NCBI GenBank assembly: GCA_030754595.1 | Contig: JASLZZ010000094.1 | Coordinates: 1-54,845, forward strand | Length of the DNA: 54,845 nt | Direction: 5' to 3' | Source: Nitrospinota bacterium | GTDB lineage: Bacteria > UBA8248 | In this document: positions 1 to 54,845 of the stretch, piece after piece | How the letters are laid out: each line of letters opens with the position of its first letter | How positions within the stretch are numbered: the stretch's first letter is position 1 | Notes under the pieces: model-generated | Database searches by the model: none | What the model saw: the letters and a program-made list of their open reading frames with translations, nothing else | What the model was told of the DNA's origin: nothing | Made by a program: the position numbers and the translations under genes

Positions 1-554
1 GCCGCGAAGAGGGAGGTGTCCGACGCCCTCCCCGCGAGGATCACCTCCGCCCCCTCGTCGAGCGCTCGGTTGATGGGCTCGTGGCCCATCATCCCGACGA
101 TGTGGGCGCTGCGATCGATGACCTCCTCCGTCAACTCGGGGGCGGGATTGAGGGGCTTGATGCGACCCTCCCGTAGGCGCTGTTTGAGGTAGCCTTTTTC
201 CTGCTCGCTCCGGATGAGGGCCAACCGGAAACGGAGGCCCTCCTCCTGGGCGATCTCGAGGCAGATGTCGCGCATCCAGTTCACCCCGATGTCGCCTCCA
301 CCGGTGCCGCAGGAGCCGACGATGAGCGGGACGCCCAGCCGCCTCCTTCCCAAGAGCATGAGTCGGAGATCCCTTTTGGTGCCTTCGCGGGAGAAGTGTG
401 GGGACCCCGAGCCGAGAAAGGCCGGACCGGAGTCCGTCGAGCCAGCATCGCAGGCGATGACGTGGGGCTTCAGGGAGATACCCCGCTCGAAGGAGGATTC
501 GAGGAAACCGGATCCGATCACTCCGGTGGCCGCCAATACTTGAACTTCGAGCAT
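1..554 (-). CDS. Acyclic terpene utilization AtuA family (DUF1446) protein, 3' end truncated by window
   Basis: Manual translation from ATG at 554 (RBS GAAGGAG): MLEVQVLAATGVIGSGF...DAGSTDSGP...VGSCGTGG...GMMGHEP...AGRASDT; frame open to window edge; absent from ORF track. Confidence 0.8.
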   Translation of the reverse strand, partial: MLEVQVLAATGVIGSGFLESSFERGISLKPHVIACDAGSTDSGPAFLGSGSPHFSREGTKRDLRLMLLGRRRLGVPLIVGSCGTGGGDIGVNWMRDICLEIAQEEGLRFRLALIRSEQEKGYLKQRLREGRIKPLNPAPELTEEVIDRSAHIVGMMGHEPINRALDEGAEVILAGRASDTSLFA

Positions 555-791
555 GGTGACGCTCCTTCAGGCAAAAGATGGTAACTGTGCAGGTACGACG
601 ATTCTTTGGTTTTGAATTGCCGTCTTAAAAAACAATGTCTTTGATTGTGGAATTTTATCATACCCTCCGAAGTCAGGCCTGTGCATGGCGAATTACTAAT
701 CCACCACCAAAGGATCCGAAAACGCGCCAGCGGGGGCGGAGTAGGTCGGTGCGGGTGTGTTGTGCAGAGCCCTATCGACCCCATCAAATTT

Positions 792-813
792 GGTGTCCAT
801 ATGGGTGTCCATA
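792..813. repeat. Tandem direct repeat GGTGTCCATA x2 (12-bp period)
   Basis: Copies at 792-801 and 804-813. Confidence 0.7.
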
Positions 814-1031
814 ACCGGTGTGTATCAGTACCAACCGATGTTATTCAGGCTCACCTCGATTTATATACAACTCTTTGAGATTTATAGCTCAGGTTCACTT
901 GATGCCACTCCCTGTCACTCAGTCCAAAAACCCTGGAAATGCCCTCATCATGCAGAAGGCTTACCGGAAGCTGAACGGTAGCTGAGCCCGACCGGCTCCG
1001 GTTGATCGGCCCTGACAGGCGAAATCGCAGG

Positions 1032-1063
1032 TTGATTCCGTACTATAGTACGGGGTATAGAAT
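1032..1063 (+). promoter_or_regulatory. MerR-type promoter/operator 1
   Basis: TTGATT(1032)-CCGTAC TATA GTACGG-GGTA-TAGAAT(1058): perfect dyad inside a 20-bp spacer, matching the CCGTAC-N4-GTACGG mer operator. Confidence 0.9.
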
Positions 1064-1114
1064 TTCTAATCACCTGCGACCACCAGTGTTTTGCGTAAAA
1101 AGGGGAGAGGGACG

Positions 1115-1609
1115 ATGGTGGAAAAAAAAGAGATTCGGCTCGCCGAAATTTTCAAGATGTTGTTGGTGAAAACGGGGGTTAGCCTCTGATGCGCGCCGTC
1201 TCTGGTCCCGGGTCTCGGGGCCGCTATCATCGGCGCGCTGGGTAGCCTGACGGTTTACCGGCCCTATTTCGTTGCATTTGCAATCGTCGCTCTTGTGTGG
1301 ACGTTCTTTCGCCATTACGGGTGGTGTATATCAAGGTCTTGGGGAGAAGGTTTCTCGGCGATTTTCGTTTGCCTCCGTCCCTCGAGCGAACGGGACGCCG
1401 GGCTCTACATCGGTTCGCTCCTCGTCCTTGCTGTGATTATCGCGCCGCCTTGGAGCGTGACCCAGTATTTCAAACCCGCGAACCCTTGCGCGGTATCCTA
1501 TCCTCGGCAGAGGGTCGTCCCTGCTGCGGAATCTCCGCGTCCCATAATTCAACAGATTTCGGAATCCAGTAATCCCTGCGATTCCGGGAATCAGCACTCG
1601 GTCCATTAA
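1115..1609 (+). CDS. MerT-like membrane protein, predicted selenoprotein (U-C motif), 164 aa
   Basis: ATG 1115 after GGAGAGG; TGA 1187-1189 in SL-U-CAPSL; LTVYRPYF motif; same frame as ORF 1295-1609; hairpin 1204-1222. Confidence 0.75.
1204..1222 (+). promoter_or_regulatory. SECIS-like hairpin
   Basis: GGTCCCG-ggtct-CGGGGCC; loop starts 21 nt after UGA. Confidence 0.65.
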
Positions 1610-1654
1610 TCCCTAGGCCAGTTCGTAGCGATACCCTGGCTTTTCCGGTCCGGC

Positions 1655-1676
1655 TTGACTTCGTATATGGGCATGG
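1655..1676 (+). promoter_or_regulatory. Possible degenerate MerR operator
   Basis: TTGACT-TCGTAT ATGG GCATGG; two mismatches per half-site; -10 element unclear. Confidence 0.3.
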
Positions 1677-1732
1677 AGTGTGGGTTTAAATCCGGAGGAC
1701 GCCCTCCGGCCCGCGCCGCCGAGGTGAATATA

Positions 1733-2206
1733 ATGACGGATACCGAAGCGAAGAAAAGAATTGGTTGGATGGGTTCTATTTTTTCAGGAGCTGCCTCCAC
1801 TGCTTGATGAGTCCCGGCGCTGGCTCCGAGTCTCGGAGCCTCGATTTTTGGCGGCCTTGGCAGCTTAACGGCCTATCGCCCTTACTTCTTGATTTTTGCG
1901 GCCGCTTCGCTGGCGTGGATGTTTTTTCGCCACTTTAAGAACCGCGTCTCCATCGCATGGACACGGGGCGCGGCTGCGGTACTTGCCGAGTTTAAGCCAC
2001 GAAGCGGCACGGACTACCGCCTTTACCTGGGAGCGGCAGCGGTGATCCTCTTGATGGCCTTTCCGCAATGGGGACGGCCTCTTCTTGCGAAGCCTAACAA
2101 CCCCTGCGCGGCGGCGAATCCTTGCGCTACGACAAATCCTTGCGCAGCGGTAAACCCCTGCGCGGCGGCGAATCCCTGCGGTGCCAAGCCCCCAAGCCGA
2201 AAGTAA
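1733..2206 (+). CDS. MerT-like membrane protein, predicted selenoprotein with tandem U-U and NPCxxx repeat tail, 157 aa
   Basis: ATG 1733 after GAGGTG; TGA TGA at 1805-1810 in AASTA-U-U-VPALAP; LTAYRPYF; same frame as ORF 1889-2206; hairpin 1822-1840. Confidence 0.78.
1822..1840 (+). promoter_or_regulatory. SECIS-like hairpin
   Basis: GGCTCCG-agtct-CGGAGCC perfect stem; loop 21 and 18 nt after the two UGAs. Confidence 0.7.
2099..2182 (+). repeat. 18-bp coding tandem repeat x5 (NPCAAA-like)
   Basis: Units start at 2099, 2117, 2135, 2153, 2171: NPCAAANPCATTNPCAAVNPCAAANPCG. Confidence 0.9.
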
Positions 2207-2268
2207 TTTTCTACACCCATCGAATGGTTTCAATTCGGGATGGCTGTTTGGCGCCTTGCGTGAGCGGC

Positions 2269-2300
2269 TTGACCCCGTACCTAGGTACAGGCTACAGGAT
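2269..2300 (+). promoter_or_regulatory. MerR-type promoter/operator 2
   Basis: TTGACC(2269)-CCGTAC CTAG GTACAG-GCTA-CAGGAT(2295); same geometry as site 1 with one dyad mismatch. Confidence 0.8.
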
Positions 2301-2352
2301 ACTCCCATCGCGGCGCGGCCGCCTATTGTTTCGCTGAAGACAGGAGAAAGAA

Positions 2353-2598
2353 ATGAACGAAGGCGTAAAAGAAGTCATCGTTTACTCGTCCACGACCTGA
2401 CCCCCATGCAAGGCCGTGAGAGAGTTTCTCTCACATCATGGTATTCCCTTCACGGAAAACCTCGTGGATCAAGATTCCCAGGCGCTCGAAGCGTTTAAAA
2501 AAACCGGCTCGCGCGGCACGCCTACAATTCTCGTCGGGGACGAGATGGTGATCGGTTTTGATCGCGGGCGGCTTGAGCAGCTTTTAGGAATCAAATAA
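2353..2598 (+). CDS. Glutaredoxin/NrdH-like selenoprotein (U-P-P-C), 81 aa
   Basis: ATG 2353 after AGGAG; VIVYSSTT-U-PPCKAVREFL...TPTILVGDEMVIGFD; TGA 2398-2400; hairpin GTGAGAGA-gtt-TCTCTCAC 2416-2434. Confidence 0.88.
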
Positions 2599-2612
2599 CG
2601 GGAGCCCGGAAA

Positions 2613-2909
2613 ATGGCAGCAAAGGAGCGGTGGCTTTTCTGTCCGGTATGAGGCCAGGCGATTCCCGTACCGGCCGGTACATCGTATGACGAATTGTTCG
2701 ATTGTCCCAACTGCGCGGGCATCATGCTTCGCCTCGGCGAAGAGAACGGAGAAGATGTCCTTCGCGCGGCGCAATTGATTTCTTGTCCTGGCTGCGGCGA
2801 GCGATTGCCCATCGATGATGATACGCCGCCGGGGACCCTCATCCGGCATGACGGGGCCGAGTTTGTCCTGACCAAGGAGTTCGGAGCTTTTGCGCTGGAG
2901 AGTTCGTGA
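2613..2909 (+). CDS. Small zinc-ribbon-like protein, predicted selenoprotein (C-P-V-U, CPNC, CPGC), 98 aa
   Basis: ATG 2613 after GGAG; TGA 2649-2651 completes a CxxC-type motif; same frame as ORF 2694-2909; hairpin GTACC-ggcc-GGTAC 2667-2680. Confidence 0.78.
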
Positions 2910-2949
2910 AGATCCCGGAGCGATAACGCTACGGGACAGGAGGCCGATC

Positions 2950-3357
2950 ATGGACGCGATGACGATTGGCATACTTGCCCGGAAGGCGGATGTGAACGTC
3001 GAGACCATCCGCTATTACGAGAGACGCGGCCTCATAGAGTGTCCCCGGGAGCGGCGGGGCGCATATCGCGTCTATCCCGTTGAAACCGCATCCCTTGTCC
3101 GAAGCATCAAACGGGCGCAATCGCTCGGATTTTCGCTCAAGGAAATCAAAGAGCTAATGTCGCTTCGCCTGGACGAGGAAGCGATGTGCGGCGACGTTTT
3201 GGCCCGGACGGAAAAAAAGATCGCCGAAATAGACGAGAAACTTCGTTCGCTTCGGGCGGTGAAAAAACAACTCGTCCGGCTCGCTTCCGCTTGCCGTGAG
3301 ACGGCGCCCGCCTCGGAGTGCCCGATTCTAGAGGCGTTCGAGGGAAAAGGCGTGTAA
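2950..3357 (+). CDS. merR: MerR family heavy-metal responsive regulator
   Basis: MTIGILARKADVNVETIRYYERRGL HTH; AQSLGFSLKEIKEL; three Cys (MCGD, SAC, ECPIL) spaced like the Hg(II)/divalent MerR ligand set. Confidence 0.88.
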   Translation: MDAMTIGILARKADVNVETIRYYERRGLIECPRERRGAYRVYPVETASLVRSIKRAQSLGFSLKEIKELMSLRLDEEAMCGDVLARTEKKIAEIDEKLRSLRAVKKQLVRLASACRETAPASECPILEAFEGKGV

Positions 3358-3455
3358 TGCCTCCCCCTCCCTCCCCCAGCGCGGGGAATGTTTTTCCTCC
3401 CCCAGCGTTAAAGAAAGGTCCGGGCAAGTGCTTTCTTGGTTGGGAGAAAAAACCG

Positions 3456-4136
3456 ATGAACCCCAAAAACAATGGAGTTTTCGCAGGAATTTTGGGCGTT
3501 TCGTGTTGCGTCGTCCCTCTGATTCTAGTCGCGGCGGGGCTGGGCGGGAGCCTGCTCACTGTTTTTTTGGTGAAATATAAAGTTTATTTGATGACCTTGG
3601 CCGTGGCGGCGTTGTCACCGGCCTAGGCGCAGTACCTGCGCGAGGCGAAGGAATGCGAGACGCAGTTTTGCGCGATTACGGGCGGAAAATACCGTAAGTG
3701 GATGCTCGGGGCGAATACGGCGATGGTCTTGTTTTTCCTGATTGTCACCTACACCCCGGCGGGCGCGCTCGTGGGTGTCGATTTTCAAAGCGATGAATTT
3801 CCTGGGGCCGTGTCGAGTCTTCGGAAAGAGGCTACAGCCGCCATCCCTCCACTTGACCCGCGGTTCACATCGGGCAGGCCGGTCCGGGAGAGAGTCGATA
3901 AGACGCGCTACGAGCGGCTGACCCTTCGTGTCGAGGGGATGAGCTGACCTTTCACCTGACCGCAACTGGTCGCAGGGGCCTTGGACAGGCTTCCCGGTGT
4001 GAGAGTAAAAAACGTCAGCTACGCCAAGGCGCAGGCTGAGGTGCTCTACGATCCCCAAAAGGCCACCGTCGCTCAGATGGCCGGGGCTCTCGCTAAATTT
4101 AAATACAAGGCCTATCCGCTGAAAGCATCGAATTAA
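3456..4136 (+). CDS. MerT-like transporter fused to an HMA (MerP-like) domain; two predicted Sec; interrupted by in-frame TAG (possible pseudogene)
   Basis: Single frame: VSCCVVPLIL...ALSPA-TAG(3624)-AQYLR...C..C...LRVEGMS-TGA(3945)-PFT-TGA(3957)-PQLVAGALDRLPGV...AEVLYDPQKATVAQM...TAA 4134-4136. Confidence 0.75.
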
Positions 4137-4149
4137 GGGACAAATTGAA

Positions 4150-4407
4150 ATGAACCGCGAACCCTTGGAGACGGGAGACCAGAGAGAGGACCCGCCGGCG
4201 AAAGGTTTCGCCGGGAAGGCGCTTCTGGCGGCGGCTTTTTTTACCTGCCCCTGCCACCTCCCGGTTTATTCCGTTCGCTTTGGAGGGACGGCGCTGGGCG
4301 CCTACCTTGCCGGGTACGTGTGGTTTTCCGCCGCCGTCCTTACGGTGGTGTTTCTCTTTTCCTTCCTCGCGGGGATGCGAATGATTAAAGCCGGGGAAGC
4401 AACCTAG
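4150..4407 (+). CDS. merE: MerE-like mercury transport protein
   Basis: FFTCPCHLP...GGTALGAYL motif and two TM segments. Confidence 0.75.
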   Translation: MNREPLETGDQREDPPAKGFAGKALLAAAFFTCPCHLPVYSVRFGGTALGAYLAGYVWFSAAVLTVVFLFSFLAGMRMIKAGEAT

Positions 4408-4489
4408 TTGCCTCCGCAAACAGTTGAATTTTTAATGTTTAACGCTTTAAGGTCGCTTCTTCCTCTTTACTTCCAAATCAACGCTTGGC

Positions 4490-4518
4490 TTGGCATCTCC
4501 TGGAGCCAGTGTTAAAAT
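4490..4518 (+). promoter_or_regulatory. Putative sigma70 promoter of trxB
   Basis: TTGGCA-17 bp-TAAAAT. Confidence 0.5.
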
Positions 4519-4598
4519 CGCCCCCGTTTTGCGCTTGAATGATGCCGGACCGCAATACTTCCATAGCCGTCGTCGACCCAGCCGAAGGAGTTTTTGCC

Positions 4599-5558
4599 GT
4601 GGCAGAGAGAGATTTTGAAATCATCATTGTGGGTGCGGGCCCGGCGGGTTTGACGGCAGGCCTTTACGTCTCGCGCTCGAAGATCAGTGTCATGTGTTTT
4701 GAAAAGCTCGCCCCGGGCGGCGAAATTCTCAATACCGAGCACGTTGAGGACTATCCGGGTTTCGAAATGATTGGCGGTCCGGAGCTCGCTCAGAAATTTA
4801 CCGATCATGCCGTTAAATTCGGCCTCAAAATCGAGATGGAGGAAGTCTCCGAAATCCGAAAAGACGGCGACGATTTTTTCGTCAAGACCGACATGGGCGA
4901 ATACCGCTGCGGCGCGGTGATTTATACGGCTGGCGGTTTTCCGCGAAAACTCGATATTCCAGGCGAGGAGAAATATGCCGGAAAGGGAGTGAGCTACTGT
5001 GCCTTATGCGACGGCGCTTTTTTCCAGGATGAAGTCATCACCGTCGTCGGCGGGGGGAACAGCGCGGTCGAAGAGGCCCAGTTCCTCACGAAGTACGGCT
5101 CGAAAGTCTATCTCGTTCACAGGCGCCAAGGGTTTCGGGCGCACCAAGTGGCCGTGGACAAGCTCACGGAAAACGAAAAGGTCGAATTCATTCTCAACCA
5201 TGTGGCCGAGGAAGTGATCGGAGACGACAAGGAGATGAAGGCGATTCGCCTGAAAAATGTCAAAACCGGCGAAACGCAGGATATTGAAGCCAACGGGCTT
5301 TTCGTCTTCGTCGGGTTTATCCCGAACACCGATATCATCAAGGAAGATGTGGAAAAAGACGAAAGCGGGTTCATCATTACCGATCAGAACATGGAGACAA
5401 ATATACCCGGCCTTTTTGTTGCCGGCGATTGCAGGAGCCAGTTAATCAGGCAGATTACGAACGCCTCCGGCGATGCGACAACGGCGGCCGTGGCGGCCGA
5501 AAAATACCTGGAAGCCCAGGAAGACGCCAAGAAAGAGTCCGCCCCCGCCGCTTCGTAA
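4599..5558 (+). CDS. trxB: Thioredoxin-disulfide reductase
   Basis: GAGPAGLTA, GVSYCALCDG, VGGGNSAVEEA, GLFVAGD; GTG start after GAAGGAG. Confidence 0.95.
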   Translation: MAERDFEIIIVGAGPAGLTAGLYVSRSKISVMCFEKLAPGGEILNTEHVEDYPGFEMIGGPELAQKFTDHAVKFGLKIEMEEVSEIRKDGDDFFVKTDMGEYRCGAVIYTAGGFPRKLDIPGEEKYAGKGVSYCALCDGAFFQDEVITVVGGGNSAVEEAQFLTKYGSKVYLVHRRQGFRAHQVAVDKLTENEKVEFILNHVAEEVIGDDKEMKAIRLKNVKTGETQDIEANGLFVFVGFIPNTDIIKEDVEKDESGFIITDQNMETNIPGLFVAGDCRSQLIRQITNASGDATTAAVAAEKYLEAQEDAKKESAPAAS

Positions 5559-5608
5559 TATGATATTCTCCGGCGGATGGTGAATTAACGCCGAACGGGA
5601 GATTTGAA

Positions 5609-6169
5609 ATGCAGCTTTCGACTGCTATCAGGCGGTTTTTTCTATATGATATTGTCCGGGGGTTGACGATTACGCTCCGTCATCTGGTCAAGAAACCGGT
5701 TACGCTTCAATACCCCGACGAGCGATGGGAGATGGCTGAGCGCTTTCGCGGTTTTCTGGGTTTGACGCGCGATTTCCAAACGGGCGAGGAGAACTGTATC
5801 GGCTGCCTGAATTGCGAGAAAGCCTGCCCGGTGGATTGCATCACTATTTCCACTGCGGGCAAGGGTCGCGAGATGTATGCCTGGGAATTTTATATAGACT
5901 ACATGAGGTGCATGTACTGCGGTTTGTGCGTGGAGTCGTGCCCGACCACCCCGAAATCCATCGTTCATACGAACCAGTACGAGACCACCGGTTACTTTCG
6001 TGACGATTTGGTCTTCGAGAAAGAGCGCCTCTATGATATTTGGGAGAAAGAGTCGAATTTTAACGGCCCCCGTCCCTGGGGAAAACTCTTCGGTCTCCGC
6101 AACATGGAAAACGAAAGGCGGCCGGTCGAGCCGGAGCCGGAGGCAGAAGCGGCCGCTCCCGCGGAATAG
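5609..6169 (+). CDS. nuoI: NADH-quinone oxidoreductase subunit I (2x 4Fe-4S)
   Basis: VTLQYPDE, RFRG, CIGCLNCEKACP, CMYCGLCVESCP. Confidence 0.9.
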   Translation: MQLSTAIRRFFLYDIVRGLTITLRHLVKKPVTLQYPDERWEMAERFRGFLGLTRDFQTGEENCIGCLNCEKACPVDCITISTAGKGREMYAWEFYIDYMRCMYCGLCVESCPTTPKSIVHTNQYETTGYFRDDLVFEKERLYDIWEKESNFNGPRPWGKLFGLRNMENERRPVEPEPEAEAAAPAE

Positions 6170-6193
6170 AACCTTTCTTATCGGCGGCATCCA

Positions 6194-7366
6194 TTGAGCT
6201 TTTTCACGTCAAATTTTGACGAAATCCGATCCGGAAAAATAACGGATGTCTACTTCGAGCGGGCCAAGCGAGTTCTCGAAGCCAAGAATATCCGCAAGCG
6301 TGCGCGCCTGGAGGTGATGGCCAAGTCTCTTCCGTCGGACTGGAGTGTTTTTGTCGGACTTGCGGAAATTCTCTCCCTCCTTGAAGACCTTCCTGTCAAC
6401 GTCCGCTCCGTTCCCGAGGGGACGGTGTTTAGGCCCTTTCAACCGGTCATGGAAATCGAAGGCGTCTATAACGATTTCGGCTCATTAGAGACGGCAATCC
6501 TCGGCCTGATGTGCCAGTCGAGTGGCATCGCCACCAAGGCCGCCCGTTGCCGCATTGCTGCGGCAAATCTTCAGCTTGTCAGCTTCGGGGCCCGGCGGAT
6601 GCATCCGTCCATCGCCCCGATGATCGACAGGGCGGCTTATATCGGCGGATGCGACGGAGTGGCCCTCACCAGCGGGGCGGAGATGCTGGGACTCCCGGCT
6701 ATTGGGACAATGCCTCATTCTCTCATTCTCATGATGGGGGGACTCGTCCCCGCGCTCAAGGCGTTTGACGAGACAATCGAGGACGGCGTTCGACGTGTGG
6801 CTCTGGTTGACACATTCGGTGACGAGAAGTTCGAGGCCCTCAATGCCGCCAAGGCCATCACGGTTCGCCTCTACGCCGTCCGCCTGGACACCCCCGGCTC
6901 GAGACGCGGGGATTTCGAACAGATACTCCGGGAGGTCCGATGGGAACTCGACCGGGCGGGTTACCGGCACGTCAAACTTTTCGTGAGTGGCGGTCTCGAC
7001 GAGGATAAAATAATTGCCCTGGGTGATTCGGTGGACGGCGGCTTCGGTGTCGGAACGGCGATTAGCGCCGCCGCTACCATCGACTATTCGATGGATATCG
7101 TTGAGATCGAAGGCGAAGCGATCGCCAAGCGCGGAAAGGCATCCGGCGCGAAACACTTTCTCAGGTGCCGCGACTGCGGCTGGGAGAGCGTCATTCCCAT
7201 TGACAGGCCTTACGGCGATTGCGAGGAGTGCGGCGGGGTGATGGAGCAGATGCTCGCACTGGTGATGGAGGAAGGGAAAATCCTCGCGCCCTTGACCGAG
7301 CCCGAAAAAATCCGTGACTTAGTTCTACGTCAACTTCCCAGCCTTCGGCTGTCAGGACCCGAATGA
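6194..7366 (+). CDS. pncB: Nicotinate phosphoribosyltransferase
   Basis: TDVYF, FGARRMHP, GTMPHS, VRLDTPGSRRG, SGGLDE; C-terminal CxxC..CxxC. Confidence 0.88.
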   Translation: MSFFTSNFDEIRSGKITDVYFERAKRVLEAKNIRKRARLEVMAKSLPSDWSVFVGLAEILSLLEDLPVNVRSVPEGTVFRPFQPVMEIEGVYNDFGSLETAILGLMCQSSGIATKAARCRIAAANLQLVSFGARRMHPSIAPMIDRAAYIGGCDGVALTSGAEMLGLPAIGTMPHSLILMMGGLVPALKAFDETIEDGVRRVALVDTFGDEKFEALNAAKAITVRLYAVRLDTPGSRRGDFEQILREVRWELDRAGYRHVKLFVSGGLDEDKIIALGDSVDGGFGVGTAISAAATIDYSMDIVEIEGEAIAKRGKASGAKHFLRCRDCGWESVIPIDRPYGDCEECGGVMEQMLALVMEEGKILAPLTEPEKIRDLVLRQLPSLRLSGPE

Positions 7367-8394
7367 TGCCCCTAAGCGAGCCGGGCGGCGATCTGTTCAA
7401 CCCCATTCGCGGATTCATCTCTGAACGCAAACGGTTTCTTTTTCTCACCCACATAGGCCCCGACGGGGACGGGCTCCTCGCCTGTGTCGCCTTGAGCCGT
7501 TATCTACGCCTGAAAGGAATGCAGACAACCATAGTGGTCGAGGGAAACAGCCCGAGTTTTTTGGGGCCATACGATCCCGAAGGGCTGGTCCGAACGCGCG
7601 AGGAGTTACTTGCCCACGAGGACTGGGCGGGCCATTTCGATGGAATATTCGTCCTCGATACGGGAAAGCCCACCCGCCTCGGGAGGATTCACCACGCCGT
7701 CGCGGACAGCGGGCTACCCATCGCCGTAATCGATCACCATATCCGCGAGGAGGGTGATTTCGACGGCCCGCACGTGATCGACACCGTTGCCGCCTCGGTC
7801 GGCGAGATGATCGCCGATTTTCTCGAAGAGGAGGGCTATCCGTTCGACGATCCGCTCATCGTTCGGTCCCTCTTTGCCACACTCTCCTACGATACGGGCC
7901 ATTTCCGGTTCAACAACACTTCCGAAAAAACCTTCAGGTGGGCCTCGCGCCTCGTTGAGCTGGGCGCGAAACCGTCCGAGGCGTTCGCCATTTTCTGGGA
8001 GTCGAACAGCGCGGCCTCTCTGAAGCTGCTCGGTCATCTCATGAGCAATTTGCATATCGAATGCGGCGGCCGCCTCGGTTGGTTCGCCATGAGCAACGAG
8101 GACCTCGAAAAATTTGGCGTCAAGCGCGAGGAGACCGAGGAATACATCTCCGTGCCCAGAAGCGTCGCTTCTCTTGAAGTGATCGCCTATTTCTCGGAGC
8201 TCGATAAAAACCTGATCCGTGTGAGTCTGCGCTCGAAAGGACTGGTCACGGTTCACGATGTCGCCATGAACTTCAATGGCGGCGGCCACGCTTTTGCCGC
8301 GGGGGCCCGGGTCCGTGACACTTTGGAAAATACCACCACGGCGGTCATAGAGGCGCTGGGCGAAAAAATCCGATCTGATCTGGGCCCGGACTAA
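7363..8394 (+). CDS. DHH/DHHA1 phosphoesterase (NrnA-like)
   Basis: THIGPDGD, IDHH, DTGHFRF, VSLRS, GGGHAFAAG. Confidence 0.9.
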   Translation: MMPLSEPGGDLFNPIRGFISERKRFLFLTHIGPDGDGLLACVALSRYLRLKGMQTTIVVEGNSPSFLGPYDPEGLVRTREELLAHEDWAGHFDGIFVLDTGKPTRLGRIHHAVADSGLPIAVIDHHIREEGDFDGPHVIDTVAASVGEMIADFLEEEGYPFDDPLIVRSLFATLSYDTGHFRFNNTSEKTFRWASRLVELGAKPSEAFAIFWESNSAASLKLLGHLMSNLHIECGGRLGWFAMSNEDLEKFGVKREETEEYISVPRSVASLEVIAYFSELDKNLIRVSLRSKGLVTVHDVAMNFNGGGHAFAAGARVRDTLENTTTAVIEALGEKIRSDLGPD

Positions 8395-8659
8395 CTCCCT
8401 CACCCGCCACTTCTTCGGGCCAGGCCTGGGTTTCCGGCGAATAACCTCCGGTCTAAATAAATTACGATTTTTGCCTGAATTCTAGTTTTATTTGGCTGGC
8501 TCATCCCGTTTTGTTTTGCAAAAATTCCGTTGACATTATATTTGCTGGTATTATTATTAAATTATCAGTTGAATTGTAGGGATTGGTTCTTTGGCCCTGG
8601 GCGCAAGAACCGCTCCCTTTTTATCCCGGACCTCCTGAGCGGCTGTGGAGGAAAAGCGA

Positions 8660-9757
8660 ATGAGTTCTCTTATTGAAGAATGCATAGACTTCCCGATCGT
8701 TGCGTGGTTGAAATGCCTGCTAAATCCAAACATGGATATGGCGCCTCGTCCCTGGTTTTTTAATTTGGCATCCGTGACTACGGTTTGCCTCATTTTTATT
8801 GTGACCATCATTCTCTTTAAAAAAAACTGGCTGAAAATCAAGGAAAATATTGTCGCCCAAAATTTGGCAAGTATCGGTGAAACGGTATCCTTGAAGGACG
8901 ATAAAGACTGGAATGATCGATGGAAAGGTTATCCATATCCGTCGATATTGATGACAATTATCCTTATAGCCGGAACGGCTTCAAGTCTGGGTGTGATCGA
9001 TCTTGAAAATGGCGCCAACATCCTGACCACGGGAACCCTTTTTTCTTTTTTTTACCCTCCCTACGATGAATACACACAGGGCTTGGCCGCGTTTAAGTGA
9101 GGATTTATCGGCGCTTTTGTTTATGCAGTTCAGGATTTGATGTGGTGGATGGTTCTCTTGGATCTGGCGCCCCGATCCATTTTTATTATGAGTCTTCGCA
9201 TCGTTGTGGCCAGCGTCGTGGCGTTGGCCGTTTATCATGCATTGGGCGAAACAAGGATTATCCCGACTGCCTTTACGGTGGGAATGTTTCCGCAACGAGG
9301 GCTGAATTTTATCGAAACCTTTTCCCAAAAGCGCCTTGGAAAAAAAGTGTCCAGTGATGTCGAGAACAGTTTTTCTCTCTCGTTCCTGAAAGATTTGTCC
9401 TCCACAAATCAATCGAGGCTTCGGGAGGAGAGTATCGAAACCGTCTGCGATCTCGCGGGTTTTTCCATGAAAAAACTTCTCCTTTACACGCCATTCGAGC
9501 TGGGACAGCTTAGGGACTGGAAAGAGCAGGCAGCGCTTATTTGCGTTTTTCACAAGGACAAGGAAGCCCTCAGGTCCAAGGCGGGCATCACCCACGCCTC
9601 GGAATTTGTGAATCTGGGAGATGAAGACGGAACTTTAGTGAAAATCGCGGGCTTGACCGGCCTCCCCTCGAATCGGCTTCAGATGGCTCACAAAACCCTG
9701 AAGGAAACCATAAAAAGGGATGAAAATAAAAACTGGGTCTTTTTCCCCTCCGATTAA
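8660..9757 (+). pseudogene. Multi-TM hypothetical membrane protein interrupted by in-frame TGA
   Basis: ORFs 8645-9100 and 9137-9757 share a frame: AAFK-TGA(9098)-GFIGAFVYAVQDL; AT-richer than flanks. Confidence 0.5.
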
Positions 9758-10134
9758 TCCATTCCCATCTCTTTGTACACGTTGAGCATGGCTTTCGTCG
9801 CGCCGACGGCGTTGGGGGCGCCGGCGTAGTAGGCGCAGATCATGACGATCTCCTGAAGGTCTTCCTTTCTCATGCCCATGTTGATTGCGGCCTTGGCGTG
9901 GTGCTCGAATTCGTTGTCCCGCCCGAGGGTGCACAAAATGGCAAGAATCACCGTCTCGCGGGCCTTGGGGTCGATTCCTTTCCGCTCATAAAGATCGCCA
10001 AATACGTTTTCGGTGACAAAACGGGCGAAATCAGGGTTCGCCGCCTCGAAGGCCCGTCGCCGTTCCTCGCCCTCATTTCCAAACACTTTCGCCCGATTAG
10101 CCAATCCTCTCTGGTATTTTTCTTCGTCCGCCAT
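9754..10134 (-). CDS. Carboxymuconolactone decarboxylase family protein
   Basis: YQRGLANRAKVFG, FGDLYERKGIDPKARE, H..AA..G, YAGAP. Confidence 0.85.
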   Translation of the reverse strand: MADEEKYQRGLANRAKVFGNEGEERRRAFEAANPDFARFVTENVFGDLYERKGIDPKARETVILAILCTLGRDNEFEHHAKAAINMGMRKEDLQEIVMICAYYAGAPNAVGATKAMLNVYKEMGMD

Positions 10135-10296
10135 TGAAGCCTCCCTTTACCGGATTCAAAAAAAGATTTGGCGCGGTTTCGCCGGAGCAACCCCGTCGAA
10201 AATCCTTTATACAGATTTTTTGGCGAACCGGCCCCCGCGGCGGTATAATAAAGAGCGCCGCCCGCCATCCGGCCGCCTGTCATCTGGAGACTCACC

Positions 10297-10551
10297 TTGA
10301 AGATTAATGCCTTGAAATTCGGAGTTGCGTTCGGGTTGGTTTATGCGGTGGTGTTTTTTCTCTACGGCTTGGCGGGGGCGTTGTTCGGGGTGGGCGTGAA
10401 ATTCGCCGAGATGATAGGAGAGTTCTACGCCGGGTTCGGACCGACCATCGGAGGAGCGATTGCTGGCGTCTTTTGGGGTTTCGGCGTGGGTTTCGTTTTT
10501 TTTGCCTTGGCGGCGGCGATTTATAATCGGCTCCTTGGCGAAGACGCCTAA
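10297..10551 (+). CDS. Small two-TM Gly-rich membrane protein
   Basis: TTG start after GGAG; TATAAT at 10244; ends IYNRL. Confidence 0.7.
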
Positions 10552-10564
10552 AAGAAAACCGCCT

Positions 10565-13372
10565 GTGATTCCCGGGATTCGAAAAATAATCGGCAAGGTC
10601 CCCATTTGCGCTTGGTTGGTCTTCATTTTTCTGATGGGAGGCTCGACCGCTCACGCCGCCGGCGCACTCTCGCCGATTCCGCTCAAATCTCCACCCAAAC
10701 ACCGGCTCTCTGTCCGCTCTTCGCTGCCGGGTACGCGAATCCGCGTACTGGGCCTTGTCGAATGGCGGACGGCCCCGTTCTCGGCGGACCTTCCCCGGGG
10801 CGCACACCGGATAGAAGGAAAATTTCCCGACGAGTCCACGGCCAGCAAGACTATTTTCCTCACCGAGGACTGGTCCGTCTGGTTCGGACCCGCGAGAATC
10901 CGTATCGAATCTTCGCCCTCGGACGCGGCGGTCAGCGTGGACGGCAAGGCGGTTGGCGTGACGCCCCTGGAAATGACGCTTTCGGGCGGCTTCCACGAAT
11001 TTTCATTTTCAAAAAAGGGATGGATTTCCGTTGCCCGGAGCTTCCAGGTCGGCGGGCCGTCGCGGCTCGCGGCCAAACTCAGGCGAGGTGGTGGCGAGTA
11101 TCGCCCTTTGGTGAGAAATGAGGGACTGTTTTTCGCTCCCGAGGAGGGTCGGCCGAACCGAAAACGCAAATTGAAAAAAAAGCTGATTGCAGGGGGCGGT
11201 GCGAAAATGCAAACGGGCGCCAAGCAGAAAGATTCCGGTGCCTGGCTTGTCCGGGCATACGGGGCCGGGAGAGGAAGCTCCCGTCCGACCCGCCGGTTTG
11301 CGTTTATCGCCGGTATCGGCAAATACGGTGATCGCCTGATACCACCCCTTCGGGGACCGGCCCTGGAGGCGAATGACTGGGTGCGCCTCCTTCAGGGAAT
11401 TGAGCCCGAAAGCTTCGGGACGCAGAACCTCTCCCGCGCGTCGTTGGCGTTCGATGAGTTTGATCGCGGCGGGCTTTCCTCCGGAAACATTACATATTTG
11501 TTGAACAAAGATGCCGATCGGGACGCTATCATCGAGGGTCTCCGGGAACTCTCCCAGGCCACCCTGCCCCAGGATTCGGTGCTTATTTATCTTTCGGGTT
11601 ACGGGGCGGTAATTCCGGGGGGCGCTGGCGGGCCGGAGTTGTATTTTCTTTCTCATGATACGAGGGGCCGGAGAGTTTGGGACAAGAGCGTGTCCGGGGC
11701 TGATTTTCAAAAAGCCCTCGCGGGAATCAAGGCGCGGCGGGTGGTGATGATTTTAGATGCCGGTTTCTCCGGAGACGAGGAGGCGGCCCGAAAATGGTCG
11801 CCCCGGCGGGACGGCGACACGGGCATCAGCGACTTCAGCCGTTTTCACATCCTCCCTCCGGGGCCCGGCCGGATTCTTTTGGTTCCGGGCCGCCTCGAAG
11901 TCGATCCGGCTAGCGGCAGAAGCCTGTTTACGAAATCTTTTTTGCGCCACTCCTACGACGGGACCGCGCCCATTTCCGAGGCGATACGGAGAGTCGCCGG
12001 AGAGAACCCATCGGCAAGGATACAGATGTTGGGCCAATTGATTTCTGGACAAACCCTGCGTGGGGACGAGCTTCAAGAAATGAAGGGGACGGGAGATGTT
12101 TACCTCACAACGCCCGACCCGGGAGCGGAGATATTTCTCGGGGGCCGCTCCGCCGGCCGGACGCCGCTGACTCTCAAGGGTCAGCCCGCGGGTCTGCTTG
12201 AAGTCCACGCGGTGGGCGGCGGCGGGAGGAGCATTGCCCGCCGGATTTATGTAGAGCCGGGGCTTCGGCTGGACTATGAACTGAGACCCCAGCTCTCGAC
12301 CAGCCACCTTTTTGTCGTCACCTCTCCGCCCGGCGGGGGAGTCGAGGTGATCGCTGGAAAGGCCTCTGTAAAATCGGCGTCGGGCTCTTTCATCGCCCGG
12401 CCCGGCCGGCTGCGCGTGCGTGCGGAGGCGCTCAGCCATTACGCGCGCGACATCGAGGTCGATATTCCCCCCGATCGGGTAATGAGGGTGAGTATCCCGC
12501 TCGTTCCTGCCGATGCAGGAGATTTTTTCTTTGAAGGTGTTCGCTCGCCCGCCGCTCTTTACCGCGGGGTGGGCGAGATGGCGTTAGTGCCCGGCGGGGG
12601 AGTCATCGTCGGCAAGCGGCGGAGCCTGACGAAGACGGCGCCCACCCGGCGGATGTCGATTGCGGGGTTTTACATTGATAAGCGCCTTGTTCGAAAAAAA
12701 GAATTCGCGCGGTTCGTCGCGGATTCTGGGTACTTGAGTGTGGCCCGGAGAAAAGAGACGGGCGGCGTCATGACCAAGGCGGGCGGCTGGACCCTCAGGC
12801 GCCGGGCGACTTGGGAGAATACGGACCCCCGAGATCCGTCCGGAGGAGCAGGTGAGACCGGGGCCTCTCTAGACCTTCCTGTAGTCCAGGTTGCCTGGGA
12901 GGACGCCGCCGCCTATTGCCGATGGTCGGGCGGAGGGCTGCCCACCGAAAGCGAGTGGGAAAAGGCGGCGAGAGGATCCGATGGGCGGCCCTATCCCTGG
13001 GGGCGGGAGCCGTTGGAAGACGGCGAAGGGAAGGTGAGCCGGCTCTACGGAGCCGGAGCAGATAGAGAAACGAATGGGCGAGCAACTTCCTTTCGCCTTG
13101 CCGGCCCTTACGGTGTCCGCGAGTTCTGGGGACCGATTGCCGAGTGGGTGAATAGAGATATCACAAAACCAGAGAGCCGGGAGAAAAAGGAAAAATCGGG
13201 GGAGAGAAGAAGCGGGCCGGCTCGATTCAGGGTCTACCGGGGAGGATGGGTTTCTTCCGGGGGGAAGCCGCCCACGCTCGACGCCCGAGGGCTCGCCGAG
13301 CCGGGCTTCAGTGACTCGCGCATCGGGTTCAGGTGCGTTCGGAACGCGGCGAAGATATTAAAAACGAAATAG
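10565..13372 (+). CDS. Secreted multidomain protein: PEGA + caspase-like + PEGA + FGE-sulfatase (SUMF1) domain; start uncertain
   Basis: [21 protein letters not shown] (PEGA); [45 protein letters not shown]. Confidence 0.8.
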
Positions 13373-13401
13373 GACGGGAAGGGAGGGCCCGGTGGGACCG
13401 G

Positions 13402-13854
13402 CTATCTCATCGCCTTGGCAAGCAGCTCTCCCCGTGCACGCATTTCATCCGAGCAGGTTTCACCGTGGGGGAGGAAGGTCATTGCCACAAAGACGTTTTC
13501 CACCCCGTCGATGACCATGCGGTTCCGGAACAGGGGTTGGGGGTAGAAGCCGGGGGAGGCTTCCTCGCGGGCGAGGTAGGTTTGGTCCCGATAAAAGTGG
13601 AAGGCAATTACCGTTCGCGGAGGAACCCACCTGGAGCGGGGGCCCCCCTCTGCCGGCGTTTCGAGGATGACGCCCCCGAAGCTGCTCGAGTGGCCGTTTC
13701 CATAAACGAAACGCACGGATTTGGATTGATCGCAGCCATGAATCTCGGATAGCTCAGAGTAGTTGGTTTCGCTCGGTTCGCGGTTATCGGGGAAGGGGAG
13801 TTCGACCTCCCCGCAGGCGGGACAGATGAACGTGATTTCTCCATTATCGGCCAT
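13402..13854 (-). CDS. Hypothetical protein (N-terminal CPAC)
   Basis: 150-aa ORF filling the gap between flanking genes; no family recognised. Confidence 0.5.
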   Translation of the reverse strand: MADNGEITFICPACGEVELPFPDNREPSETNYSELSEIHGCDQSKSVRFVYGNGHSSSFGGVILETPAEGGPRSRWVPPRTVIAFHFYRDQTYLAREEASPGFYPQPLFRNRMVIDGVENVFVAMTFLPHGETCSDEMRARGELLAKAMR

Positions 13855-14045
13855 GGTAGAATCCAGATACTGAAAGGAAAAATGTCCGGAGAGCTGAGAC
13901 GCTAAATCGCTAGTGTCCGGCCATACATTCTAAAACCGGGAAATCCTGCCAGAGGAAGTTGCGGGGCGCAAGGTGGCGGACCGGCTCTCGCGCTTTGACC
14001 GAACAGGAATAAAGCAGCCGGACAAGAATAAAGGACCGAATCCGA

Positions 14046-15173
14046 ATGTCAGATTTATTTGAACCACCGCAGGAGCGCTCTTCGAAAATCCACCGAGCCA
14101 TTGCCGTAGGCGGACTGATTGTTTTGTGGCTGGCCCTTTTCGTGGACGTTCTTCAATGGCTCGTCTGCCTGAACGGCGGATTCTCGTCCAAGGCAAACCT
14201 GCTGAGCCACCTTTGGCCCTATTTTTCGTTCGGCGGGGCCCTGGCCGGCCTGGCCGCCCGGGGGATGCCCAATATTCTAAGGTCGATCCCGACGGTATGG
14301 CTTTTGGTGTCGCTGGTGTTTCTCCTCGGAAAGCAGATGGTCCCCAAGGTATCGCTTCTTCCTCCCCTGGGGGCGACCCTGCGCGTGATGACGCTGAACC
14401 TGGGGAACGCCCAGGGGTCGCGCCCCCGGGCAGTGTCATATCTTCGGCAAAGAAGAAATGTGGATATCCTGTTTCTTCAGGAAGTTCACACCGGCCCGGG
14501 ATTCCGGGACCGGAAATCGCTGGAAGCCGCCCTTGGTGGCCGGCTCCGGCACATGGCGTGGTTTCCGGCCGCCCCCGATAAAAAACATGTCCTTGGCTTG
14601 GGGGTCCTGAGCCGCTATCCCTTGCAGGAGATTCGCCCGCTGAAACTTCCGGCGGGAGAAGCGGCGGGCAAATGCAGCGAGTTGGCCGCTCTGACGGCCA
14701 AGGTGCGGGTGAGGAATCGCCTGGTGAGACTGGCGACAGCGCATTTATGTCCTCCCGCGCTACCCTGGATGGACGATTGGGGCGATTCGACGGGAATTAC
14801 CTACCGGTCGATTTCCGGGTGGTGGAGTGGGATGCGTGTGTTCGAGTACACGAGGCGGTCCCAACTCGATTTTCTTAGCACGCTGGCGGAGGGTGGGGTG
14901 GAGCCGCTTATTTTGGGAGGCGATTTGAGCACCACGCCCTACAGCCTGGACCTTCGCCGTTTCAATGGTGTTTTGCGGAGCGCATTCGCCGAAAGGGGAA
15001 TGGGTTTCGGTTTCACCTATTCGCTCGGATTTCTGGGCGCCCGGATCGATCATATTTTTTCCTCGTCCGGCCTCTCGGCGCGAAGCGCCTCGGTCGCCGA
15101 TGTGGATATCTCGGATCACAATCCCGTCGAGGCGGTTTTCGAGGTGTTGCCCACCGCCAAGGGGAAAAATTGA
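14046..15173 (+). CDS. Endonuclease/exonuclease/phosphatase family membrane protein
   Basis: LRVMTLN, DILFLQEV, LSRYP, ILGGD, RIDHIF, SDHNPV. Confidence 0.88.
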   Translation: MSDLFEPPQERSSKIHRAIAVGGLIVLWLALFVDVLQWLVCLNGGFSSKANLLSHLWPYFSFGGALAGLAARGMPNILRSIPTVWLLVSLVFLLGKQMVPKVSLLPPLGATLRVMTLNLGNAQGSRPRAVSYLRQRRNVDILFLQEVHTGPGFRDRKSLEAALGGRLRHMAWFPAAPDKKHVLGLGVLSRYPLQEIRPLKLPAGEAAGKCSELAALTAKVRVRNRLVRLATAHLCPPALPWMDDWGDSTGITYRSISGWWSGMRVFEYTRRSQLDFLSTLAEGGVEPLILGGDLSTTPYSLDLRRFNGVLRSAFAERGMGFGFTYSLGFLGARIDHIFSSSGLSARSASVADVDISDHNPVEAVFEVLPTAKGKN

Positions 15174-16030
15174 GCCGGCCCCGTTGTCTGGCGGTCTTGA
15201 TTGTTATTGCGGCGTTGTTCGCCGCTTGTGACGGGAGTGCGGCCCCCCGTCTGCCGCGCGAAATCAAGGACGCCGACGGAGCGCCCATGACGCTTGTCCC
15301 CAAGGGGGAGTTCGTCATGGGCTCGCTGCTTGGCACCTATATTTTCGGCGACAACGAAGCCCCCCGGCGCCGCGTTAAACTTGAGGCTTTCTACATCGAC
15401 AAATTCGAGGTGACGAACGCCCGCTTCCGGAAACATCTCACGCCTAATGAGGACTATCCGGGCTCCTTTACGAGCGACGATCAGCCTGTCGTGGGCGTCT
15501 CCTGTTTTCAGGCGAGGGAGTATTGCGGCCGGGTGAAAAAACGCCTGCCCACCAAGGCCGAATGGGAAAAAGCCGCCCGGGGCACCGACGGGCGCTCCTA
15601 CCCCTGGGGGAACCAGCCTGCCACCTGCCGGTTGGCCATCATGGGCGAGACTGTTCCCTCCTGTAGTCGAGGCTACACAACCTGGAAAGTGGGCAGCCGC
15701 CCGCTCGGCGCGAGTCCCTACGGCGCGATGGACATGGCGGGCAACGTGATGGAATGGGTGGCGGACTGGTATTCGGGCGGCTACTACGGCGAGGCGCATC
15801 CAAAAAACCCGAAGGGGCCCAAGGCGGGCAAGCTCCGCGTGTTGCGCGGCGGGGCGTGGTTCAACAGCAAGGTGCTCTTGCGCGCCGCTTTTCGGACGGG
15901 ATTCGCGCCCGGCGACTCCAACCACGGCATCGGCTTTCGCTGCACCAAAACCGCCTCAAAGGGGTTTGTCGAGGCACTCGGGAGGCATGCGAGGATGGCG
16001 AGGCGTCCCTTAGGGGGACGCCATCCCTAG
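15170..16030 (+). CDS. Formylglycine-generating enzyme (SUMF1) family lipoprotein
   Basis: FAAC lipobox; [37 protein letters not shown]. Confidence 0.88.
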   Translation: MSRPRCLAVLIVIAALFAACDGSAAPRLPREIKDADGAPMTLVPKGEFVMGSLLGTYIFGDNEAPRRRVKLEAFYIDKFEVTNARFRKHLTPNEDYPGSFTSDDQPVVGVSCFQAREYCGRVKKRLPTKAEWEKAARGTDGRSYPWGNQPATCRLAIMGETVPSCSRGYTTWKVGSRPLGASPYGAMDMAGNVMEWVADWYSGGYYGEAHPKNPKGPKAGKLRVLRGGAWFNSKVLLRAAFRTGFAPGDSNHGIGFRCTKTASKGFVEALGRHARMARRPLGGRHP

Positions 16031-16329
16031 GCCGGGTCCTTGGCTCTCTCGCGCCACAGTTTGACGAGGATTCGGGTCTTGAAGGCGGCAAATTTTTTAT
16101 ATTTTTGAAAGCCGGCGAGAGCCAGCGTCTCCGCTACGATCAGCGCCACCCACCACCAGGGCGTCCACCGGGCGAGCGCGAACAGCGCGAAAATCCCCGC
16201 CGTCGCGATGAGGTAGCTCCGGACAAGCCCGGCGTCTTCTCCGGGTTCGTATTTTCGGGCGAGGTGGGCGAGAAAACCTTTTTCGCGATCGGTCAGCCCC
16301 TGGGCCGAATCATTTTTGCCGGATTCCAC
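16027..16329 (-). CDS. Hypothetical two-TM protein
   Basis: RBS AGGAG; hydrophobic hairpin. Confidence 0.6.
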   Translation of the reverse strand: MESGKNDSAQGLTDREKGFLAHLARKYEPGEDAGLVRSYLIATAGIFALFALARWTPWWWVALIVAETLALAGFQKYKKFAAFKTRILVKLWRERAKDPA

Positions 16330-16387
16330 GGTACTCTCCTTGTCTAAAATTACGCGGAAGGCTCGAGGCGAAGGTTTTCCGGCGGCC

Positions 16388-17167
16388 TCAGCGTCCCTTC
16401 CACTCGGGCCGGCGCTTTTCGAGAAAAGCCCGGATACCCTCGGCCTTGTCCTCGGTTTCGCATAGGGCTCCCTGGGCGAATTTCTCCATCGCCAGCCCGG
16501 CGGCGAGACTACCCTCCATGCCGAAGTGAACCATCGCCTTCATGAACCGGGGAACAAAAGGCGCGAAAGCGGCGAGATGATCCGCCATGCGTCTGACCTC
16601 GGGAATCAGCTCCTCCGGTTCGACCAGCCGGGTGATGAGGCCGATCCGGAGGGCGTGCCCGGCGTCGATGGTCTCGCCCATCAGGAGCATCTCCATCCCC
16701 CAGCCGCGCCCGACGATGCGCGGCAGGCGCTGGGTTGCCCCGCCGCCCGGTATGATGCCGAGCTTTCCCTCGGGTGTGGCGAATTTCGCCGCCGTCGAAG
16801 CCACGCGCAAATCGCAGCCCAAGGCCACTTCGAGCCCTCCGCCCATGCAGTAGCCGTTGATCGCGGCGATGGTCGGTTTGGGCGTTTTCTCTAGGCGATC
16901 CGCCACGCCTTGCACAAGCGGTTCGAGTGCCTTTTTCAGGCCGCGCTGCTCGACCTCCTCGAGATCGGATCCCGACGCGAACGCTTTTTTGCCCGCCCCG
17001 GTAATAGCGATCACGCGGACGGTGTCATCCTCCTCCGCCTCCCCTATGGCGGCGTGCAAATCGTTCAGGGTGCCGAGCGAGATGGCGTTGTGGCGCTCCG
17101 CCCGGTTAATGGTGATGAGCGCCAGCGGGCCCTCCACTTCGTAGAGCAGATTTTCGTATGGCATCAT
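16388..17167 (-). CDS. Enoyl-CoA hydratase/isomerase
   Basis: AFASGSDL, IAAINGYCMGGGLE, PEGKLGIIPGGGATQRL. Confidence 0.93.
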   Translation of the reverse strand: MMPYENLLYEVEGPLALITINRAERHNAISLGTLNDLHAAIGEAEEDDTVRVIAITGAGKKAFASGSDLEEVEQRGLKKALEPLVQGVADRLEKTPKPTIAAINGYCMGGGLEVALGCDLRVASTAAKFATPEGKLGIIPGGGATQRLPRIVGRGWGMEMLLMGETIDAGHALRIGLITRLVEPEELIPEVRRMADHLAAFAPFVPRFMKAMVHFGMEGSLAAGLAMEKFAQGALCETEDKAEGIRAFLEKRRPEWKGR

Positions 17168-17282
17168 GAAACCTCATCGGTTTAATCGTGTCGACGATTT
17201 CCGGACAGCCTACCGCCTTCTATTCTAGGCGCCAACGGCCCGCCCGCAAAGGAAAGAAGTGTAAGTGCGGGCCGTTCTCCGC

Positions 17283-18005
17283 TCATCCGGCGGCCCTTGC
17301 CGCCCTCCGGCGCGCCGCGATGAGGTTGAGCGTCTCGACCCCGGCGGAAAAAGCGATGGCGAAGTAAAGGTATCCGCGCGGGATGTGAAAGTGCATCCCG
17401 TCGGCGACGAGCGCAACGCCCACGAGGAGCAGGAAACTCAGCGCGAGCATCTTGGCCGTCGGGTGGCGTTCGATGAAAGCGCTCACCGGTTCCGAGGCGA
17501 GCATCATGATCGCTATCGCGATCGTCACCGCCGCGATCATCACCGGCAGATGCTCGGCCATTCCCACGGCCGTGATCACGGAATCGAGCGAAAACACCGC
17601 ATCGAGAACAATGATCTGCGCGATGACCGCCCCGAATCTTTCCGCGCCGCCCGCGCCTTTATCGTCCTTCCCGGTATCGACGGAATGGTGAATCTCGCGG
17701 GTGCCCTTCCCCAGGAGAAACAACCCGCCCGCGAGGAGGAGCGCGTCCCGCCAGGAGAGCGCGAAGCCGAACACCTCGGCGATGGGGGCCCTGAGCCCGA
17801 CGATCCAGGCAATCCCGGCGAGCAAGACGATCCGTATGGCGAGGGCCGCGGTGAGGCCGAGCCTGCGCGCCCGCTCGCCCTGCGCCGGCGGCAGGCTCGC
17901 CGAAATAATCGAAATGAAGATCACGTTGTCGATGCCGAGAACGATTTCGAGCGCGGTGAGGGCTAACAGGCTCGCCCATATCTGGGGGTCGAGAATCCAT
18001 TCCAT
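17283..18005 (-). CDS. TerC family membrane protein
   Basis: LEIVLGIDN, DAVFSLDSVITAVGM. Confidence 0.93.
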   Translation of the reverse strand: MEWILDPQIWASLLALTALEIVLGIDNVIFISIISASLPPAQGERARRLGLTAALAIRIVLLAGIAWIVGLRAPIAEVFGFALSWRDALLLAGGLFLLGKGTREIHHSVDTGKDDKGAGGAERFGAVIAQIIVLDAVFSLDSVITAVGMAEHLPVMIAAVTIAIAIMMLASEPVSAFIERHPTAKMLALSFLLLVGVALVADGMHFHIPRGYLYFAIAFSAGVETLNLIAARRRAARAAG

Positions 18006-18035
18006 TTTCTACGGTCTCCTGGCTGAGTCCGAGAG

Positions 18036-19031
18036 TTAGCTCTCTTTCACGATGCGGTTGGAGAGGACGCCGATTCCCTCGATTTCGAGATCGAGGACAT
18101 CCCCCGGCTGGATCCACTTGTCGAGGTCGGCGCCGCAGCCAGTGCCCACGGTGCCCGAGCCGATGAGCTCGCCGGGGAGGAGTTCCTCCTCCATCGAAAG
18201 ATGCTCGAGCACGCGGCCCCAACTGAAATGCATGTCTCCGGCGTTGCCCCGGCTCCACTCCTCGCCGTTGACCCGGGCAGTCATCATGGCGTCGGTGTGA
18301 TCGAACTCATCGCGCGTCGCGACGCAGGGGCCGATGGCGGTGCCGAAATCCTTTCCTTTGTGCGGACCGAGCCAGAGGGACATTTCTTTCATCTGGATGT
18401 CGCGGGCGCTGAAGTCGTTCATCACCGTGAATCCGAAAATGTGGTCCAGCCCCTCCGCCTCGGGGATATCCTTGCCGCGTTTTCCGATGAAGATGGCGAT
18501 TTCGAGTTCGTAGTCGAGTTTTTCGGTGTAGTGGGGCCACTTGAGGTCCTCGCCGGGACCGATGATTGTGAGGCGGTTTCCCTTGTAGGAGCTGGGCATT
18601 TCATACCAGAGGGGATCTACTGTCGTGTTCCGGCGGCGGGCGCCGGCCTGCTTGTGCCCCTCGAAGGTGAGGCAGTCCCTGAAGGCCACCGGCCGGGGGA
18701 CGGGCGCCAGCAGGCTGACCTCTGAGAGACTGTAGGCCAGCTTTTCGCCTTCCGGGCCCTCCGAGCCCGGGCCCTGGGCCTCCAGGTAGGCCAGGGCGTT
18801 CCTGGCGGCCTCCAGAGAGGGTTCCCCGCCCGCCGCGAACTCGCAGATATCCTGCGGTATCCGGAAATCGGCATATTCCCGGTAGCGGGGCTCCCCGCCC
18901 CCGGCCTGTAGCCGGGCCGCACCGGCATGAGCCAGATCAACGGCCATTTCCTCGCCCCCGGAGTTCCAGAGCGCCCCTAGCCGTCTGATTTTCCCTGCCG
19001 GGGTAGCCACATCGAACGTAATGAATTTCAT
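18036..19031 (-). CDS. Fumarylacetoacetate hydrolase family protein
   Basis: LDYELE, NDFSARDIQ, KGKDF, GSGTVGTG. Confidence 0.92.
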   Translation of the reverse strand: MKFITFDVATPAGKIRRLGALWNSGGEEMAVDLAHAGAARLQAGGGEPRYREYADFRIPQDICEFAAGGEPSLEAARNALAYLEAQGPGSEGPEGEKLAYSLSEVSLLAPVPRPVAFRDCLTFEGHKQAGARRRNTTVDPLWYEMPSSYKGNRLTIIGPGEDLKWPHYTEKLDYELEIAIFIGKRGKDIPEAEGLDHIFGFTVMNDFSARDIQMKEMSLWLGPHKGKDFGTAIGPCVATRDEFDHTDAMMTARVNGEEWSRGNAGDMHFSWGRVLEHLSMEEELLPGELIGSGTVGTGCGADLDKWIQPGDVLDLEIEGIGVLSNRIVKES

Positions 19032-19274
19032 CGATTTCCTCCGAAATGTAGGTGCCGCGAGGCCCCAAGGGAGCCTAGCGGGAGGCGCCGGCCCGCGAGG
19101 GCGGCAGCCAGACGATATGGGAATAAATGAAGTCTCAAGCTTACCATTTTGATCGACGGAGAGTCCCTCGCCGGGAGGTTTCGGTCCGGCATCTCATTGT
19201 CGAGAGCGCAAGGGCTTGTTTTCAAATCGCTCTTCGGGCCAGCGGAATGGCGATTATCAAGGACCAATTCGGGC

Positions 19275-19303
19275 TTGACTTCCCAAGGGCCTGCGGTTAG
19301 CTT
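19275..19303 (+). promoter_or_regulatory. Putative sigma70 promoter of atp operon
   Basis: TTGACT-17 bp-TAGCTT. Confidence 0.5.
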
Positions 19304-19462
19304 TAGGCGTTTTTTGAGGCAAAGCTATCCAGGGGAAGCCCCTGGGCGGAATAATCAAACTCTTCGTTTATCAAGCTTCTGCATAGTGTAGAAAGCGCTT
19401 CGCGAAGTCGGGGCCGGTTGCGGTTCCTTGCTCGGCGAAGGCGGAAGGATTCAAAGAATCTC

Positions 19463-20059
19463 ATGATGGCTGGAAAGAGTATCCGGCGGGCGCTTTGGGC
19501 CGCTGTTTTTATGTTCGCCGCTTTTCTGATTTCTATGTCGGTTCCAGAAGTGTCCTGGGCCGCTGCGGCGCATGGTACCGTTGGCGGCTTCAGGGGGTGG
19601 CTGGCCGGATTCAATTTCGGAAGCGGCGCCCTTGTCCTCAACCCGGTTGTCATTCTGATCCAGTGGGCTAACTTCATAATTATCCTGATTGTCCTGAATA
19701 AACTCCTCTACAAACCCCTCTGGCGGGTCATCGACGAGAGAAACGGCAAGATTGAAGACGATTTGGCCTCCTCCGAGCGGGACCGAAGCGAGACCCAGGG
19801 TTATATCACCCAGTACGAGGATTCCCTTGCTGAAATTCAGCACCAAAACACCGAGGCGATGGTTGCTCTTCAGCAGGAAATTAACGATGCGGGCCGAAAA
19901 ATGATCGACGAGATCCGCGAGAAAACATCGAAAGAGATCGAGGAGGCGCGCGCCTCGATTTCATCGCAGGCGAAAACCGCGCTTTCCGAGCTCGAAGGGG
20001 AAGCCGGGAAATTCGCCGCTCAGATTGCCAATCGCCTCGCCGGGCGGGCGGTTGCCTGA
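19463..20059 (+). CDS. F0 ATP synthase subunit b'
   Basis: IQWANFIIILIVLNKLLYKP..IDER then coiled coil; first gene of atp operon. Confidence 0.85.
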   Translation: MMAGKSIRRALWAAVFMFAAFLISMSVPEVSWAAAAHGTVGGFRGWLAGFNFGSGALVLNPVVILIQWANFIIILIVLNKLLYKPLWRVIDERNGKIEDDLASSERDRSETQGYITQYEDSLAEIQHQNTEAMVALQQEINDAGRKMIDEIREKTSKEIEEARASISSQAKTALSELEGEAGKFAAQIANRLAGRAVA

Positions 20060-20063
20060 GGAT

Positions 20064-20672
20064 ATGCCGATGAACAGAAAATTATTTTTCGCGTCGGGCC
20101 TGATGGTGGCCGCCGCTGCCTTTTTTCTTCTTCCCGGGTGGGCTTTTGGCGCGGAAGCGGGAGAGGTTCACCACAAAGAGTTCAGCCTGGTCGAAGAAGG
20201 CTTCAAGTTCTTAAATACGCTGATCGTTGTTTTCATCCTTTACAAGGTAGCCGCGAAGCCGGTGGTCAATTTCTTCAAGGACCGCCGCGAGGGAATCCGC
20301 CAGGCCCTTGCCGACGCTGAAGCGGCCCGGGCCGAGGCCGAGGCTGAGCTTGAGGAGCAGCGCTCTAAGGTGGCCGACCTCGAATCGGAGCTTTCCAGGT
20401 TCCGCGAGACCGGCGAGCGAGAGCGCGCCGCCATTCGCACCCGTATGGAGGCGGACCAAAAGGCTCAGGCCGACCGCCTTCTGGAGCAGACCCGAGGCGC
20501 CATCGAACTCGAAACCTCAAAGGCGAAAGCGGAGCTTCAGGCCAGCGCCGCCGAGCTGGCCATGGGTTTGGCCGAAGAGATGCTCAAGAAAAACATCGGC
20601 CCCGAGGATCAGGATCGATTTGTATCCGAATATCTTGTCAAACTCGGCGAGGAAACGGGAGGTGAGTCGTGA
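20064..20672 (+). CDS. atpF: F0 ATP synthase subunit b
   Basis: KFLN..ILYKVAAKPVVNFFKDRREGI, coiled coil. Confidence 0.88.
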   Translation: MPMNRKLFFASGLMVAAAAFFLLPGWAFGAEAGEVHHKEFSLVEEGFKFLNTLIVVFILYKVAAKPVVNFFKDRREGIRQALADAEAARAEAEAELEEQRSKVADLESELSRFRETGERERAAIRTRMEADQKAQADRLLEQTRGAIELETSKAKAELQASAAELAMGLAEEMLKKNIGPEDQDRFVSEYLVKLGEETGGES

Positions 20673-21208
20673 TCGGAGGCGAAGCGGCCCGCCGGTACGC
20701 CAAGGCATTGGTTGATATCGCAGAGAAAGGCGGAGTTCTCGACGAGACGGGGGCCGCGCTGGCCGAACTGGCCGAGGTGCTCGAAAACCCGGAGTTGCGG
20801 AAGGTTCTCATGAACCCGCGCTTTTCCCGGCAGGTCAGAAGCGGGATTATCGGGAGTATCGTCGATTCCTCGGGCGCGGGCGAGTTGGTTCGGAAATTCG
20901 CACTGCTCGTCACCGAGAAGGATCGCATCGCCGAATTTCCGGCCATCGCCGAGAGCTATCAGGCGCTGGCCGACGGGATGAAGGGCCGGGTGCGTGCCCA
21001 GGTCAGCACCGCTTTCGATCTATCGGACTTCGCCCAGGCCGAGCTTCTCCGGAAGCTCTCCGAAGTGAGCGGAAAAGAGGTGCTCCTCGAAGTGGAAAAA
21101 GACGAATCGCTCATCGGCGGGCTGGTCTGCCGCATGGGCGGCGTGGTGATGGACGGCAGCATTCGGAATCAGCTCAAAAATTTACGCGAGAGCATGACCA
21201 CGAACTAA
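20669..21208 (+). CDS. atpH: ATP synthase delta
   Basis: ARRYAKAL, DESLIGG, DGSIRNQL. Confidence 0.93.
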   Translation: MIGGEAARRYAKALVDIAEKGGVLDETGAALAELAEVLENPELRKVLMNPRFSRQVRSGIIGSIVDSSGAGELVRKFALLVTEKDRIAEFPAIAESYQALADGMKGRVRAQVSTAFDLSDFAQAELLRKLSEVSGKEVLLEVEKDESLIGGLVCRMGGVVMDGSIRNQLKNLRESMTTN

Positions 21209-21241
21209 CTTTCGCTTTCACTGAACAGCCGAGAGGACGAG

Positions 21242-22777
21242 ATGCAAATTCGCGCCGAAGAAATCAGTCAGATTATTCAAAAGCAAATCGAGGGATTCGA
21301 CTCGTCGGTCGAACTGGCCGAAACGGGAACGGTCATCTCCGTGGGTGACGGAATCGCCCGTGTTTACGGCCTTGAAAAATGCATGGCCGGTGAGCTGATA
21401 GAATTTCCGGGCGATCTCTTCGGGATGGCGCTCAACCTGGAGACAGACAACGTCGGTACCGTGCTTTTAGGCGACGATCGCCATATCAAGGAGGGCGACG
21501 AGGTCCGCCGAACGGGCAGGATCGTACAGGTGCCCACCGGGAAGGCGCTGGCGGGCCGGGTCGTAAACCCCCTGGGGCAGCCCATCGACGGGAAGGGCCC
21601 AATCGAAACCGACACGACCGCGAACATCGATATCGTCGCCCCCGGCGTGATTGAAAGAAAATCCGTGACCGAACCCCTTCAGACGGGTATCAAGGCGATC
21701 GACGGGATGATCCCCATCGGCCGGGGCCAGCGGGAGCTCATCATCGGCGACCGGCAGACCGGAAAAACGGCCATCGCCATCGACACCATCATCAATCAAA
21801 AAGAAACCGATGTTTATTGTATCTATGTCTGCATCGGACAGAAACGCTCCACGCTCGCCCAGGTGGTGGCCGCTCTCGAGGAAAACGGCGCGATGGACAA
21901 AAGCATTATTGTCGCCGCGACGGCCTCGGACCCGGCTCCGCTTCAGTACATCGCGCCTTTCTCGGGCGCCGCGATGGGCGAATATTTCCGCGACAACGGG
22001 ATGCACGCGCTCATCATCTACGACGATCTTTCCAAGCAGGCGGTGGCTTACCGGCAGCTTTCTTTGATGCTTCGCCGCCCGCCGGGCCGCGAGGCCTATC
22101 CGGGCGATGTGTTCTATCTTCACTCCCGGCTTCTCGAGCGTGCAGCGAAAATGAGCGACGAGCTGGGCGGTGGTTCGCTGACGGCGCTTCCGATTATCGA
22201 AACCCAGGCCGGTGACGTTTCGGCCTATATTCCGACCAACGTGATTTCAATCACCGACGGGCAGATTTATCTCGAGTCGGGCCTGTTCTACTCCGGCATC
22301 CGGCCGGCGGTGAACGTGGGCCTCTCGGTTTCCCGCGTCGGCGGGGCCGCCCAGAACAAGGCGATGAAAAAAGTCGCCGGAACCCTTCGGCTCGACCTGG
22401 CGCAATACCGCGAGATGGCGGCTTTCGCCCAGTTCGGCTCCGAGCTCGACGCAGCCACCCAGGCACAGCTCAGCCGCGGCGCCCGGCTGACCGAGCTGCT
22501 CAAGCAGCCCCAGTACCAGCCGGTTCCCGTGGAAAAACAGATTATGTCGATTTACCTGGGGACCAGCGGCGGCCTCGATAGCGTCGAGATCGCGGATGTC
22601 CAGAAGACCGAGGCGGACTTCCAGACCTTCATGGAGTCGCGCCACCCGGAGGTGGGGGCCGATCTCGCCGAGAAGAAGGAATTGACCGACGATATCGTCG
22701 GGCGGCTGGATGCCGCGATTGAGGAATTCAAAAAGACGCTTGCCGCTGCCGAGGTGGCTCCGGCGGCCGCTTCGTAG
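21242..22777 (+). CDS. atpA: ATP synthase alpha
   Basis: [29 protein letters not shown]. Confidence 0.98.
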
Positions 22778-22800
22778 CTGCACGCAACGGATAGAGAAAG

Positions 22801-25117
<2,317 letters not shown>

Positions 25118-25119
25118 CC

Positions 25120-25542
25120 ATGGCAAACGGCAAAATCAAACTCGAGGTGGTCACGCCCGTGAAGCGGCTCGTCTCCGCCGAGGTGGATGAAATTACCGGG
25201 CCCGGATCGTGGGGCGAGTTCGGAATTTTGCCAAATCACACCCCCTATCTTGTCCAACTCGACGTTGGAGCGCTCTCCTACCGGAAGAGCAGCGGCCGCT
25301 ATTTCGTTTCCGTCAGCGGCGGCTACGCCGAGGTCGGGCCGCACGAGGTGACGATCCTGGCCGAGTCGGCGGAGCTGGCCGAGGAAATCGACGTTAATCG
25401 CGCCAAGGGCGCCCGTGAACGGGCGCTCGGCCGCCTTTCCGGAAAGGGCGCTGACGAGCCTTTTAACTTTGATCGCGCCGAAGCCTCTCTCAAGCGGGCG
25501 ATCAGCCGGATATCTGTTGCCAATCGTAGCGGACTCGAATAA
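25120..25542 (+). CDS. atpC: ATP synthase epsilon
   Basis: LEVVTP, GEFGILPNHTP, SGGYAEV. Confidence 0.96.
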   Translation: MANGKIKLEVVTPVKRLVSAEVDEITGPGSWGEFGILPNHTPYLVQLDVGALSYRKSSGRYFVSVSGGYAEVGPHEVTILAESAELAEEIDVNRAKGARERALGRLSGKGADEPFNFDRAEASLKRAISRISVANRSGLE

Positions 25543-25673
25543 GCGCCTCTACCCGCTGTCCGTAATCCCCGCCGCCGGGGCGGGGGTCGAAAATTTCCGA
25601 AATAGCCTTATAATTCTCCGTCAGTGAATTGCCTCTTTTGTCGCCACTTTTCGGGTGGCGCGCACAAGGAGGT

Positions 25674-26126
25674 ATGGTGATGATAATCCGCCTGAACATT
25701 CTTTCGCTTGTTTTCGTGGCCGCGCTTCCGGGGGCGGTTTATTCCGCCGGCGACCCCGCCCCGCCCGAGACGCTCGCGATTTCGGCCTACGAGCAGGGCC
25801 GCGAGCAGGCAAGGTCCGAAAACTGGGATCGCGCCGCCGCTCTTTTTCAAAGCGTCGTGGAAAAGGACGGACAGGACTACAGGGCGCTGAATATGCTCGG
25901 TTACTCGCTGCGCCAGATTGGCCGCCTGGCGGATTCTCTAGCGGCCTACGACCGCGCCCTGTCGATCAAGCCCGATTACGCCCCGGCGCTCGAATACCGA
26001 GGCGTCACCCTTCTCAAGTCGGGCAACCGCCGCGCGGCTCTCGCCGATTACCGGGCGCTCGTTCGCCTCGGCTCTCCGCTGGCCGCCGATCTGAAGGAGG
26101 CCCTCGACCGGGCGGCGAAGAACTAG
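25674..26126 (+). CDS. Secreted TPR protein
   Basis: RBS AAGGAGG; signal peptide; ALNMLGYSLR, YDRALSIKPDY. Confidence 0.85.
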   Translation: MVMIIRLNILSLVFVAALPGAVYSAGDPAPPETLAISAYEQGREQARSENWDRAAALFQSVVEKDGQDYRALNMLGYSLRQIGRLADSLAAYDRALSIKPDYAPALEYRGVTLLKSGNRRAALADYRALVRLGSPLAADLKEALDRAAKN

Positions 26127-26289
26127 CTCCCCCACGGAGCTTGGAGGTCTTGGAGCGCTTGGGACGATCACGCGGGGGCTGGGCGATAAAAGCCGGCCAG
26201 TAATCTGGGACTGAAAAATACAGGAAGATTGCGCCGCTCACCGGCGGCGAGAGACCACTCTTTCATATTTCGAGAAAAGGAAATTTGAC

Positions 26290-26733
26290 ATGGCGATTAC
26301 GGGATTTCACAACATCAGAGTCACCGTCAGCGACTCGGGCGTGGCCGCGAAATGGTACGGAGAAATGCTGGGTTTCGAGGTGCAGTCCGACTCCGAGCGC
26401 ACCCCCGAGTTCTCCGAGGCAGTGACCGGCGTTCCGGGGGCCACCCTCCGCGTTGTCCACATGAACGGCCACGGAATGCATTTCGAGTTGATGCAGTACG
26501 TCGTCGGTAGCGGGTCCCGAGTCGAGACGAGCCCCAACAACATCGGCAGCGCCCAGGTGGGTTTTCTGACCGACGACGGTCCGGCCCTTTACGCGGAATG
26601 GAAGACCAAAAGGGTCAAGATGTGGTCGCCCGGCCCGGCCGAGGTGCCCAACGGTCCGATGAAGGGCAGTTTCATCTTCTTTTGTCAGGACCCGGACGGC
26701 AACGCCCTCAAGTTCATGCAAACTCCAAAGTAG
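26290..26733 (+). CDS. VOC/glyoxalase family protein
   Basis: FHNIRVTVSD..WYGEMLG, FELMQY, DPDGN. Confidence 0.85.
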   Translation: MAITGFHNIRVTVSDSGVAAKWYGEMLGFEVQSDSERTPEFSEAVTGVPGATLRVVHMNGHGMHFELMQYVVGSGSRVETSPNNIGSAQVGFLTDDGPALYAEWKTKRVKMWSPGPAEVPNGPMKGSFIFFCQDPDGNALKFMQTPK

Positions 26734-26767
26734 GCCCGCCGGGAGAGACGGAATCATTTCGGAGAGC

Positions 26768-27298
26768 CTGGATTCCCATATCGTTGTATCGCCCGCCGGT
26801 GAGCTTTCCTGGCGCGGGAAAAAGATAAAGTGCGCGCTGGGGCGAAAGGGCGTTTCCCCTGAAAAAAAAGAGGGCGACGGGGCAACGCCCGCCGGCGATT
26901 TTCCGGTCCGGGAAATTTTTTACCGGCCCGATCGCGTTGACGGACTTGAAACCTCTCTTCGCCTCAGTCCGATTTCCGAGGATGACGGCTGGTGCGACGA
27001 TCCCGGCGATCCCCACTACAACAGGCGTGTGAAGGTTCCCCATCCGGGAAGCCACGAAAAACTCTGGCGTGCGGATAATCTCTACGACATCTTTATTGTC
27101 TTGGGCCATAACGACGACCCACCGGAGCCGGGCAGGGGAAGCGCTATTTTTCTTCACGTAACGGCGGAGAATTACCCCTCGACGGAGGGCTGCGTCGCCG
27201 TCGCTTTTGACGATCTGGTTTGGCTGGCGCGGGAGCTTGGGCCCGAAACGATGGTCCGGGTTCTGGCGGTGGCCCAAGATTTCCCCGCCCCGGGCTAG
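26768..27298 (+). CDS. L,D-transpeptidase (YkuD) family protein; start codon non-canonical or uncertain
   Basis: Frame extends upstream of ORF 27029: KCALGRKGVSPEKKEGDGATPAG..YRPDR..WCDDP..GSAIFLH..TEGCVA. Confidence 0.8.
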   Translation: MDSHIVVSPAGELSWRGKKIKCALGRKGVSPEKKEGDGATPAGDFPVREIFYRPDRVDGLETSLRLSPISEDDGWCDDPGDPHYNRRVKVPHPGSHEKLWRADNLYDIFIVLGHNDDPPEPGRGSAIFLHVTAENYPSTEGCVAVAFDDLVWLARELGPETMVRVLAVAQDFPAPG

Positions 27299-27430
27299 GG
27301 GCGGGGCTTTTCCGAAGGCGGCCACACTCAGCCAGCCGATGGATATCCGGAATGCCCCGGCGGGGAGGCTGAGGTATGATAAAAGCCATCGGAGAAACGA
27401 TTTCTTTTATCCAGCGCATAGGGAGACGAA

Positions 27431-27799
27431 ATGCATCCGTTCGATCTGAACAAAGAGCAGGAGTGGGATTCCGAGAGACATGTGGAAAAGATTTTGGGTA
27501 AATTCGGCGAGGGCGACGTGACGGTCGCCTGTTGGGAGCCGGGGCAGATTAGCCCCTACCACGCCCATCACGACTCGACCGAGATTTATTTCTGCTATAC
27601 GGGCGGAGGCGTGATGACGACCGACGAGGGGAAAATCGACATTACGCCGGGCTCGTTTGTGGTTCATCCGCGCGGGGAGTTTCACGAATACGAAAATGGC
27701 CCGGAGCGGACGATGCTCTTCCGGGTGCGTTTCGGCGAGGGCATGAAGTCCTCCCGCCGGCACTGGCGCGGCCACCCGGATCACAAGCCCTCGGAGTAG
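27431..27799 (+). CDS. Cupin domain protein
   Basis: PGQISPYHAH..EIYF..G.G, PRGEFH. Confidence 0.85.
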   Translation: MHPFDLNKEQEWDSERHVEKILGKFGEGDVTVACWEPGQISPYHAHHDSTEIYFCYTGGGVMTTDEGKIDITPGSFVVHPRGEFHEYENGPERTMLFRVRFGEGMKSSRRHWRGHPDHKPSE

Positions 27800-27822
27800 G
27801 GGCGGTTTGAAGGTTTAATCCC

Positions 27823-28626
27823 ATGGGCATCCGGGGTCTGAAGGACCGGCTCGTCGCCCGTTTTCTCACGCGTTATCCGGCGCTGGTGCGCAGATGGGCC
27901 GAGGGGCGGAAGTTTACGGCGGGCGACGCACTGGGCGATCCCTGGGCGGATCTTGATAAGCCTCTGGCCGAATGCCGCGTGGCGATAGTGACGACGGGGG
28001 GTGTGCACCTGAGGGACCAGTTGTCCTTCGACATGAAAAACCCGAACGGAGATCCCACCTTCCGCGAAATACCGGATGGCTCGCCGCGGGGCGATCTCAC
28101 GATTACCCACAACTACTACGATCACAGGAGCGCCGACCGGGATATTAACGTGATCTTCCCCCTCGACCGGCTCGGGGAGCTCGCCGGAGAGGGCCGGATC
28201 GCGGGGCGGGCGCCGCTTCATCTGGGTTTCATGGGCCATATCGACGGCCCGCTGGTCGATCGGCTCGTCAAGGAGACGGCGCCCGAGGCAGCGCGGCGGC
28301 TCATCGCCGCCGGGGCGGACTGCGTACTTCTCACCCCCGCCTGAGGGCTCTGCAACCGCTCGGTCGGGCTGATTCAGAAGGTCATCGAGGGGGCGGGTCT
28401 GCTCACCGTTTCAATCAGCCTTGTCCGCGAGATTGCTTTGCAGGTGCACCCGCCCCGGGCGGTTTTTCTCTCCTGGCCGCTGGGGCACCCGCTGGGGGAG
28501 CCTGACCATCCCGCCCAGCAGCGTTGGGTGCTCCTGAACGCCTTTGCCCTCCTGGAGTCCGCGAGCTCTCCCGGCACTCTCGCCGAGCCCGGCTGGGAGT
28601 GGGGGTCGAACCCCTTCGGGGGATGA
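27823..28626 (+). CDS. Glycine/sarcosine/betaine/proline reductase selenoprotein B-like protein (U-G-L-C), 267 aa
   Basis: VAIVTTGGVH, GDPTFREIP, DINVIFPLDRL, VLLTPA-TGA(28342)-GLCNRSVGLIQ..PPRAVF..PLGHPLG; hairpin GCTC-ggtc-GGGC 28358-28369. Confidence 0.88.
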
Positions 28627-28962
28627 AGGCGAAAATTTCGATCGCGCTGGGATGAGAAGATGTAAAGACAAGAATATCAATGAATTACAAGAATTCCGGA
28701 TACCCAGGTTCCGGCCTGTAGCCGGCTTCTGGAGAGGGGTTTCCCCCTATTGGCAGCGATAATTCGCGGCGGCGGCCTATTATCGCCGGAAAATCTATAA
28801 ATAATTAATATTCGATGAGTTACAGGCTATCTGCGACCTGTGCGGGGGATGATTTCGCGCGTACTTATTCTCGACATCCCAGGCCACATATGCTCCAATT
28901 GGGGCCAGTTGGTTCCGTCGGAGCCGCGCCGCAAGCAAAGCCGCACCGCAAGGGGTTTTTCT

Positions 28963-29571
28963 TTGACCAAATCATCAACGGCCATACCCATCACCGCTCC
29001 CGTCGCCCGACTGGCCCGGGAGCTTGAGTCGATATCCGGGCAGGGGCTGGGGGATCGTAAATTCATCCAATCCGCCGAGCCCGCGCTGCGCCGGCTGCTG
29101 GCCGAGGAGGACTTTCTCCCGGCCGAGGCCACGCGGCCTTCGGCGAAAAGCTATGCGCGCCACCTCCTCCACGCCGACCCGGAGGACCGCTTTTGCCTGG
29201 CGGCCATGGTCTGGGCCCCGGGGCAAGGCACCCCGATTCACGATCACGACGGGACCTGGGGGATGATCGGCATGATCCAGGGAAGTCTCGAGGTGGTGGA
29301 TTTCTTCTCCGCCGGAGCCGAAATCGCCTCCGGCGAGTTGGCCCTGAGGAGCGAGCCGCCGCATGTTCCTCGCGCGGACTCAAGCGGATGCGTGTGCGGT
29401 TGCGCCGATATCCATTCGGTCAACAATCCGTTTGGCGAAACGGCGATTTCCCTTCACGTCTACGCCCGCGAACTTGAGAGATGTCATGTCTTCGATCCGA
29501 TTTCCGAAAAGGATGGCCGGTACATGGTGAGCGAAAAGACCCTGACGTATACGGACAACCCATCTTCGTAG
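28963..29571 (+). CDS. Cysteine dioxygenase family protein
   Basis: YARHLLH, MVWAPGQGTPIHDH, IHSVNN, SLHVY. Confidence 0.85.
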   Translation: MTKSSTAIPITAPVARLARELESISGQGLGDRKFIQSAEPALRRLLAEEDFLPAEATRPSAKSYARHLLHADPEDRFCLAAMVWAPGQGTPIHDHDGTWGMIGMIQGSLEVVDFFSAGAEIASGELALRSEPPHVPRADSSGCVCGCADIHSVNNPFGETAISLHVYARELERCHVFDPISEKDGRYMVSEKTLTYTDNPSS

Positions 29572-29608
29572 GATAACTTTCATTGCCAAAATAAAACCCG
29601 TTTTTTCT

Positions 29609-29638
29609 TTCCTGCCGAGGCGCGGCGGGAGTTTTTTT
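29609..29638 (+). terminator. Rho-independent terminator
   Basis: TTCCTGCCG-aggcg-CGGCGGGAG followed by T7. Confidence 0.7.
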
Positions 29639-29696
29639 GTGTCCGCCCGGAACGATGGCGCGTTGACGCACTGGAAATGAAAATAAGGAAACGATT

Positions 29697-30563
29697 TTGA
29701 TGAAAAGCAAGGGAAACTGGCGTAGCGGATTTGAAACGGTATCGAACATCCGGATGTTCTACCGCGATTGGCGCCCGGCCGGGGGAGAGTCGCTCCCGCC
29801 CGTGATCGCGCTGCACGGCTCCCTGTCCCAGGGCGCCATGTGGCTCGATACCGCCGAGAAAATCGGGAAGGTCCGGTTCGTTTGTCCGGATCAGCGCGGC
29901 TACGGCAAGAGCGAAGATCCCGGGCGGGGAGACGCGGCAGTGGACTTCGCCCAGGACGCCATCCGGCTGGCGGACGCGCTGGTCATCAGCCGCTATACGG
30001 TGATGGGCCATTCGTTCGCCGGGTCGATCGCCCTCAAGGTCGCCGCGATGGACCCGGATCGCGTCGCGAGCGTTGTGCTCGTCGACCCGACGGTCCGGAG
30101 CACGAAGGGAGCCCGGGGCAATCTCGACCTGGTGCGGAAGCGGCCTTACCGGTTCGATAATATCGAGGAGGCCCTGCGATTCTGGAAAGAATCCGAGGAA
30201 GGCCACTGGCCTGCTAGCAATCTCTCCCGGTTCGTCCGGTACATCATGGATATCAAGGGTGAGGGCGCGGCCTGCGAAATGCCCTTCGAGATGGAACGCC
30301 TGATTCGCCTCCGGGAGTTCCAGGCGTCCGCCGCGGGCGATTATTTTCCCGAAAAAATCGCCAAAAAAGTGAAGGCGCCCGTCCTGATCTTTCGCGGAGG
30401 TGTGAGCAACCGGCTTTCCAGCGAGGGCCATAAAAACCTCGAGTCGGGCTTTTCGAAAAAACCGAAAACCGTGGTTTGCCCCAAATCGGGTCATTTTCCT
30501 CCGGTGCAGGAACCGGCGATTTTCAACCGTGCCCTTACCCGATTTATCGGTGGGGTGAATTGA
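29697..30563 (+). CDS. Alpha/beta hydrolase
   Basis: LHG, PDQRGYG, GHSFAG, SGHF. Confidence 0.9.
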   Translation: MMKSKGNWRSGFETVSNIRMFYRDWRPAGGESLPPVIALHGSLSQGAMWLDTAEKIGKVRFVCPDQRGYGKSEDPGRGDAAVDFAQDAIRLADALVISRYTVMGHSFAGSIALKVAAMDPDRVASVVLVDPTVRSTKGARGNLDLVRKRPYRFDNIEEALRFWKESEEGHWPASNLSRFVRYIMDIKGEGAACEMPFEMERLIRLREFQASAAGDYFPEKIAKKVKAPVLIFRGGVSNRLSSEGHKNLESGFSKKPKTVVCPKSGHFPPVQEPAIFNRALTRFIGGVN

Positions 30564-30618
30564 GCAATGCATAGGATTGGACTTGATAAATCAGACGCGA
30601 CCGGACGGGGGTCCTGAA

Positions 30619-32430
30619 ATGGCCGAAGTCCAGGAAGCCTTGCAGCAGCCGGGCCTCGAAGAAGGTTCCGAGACGGAGGCAAAACAGGGAATAAAGCTCA
30701 AGGCCCATAGGCTGGGTCAGCTTTCCGCCACGGCCATCTGCGGAAACGACATTACCTCTTCGTGTCTCTACGTTTCGGCGCTGGCGATTATCTACGCGGG
30801 GAAATGGGCGCCTGTTTCGCTTTTGATGGTCGCTGCGGTTTTGTACCTTTACCGCTCCATCTACGCCGAGGTCGTCGGCGCCCTGCCGCTCAATGGCGGT
30901 GCCTATAACGCCCTGCTGAACACGACCAGTAAATCCCGCGCCTCTATCGCCGCCTGCCTGACCATTCTCTCCTACATGGCGACGGCTGTTATATCGGCGA
31001 GCGAGGCGATGCATTACGTCCAGTCGCTTTGGAGCGGCTTGCCGATCATCCCCGCCACGATTGCCCTGCTGGCGGTGTTCATGATCCTGACGATAGTCGG
31101 AATCACCGAATCGGCGATCGTCGCGGTGGTGATATTTATCGTTCATATCGTCACCCTGATATTATTGATCGTGGTCGGTGGGGGGTTCTTATTGACGAAC
31201 GGGCTGAGCACTCTTTTCGAGAACCTTCAAACGTCCCCGCCGGGAGGTCTGACGACGGCGCTGGTGTTCGGGTTCGCCGCCGCCATGCTCGGCGTTTCGG
31301 GGTTCGAGAGTTCCGCTAATTTCGTCGAGGAGCAGGACGAGGGCGTATTCCCCAAAACCCTTCGCAACATGTGGGTTGCCGTGACCGTGTTTAACCCGGC
31401 CATGGCGCTTTTGGCCCTCGCTCTCATTCCCATCGGCGAGGTCGACTCTCATCAGGAGGCGCTTCTTTCCTACATGGGAGCGATCTCCGGAGGGGCCTGG
31501 CTCTCCTGGTTGATCAGCATCGATGCGGCCCTCGTGCTCAGCGGAGCCGTGCTGACCAGCTACGTCGGCGTGAACGGCCTGATTCTCAGGATGACGCTGG
31601 ATCGCTGCCTGCCCCAGACACTTCTCAAGACGAACCGCCGCCACACTTTCCACCGGATTATTATCGTTTTCTTTTTGCTGGCCGTTTCCGTTTTGCTGAT
31701 TACGGAGGGCGAGCTGAAAGCGCTCGCCGGGGTGTACACCCTTTCGTTCCTTTCCGTCATGGCGCTGTTCGCCCTCGGAAATATTTTGTTGAAGGTGAAG
31801 CGGACGCGCCTCCCCCGGCCTTCCCGGGCGGGATGGACCACCGTCATCGTCGGCATCGTCGCCGTTCTCGTTGGCCTGGTCGGCAACGCGATCATGAACC
31901 CGCCGTATCTGCGCGTTTTCATCAATTATTTCATCCCTTCGATGCTGATCATCGCGATTATGCTCACCCGGATCAAGCTCTTGAAAGGATGCCTGTTCCT
32001 TGTGCGCATCATCAGTGCGTCGCTTTATAATTTTCTGGGCGGAGTCACCGACTCCATCAGGCACAAAATCGGAGAAATCAACTCCCAGCAGGTGGTTTTT
32101 TTCACCCGTGGAGATAACGTAGCCAACCTGAATAACGCGGTTCTTTATGTTCGGGACAACGAGCACACCAACCGTGTGAAGATTGTCACCGTTGTCGCCA
32201 ACAAAAAAGAAGTTCCCGATAAACTCAAGGACGATCTAAAATTCCTTGACGAAACCTATCCTCACATCGACATTGATTTCGAGATTGTCGAAGGAACTTT
32301 CAGCCCCGACCTCATTCAGGAATTGTCCAGAAAATGGAACATCCCGGCCAACTTGATGTTTATCGGGTCCCCCGGCGGCAAGCTGCATTACAGCCAGGCC
32401 GAGCTGGGCGGAGTCCGGTTGGTCATTTAA
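30619..32430 (+). CDS. APC family amino acid permease
   Basis: ATAICGNDITSSCLY, PLNGGAY, SGFESSANF; about 12 TM plus C-terminal soluble domain. Confidence 0.88.
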   Translation: MAEVQEALQQPGLEEGSETEAKQGIKLKAHRLGQLSATAICGNDITSSCLYVSALAIIYAGKWAPVSLLMVAAVLYLYRSIYAEVVGALPLNGGAYNALLNTTSKSRASIAACLTILSYMATAVISASEAMHYVQSLWSGLPIIPATIALLAVFMILTIVGITESAIVAVVIFIVHIVTLILLIVVGGGFLLTNGLSTLFENLQTSPPGGLTTALVFGFAAAMLGVSGFESSANFVEEQDEGVFPKTLRNMWVAVTVFNPAMALLALALIPIGEVDSHQEALLSYMGAISGGAWLSWLISIDAALVLSGAVLTSYVGVNGLILRMTLDRCLPQTLLKTNRRHTFHRIIIVFFLLAVSVLLITEGELKALAGVYTLSFLSVMALFALGNILLKVKRTRLPRPSRAGWTTVIVGIVAVLVGLVGNAIMNPPYLRVFINYFIPSMLIIAIMLTRIKLLKGCLFLVRIISASLYNFLGGVTDSIRHKIGEINSQQVVFFTRGDNVANLNNAVLYVRDNEHTNRVKIVTVVANKKEVPDKLKDDLKFLDETYPHIDIDFEIVEGTFSPDLIQELSRKWNIPANLMFIGSPGGKLHYSQAELGGVRLVI

Positions 32431-32629
32431 CGGGTGAAAATCTTCTCCAGTCTTTTGTCGGCCGGGTCTAGATTCCGCCGCCTGAGTGGGCACGCCGCCA
32501 ATTTCACGCCAACTGAAATTCCGGTTATGATAGTCATGCGCTGGCGTTGGGCGAACAAATTTTATCCCTTGATGAGGACGCGCGCCGGGGAGGACCCCTT
32601 CCGGACTCATCTGGCCGTTTTTCGGGAAT

Positions 32630-33340
32630 ATGTCAAAAATTTTTAAAAGTGCTACGGCTGCCGTCGCGGATATACCGGCCGGCGCCAGAGTCTTGATCGG
32701 TGGCTTCGGCATCTGCGGCATGGCGCACAATTTGTGCAAGGCGCTGAGCGAGCGGGACGGGGCCGGGAACCTCAAGATTGTCAGCAATGCCGGGGGAGTG
32801 AACGGTTGGGGCGCCGGGCTTTTGTTCGAGGCGGAAAAGGTCAAGAGCATTATCGCCACTCGGGTGGGTCCGGCCTGCAAGGCTTATGAAGACCAGATTC
32901 TGAGTAATGAGATCGAGATTGAATTGATCCCCCAGGGAACCTTCGCGGAGAGAATCAGGGCTGGTGGGGCAGGAATCGGCGGTTTTTTCACGCCCACCGG
33001 CGCGGGCACCGTTGTCGCCGATGGAAAGGAAAGCCGCACCATCGATGGGCGCGAGCATATCCTGGAAATGCCCATTCGGGGGGATTTCGCGCTGATCAAG
33101 GCCTGGAAAGCGGACGAGGCCGGAAATCTGATCTACCGGATGAGCGCTCGGAATTTTAACCCCGCCATGGCGACGGCGGCGGAGGTGACCATCGCCGAGG
33201 TCGAGGAGATCGTCCCGGTCGGAGAACTCGATCCGGAGCGGATTCATACGCCGGGAATTTTCGTTCAGCGCCTGGTCCTCGCCGAGGACAAGGAAAAGCC
33301 TATTGAAATCAAGACCAACAGGCCCCGGGCGGACCGGTAA
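32630..33340 (+). CDS. 3-oxoacid CoA-transferase subunit A
   Basis: IGGFG, PQGTFAERIRAGGAG, ARNFNP, IHTPGIFV. Confidence 0.93.
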   Translation: MSKIFKSATAAVADIPAGARVLIGGFGICGMAHNLCKALSERDGAGNLKIVSNAGGVNGWGAGLLFEAEKVKSIIATRVGPACKAYEDQILSNEIEIELIPQGTFAERIRAGGAGIGGFFTPTGAGTVVADGKESRTIDGREHILEMPIRGDFALIKAWKADEAGNLIYRMSARNFNPAMATAAEVTIAEVEEIVPVGELDPERIHTPGIFVQRLVLAEDKEKPIEIKTNRPRADR

Positions 33341-33352
33341 CCGAGGACACCG

Positions 33353-34015
33353 ATGGCTTTGACAAGAGAGGAAATCGCGCGACGGGCCGCCCTGGAGGTC
33401 CCCCGGGGGGGGTATGTCAACCTGGGCCTGGGGATTCCGACCCTCGTGAGCAATTTCATCCCCCCCGAGGAGGAGGTCACGATCCATTCCGAAAACGGGA
33501 TTCTGGGCGTCGGGCCGTTTCCCTACGAGGGAGAAGAGGACGCCGATCTCGTCAACGCCAGCAAGGAAACAGTGACGCTGATGCCGGGCGCGTCGTTTTT
33601 CGACAGCGCCGCGTCGTTTTCGATGGTTCGCGGCGGGCATATCGACGTGACGATCCTGGGCGCCATGCAGGTGGCGGCAAACGGCGATCTGGCCAATTGG
33701 GCGGTGCCGGGAAAGATGATCTCCGGAATGGGCGGGGCGATGGACCTCGTCGTCGGGGCCAAGAAGGTAATCATCACCATGAGGCACTGCACCCGGAAGG
33801 GGGAGCCCAAGATTTTGAACGAATGCTCTTTCCCGCTGACGGGAAAAGGGGTGGTGGATATCGTCGTTACCGAGTTGGCCATGATTTCCGTCGAGGAGGG
33901 CGGCCTCGTTTTGCGGGAGCTGGCCCAGGGCGTCAGCGAGGACGAGGTTCGCTCCAAAACCGAGGCCCCGCTCGCCGCCGCCCCCGATATCAGGGAGATG
34001 TTCGCGGCGGCCTGA
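33353..34015 (+). CDS. 3-oxoacid CoA-transferase subunit B
   Basis: [22 protein letters not shown]. Confidence 0.93.
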
Positions 34016-34094
34016 AGCCGCGCCCCTTCGGCATGAGTTTCCTCCGCATGAGCCCCCCCGCCTCCCTCCGCCATGAGCCCCCGGAGGGCGCCCC

Positions 34095-34997
34095 GTGATC
34101 GATCTCGATGAATTCACCCACAAGTACTGGGGGCTTTTGAGCCAACACGCCTATCGTCTCACCGGGAGTATTCTCGACGCCGAGGATATCACCCAGGAGA
34201 CGATGCTCCGCGTGGTGGAGATGGGGCCGTCCATCGAAAATATCAAAAATCATTACGAGTGGCTCCACGTCGTCGCCACCGAAGCGGCGGTGGGCATGAT
34301 GCACAAGCCAATCCCGGTCGAAGAGTTCGATCTTCCGGATCTGATACAGACCACCGGGGCCGGGGCGGACCCCGACTCGCGGCCGGTGGGGGGCGAGGCC
34401 GGCCGGCCCGGCGTCACGCTCGATTTTCTGTTTCCGATTCAGTATATGGCGCCCGAGCAACGGGCGGTGGTAGTGCTCCGGGACGGTTTCGAGGACGGGG
34501 ACCGCGTCGCGGCATCCGCGCTCCAAGTCACCATCCAGGAAGTGTTCAAGATCGCCGGGGAGGCCGAGAAAACCCGCGCGGCGGTCCGCAAGCGCTGGGG
34601 CTCGACGGTGCCCTTCGTTCCGCTGGCCGGCGATGGAAAAACCGAGAAGGTGTTTGACCGGTTTTTAGAGGTGTTCCGGATGAAGGATGCGGTTTTGCTT
34701 CAGCAGCTTGTCTGGAAAAACGCCGAGATGGTGCTCGAAACGGAACGGACGACCGGCCAGGACTTCGTGGCCAAGGAGCTTTCCGCGCTCTCGAAGGGGA
34801 TGGGGAGCAAGCTCAAGTTCGATCCGATCTGGCTGAACGGGTGCCGGGGCGTTCTCATCTCGGATTGGCGCGCGCAAAACTCCGAGTGGCTACGGATGGC
34901 GCTGGGCCTTGTTTTATGCAACGAGCGCGAGGTCAGGGCCCTCAAGTGGTATCTGGACGGACACATCCTGCGAAAAATCCAGGTCGACGAATCCTGA
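34095..34997 (+). CDS. ECF sigma factor-like protein with C-terminal SnoaL-like extension (divergent)
   Basis: AYRLTGSILDAEDITQE (region 2), PEQRAVVVLRD (region 4), WLNG in C-terminal part. Confidence 0.7.
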   Translation: MIDLDEFTHKYWGLLSQHAYRLTGSILDAEDITQETMLRVVEMGPSIENIKNHYEWLHVVATEAAVGMMHKPIPVEEFDLPDLIQTTGAGADPDSRPVGGEAGRPGVTLDFLFPIQYMAPEQRAVVVLRDGFEDGDRVAASALQVTIQEVFKIAGEAEKTRAAVRKRWGSTVPFVPLAGDGKTEKVFDRFLEVFRMKDAVLLQQLVWKNAEMVLETERTTGQDFVAKELSALSKGMGSKLKFDPIWLNGCRGVLISDWRAQNSEWLRMALGLVLCNEREVRALKWYLDGHILRKIQVDES

Positions 34998-35127
34998 TCC
35001 GAATTCGAATTTGACTCCGATTTCGCTCCCGTCCCCGAGGCCGGCAAGAAAGGAAAGGGACACAAGAAAGGATAGCGAAGAAATAGCCGCCGCTTGAAGT
35101 GGAAGCGAAATTCACGAAGATATATTG

Positions 35128-35156
35128 GGGGGCCTCTTCGGGGGCCCCCTTTTTTT
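35128..35156 (+). terminator. Rho-independent terminator
   Basis: GGGGGCCTC-ttcg-GGGGCCCCC followed by T7. Confidence 0.8.
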
Positions 35157-35217
35157 CTTCCTGATTGGAACATCCGACCTTAAATGGGAAATCCGGGAAC
35201 AAATAGTTTATCCGGGC

Positions 35218-35484
35218 CTAGAGAATCTTTCTTCTCTTCAGGCGCTCCTCGCACGGAATAATATCGGTGTTGCCCAGCCAGAGGTCCCATGCGCCGTGGT
35301 GGCCGATGTCCACCCCCTCGGCCTGGGCTTTTTCCTGGAGGGCGCTCTGGAGGTCGTCGAAGAGGCCGCAATCCATCAACTCGAGATTCTCCCGCAGGTG
35401 GCGGTGGAGGGTCCTGTAGACCAGCTTCATGTCATCGAAAGAGGCTTCGATCCGATCCGAGCCGTCTTTTGGCGTAAAAGCCAT
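35218..35484 (-). CDS. Small hypothetical protein
   Basis: RBS AAGGA; 88 aa; GVDIGHHGAWDLWLG. Confidence 0.6.
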   Translation of the reverse strand: MAFTPKDGSDRIEASFDDMKLVYRTLHRHLRENLELMDCGLFDDLQSALQEKAQAEGVDIGHHGAWDLWLGNTDIIPCEERLKRRKIL

Positions 35485-35689
35485 CGGCGAATTTTCCTTT
35501 CCATCAATGAGATTTTACGGTCCGATGTTTCGAAAAAAGAACGCCTCATCGAAGCGGGCGCAGTCTAGCCGATCGGCGCGAAGGATAAAATCTTTATTTT
35601 GGCCCGGTGTCCTAAAAAGGAAAGGGCCGAGGGCCCAAGAAATTGCAGGGGGATGGGCCCTCGGCTTTGGGGAGGGGGCTTGATTTCCT

Positions 35690-36721
35690 TTAATTCAGGC
35701 AGACCTTCTTCAGGTCCGCGAGATTATCGAGTACGTATCCTGTTCCCCGGACGATGGCGGTCAGGGGGTCCTTGGCCCGGAAGATGGGCAGATCGGTTTC
35801 GGCGTGAAGTCTCGACCCGAGGCCCTTGAGCAGCGAGCCGCCGCCGGCCAGGACGATGCCCCGGCGCCGGATGTCGGCGGCGAGTTCGGGGCTCGACTTC
35901 GAGAGAGCGTTGCGTATCGATTCGACGATTGCCCGGATTGGGCTGTCTAGCGCCTTGCGGATCATGGCGTCTGACAGCCGGACGGAACCCGGCATGCTGG
36001 TCGCGGCGTCAATCCCCGTGGCTTCTCCCTCGAGCGGCTCGGACAGGGGAGCCGCCGAGCCGATTTCGATCTTGATCCGCTCGGCCTCGAACGATCCGAT
36101 GGAGAGGCCGTGCTCGCGGCGCACGTAGCGCTGGATGCAGGTGTCCATCTCGTCGCCCGCCACGCGCAGCGACTCCGAGTAGGCGACGGCGAACTGAGAG
36201 ATGACAGCTACTTCGGTGGTTCCGCCCCCGATGTCGATGATCATGGAGGCGGCAACCTCCTGGATCGGAAGCTTCGATCCGATGGCCGCCGCCATCGGCT
36301 CCTCGATGAGGTGGACCTTCCCGGCGCCGCATTGCAGCGAGGAGTCGATCACCGCCTTCATCTCGACGCTGGTGATGCCCGAAGGGACGCAGACCATCAT
36401 CGTCGGCTGGCTGATCCGCTTTTTGGTGACGACCGAGCCGATGAAATATTTGATCATCGCCTTGGTCACGTCGAAGTCGGCGATGACGCCGTCCTTCATG
36501 GGACGGATTGTCTGGATGCTCTTGGGGGTCCGGCCGTACATTTCCTTGGCGCGCTTCCCGACGGCGATGACGTCGCCGCCGTTGTCCGAGCTGAGCGCGA
36601 CGACGGAGGGCTCGTCGAGAACGATTCCGCTGTCCTTGGTGTATATCAGCGTGTTCGCGGTTCCGAGATCCATGGCGATCTTCGCACCGAAAAACGATCT
36701 GAAGCGGTTAAGCGAGAACAT
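35690..36721 (-). CDS. mreB: Rod shape-determining protein MreB homologue
   Basis: DLGTANT, RPMKDGVIADF, EEPMAAAIG, DIGGGTTEV. Confidence 0.93.
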   Translation of the reverse strand: MFSLNRFRSFFGAKIAMDLGTANTLIYTKDSGIVLDEPSVVALSSDNGGDVIAVGKRAKEMYGRTPKSIQTIRPMKDGVIADFDVTKAMIKYFIGSVVTKKRISQPTMMVCVPSGITSVEMKAVIDSSLQCGAGKVHLIEEPMAAAIGSKLPIQEVAASMIIDIGGGTTEVAVISQFAVAYSESLRVAGDEMDTCIQRYVRREHGLSIGSFEAERIKIEIGSAAPLSEPLEGEATGIDAATSMPGSVRLSDAMIRKALDSPIRAIVESIRNALSKSSPELAADIRRRGIVLAGGGSLLKGLGSRLHAETDLPIFRAKDPLTAIVRGTGYVLDNLADLKKVCLN

Positions 36722-38171
36722 TGGATGTCATCCCCCCCGTAAGACACATTTGGTTGATTCCTGAGGACTTGGCTGATTTGAGAGCTTTCGAGGCGGCCAG
36801 GAACAGCGCTTCCGCGTCGCCGGCGTTTTCCGGGAAACACGAGGCTCCTACGCATGCGCTGAGAGATATCTCCCTTTGTCCGAGCCGAAGGGGGTTCTCG
36901 TTGATCGCCATCAGAATGTGATCGGCCACCGCCTCCGCATGCTCGGTGGAGGTCCCCTCCAGAAGTAGGAAAAACCGCGCGCCCTCGTAGCGGACCAGAA
37001 TATCCCCGTCCCTCGCGAAGGGCTTGAGCAGTTCGAACAGGTGACGTGTAAGCTCCTCGGGGCCGGCCGGCCCGTATTCGCTCCGGATGAAATTCACATC
37101 GTCGGGCTCGATGTCCAGCAAGGCGACGTGCCGCCCCCGCGGGCCGGCGTACTGGAGAATTTCATCTATCCGGGTACGGAGAAATTCGAAGTTCCGCCCG
37201 CCGGTGGCGGGGTCGAATTCCGCCCGCTGCCGCCATTTTTTCTCCCGCCTCACGCGCGCGACGGCGTCCGCTACGGGGACCGCGATCACTTCGGCGCGTT
37301 TGAGCGCATAAGGGTCGAACTGGCCCCGCTGGCGGTTGGTGAATCCGAGGACGCCAATCGGTTTTCCGCCGACGATCAGCGGGACAGCCGCTACCGAGTG
37401 CGCGTCAAAACCCGGCTCGCCTTCTTGGAACAGGGGCCTTCTCCTCAAGTCGGGGAGCCTCAGGGACTCGTTTTTGGTGAGGACGTAGCCGGATACGCTC
37501 GAGCGGTCGCTTATCTTGATGTCGTCCATGAAAAGTTCACCGAACCCGGAGGTGCGGACAAGACGCGAAACGCCTGCTTCCTCGTCTTTTAAAACGAGGA
37601 AGCAGGCGGTAAAGGGGACCAATCCGCGTGGTACAAGGCAGATCGCGTTGAGCAGCTGATCCTCGCTGTCGCAGGAGTGCAGCGAAGCGAGGTAACTGCC
37701 GAACGACTCGACGTTGACGCTCCGGCGTTCTACTTTCGCCGCCATTAAAGCGCCGTCCACCAGATATGCGAATTGCTGGGCGAACCCTGCTAGAATTTTT
37801 TGACTTTTGTTGGTGAAGGACCACCGTTTTTTACCGTCCACGGCGAGGGCCCCTTTCGTCATCGTCGAGGGAAGGGGGGCCGCCATGAAGGTCTTGATGT
37901 CTTCGTCGCGGCTGTAGTAGCCGAGAACGATGGTGTCCTTGTCGAATTGGTTGATGCTGAGCGGTTCGTCGTTCTCCAGCACCCAGCCCATGAAACCCTG
38001 GCCGTGTTTGATCGAAGCGTTGGGAGTGATGTGGGGGCTCAGGCTGTGAAAGGTGGTCAGTTGGAACTCTTTTCGCCGCTTATTTTCGAGAAACAGACAG
38101 GCCGAATAGGCTTCTGTCACATTGCTGACCAGGGTAATGAGAGAAAACAGGTCTCTTTCCAGATTGGTCAT
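36708..38171 (-). CDS. GAF-GAF-GGDEF(degenerate) protein
   Basis: Two GAF-like segments; DPATG, LVRYEGARF at the RxGGDEF position, SACVGAS.FP. Confidence 0.78.
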   Translation of the reverse strand: MTNLERDLFSLITLVSNVTEAYSACLFLENKRRKEFQLTTFHSLSPHITPNASIKHGQGFMGWVLENDEPLSINQFDKDTIVLGYYSRDEDIKTFMAAPLPSTMTKGALAVDGKKRWSFTNKSQKILAGFAQQFAYLVDGALMAAKVERRSVNVESFGSYLASLHSCDSEDQLLNAICLVPRGLVPFTACFLVLKDEEAGVSRLVRTSGFGELFMDDIKISDRSSVSGYVLTKNESLRLPDLRRRPLFQEGEPGFDAHSVAAVPLIVGGKPIGVLGFTNRQRGQFDPYALKRAEVIAVPVADAVARVRREKKWRQRAEFDPATGGRNFEFLRTRIDEILQYAGPRGRHVALLDIEPDDVNFIRSEYGPAGPEELTRHLFELLKPFARDGDILVRYEGARFFLLLEGTSTEHAEAVADHILMAINENPLRLGQREISLSACVGASCFPENAGDAEALFLAASKALKSAKSSGINQMCLTGGMTSNVLA

Positions 38172-38474
38172 GAAAAATCCTGCATGGGGCGAAGCCGGGA
38201 ACACCTTGTATATTACATAGAAAGAGGCGTTGTCTCAAGTAAAATTTTAAATGTCCCGCATAACTATTTGATATATATGCGAATATTCGTGAAAATATTT
38301 TTCGACTCCCGAAATACTCTAATGTTGTTTATGCGGTAAGGATTGCAATTTATTGTTTTTTAAGGAGTTATTTAACGAAAACGCGAAGGGTGTGAAAATC
38401 TATATATGGGGAGCCAATCAGGAAATCAAACTATATCTGGGGTTAAAAAAATTCGAGGCCGAACGATGGAACGA

Positions 38475-39044
38475 TCACGCGCCGGGAAGCTTTTCACCGA
38501 TCCAGGATCGCCAGTCGCGGAAGGCGGCGCGCGTGGTGTCGAAGGCCAGGTCATCGAAAGGAATTTCATCGGGCCCGACGAGCCGCAGTTCCGTACTCTC
38601 GTCGAGGGCGCGCGGCTCCCCTCCGGTCACCTCTCCCGCGTAAACGATCAGGATCGTCGGATTCCCCGGGAAAGAGTAAACGCCCAGAAGCGGACCCACC
38701 CTCACATCGACGCCGGCTTCCTCTTTTGTTTCGCGGGCGGCGGCTTCGCTGACCACTTCGCCGCGATTGACGAAGCCTCCAGGAAAAGTCCAGAGACCCT
38801 TGCCCGGGTTGTACGCCCTCTTGAGGATGATGGCTTTTCCGTCGATGGACGGAATGACGCCGGCCGCGACCTTGGGGTCGAGAAAATGAACGTGTTTGCA
38901 CTTTGGACCGTCGCAGCAAAGCTGCATCGAGTCATCGCCCTCCGTCCAGGCGCGATAGACGAGTTCCGAGCCGCACGAAACGCAGAAACGGATGTTTCCC
39001 CCGAGATGGGGATGGGCCGCGGGAGGGGGAGAAATTTCGCTCAT
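38475..39044 (-). CDS. NUDIX hydrolase with zinc ribbon
   Basis: FCVSCG, PGGFVNRGEVVSEAAARETKEEAG. Confidence 0.9.
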   Translation of the reverse strand: MSEISPPPAAHPHLGGNIRFCVSCGSELVYRAWTEGDDSMQLCCDGPKCKHVHFLDPKVAAGVIPSIDGKAIILKRAYNPGKGLWTFPGGFVNRGEVVSEAAARETKEEAGVDVRVGPLLGVYSFPGNPTILIVYAGEVTGGEPRALDESTELRLVGPDEIPFDDLAFDTTRAAFRDWRSWIGEKLPGA

Positions 39045-39703
39045 TGAAGAAAGTTTTCGGCGTCTTCCTGGCAAAACGGGTTTGTTTCTTTCTCGCGTCC
39101 GATTGTGGTTTCGGGTCCGTGGCCGGGATACACCACCGTATCGGCGGGGAGGGCGAGCAACTGCGTCCGGATGGAATTCAAGAGGGTTTTGGCGCTTCCC
39201 ATGTATAAATCAGTCCGCCCGATCGAACCGGCGAAAAGCGTATCGCCCACGATGGCATGGCCGGTCCCGTTTTCGCCGCCCGGCCAGTACAGTGTGATGT
39301 TTCCGGGGGCGTGTCCGTCGGTCAATCTGATCTCGAATGTAATTTCACCGACCGTCAGACTCTCGCCGGGAGTGAGAAGCCCGTCCATTTCGGGAACCTC
39401 CGGTTTCGGAAACCCATACCCCTGCGCGACGGCGGGCATGCTCCGGAGGTTGTGAAGCTCCGCTTCGTGAAGAAGATAGGGAAGGCCGAGCTTTTCCTTT
39501 GCCTCGGCGACCCCCTCGGCATGGTCGAGGTGGGCGTGGGTGCCGACGAGGCGGGTCAGGCGAAGCCCGGCCGCCCGGGCCGCCTCGATGACGCGGCCCA
39601 CCTCCGCGCCGGGATCGACGTAGATCCCCTCGCCGGTTTTCTCGCAGCCGACGATATAGCTGTTCATCTGAAACGGGCCGACGGCCAGGCGTTCGATAAT
39701 CAT
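39041..39703 (-). CDS. MBL-fold metallo-hydrolase
   Basis: THAHLDH, GHAPG, GDTLF, PGHG. Confidence 0.92.
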   Translation of the reverse strand: MIIERLAVGPFQMNSYIVGCEKTGEGIYVDPGAEVGRVIEAARAAGLRLTRLVGTHAHLDHAEGVAEAKEKLGLPYLLHEAELHNLRSMPAVAQGYGFPKPEVPEMDGLLTPGESLTVGEITFEIRLTDGHAPGNITLYWPGGENGTGHAIVGDTLFAGSIGRTDLYMGSAKTLLNSIRTQLLALPADTVVYPGHGPETTIGREKETNPFCQEDAENFLQ

Positions 39704-39816
39704 CGAATGTTTCCATCCATGAGTAGTGGGGGATTCGGCGGAAGAGAGCGAGGCGAGGTTCCCGCATGACGTCTCAAGGCTCTACGGAACCCGCGAAAGC
39801 GTTCGGAAAAATCCGG

Positions 39817-40716
39817 TCAGGATGACGGCGGAGAAAGAACGATGTCGATGCGCCGGTTCTTATTCCTTCCCGGCTTGGTCGAGTTGTCCGCGATGGGGCG
39901 AAATTCGCCCATGCCCGCCGCCGATATCCGTCTCGGGTCGATGTTTCCGATCTCGACCAGGAACCGCAGAATGCGTGTTGCCCGGGCCGCCGAAAGCTCC
40001 CAGTTGGACTCCCAACGCTCGGTGAGCCTGTCGCTGATGGGGATGTTGTCGGTATGGCCCTGAACCTGGATTTCACGGTTAAGGTAGCGGTTAAAAATTC
40101 GCGAGATTTTTTTGAGATGGTTTTTTCCGCTGGCCCGAATCCTGGCGCTCCCAGAGGAAAACAGAATAGTGCTGGCGAGACTGATAACGACATTTTCCTT
40201 GCGGCGGGATATGGAAACCGTACCCGACGATGATTCCTTCGAAAACTGCGCGGCCATATCTTTTTTCAGTTGCTCCTGCAGCCGGAGACGGTCCTCGAAC
40301 CGGTCCAGCTTTTGGCGTATCCCGGCGAGGGATTTCTCGAGGGTCCGCTCTCTGTCCCGGCTTTTCTCGATAGCGTTTTTGAGCCGGGCGCTTTCTTTTT
40401 GGGCCGACTTGCCTTCCTGGCTTTGAAAGGAAAGGCGGGTCCGCGTATCGGCCAAGCTTGACTCGAGTTTTTGCCCGTGGCGCCGGGACATGGTGAGCGA
40501 TTGGGCGAGCTCTTCGTTTTCCAGCCGGCCGTCCCCGATCTGTTTTCGGAGGTCGTCGGTGCTCCTGCGAAGGGAGGCGATCCGGGTCCGGGAGATGTCC
40601 AAATCCTTCCTGAGACCCGACGCCTCGGAGACTTTCTTTTCGTAGTCCTCGACGCTCACGCACCCGGAAAGGGCAAGGAGGCAAGCCAGGGCGAGGGCCC
40701 CGTACGGTTTGTTCAT
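39817..40716 (-). CDS. OmpA/MotB-domain coiled-coil lipoprotein
   Basis: ATG 40716; LSGC lipobox; GHTDN, NWELSAARA, NRRIDI. Confidence 0.88.
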   Translation of the reverse strand: MNKPYGALALACLLALSGCVSVEDYEKKVSEASGLRKDLDISRTRIASLRRSTDDLRKQIGDGRLENEELAQSLTMSRRHGQKLESSLADTRTRLSFQSQEGKSAQKESARLKNAIEKSRDRERTLEKSLAGIRQKLDRFEDRLRLQEQLKKDMAAQFSKESSSGTVSISRRKENVVISLASTILFSSGSARIRASGKNHLKKISRIFNRYLNREIQVQGHTDNIPISDRLTERWESNWELSAARATRILRFLVEIGNIDPRRISAAGMGEFRPIADNSTKPGRNKNRRIDIVLSPPSS

Positions 40717-41756
40717 CGTCCCAGCCCCTCCGAAAGAAACCGTTCGGCGTCCGCCACATCTTCCTTGCAGCCGACGAAAAAAGGAACGCGCTGGTGAAGC
40801 TCTTCGGGCACGATGTCCATAATGCGGTGTCTGCCGTTGCTCGCCGCTCCGCCGGCCTGCTCCACGATGAAGGACATTGGATTGCACTCGTAGGTGAGGC
40901 GGAGCTTTCCGTTCGGGTTCGCCTTGTCGCCCGGATAGAGGAATATGCCTCCCTTGAGGAGGTTCCGGTGAAAGTCGGCGACGAGGGAGCCGATGTAGCG
41001 GGCCGAGTAGGGGCGCCCGGACGCCTTGTCGCTTTCCTTCAGGTGGGCGATGTAGCGCGCCACCGGCTCGTCCCACTTCCCGGAGTTTCCCTCGTTGATG
41101 CTGTAGATTTTTCCCCGTGCCGGAATCTTGATGTTGGGGTGCGACAGAAAAAACTCACCGACCGAGGGGTCGAGGGTGAACCCGTTCACGCTGTTTCCGG
41201 CCGTGTAAACGAGCATGGTCGAGGAGCCGTAAATCACGTACCCGGCGCAAACCTGCTCGGTTCCGGGTTGCAGAAAATCCTCTATCGTCGCTTCGGGGTT
41301 CGTGGTTTTTCTTTTCAGGATGGAAAAAATGGAGCCGATGCTTACGTTCACGTCGATGTTGGAGGAGCCGTCCAGCGGGTCGTAGACGACAACGTACTCC
41401 CCATCGTCCAGGTAGTCGCCGGAGACGATATAGGGATCGTCCATTTCCTCGCTGGCGAGGGCGGCGACGGACCCGTGGTGATCCAGGGCGCGGCGGAGCA
41501 CCTCGTCGGCGTAAGTGTCCAGTTTCTGGACTTTCTCGCCCTGAATGTTCGTATGGCCGGTCAGGCCGAGAATGTCCACGAGGCCCGCCTTGTTCACCTC
41601 GGCGTTGATGATTTTAGCGGCAAGCGAAATCTGGCTGATCAGTGTGGTGAAAACGCCCCGGGCCTGGGGAAATTTTCTTTCCTCTTCCTTGACGTGCCGC
41701 TCCAGGGTAATTCCTTTTTCGAGCTCGGCCTCGGCCGTTGCCGCTTGTGGACTCAT
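40713..41756 (-). CDS. fbp: Fructose-1,6-bisphosphatase class 1
   Basis: DPLDGSSNID, RYIGSLVADFHRNL, GKLRLTYE. Confidence 0.96.
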   Translation of the reverse strand: MSPQAATAEAELEKGITLERHVKEEERKFPQARGVFTTLISQISLAAKIINAEVNKAGLVDILGLTGHTNIQGEKVQKLDTYADEVLRRALDHHGSVAALASEEMDDPYIVSGDYLDDGEYVVVYDPLDGSSNIDVNVSIGSIFSILKRKTTNPEATIEDFLQPGTEQVCAGYVIYGSSTMLVYTAGNSVNGFTLDPSVGEFFLSHPNIKIPARGKIYSINEGNSGKWDEPVARYIAHLKESDKASGRPYSARYIGSLVADFHRNLLKGGIFLYPGDKANPNGKLRLTYECNPMSFIVEQAGGAASNGRHRIMDIVPEELHQRVPFFVGCKEDVADAERFLSEGLGR

Positions 41757-41835
41757 GGTCTCCGCCTCATTTCGGGAGAGGGTGGTAGACGAACGATGTT
41801 TTAACACAGACCGCCAAAAAACGCGGCGTCGGCCC

Positions 41836-42864
41836 TTATACGGCGACGACCTCCTTTTCCATGGCGGTGGAGTAGGAGCCCGACCGCGCGGCGCCGTTGC
41901 ACTTGGCGCGATGATACAAAACCTTTTGAGCGAGGGGGACGTTCGAGGCCTCGCCGACCCAGGCTTTCAAGGCGGGGGCCTGAAGGGCGCGTCCGTAGGA
42001 GAAGCTCAGCTCCCAGGGGTGGGGGCCGGTGGCGTTCAACGCGTTGAGGCGGGCAGTAGCCTCCTCGTCGGTCTGTCCCCCCGAGAGGAAAGCGATTCCC
42101 GGAACGCCTTCCGGCACGGCGCTCCTCAGGCAGCGCAGGGTTTGCTCGGCCACCTCCTCCACTCCCGCCCGCGAGGGACAATCCTTCCCGGAGAGGACCA
42201 TGTTGGGTTTGAGGATCATTCCCTCGAGGAGGACCCGTTGTTTGGAAAGCTCATCGAAAACGCATTTGAAGGTCGCCTCCGAGGCTTCGTGGCAGGTTTC
42301 GATCGAGTGACCGCCGTCCATGAGGACCTCGGGCTCGACGATGGGGACCAGGCTGGCTTCCTGCGACAGGGCCGCGAAGCGGGCCAGCGCGTGGGCGTTG
42401 GCCTCGATGGCGTAGGAGGTGGGGAGCCCTTCGCCGATGTTGATGACCCCGCGCCATTTCGTGAACCGGGCACCGAGGCCGTAGTACTCCTTCAGGCGAT
42501 CCCGGAGGCCGTCGAGGCCCTCGGTCACCGTCTCTCCGGGAGCGCCGGCGAGCGGTTTCGCGCCTTTGTCCACCTTGATGCCGGGGAGGATGCCCAGCCC
42601 GGCGAGCAGAGTGGGAAACGGGGTTCCGTCCTGGGCGCTCTGGCGAAGCGTCTCGTCGAAGAGGATGACGCCGCTGATGAAGTCCTCGACGCCCTTGGTG
42701 GTGAAAAGCATCTCCCGGTAGGAACGGCGGTTTTCCTCCGTGGAAGGGACATTGATCGAATCAAAGCGCTTTTTGATGGTTCCGTCGCTTTCGTCCGCGG
42801 CGAGAATCCCCTTGCCGGCGGCCACCATCTTGATTGCGTTGGTCTCGATCTCTTTTGTGCTCAT
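41836..42864 (-). CDS. Fructose-bisphosphate aldolase class I
   Basis: GILAADES, GIKVDKG, VPIVEPE, LKPNM, FSYGRALQ. Confidence 0.96.
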   Translation of the reverse strand: MSTKEIETNAIKMVAAGKGILAADESDGTIKKRFDSINVPSTEENRRSYREMLFTTKGVEDFISGVILFDETLRQSAQDGTPFPTLLAGLGILPGIKVDKGAKPLAGAPGETVTEGLDGLRDRLKEYYGLGARFTKWRGVINIGEGLPTSYAIEANAHALARFAALSQEASLVPIVEPEVLMDGGHSIETCHEASEATFKCVFDELSKQRVLLEGMILKPNMVLSGKDCPSRAGVEEVAEQTLRCLRSAVPEGVPGIAFLSGGQTDEEATARLNALNATGPHPWELSFSYGRALQAPALKAWVGEASNVPLAQKVLYHRAKCNGAARSGSYSTAMEKEVVAV

Positions 42865-43234
42865 CGCCCCGCCCCCCTGCTGGATAAAATGTCAAGTATC
42901 CGGACTTCGGACCCTTAAGATATTAATATAGGATTGAATCCCCCCGAACGGGCTGGAATTCTAACAAATCTTCCTCCGGATAGAAACATTTGGAGAAAAA
43001 GAAATAGCCTGAATTTCGCGGCATTTCCTCCCCTTCGCCGGGGGTGGTGCTGAGGCCGGATCGGGTTATCGGCGAAATAGTCTATATTCTCCGGGCGGTA
43101 TCTGAAATCGGGGTGACCCTCCGCCAAGGGGCGGAGGGGCCGGCGCGCAAAGGCGGTGTGACCCAGCGCCAGGGGGCGGTGGGGCCTGCCCAGTCTGATG
43201 GCGGGATGTCTGGATGGCAGGAGGGCGGCCGAGG

Positions 43235-44413
43235 ATGAACAGGAGGTTTTGGGCGCCAGCCGTCTGGCGGATACCGGCATTTTATTTCTTTCATTTCTTT
43301 GGCGTTGGCGTCACCCTCCCGTTCCTGAACGTCTACTACCATTCGGTTGGAATCACGGCGGCCCAGCTGGGTTACTTGAACGCCGCTGCCAGGATATCGA
43401 CCTCTCTGGTGCCTCCGCTGGCCGGAGCGCTGGCCGACAGGCTGCGCCGGTGCCGCGAGATTATGCTCGTCTGTGTGGCGGTGAGCAGCCTTGCGGCCCT
43501 GAGCTTTTGGTGGAGGGGCGGGTTCTGGTTTTTTCTTGTGCTGATTATCTTGTATTCGGCTTGCCGGGGCGCGATTGGCCCCATCGCGGAAAATGTCTCT
43601 CTCCGGCAAATCGAGGCCAGCGGCGGCGAATACAGCCGCCTTAGATGGTGGGGCTCGCTGGGATTTATTGTCGCCGCCCTGGTGGTCGGAAGGCTTATCG
43701 AGGTGCATTCGATCAGCCTGATGTTTCCTGTCTTGTTCGTCAGCGGGATGTTCCTGATGGGCGTGGTCGGGACCTTTCCCGGAGAATGGGAGGGAACCCA
43801 ATCCGACTTTCGAGGCAACCTGGAAGAACTCCTGAAGAATAAACCGCTGATCAATTTTTTTTGCGCCGCCGTTTTAGCCGCGGTGAGTTCGGGGCCGTTT
43901 GGCCTTTATTCCAGCATTTATCTCGGCCAGCTTGGTTCGTCGGCATTAATTATCGGACTGGCATGGACGGTGGGCGTTGTCAGCGAGATTTTCTTCTTGT
44001 GGTTCGCCGGCAGCATTCAAAATCGAATCGGGCTTAAAGGGATGATAGCCACGGGGATTTTTGCCTTGGCTCTCAGGTGGGAGTTTACGACCTGGACCAC
44101 GAATATCTCTGCCCTGATAGCGATTCAGGCGCTTCACGGCCTTACTTTCGGGATATACCACGTCGGGGCCATTCAGTTTGTGGACCAGATGAGCGGCAAG
44201 GCGATCAAAAACACGGGCCAGGCGCTGTATAACGCCGCCACTTTCGGACTCGGTTCAACTGTTGGGGTGTTGCTGGCCGGATGGCTTCTCCCCTCCCTGG
44301 GATTTATCGTGTTGATGCATCTGAGTGCGATATTGGCGCTAATCGCGGGGGTTTGGTTTGTCGTATCGACGAACATTCGACCCGCCAAACCCCCGGCGCC
44401 CTCCGGTTCTTAA
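43235..44413 (+). CDS. MFS transporter (MFS_1-like)
   Basis: About 12 TM; GALADR, YSRLRWWGSLGF, QALHGLTFG. Confidence 0.88.
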   Translation: MNRRFWAPAVWRIPAFYFFHFFGVGVTLPFLNVYYHSVGITAAQLGYLNAAARISTSLVPPLAGALADRLRRCREIMLVCVAVSSLAALSFWWRGGFWFFLVLIILYSACRGAIGPIAENVSLRQIEASGGEYSRLRWWGSLGFIVAALVVGRLIEVHSISLMFPVLFVSGMFLMGVVGTFPGEWEGTQSDFRGNLEELLKNKPLINFFCAAVLAAVSSGPFGLYSSIYLGQLGSSALIIGLAWTVGVVSEIFFLWFAGSIQNRIGLKGMIATGIFALALRWEFTTWTTNISALIAIQALHGLTFGIYHVGAIQFVDQMSGKAIKNTGQALYNAATFGLGSTVGVLLAGWLLPSLGFIVLMHLSAILALIAGVWFVVSTNIRPAKPPAPSGS

Positions 44414-44671
44414 CGCAAAGGGATATTGCGGGAGGTCCGATTTTGGTTTTTGAAGCAAGACCGCGACGCCGCCTTTTTCGCCGGGTCTGGATGAAACATG
44501 TTGAATTCTTTCGGCTTGTGCGCTTATCGGAACGCTTTCCGAGGGCTCCCCTTCGTCGAGCCACACCTCGAGCACTTCGCCGGGCTTCATTTCCTCGAGC
44601 GCGAGTTTTGTCCGCACCCATGTCATCGGGCAAATTTCTCCCAGGAGGTCCAGGGTTTTATCGGGCTCCAT
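44339..44671 (-). CDS. TusA/SirA family sulfurtransferase
   Basis: LDLLGEICPMTWVRTKLALEEM..GEVLEVWLD. Confidence 0.82.
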   Translation of the reverse strand: MEPDKTLDLLGEICPMTWVRTKLALEEMKPGEVLEVWLDEGEPSESVPISAQAERIQHVSSRPGEKGGVAVLLQKPKSDLPQYPFALRTGGRRGFGGSNVRRYDKPNPRD

Positions 44672-44713
44672 TTCCGCTCCATTCTTCAAAGTTTAGAGTT
44701 GATAGCGTGACCC

Positions 44714-45445
44714 ATGGGTGATCCTGCCATTTTTTTGACCGGAACCGGAACCGGCGTCGGAAAAACGGTGGCGGGCTGCGCTCTTGCGCTCCGGTGGGCC
44801 TCCGAGGGGCGCGGCCCCCGGGTTTTCAAGCCGGCGGAATCGGGGTGCGAATCCAAGGGCGATAGCCTTTATCCGGCGGACGCCGCGGCGCTCAAGGCGG
44901 CGGCGGGCGACGTGCGGCCCCTCGATGAGATTTGTCCTTATCGCTACGCGCTCCCGATGGCTCCGGCGCACGCGGCCGAGGAGGAGGGAAACCCGCCGGA
45001 CATAGCGAAAATCGAGGACGCCATCAGTGAACTGCGCTCCCGGCCGGGTCCTCTTCTAGTCGAGGGAGCGGGAGGGCTTCTCGTCCCCCTGGGGCCGGGA
45101 GCGCGGATGAGCGATGTGGCGCGGCGGTGCGGGCTCGATATCTTGATCGTGGCTCCCCTGGGGTTGGGTACGCTCAACGACACTCAAATGACAGTGCGGG
45201 TGGCCAGGGACGAGGGGCTCGCCATCGCCGGGATTATTCTGAACGATTTGACCGGGACGGAATCCCCCTCCGCGCGGCGGAACCCCTCGGCCATCGAAGA
45301 GCTGTGCGACGCGCCTTTGCTGGGTGTATTTCCGCATATCTCCGGACTTGATTCGGAGATGAAAAAAAATATGGAAGATGGGTCAACGGCCGCCGGCCGG
45401 CTTCGGGAGGCGACCGCCGGCGCCGGCTGGGACTCGATCGGGTGA
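44714..45445 (+). CDS. bioD: Dethiobiotin synthase
   Basis: TGTGTGVGKT, FKPAESG, VEGAGGLLVP. Confidence 0.92.
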   Translation: MGDPAIFLTGTGTGVGKTVAGCALALRWASEGRGPRVFKPAESGCESKGDSLYPADAAALKAAAGDVRPLDEICPYRYALPMAPAHAAEEEGNPPDIAKIEDAISELRSRPGPLLVEGAGGLLVPLGPGARMSDVARRCGLDILIVAPLGLGTLNDTQMTVRVARDEGLAIAGIILNDLTGTESPSARRNPSAIEELCDAPLLGVFPHISGLDSEMKKNMEDGSTAAGRLREATAGAGWDSIG

Positions 45446-45452
45446 TGGTTCG

Positions 45453-46460
45453 TTAACTGGCGGCTCCGGTGGCCGGACCGCTCAGAAAGTGACCTCTCAA
45501 ACTGGTGATTTGCTCGGGGCGGCCCATGGCGTAAAGGATATCTTCCTCGCCGATGGCATAATCCGCGCCCGGGTTAAAAGTCATTTCTTCTCCCTTTCGG
45601 GCCGCCAAAATATATACGCCGGTTTCCTGACTAATCTTCGAGTCTCGAAGAGAGAGCCCCACCAAAGGAGAGTCCTTGGGAATCTTGGCCTCTTCAAAAT
45701 CCCAATCTTTCGAGGTGTAGCCCGTGATCGTGTCAAAAAAATTCGCCAGCTTGGGCCGCAGGACGGATTCCGCCATTCGAAGGCCGCCCATCGTGTAGGG
45801 CGAGATAACACGGCTGGCGCCCGCGTCATGGAGTTTGGGAATCGCGCTGTCCCAGGCGGCCCTCGCTACGACGAAAAGGCCCCTGTTCAGCCGCCTGGCG
45901 GAAAGGGTGACAAATACATTTTCCGCGTCGGTGGGCATGGAACTGATGAGACCGACGGCCCGCTCCACCCCGGATTCTATGAGTACGTTGTCATTGGTCG
46001 CGTCTCCGACGACTACGGGGATGTCCTCGTCGATGAGTTGCGCGGCTTTTTCCGGGTCGTTTTCTATCACGACGTATGGCCGATTCTCCCGGCGAAACTC
46101 ACGGCATATAACAAATCCGATTCGCCCGTATCCGCAAATGATATGGTGCCCGCGTAGTTTATGAATTTCGCGCACTCTCTTTCGCCTCCCGAAAATTTGA
46201 CGGACGCGCCCCTCGATCATGATCTCGGCGATTCCCGCCATGACGTAAAATACAGCCCCGACACCCATGATGAGGAGCGCGGCGGTGAACATTCTCCCCG
46301 CCGGACTCAGCGGCCTGACCTCCTGGTAGCCGACGGTCGTGACGGAGATGATGGTCATGTAAAAAGCTTCGTCTAGCGGCCACCCCTCGATCAGGGTGTA
46401 TCCGACCGTTCCGAATACGGTGATTCCAAGAAGGATTGCGCCGAAATAAAAAAAATGCAT
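45453..46460 (-). CDS. Potassium channel protein (2TM + TrkA-N + TrkA-C)
   Basis: TTVGY selectivity filter, ICGYGRIG, GDAT. Confidence 0.92.
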   Translation of the reverse strand: MHFFYFGAILLGITVFGTVGYTLIEGWPLDEAFYMTIISVTTVGYQEVRPLSPAGRMFTAALLIMGVGAVFYVMAGIAEIMIEGRVRQIFGRRKRVREIHKLRGHHIICGYGRIGFVICREFRRENRPYVVIENDPEKAAQLIDEDIPVVVGDATNDNVLIESGVERAVGLISSMPTDAENVFVTLSARRLNRGLFVVARAAWDSAIPKLHDAGASRVISPYTMGGLRMAESVLRPKLANFFDTITGYTSKDWDFEEAKIPKDSPLVGLSLRDSKISQETGVYILAARKGEEMTFNPGADYAIGEEDILYAMGRPEQITSLRGHFLSGPATGAAS

Positions 46461-46581
46461 GGGCTGGCTTATCTCCCCGATCCGGCAGGAATTTGGCTAC
46501 ACGCATAATATAAGGCCAGATAGAGGGATAGCGAACTCTGCGGAAAAAACCAAGTCAATCCGAAGGATTTTGGGGCGATTG

Positions 46582-47517
46582 TCAGCTCTTCTCGAGCAAG
46601 GAAAAAAGATCTTCGCCCAGTCGGGTTCGGGCCTCGTCCAGAATAGGCTTGATGGCCTCTACAAAAGCCTTGCGCTCGGATGAAGTCAGGTCGACAACGT
46701 TGACGCCTTCTTCCTCGAGTTGGACGCGAAGCGCCTTTTCCTTGGATAGGGCCAGGTCGCGCTGGACCTGGATGGCCTCTTGGGCCGAATCCCGGACGGC
46801 GAGCCGCACATCTTCCGGCCACGAGTCGAAGCTTTCTTTGTGAATGTATAGACCCCGCGCCCCGAAAAAATGCGCGCTCATGGTGATGTGATTGTGATGG
46901 TCGGTCACCCCGTAGGTGACGGTGTTCGCCAGGGGGTTTTCCTGGGCGTCGACATCGTGTGAGACGATCTTTTCGATACCCTCCTTTAAATCGGCCGGAA
47001 CGGGAACGGCTCCCAACAGCTCGAAAGTTTTGATGTGAACCTCGTTGGGCTGGAGCCTGATGCGCATACCCTCGAGTTCGGCGGGCGATCGCACGGGGCG
47101 GAGCAGGTTGGACAGCTGGCGAAATCCATTGTCCCAGTAACCCAGGACGCGGTAACCGATGCATTCCTCCGTTTTTTCGGTGAGATATTTTCCCAGCGCG
47201 CCGTCGAGGGCGGAGTGGGCGCTTTCTTCATTTTCAAATACAAAGGGCAAGTCGATGATTTCGAGTTGATAGAGCTCGGGAAAAAGATTCGTGAGGTAAC
47301 TGGTGGAGAAGTAGCACATGGTGAGAAGGCCGCACTCCACCATCGAGAGAAGGTCGTCCGCACGGTAGCCGAAATCGAGAATGTTCCAATAAACATCGAC
47401 GTCAACAGCGTTACCCAGCCGTTTTTCGAGGGACTCCTTGAAATGGATCGAAGCCTGGCTGTGGGTGGAGTCTGGAGGAGAATATCCTGCAAGCCGAATT
47501 TTGATTGGTTGGGTCAT
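46582..47517 (-). CDS. TRAP transporter DctP-like substrate-binding protein
   Basis: DLPFVF, DNGFRQ, LEGMRIR, DAQENP. Confidence 0.88.
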   Translation of the reverse strand: MTQPIKIRLAGYSPPDSTHSQASIHFKESLEKRLGNAVDVDVYWNILDFGYRADDLLSMVECGLLTMCYFSTSYLTNLFPELYQLEIIDLPFVFENEESAHSALDGALGKYLTEKTEECIGYRVLGYWDNGFRQLSNLLRPVRSPAELEGMRIRLQPNEVHIKTFELLGAVPVPADLKEGIEKIVSHDVDAQENPLANTVTYGVTDHHNHITMSAHFFGARGLYIHKESFDSWPEDVRLAVRDSAQEAIQVQRDLALSKEKALRVQLEEEGVNVVDLTSSERKAFVEAIKPILDEARTRLGEDLFSLLEKS

Positions 47518-47749
47518 GGGGAATCCTTTAGTAATTCGAGTAAAATTCAAGACTAGCACATGAAATATAAAGCGTAGTTAATCCGAGAAAATTACGTAAG
47601 ATATTGATAGTAATTCGATTGTACCATTACTTGCGTTATTTGTTCTCTTTCTGTGAAGAATAACATCTCTTGACGCCTTTTTATCTATTGGGCATGGTTC
47701 GTGTCCAGAATTTCGGGATCAGGCTCAGGCATCTTGGGAGAGTAAAAGT

Positions 47750-48346
47750 ATGGCAACGCTTCAGGAACAACTCTTTGTTCAGGTCGCTACCCGCTCGTTG
47801 AATCAACTGGCCAAAAATTTTCAAAAAAAGTACGAACCCAAAAAGGGAGACCGGTTCAGCGTTAAAGGAATCACCTATGAAATCGGTCCGCCTAGATGTG
47901 TGGACGATTGCATTCGGTTTGAGATTAGTAGCAAAATTCCGGGTGACGAATTTACGTCCGGATATAACGAATCGAAGTATTTCAAGGAAATCGAAAAAGT
48001 TTGCCAAAAATCCTCCAAAAAACCCACCTTCAGCGATATGGAAAACATTATCCGGGAAACGCGCGACCAGGAACGCAAAGAACGCGATTACGTGAAGTTG
48101 GCCTTTCAATACGAAAAAAGTGAGCTTTACGATGAAAACGAGATTATAAAAGAAGTCGAGGAGTATTCAAAAAATCCTGACAAAGAAGTTCCTCCCTCCA
48201 TGCCGGGCGCGAATACCATCGCCGCCAGGCTGATTTTGAACCGCCTTGAAGGAAAATTGCTTGAGTCGGCGAAAAAAAATATCGAGGATCTCATCAAGGC
48301 GAACGATTCCGTCCGCTCCGGACTCAAGAAACTAAAGGGAAATTAA
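47750..48346 (+). CDS. Hypothetical protein
   Basis: RBS GGGAG; 198 aa, charged; no family recognised. Confidence 0.7.
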   Translation: MATLQEQLFVQVATRSLNQLAKNFQKKYEPKKGDRFSVKGITYEIGPPRCVDDCIRFEISSKIPGDEFTSGYNESKYFKEIEKVCQKSSKKPTFSDMENIIRETRDQERKERDYVKLAFQYEKSELYDENEIIKEVEEYSKNPDKEVPPSMPGANTIAARLILNRLEGKLLESAKKNIEDLIKANDSVRSGLKKLKGN

Positions 48347-48357
48347 TATTCTCCTCC

Positions 48358-49590
48358 GTGCCCATGGCCCCGCCTCTCGCAATTACCGGATGCGCGGTCA
48401 GAACACCGCTTGAGCATATATCCAACGCCCTGATCCTCGTGGATCGGGGCGTTGTTTCTTATGTAGGGCCTATTGGCTCGCGCCCGATACCCTCCGATGC
48501 GGAAATTCTGGATTTGGGCGGGCTGTTGGCCTGTCCCGGTTTTATCGACCTCCAGGTGAACGGCCTGGATGACAACGCGGTGATGGCCGCCGAGGCCGCC
48601 GGCGTTAGAGGGATGGCCGCGGAGCTGGTCTCGCGCGGGACCACATCGTTTCTTCCCACACTGACTACATCTTCTAAAGACCATCTTTTGGCCTCGGCCT
48701 CCGCCGTGCGCCAGGCGTGGGAAACTCTTGAAAAGGAAAATACCCCTTCGTCCTCGATTTTGGGCGTACATCTCGAGGGTCCTTATTTTTCGAAAATGAT
48801 GGCGGGTGCGCATCCGCCCGAACACATCCGGCCGATCGATCTCGAGGAGATCGAACGAATCGCGGAGGCCGCGGGGGGCTGGGGGGAGGAGGGCCGACCG
48901 GGGCTTCGACTGGTCACGCTCTCCCCAGAGCTCGGTGGCGCTCCTGAGGCGGTCCGGTGGCTTGGCGAACGCGGCGTCCTGGCCGCGATGGGGCATACGG
49001 CGGCCTCGGCCGATAGGGTGGAAAATTTCCTGTCCGCCGGAGGGGCGTTCGCGGTCCATGCCTATAACCGGTACGGCTCGCCCGGAGAGGCCGGCTCTCC
49101 GGAGGCGAAGCCTCCCGATCACCGCTCCCCGGGCCCGATGGCTTCAGTGAGCTCGGACCCCAGGCTGATGGCGGGCATCATCGCGGATGGCGTCCACGTA
49201 CACCCGGAAATCGTTTCTGAATTCATCCAAAAAAAAGGCTGGTTCCGGACGGTTCTCACTTCCGATCTGGTGTCCGGCGGAGGGCTTTCAGGCGAGGAAA
49301 ATGCCCAAACCTCTGGGTTTGCCGTTAAGCGCGGGGGTATTTTGACCGGAAGCCGCCTGTCCGTCGGGGAGATGATCCCGCTTATCAAAAAATGGCGCCG
49401 GCTGGACGATAGCCGCATCCTGGCGCTTGCCACCTGGAACCCCGCCAAACTCCTTGGATCGCCGGGGAAAAGAGGCTGCCTGCGCCCGGGGGCCAGGGCG
49501 GACATCTGTTTCCTCGATCCGGACTCCCTGGAGGTATCGACCGTGATGGCGGGGGGTGAATGGGTTTCGGGCTCCCCGCCCCATGGATGA
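48358..49590 (+). CDS. nagA: N-acetylglucosamine-6-phosphate deacetylase-like amidohydrolase
   Basis: PGFIDLQVNG, GTTSFLPT, HLEGPY, GAH, IADGVHV. Confidence 0.8.
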   Translation: MPMAPPLAITGCAVRTPLEHISNALILVDRGVVSYVGPIGSRPIPSDAEILDLGGLLACPGFIDLQVNGLDDNAVMAAEAAGVRGMAAELVSRGTTSFLPTLTTSSKDHLLASASAVRQAWETLEKENTPSSSILGVHLEGPYFSKMMAGAHPPEHIRPIDLEEIERIAEAAGGWGEEGRPGLRLVTLSPELGGAPEAVRWLGERGVLAAMGHTAASADRVENFLSAGGAFAVHAYNRYGSPGEAGSPEAKPPDHRSPGPMASVSSDPRLMAGIIADGVHVHPEIVSEFIQKKGWFRTVLTSDLVSGGGLSGEENAQTSGFAVKRGGILTGSRLSVGEMIPLIKKWRRLDDSRILALATWNPAKLLGSPGKRGCLRPGARADICFLDPDSLEVSTVMAGGEWVSGSPPHG

Positions 49591-49674
49591 TTTGAAAAGA
49601 ACTTTCATGTAAATTTACGATAGATATTCCTCTCTCGTCCGTCTGTCCAGGAATTTTTTCTGAGTGGGCGTTTC

Positions 49675-51267
49675 ATGTTCGACTTCCTTTTTCGCAAAGC
49701 GCTTGTATACGACGGAAGCGGCGCGGATCCCTATATCGGGGACTTGGCGGTCGAGGGGGATATCATCGCCGAGGTCGCTCCGGTGGGCGCTCAAAACGCA
49801 CGCCGCGTTATCGACGCCGAAGGCCTGGCCCTGTCCCCCGGCTTTATCGATATCCACGGCCACTCCGATTATTACCTCTTGATGAACCCCACTGCCCAGG
49901 CCAAGGTTCGTCAGGGGGTGACGACCGATGTCGGCGGAAATTGCGGTTATGCCGCCGCTCCTATCGGCGGGGTCGAGCTCGAAGAGCGCCGCTCGTATTA
50001 CCGCGATCAGTTCGGCCTGGAAATCCCCTTTTCGCGGCTTGACGAATACCTTAGCCATGTCGAGGACATCGGCGTGTCGGTGAACTACGCCCCGCTGATC
50101 GGACACAATACCGTCCGCGCCACCGTCATGGGGGGAAGCGAGCGACCCGCGGGGCCGGACGACCTCGACCGGATGGATCGCCTGGTCGACGAGGGAATGC
50201 GGGAGGGCGCGTTCGGTCTTTCAACCGGCCTGGTTTACGCCCCTGCCTGTTTCGCCGATCGCTCGGAGTTGACGGCTCTCTGCCGGACTTCCTCGCGGCA
50301 TGGCGGTTTGCTCGCGACCCACATGAGGAGCGAGGGCGCACAACTCTTGGAGGCGATAGAAGAGGTTATCGAAATTGCCCGGGACGCAGCGCTTCCCCTT
50401 CAAATCAGCCACCTTAAAGCCGCGGGAGAGAAAAATTGGGATAAACTGGATGCGGCATTCGAGTTGATCGAGGGGGCCAGGTCATCGGGCCAGGACGTCA
50501 CCTGCGACCGCTATCCGTATATCGCCTCAAATACCCATCTGAGTGCCCTGCTGCCCGATTGGGTCCATAATGGCCAGCTGGAGGAGAAATTGGCCCGGCT
50601 CCGCGACCCTGCGATTCGGGGCCGGATTCGATCCGAATTAATGGAAACTTATTCGGCTCGGGATTATTGGGATCGCGTTTTGATTAGCCGGGTCCATACG
50701 GAGAAAAACCGTTTTTGCGAGGGGCTCACCGTGGCGGGATTCGCCGAGAAAAGAGGAGTCGATTCACCGGAAGCCATGATGGATCTCCTTGCGGAAGAAA
50801 AGCTGTCCGTTGAAATCCTCATCTTCATGATGAACGAGGAAAACATGCGCCGGGTTTTGAAGAAGCCCTATGTTATGGTCGGCTCGGATTCCGCCGCTTT
50901 AACCCATGACCCCCCTTTGGGTTCGGGGAGGCCCCATCCCAGGAATTTCGGTACGTTTCCCGCCGTGCTGGGGAATCTGGCGAGAGACGAAGGTCTGATT
51001 TCTTTCTCGGAAGCGATACGAAAGATGACCTCCGCTCCCTGCGATCGGCTGGGGATAACCAACCGCGGAAGGTTGGCGGCCGGAATGAAGGCCGATCTCG
51101 TCCTTTTCGACCCGGAGCGGATTTTGGATACTGCGACTTATGATGAACCCGTTTCCTACCCCGCCGGAATACGGATGGTTCTCGTGAACGGTGAGGTTGT
51201 CGTCGAGGACGGAGAGCACACAGGAGCCCGCCCCGGCCGGGCGCTCCGCAAATGGGATTCAAAATAA
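49675..51267 (+). CDS. N-acyl-D-amino-acid deacylase
   Basis: PGFIDIHGHSD, GNCG, GLSTGL.Y, HMRSE, PHPRNFGTF. Confidence 0.9.
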   Translation: MFDFLFRKALVYDGSGADPYIGDLAVEGDIIAEVAPVGAQNARRVIDAEGLALSPGFIDIHGHSDYYLLMNPTAQAKVRQGVTTDVGGNCGYAAAPIGGVELEERRSYYRDQFGLEIPFSRLDEYLSHVEDIGVSVNYAPLIGHNTVRATVMGGSERPAGPDDLDRMDRLVDEGMREGAFGLSTGLVYAPACFADRSELTALCRTSSRHGGLLATHMRSEGAQLLEAIEEVIEIARDAALPLQISHLKAAGEKNWDKLDAAFELIEGARSSGQDVTCDRYPYIASNTHLSALLPDWVHNGQLEEKLARLRDPAIRGRIRSELMETYSARDYWDRVLISRVHTEKNRFCEGLTVAGFAEKRGVDSPEAMMDLLAEEKLSVEILIFMMNEENMRRVLKKPYVMVGSDSAALTHDPPLGSGRPHPRNFGTFPAVLGNLARDEGLISFSEAIRKMTSAPCDRLGITNRGRLAAGMKADLVLFDPERILDTATYDEPVSYPAGIRMVLVNGEVVVEDGEHTGARPGRALRKWDSK

Positions 51268-54200
51268 TGGGCCTTTATTCCTCTCTATCTTTGGTTGGCG
51301 CGATGGCGGTTAGTGCGCTCATCGCCATCTGGTTGTTCTACAAGCGCTCGCACAGGGATGATTTTCCCGAGGAAACCTGGGATCCGTACTTTGACAAAAA
51401 TGAGACCGGCGGCAAAGGGGAGCCCGAAAGAGAGATCGATGATATCTCCGAGGAGGCCGACGAGGCGGGCTTGGAACCAGCCGGCGAGGAACTGGTCGCT
51501 CCGGTTTCCACTGCGTTGGCCGATCGGATTCAGGGGCTCAGTGAGGGGCCGCCCTCTCCGGAAGAGAACGCCGACCCCGTCTATGAATTCGGAGATAGCG
51601 CGAACCCTGTTCCTGAATTTGATCTTGGTCTGGATGATCAGGTGGAACAGATTGGCGGTGACCCTGTTTCTCCGAAAATTATCGAAACGGCCGATCTCCC
51701 CTTCGCTCCCGATGAGGCGGAGGGCGATTCCCCCGCAGCTGGGAGCCCGATTCAAACACCGGCTTATTCACGAAGCGAACCGCCGGGTTTTGGCGGCCAG
51801 CCGGGTTTAAGTGGAGAGACCGCCACCGCTCCTCCGGGCGCCCCGTGGTGGGAGGGGCTTCCTGCCCCCAAGGATGTTTTTTTCCGGAGAGGTGTGGCGG
51901 AACTGATGGGGGTGACTGTCATCGATCCCCCCCCGCGGGCCGAGGCGGGCCCCGGGGAGGCTTCGGTTCCCGAGGCCTCTATTCTAGAAGCTCCGGCTCC
52001 CGGGGCCTCAACTCTAGAGGCTCCGGAGACCATCGGTGTGCCAGCCGATACGGCGGCGGGCTCCGTTGCCCCGGACGAGGCGGGTGAAGCCGTGGAGCCG
52101 CCCGCCTCGGAATTTGCCGGGGCGTCTCCCTTCGGGGAGGAAGAATCGGAAACGCCGCTTTCCCTTGAGGAAGAAGTCTTCGAGGAAGATGAATCCTCCG
52201 GCGAGGGGCTCGCCCCGGAGGAGCCGGTTTCTTTGTCTGACGAATCAGCTCCCGCCCCTGAAATTCCGGCGGCGGATGAGAGCGATGATTCTTCTTTCTC
52301 CTTGGAGTCTATCTCCCTGAGCGATGAGCCGGACGAAGCCCCCGTGATGTACGAGCCCGAAGGCGAATCCGCTTCCGCCCCGGCGGAGGATGAGGAAATC
52401 TCGCTTTCATCCCCCGCCGACAGCGAATCCTCCGAAGCGATAGACAACTTTCTTTCGCAAGCGGAACCGCCTTCCTCCGCGTCGGCCGGCCTCGTGGAAG
52501 ATGAGATTGAACCAGCACCGGAGGCCGATGGGGAAATATCTCCCGAACCGGAAGATGAAAGTTATTCGGACTTGGGGGAGTCCGAGGAAATGCCCATGGC
52601 TTTCGATCTCGATGCCGGGGGACCGGATTTCATCGAATCCGATGAACCGGTGCAAGAGCTTCCCGATGGCCTCGAAGACGGAAAATTCGAATCCAGGGAG
52701 CCGGAGGAATTTTCTGAGACTCCCACCGGAGCGGAAGAGGAATCGCCCTCCGGGCCGGGGGAGGAAGCCCCCCCCGCCGGCCTGACGGAAAAAATACCCG
52801 AAGATCCCGCCGAGGCGACCCTTGATTCTTCAGAGCTTGAAGAAGAAACGGAGCTTGAAGAAGAGCCCGCCGAGGCAACCCTCGATCCGGGGGAGTTCGA
52901 AGAGGAACCCGGGGGCGCAGACGGCGAACCCACCGAACCCGAAGAGATATCAGCGGGGGCGGTTCTCGATCCGCTGGAGATGGAGGAAGAGTCCCCTGAG
53001 CGGGCAATCGATTTGGAATCGTTTGGGCCCGAGGCGGAGGAGCCCGCCCCGGAGGAGCCCGCCTTCGCTCAGCCAGAGGAAGCGCCCCCGGATGAAGCCC
53101 TGCCCGCCGCCGAGGTGGAGGAGCCCGCCCCGGCGCCCGCCCCGGAGGAGTCCCTTGATGTTTTCTCCGTTCTCGAGCAAGAGCGCGCCGAAACCCCGAA
53201 GGCCATGCCACAGGAATCCATTGGAAACGCGGCCCTTTTTGAGGATTTTGGTGACGAGAGAGTGGAGCCGGCGGCGCCGGAGCCCCTTGCCGCCGAGCGG
53301 GCCGCCGAGCGGGCTGGGGCTGGAGCCGATTCCGAAGAGGCCTTCAGTGAAGAATTGGTTTCGGAGGAAATCGCGGCCCAACACGGAGAAACCGGAGCGG
53401 AGGCCCCCTGGGAGGAGAAGCTGCCTGTTGAAGAAGCGCTGGAACCGGCCGCTCCCTCCGAACCGGCCCCGCCACCTATCCCTCTTTCGGGTGAGTCGAT
53501 GCCCGATATGGTGCGGAATTTTGTCGCCGACTGTTGTCCCGACGAACTTCTGCTGATTGAAGAAGAGTGGGATACCCTTCCGGCTGGCATCGATAAAATC
53601 GCCGCCGCCGGTTGGAGGGATATACAGGAGCGTTTGGAATCGCGCCAGGAAGTCGGGGAGGAGGAATTTCTTCGAATCGGCATACTCGAGTATTTGATGG
53701 GCGATCATGATGCGGCTTTGGCTCACCTGAAAGAATCGCTTCGGCGGGCAAAGCGTATGGCCCCGGTTTTAAATGCGCTTGGCGTAACCAGCTTTGGACA
53801 GGGGAAAATCGACCCGGCGATTTCTTACTGCCGGGAAGCGGTACGGGAGGCGGGACCGGACTTGCGGTTGCTGGTTGCCATAAATCGAAATTTGGCGGTC
53901 CTCTACCAATCCAAGGGTGAATTCGGGCGCGCGGCCGAGGCGACCGCTTCCGCTATCAAATTCGTGGGCCCCGAGGGCAGCCCTCGGTTGCTGGCGAACC
54001 TTCATCTCCGGGCGGGGCAGTTGTTCCGGAAACTCGGGGACGCCGAAGCCGCCAAGCATCATCTTTCCGAGTCGGCGCATCTGTTCCTTCGCGAGGGAGA
54101 CGATGCCGCGCGAATCAGGTCGCTTGTGGCGCTCGCCGCCGCGCAGACGGGTTTAAACGAGGTTGACGCGGCGCTCAAGAATCTAAACGAGGCGGCCTTT

Positions 54201-54644
54201 ATGTGCCGGAGGGTGGGCGACAAGAACGGAGAAGCCCTGGTGATGGGGCAGATGGGAATCGCCTATTCCGCCCAGGAGCAATACACCAGGGCGCTTGAAT
54301 ATTACGAGAATGCCATTTCCCTCAACAAGGAACTTGAAAATCGCAAGGGAGAAGGGGCCAATCTCAGCAACATCGGGAACATTCATTATTTCAGGGGCGA
54401 TCTCGACGAGGCGCTTTCCGCCTACGAGGAGGCGCTCGTGATCAATAAAGAGCAGGAACATCTCATCGGACAGGCGACGATTATGGGGAACCTGGGAAGA
54501 ATTTATCTCGAGCAGGGCAGGGTGAACGAGGCGATCGAGCGGCTGAACGAGTCTCTGGAAATATTCAGGCCTTTTGCTGCTGCAAGCCAGATTGAAAATA
54601 TCCGGAAAATGCTTGACGAAGCGGTTCGCTCCCGCGATCAATAA
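51267..54644 (+). CDS. Membrane-anchored protein with long acidic Glu/Pro-rich linker and C-terminal TPRs
   Basis: N-terminal TM; about 700 aa E/P/A-rich; repeats such as GEGANLSNIGNIHYFRGDLDEAL. Confidence 0.85.
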   Translation: MGLYSSLSLVGAMAVSALIAIWLFYKRSHRDDFPEETWDPYFDKNETGGKGEPEREIDDISEEADEAGLEPAGEELVAPVSTALADRIQGLSEGPPSPEENADPVYEFGDSANPVPEFDLGLDDQVEQIGGDPVSPKIIETADLPFAPDEAEGDSPAAGSPIQTPAYSRSEPPGFGGQPGLSGETATAPPGAPWWEGLPAPKDVFFRRGVAELMGVTVIDPPPRAEAGPGEASVPEASILEAPAPGASTLEAPETIGVPADTAAGSVAPDEAGEAVEPPASEFAGASPFGEEESETPLSLEEEVFEEDESSGEGLAPEEPVSLSDESAPAPEIPAADESDDSSFSLESISLSDEPDEAPVMYEPEGESASAPAEDEEISLSSPADSESSEAIDNFLSQAEPPSSASAGLVEDEIEPAPEADGEISPEPEDESYSDLGESEEMPMAFDLDAGGPDFIESDEPVQELPDGLEDGKFESREPEEFSETPTGAEEESPSGPGEEAPPAGLTEKIPEDPAEATLDSSELEEETELEEEPAEATLDPGEFEEEPGGADGEPTEPEEISAGAVLDPLEMEEESPERAIDLESFGPEAEEPAPEEPAFAQPEEAPPDEALPAAEVEEPAPAPAPEESLDVFSVLEQERAETPKAMPQESIGNAALFEDFGDERVEPAAPEPLAAERAAERAGAGADSEEAFSEELVSEEIAAQHGETGAEAPWEEKLPVEEALEPAAPSEPAPPPIPLSGESMPDMVRNFVADCCPDELLLIEEEWDTLPAGIDKIAAAGWRDIQERLESRQEVGEEEFLRIGILEYLMGDHDAALAHLKESLRRAKRMAPVLNALGVTSFGQGKIDPAISYCREAVREAGPDLRLLVAINRNLAVLYQSKGEFGRAAEATASAIKFVGPEGSPRLLANLHLRAGQLFRKLGDAEAAKHHLSESAHLFLREGDDAARIRSLVALAAAQTGLNEVDAALKNLNEAAFMCRRVGDKNGEALVMGQMGIAYSAQEQYTRALEYYENAISLNKELENRKGEGANLSNIGNIHYFRGDLDEALSAYEEALVINKEQEHLIGQATIMGNLGRIYLEQGRVNEAIERLNESLEIFRPFAAASQIENIRKMLDEAVRSRDQ

Positions 54645-54691
54645 TTGGCCGCTACGAATTTTTTTTTGTTTTCCGCCGTTTGTTTTGTCTA

Positions 54692-54845
54692 GAACCTATC
54701 CCAGAACCTGTTTTTCCGCCCTATAATTACGCCATGTACCGCCCACGAAGAAGGAGCGGAGCACGTGGCATGGCATGGAGTGACCGACGCGCAATGGGAA
54801 GAGATTCGGGTCCACCTGCCCAGGGCGAAGTGCAGCCCGCAGGGA
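54692..54845 (+). mobile_element. Left end of IS5-family insertion sequence, truncated by window
   Basis: CTA|GAACCTATCCCAGAA candidate end; GTG 54765 gives MAWHGVTDAQWEEIRVHLPRAK, matching the TDxQW..I...LP N-terminus of IS5 transposases. Confidence 0.7.

Follow-up and report, generated by a model that had tools for sequence, protein, structure and literature searches.

A compact group of genes in the window analysed here, a stretch of 54,845 nucleotides, resembles a mercury-resistance locus with reading frames interrupted by TGA codons. The locus raises the question of whether these codons are stops in decaying genes or encode selenocysteine (Sec) at the metal-binding positions of a working system, and of which metal such a system would handle. 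The source genome (G000; 3,548,052 bases, 96.9% complete) is that of a marine bacterium rich in selenoproteins, the relatives of which carry the label Nitrospinota; in the part of the literature available to us, one related genome is counted among the bacteria richest in selenoproteins. The evidence given below suggests that this is probably a chromosomal mer-type locus for soft metals, most likely Hg(II), in which most of the metal-ligand cysteines are encoded as Sec.

In-Frame TGA Codons and Their Conservation

Under translation table 11, the genes of the locus were called as fragments only; g1, for example, was divided into frames of 32 and 104 amino acids. An earlier reading made from the sequence alone (hereafter the sequence-only reading) had anticipated this fragmentation and had placed seven in-frame TGA codons in five neighbouring genes, each at a Cys position. 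All seven codons are present (Table 1), and every one of them aligns with Cys or Sec in homologues. The count of five selenoprotein genes held in part: four genes with five Sec codons are intact, while the fifth is broken by an in-frame TAG.

Table 1. Features of the mer-type locus (positions refer to the window).
Feature	Coordinates	Strand	Description
Promoter/operator 1	1032..1061	+	TTGATT, 18-nt spacer with perfect dyad CCGTAC-N4-GTACGG (CCGTACTATAGTACGG, 1038-1053), TATAGA
g1, MerT-like three-helix membrane protein	1115..1609	+	Sec codon 1187-1189, UC in helix 1
g1 SECIS-like hairpin	1203..1223	+	8-pair stem, apical loop GGUCU, starts 13 nt after UGA
g2, MerT-like membrane protein	1733..2206	+	Adjacent Sec codons 1805-1807 and 1808-1810 (UU)
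g2 SECIS-like hairpin	1822..1840	+	GGCUCCGA-GUC-UCGGAGCC, serving both UGAs
Promoter/operator 2	2269..2298	+	TTGACC, 18-nt spacer with dyad CCGTACCTAGGTACAG (2275-2290), TACAGG
g3, glutaredoxin	2353..2598	+	Sec codon 2398-2400 (UPPC), then invariant FLSHH
g3 SECIS-like hairpin	2416..2434	+	GUGAGAG-AGUUU-CUCUCAC
g4, tandem LysW-like zinc-ribbon protein	2613..2909	+	98 aa; Sec codon 2649-2651 (CPVU...CPNC)
merR, MerR-family regulator	2950..3357	+	Cys80, Cys115, Cys124
Disrupted MerT-HMA (MerTP-type) fusion	3456..4136	+	CC in helix 1; Sec codons 3945-3947 and 3957-3959 (GMSUPFTU)
merE-like small membrane protein	4150..4407	+	CPC motif, no Sec; Pfam MerE 39.4 bits (cut-off 22.8)
trxB, thioredoxin reductase	4539..5558	+	TIGR01292 368.4 bits (cut-off 343.45)

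The comparisons with related genomes proposed in that reading were carried out. Synteny of the locus, with the TGAs retained, was found in G001, G003, G004, G006, G010, L050, and L053-L056; as many as 11 genomes share these TGAs in loci of conserved gene order, and the protein is conserved on both flanks of every TGA. In metagenome contigs from four runs of four studies, every TGA, and the TAG as well, was unchanged. The g3 position is Sec in 11 of 11 genomes, and that of g4 is Sec in six and Cys in five of the 11, with Cys also in seven full-length database proteins. Two single exceptions to the Cys/Sec rule were observed, namely Trp (TGG) straight after Sec in one paralogue of G009 and Arg at the g4 column in one database protein (P0006).

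Evidence for Selenocysteine Decoding

A search for the sel machinery, also proposed earlier, recovered a tRNA-Sec with the anticodon tca, as well as selA (551.8 bits), selB (364.5 bits), and selD (345 bits), all above the curated cut-offs; selD carries a TGA of its own. Apart from the two single exceptions above, none of the outcomes named beforehand as refuting that reading (missing sel machinery, residues other than Cys at the TGA columns, conservation lost on one side) was observed. In addition, a Pfam domain spans the TGA in 16 of 33 further candidate ORFs of the genome. Hairpins with G-containing loops and compensatory changes begin 10-15 nt after the UGA in g1, g2, and g3. Across 13 aligned MerT-like sequences, the stem pairs in 90 of 91 cells, with two pairs changed on both sides; the g3 stem pairs in 76 of 77 cells, and one of its pairs is A-U in six sequences, G-C in five, and mixed in none. 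When the hairpins were slid along the alignments as a control, 29-78% of cells paired. The hairpins 3' of the UGAs of g4 and of the HMA domain were weak or present in Cys forms too, and an Rfam search returned nothing.

Two other explanations of the TGA codons were considered. The codons may be stops, so that the locus would consist of mer genes decayed through nonsense mutations of Cys codons, or of short independent ORFs. The output of the gene callers is compatible with this, TGC or TGT becomes TGA by one base change, and the adjoining merTP gene is decaying in this genome and, by frameshifts, in G004 and L050. Nevertheless, the comparative data contradict such an explanation, which we consider very improbable: the TGAs recur across genomes in proteins conserved on both sides, they are followed by hairpins with compensatory changes, the Sec machinery is complete, Pfam domains cross TGAs elsewhere in the genome, and the codons are fixed in four independent metagenome assemblies. 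Reassignment of TGA to Trp or Gly (codes 4 or 25), in favour of which the TGG directly after TGA in one paralogue could be quoted, has practically no chance of being correct and is contradicted already. TGA is the commonest stop, ending 1148 of 2763 open frames of at least 300 codons, and is thus not reassigned; g4 itself ends in TGA (2907-2909), the TGA columns align with Cys rather than with Trp or Gly, and the genome encodes tRNA-Sec. On this evidence, the five UGAs of the four intact genes (g1 UC, g2 UU, glutaredoxin UxxC, and LysW-like CxxU) are predicted to be, and we regard them as, conserved Sec codons.

MerT-Like Proteins, the Fusion Gene, and Flanking Genes

Like MerT, g1 and g2 each have two adjacent ligand residues in transmembrane helix 1, and their UC and UU align with the CC of Cys-type MerT, MerF, and MerTP proteins, including the fusion gene of the locus itself. 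The UC of g1 is kept in four genus members. The g2 site is UU in six genomes and CU in two, G006 and G040, where the first MerT position is Cys (a Cys/Sec pair). All eight true database relatives of g2 are truncated "hypothetical proteins." The scores of g1 and g2 were below the cut-offs of Pfam MerT (PF02411; 23.8 and 24.7 bits, cut-off 32.9) and NF010314 (22.3 and 17.6 bits, cut-off 150). MerT has a second Cys pair in its cytoplasmic loop; that pair is absent here, the g2 loop having no Cys and the g1 loop two Cys at a different spacing. The C-terminal tails contain NPC motifs, two in g1 and five in g2. NPC repeats were also seen in three other G000 proteins, the N-termini of which are signal-peptide-like.

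In the MerT-HMA fusion, the TAG, which the sequence-only reading had overlooked, occupies positions 3624-3626, at which the orthologue has Trp, and it was found in the contigs of all four metagenome runs. The gene is broken in all three genomes carrying it. Its HMA loop had been described as GMxCxxC; the loop is actually U-x-x-x-U, one residue longer, as also in G004, L050, and G006. With this loop (UPFTU rather than UxxU), the HMA domain scored 62-63 bits against NF041115 (cut-off 95), and it matches CopZ profiles too; the fusion, with the TAG translated as X, scored 35.9 bits against NF045683 (cut-off 375). The merE assigned in the sequence-only reading was confirmed by Pfam, its NF010310 score (50.7) being below the cut-off of 80. 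Downstream lies trxB, as it does in nine of the 11 genomes; the promoter scan gave it a sigma-70-like promoter of its own (4490-4518), and the linkage may therefore reflect relatedness only.

Glutaredoxin and Zinc-Ribbon Proteins

The product of g3 passes Pfam Glutaredoxin (PF00462; 54.1 bits, cut-off 22.9), and the CxxC-type site of the family is represented by UPPC. The adjacent g4 product passes Pfam Zn_ribbon_LysW (33.2 bits, cut-off 27). Its AlphaFold model has a pLDDT of 86.4, and the best Foldseek match of the N-terminal half is LysW (3vpb_E), with a probability of 1.00 and an rmsd of 1.3 over 46 columns. In every case g4 adjoins a Sec-glutaredoxin gene. In the distant relative L054, the pair stands among merE, merT (with CC), merF, and a gene for a UxxU MerP-like protein, which passes NF041115 (99.2, cut-off 95). 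A merR adjoining the pair was not found in G003 or L056.

Operators and the Regulator

Two mer-type operators had been claimed for the locus, and both dyads proved perfect, each inside a long promoter spacer (18 nt, or 19 nt with an alternative -10 hexamer). The dyad with the -35 hexamer occurs as an exact pattern at these two sites only in the whole genome. The bare dyad at two mismatches gave five matches against 3.25 expected, which is not above chance; weight is thus placed on the exact sites only. The arrangement of operator 1 is also found upstream of the orthologue in G001, and that of operator 2 precedes the glutaredoxin gene in G001, G004, and L050; G001 (two sites), G004, G009, and L050 retain the pattern of -35 hexamer and dyad. 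The dyad CCGTAC-N4-GTACGG is the half-site of the Tn501 merO.

The best family of the regulator, which had likewise been recognized as merR, is TIGR02051 MerR (128.2 bits), below the equivalog cut-off of 150.85; Pfam MerR_1 gave 66.5 bits, and the ZntR, CueR, and CadR profiles gave 98-105 bits. Counted on the translation, its three Cys are spaced by 35 and 9 residues, which is the Hg(II)-MerR spacing; in Tn501 MerR the metal-binding residues are Cys82, Cys117, and Cys126, with the same spacing. The conserved operators and this spacing support the proposal that the locus is MerR-regulated, a control that we infer.

Absence of MerA and Proposed Function

No MerA above the cut-off was found in G000 (best match 355.2 bits, cut-off 454.45) or in any of the 24 other genomes of its family (none of 25 in all). 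The two best MerA-like loci in G000 look like lipoamide-dehydrogenase-type genes, without the C-terminal Cys pair. Import of Hg(II) would thus lack the usual detoxifying step. The uptake and sequestration system suggested in the sequence-only reading stays a proposal, and the absence of MerA makes it more specific.

In the model that we propose, MerR would sit on the two dyad operators inside the over-long spacers and, once metal-bound, would switch on two units, g1-g2 and grx-g4-merR-(merTP)-merE. Instead of MerP, the exported NPC-repeat tails that g1 and g2 carry may capture metal in the periplasm; the helix-1 selenol pair would then receive it and pass it on to the cytosolic pair of Sec-glutaredoxin and zinc-ribbon protein. 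Since MerA is absent, it would be bound and buffered rather than reduced to Hg(0), with thioredoxin reductase possibly keeping the selenols reduced. Extended to ecology, the model describes a selenium-based, reductase-independent Hg relay in marine bacteria of the Nitrospinota lineage, in which the tails and a Sec-Sec MerT-like channel scavenge oceanic trace Hg(II), the Sec-glutaredoxin/LysW-like pair receives it, and the metal ends protein-bound or as Hg-Se. We put this forward tentatively, as a conceivable but doubtful scenario; if true, it would constitute a previously unrecognized route of microbial Hg uptake and immobilization in the water column, and the UU site of g2, a vicinal diselenol, would be the first natural bacterial case of two adjacent Sec codons decoded via one SECIS.

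Alternatively, the locus might be a genuine selenoprotein operon that handles not mercury but a different thiophilic metal, such as Cu(I), Ag(I), Au, or Cd, or that works in redox chemistry or selenium trafficking, so that the mer names would express family resemblance only. The MerT-like, MerTP, and MerR scores, all below equivalog cut-offs, fit this explanation, as do the ZntR, CueR, and CadR scores of the regulator, the lack of MerA, and the CopZ matches of the HMA domain; in the sources available to us, redox selenoproteins typically involve a glutaredoxin, a thioredoxin reductase, and CxxU motifs. However, MerR is the top-scoring family of the regulator, its Cys spacing is that of Hg(II)-MerR, the dyad corresponds to the Tn501 merO half-site, MerE is encoded at the locus, and in L054 the pair lies among merT, merP, and merF. 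A substrate or task other than Hg is therefore unlikely in our opinion, and a mer-type locus with Hg(II) as its probable substrate remains the preferred reading.

Comparison With Known Systems

The published material available to us already lists individual MerT, HMA, and glutaredoxin proteins that contain Sec. The sequence-only reading was correct in recalling earlier predictions of single Sec-containing MerT proteins: the accessible tables of PMC9312934 and PMC13188914 contain a "putative mercuric transport protein" (PF02411) with one Sec, and the available part of a preprint by Haft describes a "small group of MerT family selenoproteins" with a CU motif (bioRxiv 10.1101/2022.07.06.499078). 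As far as these descriptions extend, the catalogued proteins are also MerT-like membrane proteins in which Sec occupies the ligand site of helix 1, and the relatives G006 and G040 have the same CU form; the present locus differs by UC and UU sites, two paralogues, and NPC tails. Against the MerT/CopZ fusion-like selenoprotein family NF045683, the locus scores only 22-36 bits (cut-off 375). The NF041115 family (UxxU_metal_bind), which in the accessible portions of reviews corresponds to the UxxU "putative mercuric reductase," shares with the locus an HMA fold in which both loop ligands are Sec, and the L054 relative is a member. In contrast, the domain at the locus has one extra loop residue (U-x-x-x-U), is fused to MerT, is disrupted, and scores below the cut-off.

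The selenocysteine-assisted organometallic (SAO) system, known from Clostridioides difficile and other anaerobes, is likewise a chromosomal operon that is conserved and encodes several selenoproteins. It also has components related to mer and a UxxC protein of the thioredoxin type, and a mercury-like metal has been argued for it (bioRxiv 10.1101/2022.07.06.499078). According to the available part of that description, its gene set is different (ABC transporter, MerB-like lyase) and its hosts are anaerobic Firmicutes; MerR/merO control was not found there. In the published literature available to us, a Sec-Sec pair, a LysW-like selenoprotein family, and a whole MerR-controlled set lacking MerA were not found.

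In its N-terminal half, g4 adopts the zinc-ribbon fold of the LysW/ArgW carriers (PF21344; PDB 3vpb_E, 3wwn_B), whereas g4 as a whole is a tandem of two ribbons, with Sec at a zinc-ligand position and a Sec-glutaredoxin beside it. Its score against NF041070 was 43.6 bits (cut-off 75). In LysW, an acidic C-terminal tail carries the substrate; g4 has no such tail and ends in ...EFGAFALESS. The ribbon fold alone is common to both.

The mer operon of Tn21/Tn501 (MerR, merO/P, MerT, MerP, MerE, MerA) and the locus have several features in common. In both, a regulator of the MerR family has its three Cys spaced as in the Hg type, the dyad operator lies within a promoter spacer of excessive length, and importers of the MerT kind hold a ligand pair in helix 1; both also have a MerP-like HMA domain and MerE. 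Unlike that operon, it lies in a genome without MerA, its ligand Cys are replaced by Sec, and merR is co-directional and inside the operon. Cys-rich NPC-repeat tails stand in place of a separate MerP, and the gene set also includes a Sec-glutaredoxin and a LysW-like ribbon protein. The locus lies on the chromosome and shows vertical conservation within one lineage.

Gene content and organization of the locus

The region from 700 to 5000 was read and its frames were then listed with TGA taken as read-through, which gave eight genes in the same direction; a purine-rich ribosome-binding site precedes the ATG of every one. The seven in-frame TGA codons described in the sequence-only reading were found at positions 1187, 1805, 1808, 2398, 2649, 3945, and 3957. 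That reading had also held that standard gene callers fragment the locus, and under translation table 11 the genes g1–g4 and the MerT-HMA fusion gene were indeed represented by fragments only. Among database entries, all 8 true relatives of g2 and 10 of 19 relatives of g4 are “hypothetical proteins” that lack the N-terminus. The flanking genes seem to have no connection with the locus: an open-ended ORF lies on the minus strand within 1–554, and the downstream flank (5609–7366) contains a ferredoxin-like ORF of the 4Fe-4S type and an ORF of 390 aa, with names given by eye.

Features of the locus and their best matches
Feature	Position	Strand	Match or sequence
Promoter/operator 1	1032–1061	+	TTGATT-N18-TATAGA
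g1	1115–1609	+	MerT, 23.8 bits (below the cut-off of 32.9)
g2	1733–2206	+	MerT, 24.7 bits (below the cut-off of 32.9)
Promoter/operator 2	2269–2298	+	TTGACC-N18-TACAGG
g3	2353–2598	+	Glutaredoxin, 54.1 bits
g4	2613–2909	+	LysW-type zinc ribbon, 33.2 bits
merR	2950–3357	+	Best family TIGR02051 MerR, 128.2 bits (below the cut-off of 150.85)
MerT-HMA fusion	3456–4136	+	HMA, 27.5 bits; MerTP match
MerT half of fusion	3456–3623	+	
TAG within fusion	3624–3626	+	
HMA half of fusion	3627–4136	+	
merE	4150–4407	+	MerE, 39.4 bits
trxB	4539–5558	+	Thioredoxin reductase, 368.4 bits

Selenocysteine decoding and conservation at the TGA positions

The source genome (138 contigs, 3,548,052 bases, 60% G+C) uses the standard genetic code, since TGA is a common stop, closing 1148 of the 2763 open frames of at least 300 codons as well as g4 itself. 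The machinery for selenocysteine (Sec, U) was searched for and found: one tRNA-SeC, SelB (364.5 bits), SelA (551.8 bits), and SelD (345 bits), the selD gene carrying an in-frame TGA of its own.

A six-frame search of 61 genomes with g2 gave matches in 25, most of them limited to the C-terminal repeat; in nine genomes the match included the dipeptide of helix 1, and all nine had one or two TGAs there. When the neighborhoods were fetched and the eight proteins mapped onto them, synteny proved to be retained, with the gene order kept in five of the compared genomes (G001, G003, G004, G006, and G010), while G002 and G009 have partial loci. Scanning 185,579 species genomes with a pattern based on a g4 alignment returned seven loci, all in MAGs labeled Nitrospinota, Nitrospinae, Nitrospinaceae, or plain “bacterium.” Two of them had the same hit tables as known loci and were counted once; the five further loci (L050 and L053–L056) all contained the glutaredoxin–g4 pair.

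Among 13 MerT-like sequences, the helix-1 dipeptide was UU in six, UC in four, CU in two, and UW in one, and the U columns of g1 and g2 align with the CC of the fusion gene of the same locus and with that of MerT and MerF in L054. The Sec column of the glutaredoxin was U in all 11 genomes; that of g4 was U in six and C in five, with an additional U in the second knuckle in two genomes. The 19 database relatives of g4 comprised seven full-length proteins with Cys, one protein with Arg, ten N-terminally truncated sequences, and one sequence whose divergent N-terminus cannot be aligned at this column. The pairing of Cys with UGA anticipated at these columns was borne out, homologs having Cys or Sec with the exception of one Trp, which follows a Sec, and one Arg. 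The Trp belongs to a MerT-like paralog of G009 (L038, 588–647) and the Arg to the database protein P0006, the other aligned relatives having Cys or Sec at that g4 column; each of the two codons is one base from TGA.

Hairpins downstream of the TGA codons

A hairpin of the form GGYYCCG-GGUCU-CGGRGCC is located 10–14 nt downstream of the last UGA in g1 and g2, and another, GUGAGAG-AGUUU-CUCUCAC, follows the glutaredoxin UGA. Pairing holds in 76 of 77 cells for the aligned glutaredoxin sequences and in 90 of 91 for the MerT-like ones, where two pairs are altered on both sides; in slid controls, 29–78% of cells pair. One glutaredoxin pair occurs either as A-U (six sequences) or as G-C (five) and never in mixed form, the change being an Arg/Lys replacement on the 5′ side and synonymous (Leu) on the 3′ side. 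Hairpins also exist after the TGAs of g4 and the HMA domain, but they are weak or present in the Cys forms too, and the one in g4 does not distinguish Sec from Cys forms. The Rfam search of the window gave no match at gathering scores, and in 1000–4500 there was a single sub-threshold chance match. The g2 hairpin region (1822–1850) has a T-run 3′ of the hairpin and was scored as intrinsic-terminator-like; this is probably incidental, as the T-run is not kept in G004 or G009.

The selenoprotein reading of the locus is well supported, and the original observation of in-frame TGA codons in the mer-like genes at 1032–4407 is confirmed.

The disrupted MerT-HMA fusion gene

The locus had been described as having five Sec genes. 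All five do contain in-frame TGAs; however, the fifth is broken, its MerT and HMA halves lying in the same frame with a TAG between them. In the G004 copy, Trp stands at the position of the TAG, and a T-run at codon 37 is one base short; the L050 copy is frame-shifted near residue 135. Thus, all three copies of the fusion are disrupted, each in a different way. The fusion was not found in G001, G003, G010, L053, L055, or L056, and G006 and L054 have a separate HMA protein only. The HMA loop reads UPFTU in the window, G004, and L050, UPFGU in the free-standing exported homolog of G006, and UGAU in L054, whose HMA protein is the only one to pass the cut-off of the NCBIfam UxxU family.

Contigs assembled from four runs of four studies span the whole of 1000–4450; three of the runs may include the source sample. 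They differ from the window at 14 positions, none at a TGA or at the TAG; the TAG lesion is fixed in the sampled populations. The nearest difference to a TGA, 1185 T>C, changes the Leu before the g1 Sec to Pro, as in relatives. Near-identical DNA is contained in seawater metagenomes of at least 10 studies, and in two RNA runs only 0.05 of the sampled words were present.

Regulation and mer context

Two mer-type operators had been proposed, and both promoters do enclose the dyad CCGTAC-N4-GTAC(G/A)G, which corresponds to the Tn501 operator half-sites. The combination of –35 hexamer and dyad occurs exactly at these two sites only in the source genome, the reversed control giving no exact match, and an equivalent arrangement lies upstream of the orthologs in G001 (two sites), G004, G009, and L050. 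The cysteines of MerR (Cys80, Cys115, and Cys124) have the spacing of Cys82/117/126 in Tn501 MerR. A separate sigma-70-like promoter serves trxB. Upstream of g2, at about 1656–1690, lies a third operator-like sequence that by eye differs from the dyad in 4 of its 12 positions and was not counted as an operator; a site with two mismatches at C96:39064, beside a luciferase-like monooxygenase-type ORF, was taken as chance. A metal switch and a relay mechanism are inferred for the locus.

The MerA search, which included 40 relatives, gave a best score of 355.2 in the source genome against a cut-off of 454.45, and none of the 25 genomes of the family exceeded the cut-off. The two best MerA-like loci of the source genome are lipoamide-dehydrogenase-like, lack the C-terminal Cys pair, and were rejected as MerA. 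The literature considers relatives of the lineage as possible methylators of mercury; the HgcA-type domain (PF03599) was not found in the source genome, and the link to methylation was therefore dropped for it. In the distant L054, a glutaredoxin (U) and g4 (C) are followed by merE, merT (CC), a UxxU MerP-like gene, and merF, a gene order that ties the glutaredoxin–g4 pair to mer genes. An IS element (transposase HTH and rve integrase; L054:7901–9354) lies between these mer-like genes on one side and a pyridine-nucleotide disulfide oxidoreductase and a merR on the other. This oxidoreductase, ambiguous between glutathione reductase and MerA and split over two frames beyond the IS element, was not taken as evidence.

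Properties of g3, g4, and the NPC tails

In five genomes, the stop codon of the glutaredoxin gene and the start codon of g4 overlap. The AlphaFold model predicted for g4 is confident (pLDDT 86.4), one half of it being superposable on LysW. A short distance beyond the UxxC site of the glutaredoxin, the sequence FLSHH (residues 25–29; 2425–2439) is invariant in all 11 sequences; its His pair, unusual among glutaredoxins, could be an additional metal ligand.

Three other proteins of the source genome, with signal-peptide-like N-termini, contain NPC repeats resembling those in the g1 and g2 tails, consistent with a periplasmic location of these tails. Such Cys-rich repeats (NPCAAK-like, 3–12 copies) lie in the exported-looking proteins of C14:11815–12558, C14:12612–13328, and C41:264–728, one of which also has a CxxCH heme motif, and at 2110–2190 of the window. 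They also match many proteins of relatives and other bacteria, e.g., cytochrome c peroxidase-like and YHS-domain proteins, and may represent a lineage-wide periplasmic metal-binding module.

Predicted selenoproteome of the source genome

A genome-wide coding-score filter missed known sites and was replaced by a motif-plus-hairpin filter, which gave 56 candidate ORFs; this filter misses g4, so the selenoprotein count is a lower bound. Pfam was run on the 33 best-scoring candidates from outside the contig of the window, and a position check showed that the domain match spans the TGA in 16 of the 33, which indicates that the genome is selenoprotein-rich. The families among these (L061–L093) were CMD-type (CMD/AhpD-like; nine), UGSC (two), DSBA (two), AhpC/TSA (two, one of them UxxU), and Rdx (SelW-like; one), the TGA motif being CxxU or UxxC. 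A match in a glutaredoxin-DinB ORF (L078) also spans the TGA, and counting it among the 16 requires that one of the CMD cases be treated as borderline; in two GrdB-like ORFs the TGA lies just outside the Pfam match. In Table 2 of BSepDB, the MAG behind L053 has 54 selenoprotein genes and is among the ten richest bacteria.

Significance and relation to known systems

Since gene callers miss or cut every selenoprotein gene of this system, it would be overlooked when ocean metagenomes are surveyed for mercury genes. MerR-switched, MerA-less Hg(II) uptake in this lineage would bear on mercury acquisition by marine microbes. The question of why thiolates give way to selenolates at soft-metal sites can also be put to a natural test in this locus, whose examples include a Sec-Sec pair within a membrane helix and a Sec in the place of a zinc-ribbon ligand.

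The earlier statement that single Sec-containing MerT proteins had been predicted was correct: two reviews (PMC9312934, PMC13188914) include an entry for a “putative mercuric transport protein” (PF02411) with one Sec, together with the NF041115 UxxU metal-binding protein, Sec-glutaredoxins, and an FmdB-type zinc-ribbon UxxU protein. Haft (bioRxiv 10.1101/2022.07.06.499078) mentions a small MerT CU group and describes the SAO operon with multiple selenoproteins. The literature search, which covered paper texts, found no UU form, LysW-like selenoprotein, or MerR/merO-controlled multi-selenoprotein operon, and none of the papers listed in it contained wording for Sec codons in tandem or side by side. 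The locus is an extension of known biology rather than a new principle.

Follow-up and report, generated by a model that had tools for sequence, protein, structure and literature searches.

A predicted MerT-like selenoprotein gene of Nitrospinota with two adjacent UGA codons and a single candidate SECIS hairpin

Introduction

A gene for a MerT-like membrane protein in the Nitrospinota, referred to here as gene B, carries two consecutive in-frame TGA codons at the place where the Cys-type relatives of its product have a vicinal pair of cysteines. Judging from comparative sequence data, gene B is almost certainly a real gene in which both UGAs are read through, and its product is most likely a MerT-related membrane protein in which two neighbouring selenocysteines (Sec, U) replace the metal-binding cysteines. 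We also consider it reasonably likely that a wider picture holds, in which both UGAs would be decoded as Sec with the help of a single SECIS in the coding region, at tolerated distances of 11, 14, and 17 nt, and would create a natural Sec-Sec diselenol metal site within a membrane helix. Such a site would occur in two distinct lineages within a single Nitrospinota protein family and would be kept across genera of deep-sea nitrite oxidisers, in a selenoprotein-rich, mer-like locus without mercuric reductase, where it may use selenium to scavenge or move mercury or a different soft metal, as opposed to conferring classical resistance.

The insertion of Sec in bacteria is usually described in terms of one UGA, one hairpin, and a fixed distance between the two. 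Selenoproteins of the MerT family are already in print, as a "putative mercuric transport protein" (PF02411, ABB16073.1; PMC13188914; PMC9312934) and as a minor subset of MerT proteins that share a CU motif (WP_250634603.1; Haft & Gwadz, bioRxiv 10.1101/2022.07.06.499078), and an inventory of 2026 describes the family by the entry "C/SxxU, 1 Sec" (PMC13188914). These proteins are like the gene B product in being MerT-like membrane proteins with Sec at the metal site, but they have one Sec, whereas both residues of the gene B dyad are predicted to be Sec; CU relatives within gene B's own clade are also present in the Nitrospinota (G041 and G005). What is most likely new, compared with the known one-Sec forms, is the adjacent Sec-Sec arrangement, since the 119 selenoprotein families in Table 1 of the 2026 inventory include no UU motif (PMC13188914). 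Our search of the literature, which covered papers outside subscription journals, returned no relevant report of adjacent Sec residues or tandem UGAs in bacteria.

Gene B and its product

Gene B lies on the forward strand at 1733..2206 of the window, by which we mean the whole stretch of DNA that was analysed (54,845 nt). The window is contig C94 of G000, a MAG of 3.55 Mb that is 97% complete. The gene was delimited by translation, comparison, alignment, and hydropathy; it runs from an ATG at 1733 to a TAA at 2204-2206 and encodes 157 residues when TGA is read as U. A Shine-Dalgarno-like GAGGTG can be read from the sequence at 1721..1726 (forward strand), 6 nt upstream of the ATG. The tandem TGA TGA occupies codons 25-26 (1805..1810, forward strand; 1805-1807 and 1808-1810, giving U25 and U26), and the translated peptide around it is GAASTA-U-U-VPALAPSLGAS, followed further on by LTAYRPYF. 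A first-pass annotation of this DNA had proposed that the two codons replace the Cys-Cys pair of MerT, and their alignment onto the Cys-Cys of Cys-type MerT-like proteins bears this out.

Hydropathy analysis gave hydrophobic stretches at about residues 13-43, 50-68, and 94-114, together with an N-terminus and a loop (residues 69-93) that are both basic, and the C-terminal tail carries five NPCA repeats. We infer a MerT-like topology in which the N-terminus is inside, the dyad lies within helix 1, and the tail is outside. The same NPCA repeat also fills database proteins that have signal-peptide-like N-termini. An AlphaFold2 model of the gene B protein, built on alignment A2, was poor, with a mean pLDDT of 63 and values below 50 for residues 1-35, around the dyad; the model was set aside and no conclusion rests on it.

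It should be noted that the bare TGATGA pattern is common. A six-frame scan of the 3.55-Mb, GC-rich genome, in which at least 15 open codons were required before the pattern and at least 40 after it, found 411 sites, nearly all of them in plainly non-coding frames, and yielded no further tandem-TGA candidate. The case therefore rests on comparison. Gene B stands above chance because its tandem TGA is conserved in six genomes and aligns with Cys-Cys, because the codons before and after the dyad are both under selection, and because of the conserved hairpin described below.

Relationship to Cys-type MerT proteins

In an explicit alignment, the dyad columns are occupied by CC in seven database MerT-like proteins and in a further gene of the window (gene C), and the codons before the dyad in gene B match up with the N-terminal part and TM1 of the Cys-type proteins. 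On this alignment, the classical Sec/Cys criterion speaks for Sec at both dyad positions. When a profile of the 13 family genes was compared with 1.84 billion representative proteins, 413 matches were obtained. The best nine of the 413 begin at profile position 27 at the least, that is, just 3' of the dyad; from rank 10 on the matches are full-length, and all 13 of those fetched carry Cys-Cys (...ASACCIGP...YRPYF). Close homologues in a set of 5.8 billion proteins have the same truncation, all eight being without the N-terminus and starting after the dyad. In other words, gene callers stopped at the dyad in every close relative on record. One database relative, P0033, apparently has G-E at the dyad columns.

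The Pfam MerT model (PF02411) matches gene B with 24.7 bits against a cut-off of 32.9 (E 2.6e-5; residues 13-113 on model positions 13-111), and the NCBIfam model NF010314 gives 17.6 bits against a cut-off of 150; no NCBIfam model comes near its cut-off for gene B. By these profile scores, the gene B product is a distant member of the MerT superfamily that lies outside the curated family. It resembles the canonical MerT of Tn501 and Tn21 in its three hydrophobic segments, its first-helix vicinal pair, which is present at the homologous columns in the form of predicted Sec-Sec, its basic N-terminus and loop, and its apparently MerR-controlled locus. The MerT of Tn501 has another pair of cysteines in the cytoplasmic loop that joins helices 2 and 3, and a cytoplasmic pair (C-x5/6-C) is visible in five of the seven aligned database CC homologues. 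Gene B differs in being without this second pair (there is no Cys among residues 27-123), and also in the lack of a MerA above its cut-off in the genome, in scores below the cut-offs, in the additional C-terminal tail of NPCA repeats, and in having Sec-Sec for Cys-Cys.

The locus around gene B

The neighbouring genes and signals, all on the forward strand, form a mer-like locus that is rich in predicted selenoproteins. Upstream of gene B lies a paralogue, gene A (1115..1609), identified by translation and comparison, which has TGA TGC (1187-1192) and hence Sec-Cys at codons 25-26, in agreement with the first-pass annotation. Folding places a hairpin homologous to that of gene B at 1204..1222, 14 nt after the TGA of gene A. 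A MerR-type promoter/operator precedes gene A at 1032..1062 and consists of TTGATT, the perfect dyad CCGTAC-TATA-GTACGG (1038-1053), and TATAGA. A second one, with TTGACC and the dyad CCGTAC-CTAG-GTACAG (2275-2290), is located at 2269..2305, 5' of the gene for a glutaredoxin-like protein. The pattern CCGTAC-N4-GTAC(G/A)G has four matches against 0.94 expected, two of them in promoter position, and we take these dyads to resemble the mer operator of Tn501/Tn21.

The glutaredoxin-like gene (2353..2598) encodes a predicted selenoprotein with the motif U-P-P-C (TGA at 2398-2400) and is followed by a gene for a LysW-like zinc-ribbon protein (2613..2909) with the motif C-P-V-U (TGA at 2649-2651). 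In G041, the zinc-ribbon homologue has Cys at the place of the Sec, and its gene lies directly 5' of the CU MerT-like gene; in G040, a glutaredoxin gene precedes the MerT-like gene. Next in the window come a MerR-family regulator (2950..3357) and gene C (3456..4136), in which a MerT-like N-terminus is followed by an HMA domain with the motif G-M-S-U-P-F-T-U (TGAs at 3945-3947 and 3957-3959). The first-pass annotation had placed gene C as the CC member of a CC/UC/UU series within the locus. The TGT TGC that it saw is indeed present (3504-3509), but at codons 17-18, and gene C belongs to another MerT subfamily and has an in-frame TAG at codon 57 (3624-3626). A small MerE-like membrane protein with the motif C-P-C (4150..4407) and a thioredoxin-disulfide reductase (4539..5558; TIGR01292, 368 bits, above the cut-off) complete the group. 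In RNA run X19, a single contig matched; it is 215 nt long and lies on 3301-3515, with none over gene B.

The locus has the mer-type components MerR, a MerP-like HMA domain, and MerE, and MerA remains below its cut-off genome-wide: the best score in the 97%-complete genome is 355 bits against a cut-off of 454. A classical mercury detoxification is not supported, because there is no MerA above the cut-off. A regular expression for an HgcA cap-helix-like motif had no match in the six-frame translation of G000.

A shared candidate SECIS hairpin

The candidate SECIS of gene B, found by folding, by comparison of 13 genes, and by the bSECIS criteria, is a hairpin at 1822..1840 (forward strand) with a perfect 8-bp stem and the apical loop GUC (GGCTCCGA-GTC-TCGGAGCC). 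Its stem begins 14 nt after the first UGA and 11 nt after the second, and the corresponding distances to the loop are 22 and 19 nt. The hairpin has a dG of -13.4 kcal/mol (z = -3.9 relative to shuffled versions of the 19-mer) and it alone stands out, the 71-nt context after the dyad being unremarkable as a whole (z = -0.6 against shuffles).

In the alignment of the 13 family genes, the helix joins columns 36-43 to columns 47-54, with pairing in 103 of 104 cells, the hairpin is present in all 13 genes (with one U-U mismatch in the stem of G050), and the loop GUC is invariant throughout. RNAalifold recovers the same helix from this alignment and nothing else of note. As a control, the helix partner was slid by one to three columns, and the pairing fell to 26-69%. 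Compensatory changes are seen in two pairs, one from U-A to C-G and the other from G-C to A-U in G005. The covariation is modest, with double changes in only three cells and a level that is reached by 7 of 500 shuffles. Moreover, the hairpin overlaps the conserved peptide L-G-L-G/P-S-L-G-A, so that part of its conservation is at the level of the protein. The earlier claim of a single hairpin after the two UGAs therefore holds, in the form of one helix conserved across the family.

In the bSECIS model as given in PMC13188914, the loop has 3-9 nt with a G within its first two bases, the stem has 4-16 bp, the UGA-to-loop distance is 16-37 nt, and the MFE is at or below -7.5 kcal/mol. By the values given there, the gene B hairpin lies within the ranges for loop, stem, MFE, and, for both UGAs, spacing (PMC13188914). 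The shorter of its two stem distances equals the 11 nt given in PMC8659212 for the minimal SECIS of E. coli. The notion of a vicinal diselenol site with one SECIS serving two UGAs, put forward in the first-pass annotation, is supported to this extent at the sequence level.

A comparison of the spacings across the family is instructive. In all the single-Sec relatives (UC, CU, and UW), the UGA is exactly 14 nt from the stem and 22 nt from the loop. The UU genes of the genus of G000 have 14 and 11 nt to the stem, and the UU gene of G040, which has one extra codon, as have its CU sisters, shows 17 and 14 nt to the stem and 25 and 22 nt to the loop. From this pattern, each UU gene has the appearance of a single-Sec gene whose adjacent Cys codon was turned into TGA, with no new signal.

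Distribution, dyad states, and selection

When 51 Nitrospinota species genomes were searched in six frames, the family was detected in nine of them, with 13 genes counted and no match in the other 42. Codon-by-codon reading of the dyad revealed TGA TGA in six species genomes of three genera, namely G000, G049, G050, and G047 in one genus and G037 and G040 in two others. The remaining genes are four UC paralogues (in G000, G049, G050, and G048), two CU genes (G041 and G005), and a single UW gene with TGA TGG (the paralogue in G037). The four states CC, UC, CU, and UU, which the first-pass annotation had suggested looking for among homologues, are all found, and UW in addition.

The tandem TGA is present in G040, which is a single-contig (closed) genome, and is kept in Logan contigs from two runs (X15 and X16), which are independent assemblies, as well as in two metagenome contigs. 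Scans with alignment A1 gave three genome-contig and two metagenome-contig loci, all of which are duplicates or near-duplicates of genomes already included. A contig of run X17, with a depth of 4.4 and two differences in 435 nt, has a G at 1810 and thus TGA TGG, with the TGG at 1808-1810. Together with the G037 paralogue, this variant suggests that the second dyad position may tolerate Trp; the second UGA may also carry a cost, or its decoding as Sec may be incomplete.

Selection was measured on the five alignable UU orthologues (10 pairs), between which pS reaches about 0.6-0.8. For codons 2-24, pN/pS is 0.07-0.52 in nine of the 10 pairs, the pair G000-G050 having no synonymous change, and for codons 27-120 it is 0.16-0.43. 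Purifying selection is as strong 5' of the dyad as 3' of it. The low pN/pS at codons 2-24 indicates that the stretch before the UGAs is coding and in the same frame, and a start only downstream, at TTG 1889, is rejected on this ground. The first-pass annotation had itself named such a start, with the 24 upstream codons unconserved, as the finding that would speak against it, and those codons prove to be both conserved and under selection.

A maximum-likelihood tree unites the 13 Sec-type genes in a single clade apart from nine CC proteins (support 100/99). Within this clade, the UU genes from g1 and g4 cluster with the UC and UW paralogues (97/95), and the UU gene of G040 falls outside this cluster, with the CU genes. 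Forcing all UU rows into one clade costs 7.55 lnL (p-AU 0.034), a test that is only suggestive, because the grouping was named after the first tree. These observations suggest that UU either arose twice or was repeatedly reduced to single-Sec forms, and in either case it would have been kept across genera.

Sec machinery and the genetic code

The genome G000 encodes a tRNA-Sec (73.6 bits, anticodon tca) as well as SelA, SelB, and SelD, and tRNA-Sec is present in all five other UU genomes (72.6-75.7 bits). The SelD gene of G000 itself has one in-frame TGA. A reassignment of the genetic code was considered and rejected, because TGA is an ordinary stop: it terminates 26 of the 65 ORFs of at least 200 aa in the window, and the UU gene of G040 itself ends in TGA.

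Alternative readings

The annotated databases imply a very different gene, in which the tandem UGA would be a true double stop at the end of a 24-residue leader, the hairpin a terminator or attenuator, and the protein a product of a later start such as TTG 1889. Every close database entry is annotated in this way, and the hairpin together with TCGATTTTTG does match a terminator-like pattern. The T-run, however, is not conserved, the corresponding sequence being TCGGTGTTC in G047, TCGGTGTTG in G037, and GCCGCTATCATC in the UC genes, all of which are without it; the upstream codons are under selection in frame and align with the MerT-like N-terminus and TM1, with the dyad on CC; and a protein starting at 1889 would be without the first membrane helix and also without the invariant motif YRPYF. 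We regard this reading as very improbable, and the terminator was rejected because of the unconserved T-run and the selected upstream codons. Still less credit, close to none, can be given to the decay of a pseudogene or an error of assembly as the source of the two stops. Gene C, with its in-frame TAG, shows that a disrupted frame does occur at this locus, but the TGATGA of gene B recurs in six independent species genomes, including the closed one, in the two metagenome contigs, and in runs X15 and X16, and purifying selection acts on both of its sides; the pseudogene reading was rejected on these grounds.

A subtler proposal accepts the read-through but makes only one UGA a Sec codon, namely the one at 14 nt (the first in gene B and the second in G040), with the other decoded by a near-cognate tRNA as Trp or Cys, or only rarely as Sec, so that the main product would be U-W or U-C. 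The constancy of 14 nt in all single-Sec relatives, from which one UGA in each UU gene deviates by 3, is what would be expected, and TGA TGG does exist in the G037 paralogue and in the X17 contig, where it is one of just two differences in 435 nt. That variant, however, is one contig at a depth of 4.4. Moreover, both UGAs lie within the 16-37-nt window of the bSECIS model (as given in PMC13188914), and 11 nt is the spacing of the minimal E. coli SECIS (as given in PMC8659212). TGG and TGC are each one mutation away, yet TGA stands at both codons in six species genomes at a pS of up to about 0.6-0.8, and we hold the one-Sec product to be quite unlikely. Another proposal, unlikely as well but with a larger share of our belief, is that the protein does contain Sec-Sec and has a different job, be it the uptake of Cu(I), Ag, or Cd, the delivery of Hg or Se into another pathway, or a membrane redox relay by diselenide or selenylsulfide. 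The absence of a MerA above the cut-off and of the cytoplasmic Cys pair would suit it, as would the MerT scores below cut-off, the conserved neighbours (Sec-glutaredoxin and the Sec/Cys zinc-ribbon protein), and the thioredoxin reductase in the locus. On the other hand, a MerR, two mer-type dyad operators, an HMA domain, and a MerE-like gene share the locus, and the nearest Cys homologues are MerT and MerTP-type proteins.

Proposed mechanism and function

As a whole, the observations are quite probably best explained by a Sec-Sec transporter of the MerT superfamily that depends on a shared SECIS and takes part in the transfer of a soft metal. In this Sec-Sec transporter, both cysteines of the first-helix metal pair would be replaced by selenocysteine, and both UGAs would be decoded by SelB and Sec-tRNA(Sec) through the one SECIS in the coding sequence (1822-1840), the first at the 14-nt spacing usual in the family and the second at 11 nt. 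A single base change in a Cys codon (TGC or TGT to TGA) could have produced the second Sec codon, a route that appears feasible because the existing hairpin was already within the tolerated distance.

The Sec-Sec dyad would then most likely act as a diselenol(ate) site that catches a soft, thiophilic metal, mercury(II) foremost, and passes it across the inner membrane. The periplasmic tail of NPCA repeats could serve as a collecting arm, the Sec-glutaredoxin, the Sec zinc-ribbon protein, and the thioredoxin reductase as acceptor and reductant, and expression of gene B would be governed by the MerR of the locus. For the function itself, we incline slightly towards the capture and import of a soft metal, with mercury as the first candidate, and its transfer to small cytosolic Sec/Cys proteins. 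This is favoured over a classical mer system because no MerA exceeds the cut-off and gene B has no cytoplasmic Cys pair.

If both codons are indeed decoded as Sec, the interest of gene B would lie chiefly in the mechanism of double recoding and in the chemistry of the diselenol site. A conserved UGA-UGA with a single hairpin would provide a direct test of how much spacing SelB and the ribosome tolerate, and also of whether the same SECIS can recruit another SelB complex for the very next codon. With a vicinal diselenol inside a membrane helix, biology would gain a new type of metal site, for which a very high affinity for mercury is to be expected. From an ecological viewpoint, the use of selenium would be tied to the handling of mercury in the Nitrospinota, an abundant lineage of the deep ocean whose possible link to marine mercury methylation has been a subject of discussion. 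Genes of this type are invisible to annotation and to metaproteomic databases, because the entries begin after the dyad and the models of Pfam and NCBIfam all miss the family.

Comparison with other selenium-containing pairs

Mammalian thioredoxin reductase has the C-terminus Gly-Cys-Sec-Gly. Other selenoproteins with a CU or UC pair are SaoC, SaoL, HgcA, and MbdU (PMC13188914, Table 1). All of these are like the predicted gene B product in having a vicinal chalcogen pair, and several have a link to mercury or organometals, but they always have one Sec beside a Cys, whereas gene B would have Sec-Sec. Two NCBIfam families, NF045683 (MerT/CopZ fusion-like heavy metal transport selenoprotein) and NF041115 (UxxU metal-binding), share with gene B the use of selenium in metal handling of the mercury or copper type, and NF041115, like gene B, has two UGAs close together in one gene. 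The Sec residues of their pairs have at least two other residues between them, whereas those of gene B would be adjacent, and gene B scores only 22.3 bits with NF045683 (cut-off 375) and is far below the cut-off of NF041115 as well. Within the window, it is gene C that bears a distant resemblance to both NF045683 and NF041115.

Variation at the Dyad

The dyad of gene B, that is, the two adjacent codons aligned with the Cys-Cys pair of MerT, is TGA TGG (second codon at 1808-1810) and not TGA TGA in one independent contig from a seawater metagenome (run X17, depth 4.4), and this TGG codon is one of only two differences from the window over 435 nt. A paralogue in another Nitrospinota species (G037) likewise has TGA TGG at the dyad. 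If a second UGA is costly, TGG at that codon may have been a way to avoid it. The database protein P0033, a relative of the Sec-Cys (UC) clade, has the N-terminus MAEKGGAGGEVPSLLPGLG, in which G-E appears to occupy the dyad columns in place of Cys or a stop codon; either a pair-less variant or a mis-called start could account for this.

The MerT-HMA Fusion-Like Gene

Gene C (3456-4136), which resembles a fusion of MerT and HMA, carries an in-frame TAG (3624-3626) and two in-frame TGA codons (3945-3947 and 3957-3959). The same TAG is found in contigs from three metagenome runs, and the orthologue in a further Nitrospinota species (G047) has Trp at this position; that orthologue looks frame-shifted upstream of the equivalent point. 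Synthesis of the HMA part may begin at an internal ATG (3702). The metal motif of this part is U-P-F-T-U, a predicted Sec pair three residues apart, in contrast to the usual CxxC spacing, and this motif is kept in G047.

Neighbouring Genes, Repeats, and Promoters

Two predicted selenoprotein genes lie between genes B and C: a glutaredoxin (2353-2598; U-P-P-C) and a LysW-like zinc-ribbon protein (2613-2909; C-P-V-U). In G040 and G041, two other Nitrospinota genomes, a glutaredoxin homologue (with U) and a zinc-ribbon homologue (with Cys where the window protein has U), respectively, precede the MerT-like gene. The C-terminal tail of gene B (2095-2190) is made of NPCA(A) repeats, which also occur elsewhere in the same genome (C14:11995-13343 and C41:474-644) and in the database proteins P0014, P0021, P0024, P0026, and P0029, whose N-termini are signal-peptide-like; the repeats may be an extracytoplasmic Cys-repeat module for metal binding.

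Two palindromes, CCGTAC-N4-GTAC(G/A)G (1038-1053 and 2275-2290), each lie in the long spacer that separates a -35-like from a -10-like hexamer, the arrangement of MerR-type promoters. Only a degenerate version is present upstream of gene B (about 1654-1690). The spacer between gene A, the UC paralogue, and gene B contains a perfect 7-bp hairpin, CCGGAGG-ACGC-CCTCCGG (1692-1709), with no T-run after it. Despite the mer-like locus, no mercuric reductase (MerA) in this genome exceeds the TIGR02053 cut-off (best score 355 versus 454 bits). The SelD gene of the genome (C16:24543-25505) has an in-frame TGA of its own.

Follow-up and report, generated by a model that had tools for sequence, protein, structure and literature searches.

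A candidate selenocysteine-containing double zinc-ribbon protein in a mer-type gene cluster of a Nitrospinota-labelled bacterium

A small gene within a 54,845-nucleotide stretch of DNA from a Nitrospinota-labelled bacterium (the whole stretch is called the window below) very probably codes for a double zinc-ribbon protein with selenocysteine, as judged from its sequence and those of its relatives. We propose, with a rough probability of 0.6, that this ribbon protein is a cytoplasmic acceptor of Hg(II) for the Mer importers and that its selenocysteine (Sec, U) is one of the metal ligands. The features of the gene and of its surroundings in the window are as follows.

1032-1058, + strand: second MerR-type operator, upstream of MerT-like gene 1
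1115-1609, + strand: MerT-like gene 1, in-frame TGA at 1187-1189 ("UC")
1655-1674, + strand: weaker operator-like site, upstream of MerT-like gene 2
1733-2206, + strand: MerT-like gene 2, two consecutive in-frame TGA at 1805-1810 ("UU")
2269-2300, + strand: MerR-type promoter/operator of the glutaredoxin and ribbon genes (grx-znr), TTGACC, dyad CCGTAC-N4-GTACAGG, then the -10 region
2353-2598, + strand: glutaredoxin-like gene with Sec (UPPC; TGA 2398-2400), Pfam Glutaredoxin 54.1 bits, 14 nt 5' of the ribbon gene
2613-2909, + strand: double LysW-type zinc-ribbon gene, 98 aa, stop TGA 2907-2909 (from translation, PF21344 and AF2 model)
2640-2642, 2703-2705, 2712-2714, 2784-2786 and 2793-2795, + strand: codons of C10, C31, C34, C58 and C61 of the ribbon protein (from translation)
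2649-2651, + strand: in-frame TGA, codon 13 of the ribbon gene (U13 of CPVU), a TGA/TGC column in orthologues
2667-2680, + strand: SECIS-like hairpin with 5-bp stem and 4-nt G-containing loop, 15 nt past the TGA
2950-3357, + strand: merR-family regulator, MerR_1 66.5 bits and MerR-DNA-bind 63.2 bits, 40 nt 3' of the ribbon gene
3456-4136, + strand: MerT-like membrane part plus HMA (MerP-like) domain, in-frame TGA at 3945-3947 and 3957-3959, TAG at 3624-3626
4150-4407, + strand: merE-like transporter gene, Pfam MerE 39.4 bits vs 22.8
4539-5558, + strand: thioredoxin-disulfide reductase gene, TIGR01292 368.4 bits vs cutoff 343.45

With the TGA read as U, the protein begins MAAKERWLFCPVUGQAIPVPAGTSYDELFDCPNC, continues with CPGCGERLPIDDDTPPGTLIRHDG and ends in ...EFGAFALESS. 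The peptide with CPVU quoted in the initial annotation was reproduced exactly by translating 2613-2909 (+). Under translation table 11 the frame opens only at TTG 2694, which gives 71 aa and loses the first CxxC knuckle. TGA is also an ordinary stop in this organism, ending 10 of 28 long ORFs, and therefore the code is the standard one and the TGA of codon 13 is a local exception. The second repeat of the protein retains only its first CxxC, with RHDG in place of its second knuckle.

The column of codon 13 was followed in eight orthologous genes, that of the window and those of seven genome loci (L001-L007). It is TGA in five genes, which come from independent assemblies, and TGC (Cys) in three, with both flanks conserved; the 12 codons 5' of the TGA are among the conserved ones and contain the first Cys of the knuckle. 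This pattern bears out the earlier claim of a selenoprotein. In 15 full-length sequences C10, P11, C31, C34, C58 and C61 never vary, E5 and L8 are conserved at 90% or more, and the six Cys/Sec columns are unchanged throughout the alignment. Sec at ligand position 13 is kept in two separate clades, and one locus (L007) has another TGA in the next knuckle, at C34, followed by an 8-bp hairpin. Homologues that start past the UGA, or lack Cys there, had been named as what would speak against Sec; the column proved to be TGA or TGC in 8/8 genes, and among 19 relatives from protein databases seven are full-length with CPxC at the column, 11 are cut at the N-terminus and one has Arg, so that this check did not refute Sec.

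The C-terminal motif LTKEFGAFALE is conserved among the relatives, and the tails beyond ALE are variable. Relatives of the double ribbon fall into at least 528 protein clusters, and a tblastn search with P0033 and P0002 gave no match in 72,556 plasmids. The N-terminally cut form of the relatives (11 of 19) is the form that gene callers yield at a TGA.

The Pfam family Zn_ribbon_LysW (PF21344) matched the protein at 33.1 bits, above its gathering score of 27, and in two stretches, so the two LysW-type repeats are real. The AF2 model (pLDDT 86.8) is all-beta with nine strands. Against the PDB, Foldseek ranked LysW 3vpb_E first, with probability 1.00, TM (target) 0.71 and an rmsd of 1.4 over 46 columns; none of the matches had E <= 0.001. 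Three more LysW entries were among the fold matches; the LysW/ArgW entries compared were 3vpb_E, 3wwn_B, 5eio_C and 3wwl. Profile-to-PDB comparison aligned residues 8-53 with LysW of S. tokodaii (E 0.0015) and placed U13 on the second Cys of its CPVC. The protein had been described as two LysW-type repeats without the tail, and this description is supported by the Pfam score, the confident model and the fold and profile matches to LysW.

Proteins of the LysW/ArgW type (PF21344, NF041070) share with the ribbon protein a small all-beta zinc-ribbon fold and a CPxC first knuckle in equal position. The acidic C-terminal tail of LysW/ArgW, ending in Glu, carries the substrate. The ribbon protein differs from them in its tandem modules, the Sec in its knuckle and the lack of an acidic tail; it stays below the NCBIfam cutoff for LysW/ArgW carriers (NF041070, 43.6 vs 75), and it stands in a mer-operon context instead of among lysine/arginine genes. 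No TIGR01206 match was found among NCBIfam matches at E <= 0.1.

Other predicted small ribbon or metal-binding selenoproteins (TIGR02605, NF041197, NF041115 and the MerT family PF02411) are also small metal-related proteins with Sec for Cys in a CxxC-type motif, whereas the ribbon protein joins two LysW-type ribbons in tandem within about 98 aa and has the conserved LTKEFGAFALE motif at its C-terminus. It scored 20.4 bits with the FmdB model TIGR02605 (curated cutoff 31.3) and 13.1 bits with the dual CXXC small (seleno)protein model NF041197 (cutoff 40), and it did not match the UxxU metal-binding (seleno)protein model NF041115. Several such Sec families are tied to heavy-metal handling (PMC13188914 Table 1; bioRxiv 10.1101/2022.07.06.499078). 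Both the UxxU proteins of the FmdB family and the small dual-CXXC selenoproteins appear in that table (PMC13188914 Table 1); Sec in a CxxC knuckle of a small ribbon, which had been called unusual, is thus not without precedent as a prediction. The identity with "Hypothetical protein 1" (CxxU) of the Sargasso Sea study was considered and rejected, as a 2026 review equates that protein with the AhpD-related NF041238. The ribbon family, earlier put forward as a candidate new selenoprotein family, is missing from a table of 119 selenoprotein families published in 2026, and NCBIfam has no model specific to it.

The upstream region of grx-znr has a MerR-type control site. Positions 2269-2291 read TTGACC-CCGTAC-CTAG-GTACAGG, with a spacer of 18-20 bp depending on the choice of the -10 hexamer. 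The MerR signal is given as TCCGTAC-(4)-GTACGGA (7-4-7) with a 19-bp spacer in PMC1526738 and PMC11049809, and the grx-znr dyad matches this 7-4-7 signal. The pattern CGTAC-N4-GTAC has two sites in the 54.8 kb, 5' of MerT-like gene 1 and of grx-znr (3 strand matches vs 0.05 expected; 0/100 shuffles reach 3). The operator 5' of grx is conserved in L001, L002 and L003 and partly in L005 and L006, and the -35 box with CCGTA is kept in 6/7 sequences having enough upstream DNA. The merR product had its best NCBIfam match with MerR TIGR02051 at 128.2 bits, below the cutoff of 150.85 for this Hg-specific model, so the inducing metal is uncertain.

The surroundings of the ribbon gene are well kept among the genome loci. 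A Sec-glutaredoxin gene stands immediately 5' in 7/7 loci, with overlap of grx stop and znr start in three; merR and merE are near in 6/7 each, trxR in 5/7, and MerF is immediately 3' in 2/7. The glutaredoxin keeps its Sec in 8/8 orthologues and has an 8-bp hairpin with compensatory change in 7/8. Up to seven Sec codons are spread over five genes of the window cluster, and in this marine Nitrospinota-labelled lineage Sec is carried by the ribbon protein, the glutaredoxin, both MerT-like proteins and the MerP-like domain. A scan of 43 ORFs of the window gave no merA, and a MerA/GR-like reductase is nearby only in L005, where it is split and below the MerA cutoff.

In soil relatives the double ribbon forms the N-terminus of longer proteins (hhalign probability 99.5-99.6%, 94 columns). 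Their C-terminal part is MerF in P0224 (above the NCBIfam cutoff) and P0197 (above the Pfam cutoff), MerE in P0225, and MerT-like in seven proteins with weak scores of 20-27 bits, under the curated cutoffs. One of the fusion proteins, P0217, showed no significant BLASTP similarity to the window's MerT-like gene 2. A soft-metal chaperone co-transcribed with the seleno-glutaredoxin and merR had been suggested earlier, and the upstream MerR-type operator, the synteny and the fusions with MerF, MerT-like and MerE parts all support it, while metal binding would still follow by inference.

The frame and its Sec/Cys column, the class of fold, the setting in the operon, the operator motif and the fused genes were all observed; a cytoplasmic location, metal binding, a direction of transfer and a role of the glutaredoxin are what we infer, as follows. 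The MerR-controlled promoter would give a joint transcript for the Sec-glutaredoxin, the ribbon gene, merR and the Hg(II) importers. Module 1 of the ribbon protein would offer four ligands (C10, U13, C31, C34) and module 2 one CxxC pair (C58, C61). The protein would most probably accept Hg(II), or a different soft metal, at the cytoplasmic face of the importers of MerT, MerF or MerE type, the metal being handed over by exchange of thiolate and selenolate ligands, and having selenolate at position 13 would speed up and tighten the capture. The Sec-glutaredoxin with thioredoxin reductase might hold the Cys/Sec pair reduced, or might pass the metal on; the thioredoxin-disulfide reductase of the cluster could serve to reduce the glutaredoxin-like protein.

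In classical mer systems, HMA domains (MerP and the N-terminal domain of MerA) take Hg(II) from the importers. The job proposed for the ribbon protein would be like that of these HMA metallochaperones (PF00403), a small soluble Cys-pair module exchanging Hg(II) with MerT-type importers, and both are found in MerR-controlled operons and sometimes fused to a transporter. The folds are unrelated, since the ribbon protein is an all-beta ribbon with six Cys/Sec in three knuckles where HMA has one GMTCxxC, and HMA gave no match among the best 25 of 54 Pfam matches. A wider speculation, which we regard as a long shot, is that the cluster might be a selenium-based mercury pathway without mercuric reductase: Sec importers (UC, UU, U-x3-U) would bring in the metal, the ribbon would catch it with Cys3Sec (Cys2Sec2 in one species), and it would then end as inert Hg-selenolate or Hg-Se, or be reduced by way of the Sec-glutaredoxin and thioredoxin reductase acting as a pair.

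A role as redox carrier is a less probable explanation, though the strongest among the others, and it is compatible with the metal-chaperone reading. The CxxU would cycle between selenenylsulfide and selenol/thiol in a chain from thioredoxin reductase over Sec-glutaredoxin and ribbon to a target, or the four-ligand site would hold rubredoxin-like iron, and the operon would repair thiols damaged by mercury. CxxU is indeed the motif of several redox selenoproteins (PMC13188914 Table 1), the glutaredoxin that always precedes the ribbon gene is translationally coupled with it in three loci, the thioredoxin reductase of the cluster exceeds its equivalog cutoff, and in P0227 a piece of a glutaredoxin is linked to the ribbon. 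P0227, however, looks like a broken gene, and by family matches 8 of 13 longer relatives are fused to Hg importers against this single glutaredoxin fragment. Module 1 shows no variation at its four positions, as is seen in ribbons that bind metal, and the model matches the Zn-bearing LysW; both points weigh against a redox carrier.

The ribbon could also be a structural or regulatory adaptor, docking with its Zn on transporters or MerR without handling metal, and Sec would be a near-neutral swap of a Zn ligand. Zinc ribbons are common protein-binding modules, and the protein has weak matches to 54 Pfam ribbon/finger families; the Cys forms (3 of the 8 loci) seem to do equally well, and in distant relatives the second Zn site is complete (CxxC + [C/H]C). 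We consider such an adaptor unlikely: two separate clades have held on to costly Sec at one and the same ligand position, L007 has doubled it, and the MerT-like and HMA proteins of the operon also have Sec for Cys in known Hg-binding motifs, which indicates metal chemistry.

It is very unlikely that the gene encodes no selenoprotein, with the TGA as true stop or error and the product being the 71-aa ORF from TTG 2694 or a pseudogene. Public gene calls do give such short proteins (71 aa for P0003, 61 aa for others), and the evidence from the hairpin is weak, because its stability is no greater than that of shuffles or synonymous recodings. A hairpin 15 nt past the UGA is present in 5/5 TGA forms and 1/3 TGC forms (11.9% of all codons by the same rule), yet the 72 nt from the UGA folded with z = +1.84 and 196 of 200 shuffles were at least as stable; 13% to 61% of synonymous recodings were as stable as the native hairpin in the five TGA forms, and the recoding test was not significant in any of the 8 genes. 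Rfam at gathering thresholds gave 0 matches over the whole window. The Sec machinery is also missing from the window: selA, selB, selC and selD are absent among its 43 long ORFs, and ARAGORN found no tRNA-Sec. The 90-nt "tRNA-Gly" of ARAGORN at 18725-18814 was rejected as a false positive, lying inside a fumarylacetoacetate-hydrolase ORF on the opposite strand. Against a true stop stand the TGA found at one column in independent assemblies with TGC elsewhere and the conserved upstream codons with the first knuckle Cys, and the 71-aa ORF would be without half of the first ribbon. In addition, four genes neighbouring the ribbon gene have TGA for Cys with hairpins, the glutaredoxin hairpin showing compensatory change, and BSepDB places the genome of locus L004, with 54 selenoprotein genes, among the most selenoprotein-rich bacteria (PMC13326102).

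An amino-group carrier of lysine/arginine biosynthesis is hardly credible, even though LysW is the best Pfam, NCBIfam, PDB-sequence and fold match, since the NF041070 score is far from its cutoff, the C-terminus ...FALESS is no acidic Glu-ended tail, there are two modules instead of one, and the neighbours in the window and the seven loci are grx, merR, merT/P, merE, merF and trxR, with no adjoining gene of lysX, lysY, lysZ or argX type.

Among bacterial resistance systems, mer belongs to those studied most thoroughly. Among the matches listed in literature searches on mer operons and on selenoproteins, none dealt with a zinc-ribbon or LysW-type protein of this family, and a widespread double zinc-ribbon partner of the mer importers is apparently new to the literature. 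The cluster gives a testable case of Sec as a soft-metal ligand instead of a redox catalyst, and the ribbon family is an added candidate for the bacterial selenoproteome. The Sec reading also accounts for a number of "hypothetical proteins" that are annotated in truncated form in public records.

The finding has a bearing on mercury handling by marine relatives of nitrite oxidisers. In PMC12484752, merA and merB are reported in MAGs of Nitrospinota and UBA8248, and hgcAB in MAGs of Nitrospinota. If true, the reductase-free selenium pathway would mean that abundant marine relatives of nitrite oxidisers, which are also suspected mercury methylators, detoxify the metal by a new kind of chemistry.

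The ribbon protein gene (znr) at 2613-2909 (+) encodes 98 residues when TGA is read as selenocysteine (Sec, U), and it ends at a TGA stop. Translation in this way reproduced the peptide quoted in the initial annotation, with the in-frame TGA as codon 13 (2649-2651) in the motif CPVU. With the standard code, which a non-selenoprotein would use, the frame opens only from TTG at 2694 and gives 71 aa, and this start falls within the first ribbon. The G+C content of the window was 58.8%. The 28 long ORFs of the window stopped at TGA (10), TAA (11) or TAG (7). With TGA thus in normal use as a stop, it is not a general sense codon in this organism. The features around the gene were as follows.

1032-1058, operator
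1115-1609, MerT-like gene 1, UC, TGA at 1187-1189
1655-1674, weaker operator-like site
1733-2206, MerT-like gene 2, UU, consecutive TGA at 1805-1810
2269-2300, operator
2353-2598 (+), glutaredoxin-like gene (grx), UPPC
2613-2909 (+), ribbon protein gene, 14-nt gap before its start
2667-2680, SECIS-like hairpin of the ribbon gene, 5-bp stem and 4-nt loop, beginning 15 nt past the TGA
2950-3357, merR, 40-nt gap before its start
3456-4136, MerT-like plus HMA gene
4150-4407, merE
4539-5558, thioredoxin reductase gene

A word-indexed search of 5.8 billion proteins found 19 relatives. Seven are full-length with CPxC at the Sec column (P0002, P0005, P0006, P0008-P0011). One full-length relative (P0007) has Arg there (CPVRRK), which could come from a TGA-to-CGA/AGA change or a sequencing error. 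The other 11 lack part of the N-terminus, eight being 61 aa long and the remaining three 71, 83 and 78 aa, which is the expected gene-caller output where TGA breaks the frame; P0012 was identical to the final 61 residues of the TGA-bearing gene of locus L001. A genome scan with one genome per species gave seven loci with orthologues (L001-L007), in MAGs labelled Nitrospinota, Nitrospinae, Nitrospinaceae or “bacterium”. The Sec column is TGA in five of the eight genes (window, L001, L003, L006, L007) and TGC in three (L002, L004, L005). The L007 gene (384-680) has a second TGA at the C34 position (CPGU and CGNU), so that its first site would be Cys2Sec2; an 8-bp hairpin comes after this second codon. 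Among 15 full-length sequences C10, P11, C/U13, C31, C/U34, C58, P59 and C61 were invariant, and on the upstream side of the TGA E5 and L8 were at least 90% conserved. Homologues that begin after the UGA or lack Cys at that column had been named as evidence against the initial annotation; what we found in these 15 full-length sequences was a conserved Cys/Sec column with conserved upstream residues, which does not refute it. The alignment reads as a classical Sec/Cys signature; the ribbon gene is a real feature and very probably encodes a selenoprotein.

The hairpin of the ribbon gene is lengthened to 7 bp in L001 and L003, while in L006 and L007 its place is taken by another 5-bp hairpin that lies one nucleotide upstream. 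We counted a hairpin when 5 or more uninterrupted pairs closed a loop of 3-6 nt and it began 13-21 nt from the codon's first base. One was present in 5/5 TGA forms and 1/3 TGC forms of the ribbon gene, and at 7/7 candidate Sec codons in five window genes; as background, 1254 of 10514 ordinary codons (11.9%) passed, as did 10 of 100 Cys codons. The 72 nt past the ribbon TGA folded worse than shuffles (z = +1.84), showing no excess stability, and synonymous recodings of the TGA forms matched native folding in 13-61% of trials. The Rfam search gave no match. The RNA signal is therefore weaker evidence for Sec than the Sec/Cys column. Seven of the eight glutaredoxin-like genes carry an 8-bp hairpin that shows a compensatory change from G-C to A-T, and U is kept in 8/8, including the loci whose ribbon protein has Cys. 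This is firmer proof of Sec decoding in these organisms than the ribbon hairpin. No Sec machinery was found in the window. BSepDB counts the genome of L004, with 54 such genes, among the bacteria richest in selenoproteins (PMC13326102).

The two LysW-type repeats without the tail, proposed in the initial annotation, are supported by the Pfam result: Zn_ribbon_LysW at 33.1 bits (cutoff 27) in two stretches. No model of NCBIfam release 20 passed; the best was the LysW/ArgW domain (43.6 vs 75), and the FmdB and dual-CXXC small selenoprotein models reached 20.4 (cutoff 31.3) and 13.1 (cutoff 40). AlphaFold2 with the 15-sequence alignment gave a confident all-beta model (pLDDT 86.8, pTM 0.67) with two strand-knuckle-strand repeats. 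In Foldseek against the PDB, LysW was on top (3vpb_E; 46 columns, rmsd 1.4, probability 1.00, E 0.027), three further LysW entries came after it, and no match reached E <= 0.001. The profile search of PDB sequences also found LysW (E 0.0015), with U13 aligned to the second Cys of the LysW CPVC. A true LysW would share this fold, but the carrier features tested (cutoff, tail and neighbours) all failed.

In module 2, the second ribbon repeat, C58 and C61 are kept and the second knuckle is RHDG, ELCG or RHGG. Searching 1.84 billion representatives exhaustively with a profile brought up 78 relatives at E <= 0.001, 31 of them at E <= 1e-10. The more distant relatives have a complete second site (CxxC and [C/H]C), so the close mer-linked clade lost part of it. 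A search seeded from one distant member gave 528 clusters of about 94-96 aa; the few labelled ones belong to Rokuibacteriota or Methylomirabilota.

Because no terminator-like site was present between 2598 and 2950, co-transcription of grx, the ribbon gene and merR is plausible. The motif CGTAC-N4-GTAC was confined to the two operators, with 3 strand matches where 0.05 were expected (0/100 shuffles reached 3), while the statistic of a longer pattern is circular because that pattern was derived from the sites themselves. The motif agrees with the MerR signal TCCGTAC-(4)-GTACGGA within a long promoter spacer, as published (PMC1526738, PMC11049809). A -35 box and CCGTA upstream of grx were kept in the window, L001, L002, L003, L005 and L006 and absent in L007; L004 has just 19 nt of upstream DNA. 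The glutaredoxin-like gene was directly upstream of the ribbon gene in 7/7 loci, its stop overlapping the ribbon start in L005, L006 and L007. Near the ribbon gene were merR (6/7), merE (6/7), the thioredoxin reductase gene (5/7) and MerT-HMA (3/7), with MerT-like genes upstream in 2/7; several contigs end in this upstream stretch. Directly downstream, L001 and L004 have MerF above the NCBIfam cutoff and L002 a CopZ-N-terminal-type metallochaperone. No merA was found among the 43 ORFs scanned in the window.

The neighbouring genes had features of their own. MerT-like 1 and 2 have TGA in frame at the place of the Cys pair in the first helix of MerT, each site followed by a 7- or 8-bp hairpin, and MerT-like 2 ends in a Cys-rich tail with a fivefold NPC(A/G) repeat (...NPCAAANPCATTNPCAAVNPCAAANPCG...). 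The MerT-like/HMA gene has an in-frame TAG at 3624-3626 inside a predicted membrane helix, where the close relative L001 has Trp; it could reflect a nonsense mutation or a sequencing error, or the stretch may be two separate genes. Its HMA (MerP-like) domain has two in-frame TGA at 3945-3959 as U-PFT-U, with three residues between, and scored 63 against the NCBIfam UxxU metal-binding (seleno)protein model (cutoff 95); the L005 HMA domain (about 8200) has the usual two-residue spacing, U-GA-U. The glutaredoxin-like protein carries an invariant EFLSHH motif directly after UxxC, and its nearest families are YruB/NrdH-type, below their cutoffs. In L005 (8901-10354 and 11068-12433) an IS element (transposase, rve integrase core) lies within the mer-like cluster, and merR adjoins a class-I flavoprotein disulfide reductase whose sequence is divided over two frames; its closest families are glutathione reductase and MerA, and it scores under the MerA cutoff. 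ARAGORN reported a 90-nt tRNA-Gly (anticodon tcc) at 18725-18814, probably a false positive, as it lies within the opposite-strand fumarylacetoacetate-hydrolase-family ORF 18039-19031.

Some relatives are fusion proteins. One relative of the distant member, P0197 (167 aa), joins the ribbon to MerF. When longer proteins were sought, 13 of 269 candidates matched, and 7 of the 13 have the ribbon followed by a MerT-like membrane domain (P0217, P0218, P0221, P0223, P0225, P0226, P0228); these parts scored 20-27 bits with NF010314 (E 4e-6 to 4e-4), below the cutoff of 150, over most of the profile. P0224 is ribbon plus MerF (58.9 vs 50), P0225 has MerE as well (Pfam 53.3 vs 22.8), and P0227, a glutaredoxin fragment joined to half a ribbon, is possibly a broken gene; the remaining ones have uninformative extensions. 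The window-clade profile matched P0224 (99.5% probability, E 5e-23) and P0217 (99.6%, E 1.4e-24) over their first 94 residues, including the C-terminal LT.E.GAFA.E motif, and they are the same domain. With the membrane topology of MerT and MerF, the position of the ribbon N-terminal to such parts argues for a cytoplasmic ribbon domain.

The best-supported reading, with a probability of about 0.6, is that the ribbon protein would be induced through MerR and accept Hg(II) from Mer importers in the cytoplasm. The frame, the Sec/Cys column, the fold class, the operator, the synteny and the fusions are established by the analysis, and from them we infer the binding, the direction of transfer, the redox link and the identity of the metal. 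Exchange would take place at module 1 (Cys3Sec) and at the module 2 CxxC. On general chemical grounds Sec would fit such sites, as the better nucleophile and the ligand that binds Hg more strongly. The adjacent Sec-glutaredoxin and thioredoxin reductase would maintain the selenol/thiol pair in reduced form, or hand the metal on. A redox relay, which would draw on these same two neighbours, is less well supported, followed by a structural adaptor; a non-selenoprotein or a true LysW is unlikely. The role proposed for the Hg(II) acceptor would be like that of the HMA chaperones MerP and the MerA N-terminal domain, but the protein is no member of that family, having another fold and no HMA hit among the 25 best of 54 Pfam matches.

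Sec had already been predicted in small metal motifs of the CxxC type, namely in the FmdB, dual-CXXC, UxxU metal-binding and MerT families (PMC13188914), so Sec as a metal ligand there is no new idea. The 2026 inventory, which covers 119 prokaryotic selenoprotein families and subfamilies, does not list the ribbon family (Table 1 of that paper, whose text has no “ribbon”, “LysW” or “PF21344”). It is also missing from NCBIfam release 20 and from the consulted part of the 2022 review PMC9312934. Compared with these sources, the ribbon family is a new Sec-bearing family.

The L004 MerF (599-874), directly 3' of the ribbon gene, keeps the first-helix Cys pair and ends ...RKKKAA with no later Cys, and the L001 MerF (816-1007) has an early stop. 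A MerF that lacks the cytoplasmic Cys pair would suit a separate cytoplasmic acceptor. As an accessory of mer systems, the ribbon protein has apparently gone undescribed.

Follow-up and report, generated by a model that had tools for sequence, protein, structure and literature searches.

A Nitrospinota-type MerT-HMA fusion family with two putative selenocysteines in its metal-binding motif

HMA domains carry a textbook CxxC metal site. The hallmarks of MerT are three helices that cross the membrane, two adjacent cysteines (CC) in helix 1 and a further pair of cysteines in the loop that connects helices 2 and 3. Selenolates have a lower pKa than thiolates and form longer bonds with metals. PMC13188914 and PMC9312934 list a 'putative mercuric reductase / metal-binding protein' with a UxxU motif and 2 selenocysteines (Sec, U), and a CU motif has been described for MerT-family selenoproteins in a 2022 preprint, which would be the helix-1 site and not the HMA site. 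In the text of a deep-sea survey (PMC12484752), Nitrospinota is repeatedly named as a marine mercury methylator, and merT exceeds all other mer genes in both abundance and transcription; selenium is not mentioned in that text.

We analyzed a stretch of Nitrospinota DNA of 54.8 kb (hereafter, the window), in which an earlier note had proposed an HMA/MerP-like domain with two Sec residues, fused to a MerT-like transporter. We estimate at roughly three in four the probability that this locus belongs to a Nitrospinota-type MerT-MerP fusion family whose C-terminal HMA domain would have Sec as both metal ligands, arranged in a non-canonical U-P-F-[TS]-U motif, as judged from sequence comparison.

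A MerT-like transporter joined to an HMA domain

Translation of positions 3456-4136 on the forward strand gives a single frame, in which a three-helix transporter resembling MerT is followed by a linker and an HMA/MerP-like domain. The N-terminal piece (3456-3623, +) comprises helix 1 with its CC pair and most of helix 2; it scores 22.2 bits with Pfam MerT on its own and aligns with residues 1-56 of 13 homologues. The following part (3627-3944, +) encodes the CxxxxC loop, predicted to be cytoplasmic, helix 3, the linker and the first beta-strand of the HMA domain (LTLRVEGMS). In the AF2 model of a relative, L003, the membrane part consists of three long helices (residues 7-26, 33-68 and 77-99) and the linker, of low complexity, has a pLDDT below 50. 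The helix-1 CC pair and the C-x4-C loop are conserved across the family which, together with the three modelled helices, accounts for the features of MerT. MerT and MerTP profiles are the best matches, though below their cut-offs: 28.0 bits versus 32.9 for MerT (PF02411), 33.7 versus 150 for PRK13751 MerT and 65.8 versus 180 for MerTP_fusion (NF033556), the latter being the top NCBIfam match. The fusion to a MerT-like transporter is thus retained from the earlier note.

When Cys is read for U, residues 156-218 of the translation cover model positions 1-62 of the 62 positions of Pfam HMA (PF00403), with a score of 26.7 bits for the whole protein and 30.2 bits for the isolated domain, both above the gathering score of 24.8. 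The 58 residues past the second TGA match HMA positions 16-62 by themselves (18.9 bits, E 0.002). The domain of L003 is modelled with a pLDDT of 89-98 as beta-alpha-beta-beta-alpha-beta (strands 135-142, 164-170, 175-180 and 200-203, helices 149-159 and 187-195), which is a ferredoxin-like fold. Foldseek returned 38 PDB matches to this model at E <=0.001, and all 29 among the matches listed are HMA domains. MerP (1osd) is found at a TM of 0.89 and an rmsd of 1.2 Å; the scores of copper-ATPase HMA domains and of CopZ are equal to or above that of MerP. The HMA/MerP-like assignment, for which the earlier note had suggested a HMMER comparison with U as C, is therefore borne out by profile and fold alike. 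That note had also staked its proposal on the sequence after 3947, which does score as HMA and is conserved, as described below. Among the curated cut-offs applied to the fused protein, that of Pfam HMA is the only one reached.

The two TGA codons and a candidate SECIS hairpin

In frame, the motif reads ...ERLTLRVEGMS, TGA, PFT, TGA, then PQLVAGALDRLPGV..., exactly as the earlier note had given it. The stretch past the second TGA opens with PQLVAGAL, and 58 codons separate this TGA from a TAA stop at 4134-4136; these codons and the TAA (3960-4136, +) make up the rest of the HMA domain. The first TGA (3945-3947, +), a candidate Sec codon, coincides with the first metal ligand of the HMA motif. 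The second (3957-3959, +) occupies the other metal-ligand position, four codons further on (U-P-F-T-U). Under the standard code, the ORF (3702-3947) ends with the first TGA, which had likewise been observed before. The motif is therefore not GMxCxxC, but GM[ST]-U-x-x-x-U, with Sec codons replacing Cys and a spacing increased by one residue. Both TGAs align with the Cys pair of GMTCxxC in solved HMA domains, with a one-residue gap in the target, and with the cysteines of the CxxC motif in 15 of 15 Cys-type MerT-HMA fusions, in agreement with the previous reading of both ligands as UGA with x3 spacing.

The five Nitrospinota-type relatives retrieved (L001-L005) all have both TGAs and the x3 spacing. 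TGA-N9-TGA is thus found in 6/6 genomic copies, including that of the window, each time in the context EGM[ST]/PF[TS]/PQ.VAGAL. In the frame past the second TGA, dN/dS ranges from 0.11 to 0.54 and is below 1 in 10/10 pairs, indicating purifying selection. Since the codon pair recurs in every copy and the frame behind it is constrained, the double-TGA arrangement is, on this comparative evidence, more than chance. In a set of 5.8 billion proteins, 13/13 database homologues end exactly at LRVEGM[STA]; three further representatives whose ORF reaches the site (P0020, P0028 and P0036) have the same end point, and the fragments P0195-P0197 begin just past the second TGA. The earlier note had also suggested looking for GMxCxxxC homologues; no CxxxC form was found, and the 15/15 Cys-type fusions inspected, which come from the representative library, have CxxC. 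Two other hits of the genome scan were set aside, L006 having an ordinary GMTCASC HMA domain and L007 being a spurious match.

We considered the possibility that both TGAs are true stops, such that the transporter would end at ...EGMS and the HMA-like stretch would be a fossil or a separate small gene. Gene callers do annotate the locus in this way. Yet, the first beta-strand of the HMA domain lies before the first TGA and the remainder after it, so that neither piece alone is a domain. Furthermore, the pair of stops is kept exactly in all six copies, and the selected frame downstream of it remains 48-83% identical to the window in the relatives (58 aligned positions). This possibility is therefore extremely improbable. 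TGAs kept in orthologues, with coding constraint that continues downstream, are what is expected of a selenoprotein gene.

A second possibility is that the TGAs are read through as Cys, Trp or Gly, by near-cognate decoding or by an unusual tRNA. This would fit with the absence of selA, selB, selD and tRNA-Sec from the 54.8-kb window. TGA is, however, a common stop there, terminating 23 of the 54 long ORFs, and it is also the terminator of the MerT-HMA gene itself in L002 and L003, which indicates that the recoding is site-specific. In addition, the TGAs of five genes of the window occur only at metal-ligand or redox positions, and in the four of these genes examined other than PrdB a hairpin of one shape follows 11-15 nt downstream. 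In PMC13326102, MAGs labelled Nitrospinota, Nitrospinaceae or Nitrospinae (GTDB UBA8248) are credited with 48-54 selenoprotein genes, which also argues against an ordinary residue. We consider such read-through highly improbable, and Sec the likely residue at both sites. The double Sec of the earlier note is supported to this extent, Sec itself being deduced from the comparative evidence. A 90-nt 'tRNA-Gly(tcc)' called by ARAGORN was considered as a candidate Sec-like tRNA; it lies inside a coding region, is without Rfam support and was discarded as a false call.

Both UGAs would be read as Sec, most likely through a single conserved hairpin at 3975-3993 (+). This candidate SECIS element has a 7 bp stem and a UGGAC loop in the window, an 8 bp stem and a GGN loop in L002-L005, and, in L001, a 7 bp stem closed by UGGGC. 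The stem begins 15 nt past the second TGA and 27 nt past the first. Counted from the second UGA, the loop lies at 22 nt in the window and at 23 nt in the four relatives with 8-bp stems; the distance to the first UGA is 34-35 nt. The hairpin falls within the bSECIS criteria given in PMC13188914 for both TGAs, with a borderline energy in the window: the bare stem, at -7.3 kcal/mol, is just short of the model's -7.5 kcal/mol, and reaches -8.5 with flanking pairs. The stems of the relatives have stabilities of -10.1 to -13.1 kcal/mol.

In an alignment of 6 sequences with 22 pairs (132 cells), 95.5% of the cells are paired. The stem contains one compensatory pair (U-A to C-G in 2/6), and the covariation score of the alignment is matched by 4/500 shuffles; two pairs, among 6 sequences only, change on both sides, a number matched by 149/500. 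The third positions of the V-A-G-A codons (3969-3980), synonymous sites in the 5' arm, are invariant in 6/6. The energy of the region in the window is no better than that of shuffled sequences (z-scores of 0.45, -0.10 and 0.15), and the case for the hairpin is therefore a comparative one. A stem of 7-9 bp and a loop with G followed by G or U are shared with the hairpins of the glutaredoxin (Grx)-like gene and of the UC and UU genes of the window (see below). At the other four hairpin-bearing TGA sites of the window, the distance from UGA to stem is 11-15 nt, a range that includes the second TGA but not the first.

RNAalifold also proposed a larger consensus fold (3949-4005, +), in which an outer helix is formed between 3949-3957 and 3996-4005, while a small hairpin (3958-3971) overlaps the second TGA. 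It is weakly supported, as most of its pairs are invariant and its energy is no better than that of shuffles. The small hairpin (4-6 bp stem, CAAC loop, -5.5 kcal/mol, 15 nt from UGA to loop) is disrupted in L001 and unlikely to be a separate SECIS for the first UGA, since both its spacing and its energy fall outside the published criteria. Rfam gave no matches in the whole window at gathering thresholds and, at E up to 10 between 2300 and 4300, only four chance-level snoRNA/sRNA matches. With two UGAs 12 nt apart and apparently one hairpin, the locus offers a test of the reach of a bacterial SECIS.

Gene context, metal and integrity of the copies

The locus is organized as a putative mer-type operon, with a three-Cys MerR, a dyad operator in the promoter and transport genes. 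The MerR-family regulator (2950-3357, +; Pfam MerR_1, 66 bits) has MerR TIGR02051 as its best NCBIfam match, with 127.6 bits versus a cut-off of 150.85. Its gene is kept in L001-L004, and its three cysteines are spaced by 35 and 9 in all four, as in the window; we take these spacings to be the Hg-MerR pattern. A MerR-type promoter/operator (2269-2300, +), which combines TTGAC and the dyad CCGTAC-N4-GTACrG with a -10-like box, precedes the Grx-like gene, and the TTGAC and dyad element is conserved in 5/5 loci that contain the region. The dyad presumably resembles Tn501 merOP. In the Grx-like gene (2353-2598, +), a TGA (2398-2400) present in 5/5 copies takes the first position of U-P-P-C, and the hairpin of this gene (2416-2434) has one compensatory pair and the same geometry as that at 3975-3993. 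Directly downstream of the MerT-HMA gene lies a gene for a small MerE-like membrane protein that contains a CPC motif (4150-4407, +; Pfam MerE 39.4 bits versus a gathering score of 22.8), also kept, in synteny, in L001-L004. The MerR-type regulon holds further TGA genes, including those of MerT-like paralogues with UC and UU. No MerA was found in the window, in which 40 other ORFs were scanned; the only flavoprotein nearby is a thioredoxin reductase (TIGR01292, 368 bits versus 343; MerA, 69.6 versus 454), whose gene has its own promoter-like site.

The following mechanism can be proposed. The three-helix MerT-like part would sit in the inner membrane with its N-terminus and the CxxxxC loop facing the cytoplasm, and the tethered HMA domain would face the periplasm, as suggested by the three predicted helices, the positively charged loop 2 and the precedent of MerT and MerP. 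Its two selenolates would bind Hg(II), or some other strongly thiophilic metal ion, and hand it on to the helix-1 CC pair and then to the cytoplasmic Cys pair. Expression would probably respond to Hg through the adjacent MerR and the conserved operator. We infer Sec insertion and, equally, the use of one hairpin for both codons, the topology, the identity of the metal and the route of its hand-off.

If the protein is a selenoprotein, it might nonetheless serve Cu(I), Ag(I), Cd(II) or another soft metal, or act as a diselenide/selenol redox relay. The better or equal scores of the HMA domains of copper ATPases and CopZ with respect to MerP, the JGI label of one fragment ('copper chaperone CopZ'), the lack of a local MerA and the presence of a Grx-like selenoprotein in the same putative operon would all be in keeping with this. 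Against it, the regulator matches MerR best and has cysteines at spacings of 35 and 9, MerT-like and MerE-like partners are present, and a MerB-like ORF was noticed by eye downstream in L002. The likeness of the dyad to merOP and of the Cys spacings to the Hg-MerR pattern presumably counts on the same side. We therefore regard a role unrelated to mercury as rather unlikely. A broader scenario, in which this lineage has rebuilt mercury uptake around selenium, with an obligate U-x3-U MerP-like site, one SECIS shared by UGAs 12 nt apart, MerT-like paralogues with UC and tandem UU at the helix-1 site and canonical MerR operators, is tentative and less likely than not.

The frame of the window copy is not uninterrupted. 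A TAG (3624-3626, +) lies inside the MerT-like part, at codon 57, a conserved Trp codon; this in-frame TAG had been overlooked in the earlier note. The corresponding position is W in 13/13 database homologues and TGG in 5/5 loci, and TAG is an ordinary stop in the window, where it ends 10/54 long ORFs. The same two observations led us to reject TAG as a pyrrolysine or reassigned codon. Because of this change from TGG to TAG, the window copy is either inactive or mis-called in the assembly.

A pseudogene in this genome, with a real TAG and no full-length transporter, would mean that the family description fits the relatives only. The confinement of the TAG to the window and its normal function as a stop there are in line with such a loss. 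So are the two fragments, P0021 (103 aa) and P0195 (51 aa), that alone represent the window copy in the public protein library, the hairpin of this copy, the weakest of the six, and the two nearby MerT-like paralogues, which could take over the function. Three other copies (L001, L004 and P0041) are broken independently, each by a different frameshift; these could be assembly errors or recurrent decay. Yet, the TAG is a one-base difference in a possibly assembled genome, the remainder of the gene shows no further damage, and codon-level constraint is the same as in the relatives (dN/dS of 0.27-0.39 between the window and L004). We consider that the chances of a pseudogene fall slightly short of even.

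Double-TGA genes are annotated as 'MerT' and 'CopZ' fragments or are missed, and mer-gene surveys of marine Nitrospinota will consequently miscount or misdescribe them. Under the broader selenium scenario described above, the protein would act as a selenolate relay for scavenging Hg(II) from the trace amounts present in the deep ocean. A widened HMA site with two Sec, for which no Cys counterpart was found, would also amount to a natural experiment on how selenolates reshape a soft-metal site.

Comparison with known systems

No description of a UxxxU HMA site was found in the literature searched on selenoproteins, MerT/MerP, CopZ, UxxU and Nitrospina; the BSepDB supplement contains no entry for MerT, mercuric, heavy metal, NF041115 or NF045683, and 'UxxxU' does not occur in the text of a review. 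The best selenoprotein-specific match is NF041115 (UxxU_metal_bind), the family behind the UxxU entry of PMC13188914 and PMC9312934, which also describes an HMA-type domain with Sec as both metal ligands. Residues 153-222 align with positions 4-72 of the 74 of this model at 62.2 bits (60.9-64.4 in three relatives), below its cut-off of 95 bits. The spacing differs, being UxxU in the model and UxxxU here, such that 70 residues align with 69 model positions. In addition, NF041115 represents a 74-residue stand-alone protein, whereas the domain described here is fused behind a MerT-like transporter. The same architecture is found, by name and alignment span, in NF045683 ('MerT/CopZ fusion-like heavy metal transport selenoprotein'), to which residues 8-217 align over positions 20-225 of 235. 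The score is 35.9 bits versus a cut-off of 375 (20.4-38.2 in four relatives, with two others giving no match), and the family of the window is a different lineage.

The MerTP fusions (NF033556) and the Cys-type MerT-HMA fusions, the 15 of which align end to end, share the helices with the CC pair, the linker and the C-terminal HMA domain. All 15 of the Cys-type fusions have GM[TSD]CxxC, where the Nitrospinota family has Sec twice and one more residue in between. MerP (PDB 1afi and 1osd) has the same fold (TM 0.80-0.89, rmsd 1.2-1.8 Å), and in both cases the ligands occupy the loop between beta1 and alpha1 and the first helical turn. MerP is, however, free, carries a signal peptide and has a CxxC pair, whereas the present domain is tethered to the transporter and has UxxxU. 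Both UxxU HMA and MerT-family selenoproteins being already catalogued, the UxxxU MerT-HMA fusion is a variant of these.

The double-TGA HMA domain and its conservation

Translation of the window sequence revealed one reading frame spanning 3456-4136 on the plus strand, which comprises an N-terminal MerT-like membrane part (with SCC in helix 1 and C-E-T-Q-F-C in the basic loop preceding helix 3), a linker of ~50 residues and an HMA-like domain. The latter reads ERLTLRVEGMS, TGA (3945-3947), PFT, TGA (3957-3959), then PQLVAGALDRLPGV..., and continues for 58 codons past the second TGA to a TAA (4134-4136). The presence of this double-UGA HMA sequence is confirmed, and the description of 3900-4136 in the earlier note was exact. 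The ORF track does end at the first UGA: the standard ORF list splits the frame in three (3318-3626, 3702-3947 and 3981-4136), the second of these stopping at TGA 3945-3947. The fused frame proposed in that note holds as regards both TGAs and the 58-codon continuation, but a third in-frame stop, TAG 3624-3626 in helix 2 of the MerT-like part, had been missed.

With cysteine written for U (the candidate selenocysteine, Sec, encoded by TGA), the Pfam HMA model matched residues 156-218 over its full 62 positions, scoring 26.7 bits with the whole protein and 30.2 bits with the isolated domain, above the gathering score of 24.8. The 58 residues past the second TGA, taken alone, matched HMA positions 16-62 (18.9 bits, E 0.002). 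Among PDB sequences, phmmer matched 33 distinct HMA chains, one of them MerP 1afi (E 1.1e-6). In each of the alignments shown, both TGA positions coincided with the cysteine pair of GMTCxxC, the target being gapped by one residue. An AlphaFold2 model was made for an intact relative (locus L003) from alignment A5 of MerT-HMA sequences (31 sequences). Its mean pLDDT was 79.5, and a beta-alpha-beta-beta-alpha-beta domain was predicted at pLDDT 89-98. The loop between beta1 and alpha1 holds the first Sec position, and the second lies where helix 1 of the domain begins. Foldseek superposed this domain on MerP 1osd (TM 0.89, rmsd 1.2 A) and also matched it to CopZ and to HMA domains of ATPases.

A search of 5.8 billion proteins yielded 13 homologues (138-168 residues, 52-71% identity), all of which end ...LRVEGM[S/T/A], i.e. 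at the first TGA. A scan of 185,579 species genomes gave 41 pattern matches, from which seven loci were confirmed. The whole protein is encoded at five of them (L001-L005), labelled Nitrospinota or Nitrospinaceae except for L002 ('bacterium'); as family members, L006 was rejected for its ordinary GMTCASC HMA domain and L007 as a spurious match. All five read EGM[ST]-TGA-PF[TS]-TGA-PQ[LVP]VAGAL, and they are UxxxU homologues of the kind that the earlier note had proposed to seek. Among the six copies, conserved residues past the second TGA differ at third codon positions. For all 10 pairs among the five complete copies, dN/dS (Nei-Gojobori) ranged from 0.17 to 0.54 for codons 5-58 and from 0.11 to 0.51 for codons 21-58. 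Judged by these substitutions, the frame past the second TGA is evolving as protein. The sequence after 3947, whose failure to score as HMA or to be conserved would have argued against the domain, does score as HMA and is constrained. Short database ORFs start directly past the second TGA, one of them carrying the source name 'copper chaperone CopZ'. Elsewhere TGA acts as a normal stop, closing 23 of the 54 long ORFs in the window (a greedy selection of at least 90 aa, some of which may not be genes), as well as the MerT-HMA gene itself in L002 and L003. In L002 (about 3236-3442), a second, cysteine-less HMA-like domain was read by eye before this TGA stop.

The x3 rather than x2 ligand spacing was borne out by the TGA-PF[TS]-TGA of all five relatives. 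When 1.84 billion cluster representatives were searched with a profile, 4673 matched at E <=0.001, 9 of them at <=1e-30. Four family-level matches (protein library entries P0020, P0021, P0028 and P0036) stop at EGM[ST]. Twenty-one of the 4673 matches were examined, and the 15 full-length cysteine-type MerT-HMA fusions among them are all C-x-x-C; in A5, six Sec-type sequences have one extra residue relative to all 15. The GMxCxxxC homologues that had also been proposed did not materialize, and no C-x3-C form or annotated full-length member of the Sec family was found in homologue, profile or fragment searches of protein collections. Rarer forms of the motif, e.g. C-x3-C, could lie outside the collections searched. 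At the family level, a double-Sec HMA domain fused to a MerT-like transporter is supported.

Codon 57, TAG in the window only, is TGG in 5/5 loci and Trp in 13/13 database homologues. TAG ends 10 of the 54 long ORFs, and nothing in the window points to its reassignment. The window copy is stored publicly as fragments P0021 (103 residues) and P0195 (51 residues), and therefore the TAG is present in the deposited sequence. Different frameshifts break the gene in L001 (near 3194, a single base missing from a T run), in L004 (near 2036-2059, in the linker) and, earlier in the gene, in family-level match P0041 (near the loop cysteines); counting the window's TAG, 4 of ~20 copies are independently broken. 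The four lesions may stem from errors in assembly or from function having been lost repeatedly; a toxic-metal importer lacking a local reductase could plausibly be counter-selected.

A candidate SECIS hairpin

A gene with two UGA codons poses a decoding problem. Per-column DNA identity across the six copies is 84% from the first TGA to ~60 nt beyond it. The V-A-G-A codons (3969-3980), which are four-fold degenerate, have the same third bases in all 6 copies, while the codons of conserved residues just 5' of the TGAs vary freely. RNAalifold placed a candidate SECIS hairpin at 3975-3993 (+), with 7 bp and loop UGGAC in the window, 7 bp and loop UGGGC in L001, and 8 bp with a GGN loop in the other four relatives (L002-L005). 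Across the six sequences, 95.5% of 132 cells were paired on the predicted structure of 22 pairs. One stem pair shows a compensatory change (U-A to C-G in 2/6). The covariation score was equalled or exceeded by 4 of 500 shuffles, and 149 of 500 had at least as many pairs (2) with both partners altered, so that covariation among these six related sequences lends the hairpin modest support.

The stem begins 15 nt past the second TGA and 27 nt from the first, which is the farthest from its stem of the TGA sites in the window. The published bacterial SECIS model (PMC13188914) has a loop of 3-9 nt, a stem of 4-16 bp, a G within the first two loop positions, a UGA-to-loop distance of 16-37 nt and an MFE <= -7.5. 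The hairpin falls within this model for both TGAs, with 22-23 nt from the second TGA to the loop and 34-35 nt from the first. The hairpins of the relatives have stabilities of -10.1 to -13.1 kcal/mol, against only -7.3 in the window for the stem alone, or -8.5 once flanking pairs are included. Three observations speak against the hairpin: the window region folds no better than shuffled sequence (z 0.45, -0.10, 0.15), Rfam searches of the window gave no family matching it, and the first TGA lies as far as 27 nt from its stem. For the first TGA, a small hairpin spanning the second one (3958-3971, +) would be a weak alternative signal. Most likely, the single hairpin at 3975-3993 serves both UGA codons.

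Mer-like neighbourhood and other TGA-containing genes

The gene order is Grx-like(U), zinc-ribbon ORF, MerR, MerT-HMA, MerE-like, TrxB, ferredoxin, phosphoribosyltransferase. It is common to L004 and L001, rearranged in L003 and present in parts only in L005 and L002. The Grx-like (YruB-type) gene (2353-2598, +) has a TGA (2398-2400) at the first position of U-x-x-C in 5/5 copies (U-P-P-C in the window). Its hairpin (2416-2434), which the one at 3975-3993 matches in its 15-nt distance from the TGA, has 8 bp, loop GUU and one compensatory pair (G-C to A-U in 2/5). A palindrome, GTACCGGCCGGTAC (2667-2680), separates it from the zinc-ribbon-like small ORF (2694-2909, +; CPNC...CPGC, weak Pfam matches only), which is followed by MerR; L004 has a gap of like size at the place of this ORF.

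Among curated models, MerR scored best against TIGR02051, the Hg regulator, its 127.6 bits falling short of the cut-off of 150.85. In all copies it has three cysteines at spacings of 35 and 9 residues, which we take to be the Hg-MerR pattern. A MerR-type promoter/operator 5' of the Grx-like gene (2269-2300; TTGAC, dyad CCGTAC-N4-GTACrG, -10-like box) is kept in all five copies having that region (window, L001, L003, L004, L005). A second copy (1031-1062) is of the TTGAy type with the same dyad and a -10-like box. The element presumably resembles the Tn501/Tn21 mer operator closely. Since trxB has its own sigma-70-like promoter just upstream (4490-4518, +; TTGGCA, 17 nt, TAAAAT, with TG; 10/12 matches), it is probably transcribed separately from the mer-like genes. 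Profile scans of the window's ORFs found no MerA. Read by eye, a downstream ORF in L002 (about 4700-5051) looks MerB-like, and an upstream thioredoxin-like frame (about 2000-2511) reads ...FFSSSC-U-CVLC... across a TGA.

Two MerT-like paralogues carry TGAs at the helix-1 'CC' site, followed by hairpins of like stem length with loop GUC. One (1733-2206, +; Pfam MerT 24.7 bits, below cut-off) reads ...GAASTA-U-U-VPALAPSLG... across TGATGA (1805-1810) and has C-terminal NPCAA repeats; its 8-bp hairpin lies 14 nt past the first TGA and 11 nt past the second. Its L001 counterpart (230-760) has the same TGATGA. The best 8 of 22 database matches (P0173-P0180), the only relatives examined that match its membrane part, all start downstream of TGATGA. 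A vicinal Sec-Sec pair would be unusual. The other (1115-1609, +; 23.8 bits), just 3' of operator 1031-1062, reads ...KTGVSL-U-C-APSLVPGLG... (TGA 1187-1189), with a 9-bp hairpin 13 nt past the TGA. A PrdB/GrdB-family frame (27823-28629, +) reads through TGA 28342-28344 at TPA-U-GLC; the TIGR04483 PrdB match extends across it (160 bits, below the cut-off of 300), which makes it a further candidate selenoprotein. A simple hairpin scan found no perfect hairpin past this TGA. An ARAGORN call of tRNA-Gly (tcc) (90 nt, 18725-18814, +) is probably false, given that it lies inside an FAA-hydrolase ORF of the opposite strand and has no Rfam tRNA match.

Proposed function and relation to known selenoproteins

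We infer Sec insertion, the identity of the metal and the topology of the protein. Going by the MerT precedent, the three predicted helices and the basic loop that joins helix 2 to helix 3, the N-terminus and the CxxxxC loop would be cytoplasmic, and the tethered HMA domain would therefore be periplasmic, on the side where MerP acts. Hg(II) captured by the two selenolates would pass to the helix-1 CC pair and next to the cytoplasmic Cys pair. At neutral pH selenocysteine is ionised, and its affinity for Hg exceeds that of cysteine; selenolate ligands would favour capture at very low Hg concentrations. Speculatively, the extra residue may make room for the greater length of Se-metal bonds or for a diselenide.

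UxxU HMA selenoproteins (NF041115) and MerT-family selenoproteins have already been reviewed, and a 'MerP' selenoprotein family from the GOS metagenome and a putative mercuric transport protein reported, according to PMC13188914, PMC9312934, PMC2398784 and the 2022 Haft and Gwadz preprint. NCBIfam also holds NF045683, 'MerT/CopZ fusion-like heavy metal transport selenoprotein'. The window protein and its relatives score far below the cut-offs of the catalogued selenoprotein families, including NF041115 and NF045683. No UxxxU HMA site was found in the selenoprotein literature searched, which did not cover the paper likeliest to bear on NF045683. As far as these sources extend, the ligands of the catalogued HMA motif are spaced x2 and the described MerT motif is CU, whereas the MerT-HMA protein has x3 spacing and U at both HMA ligands. 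It represents an unusual, apparently obligate di-Sec site with altered geometry within a recognised class of metal-handling selenoproteins.
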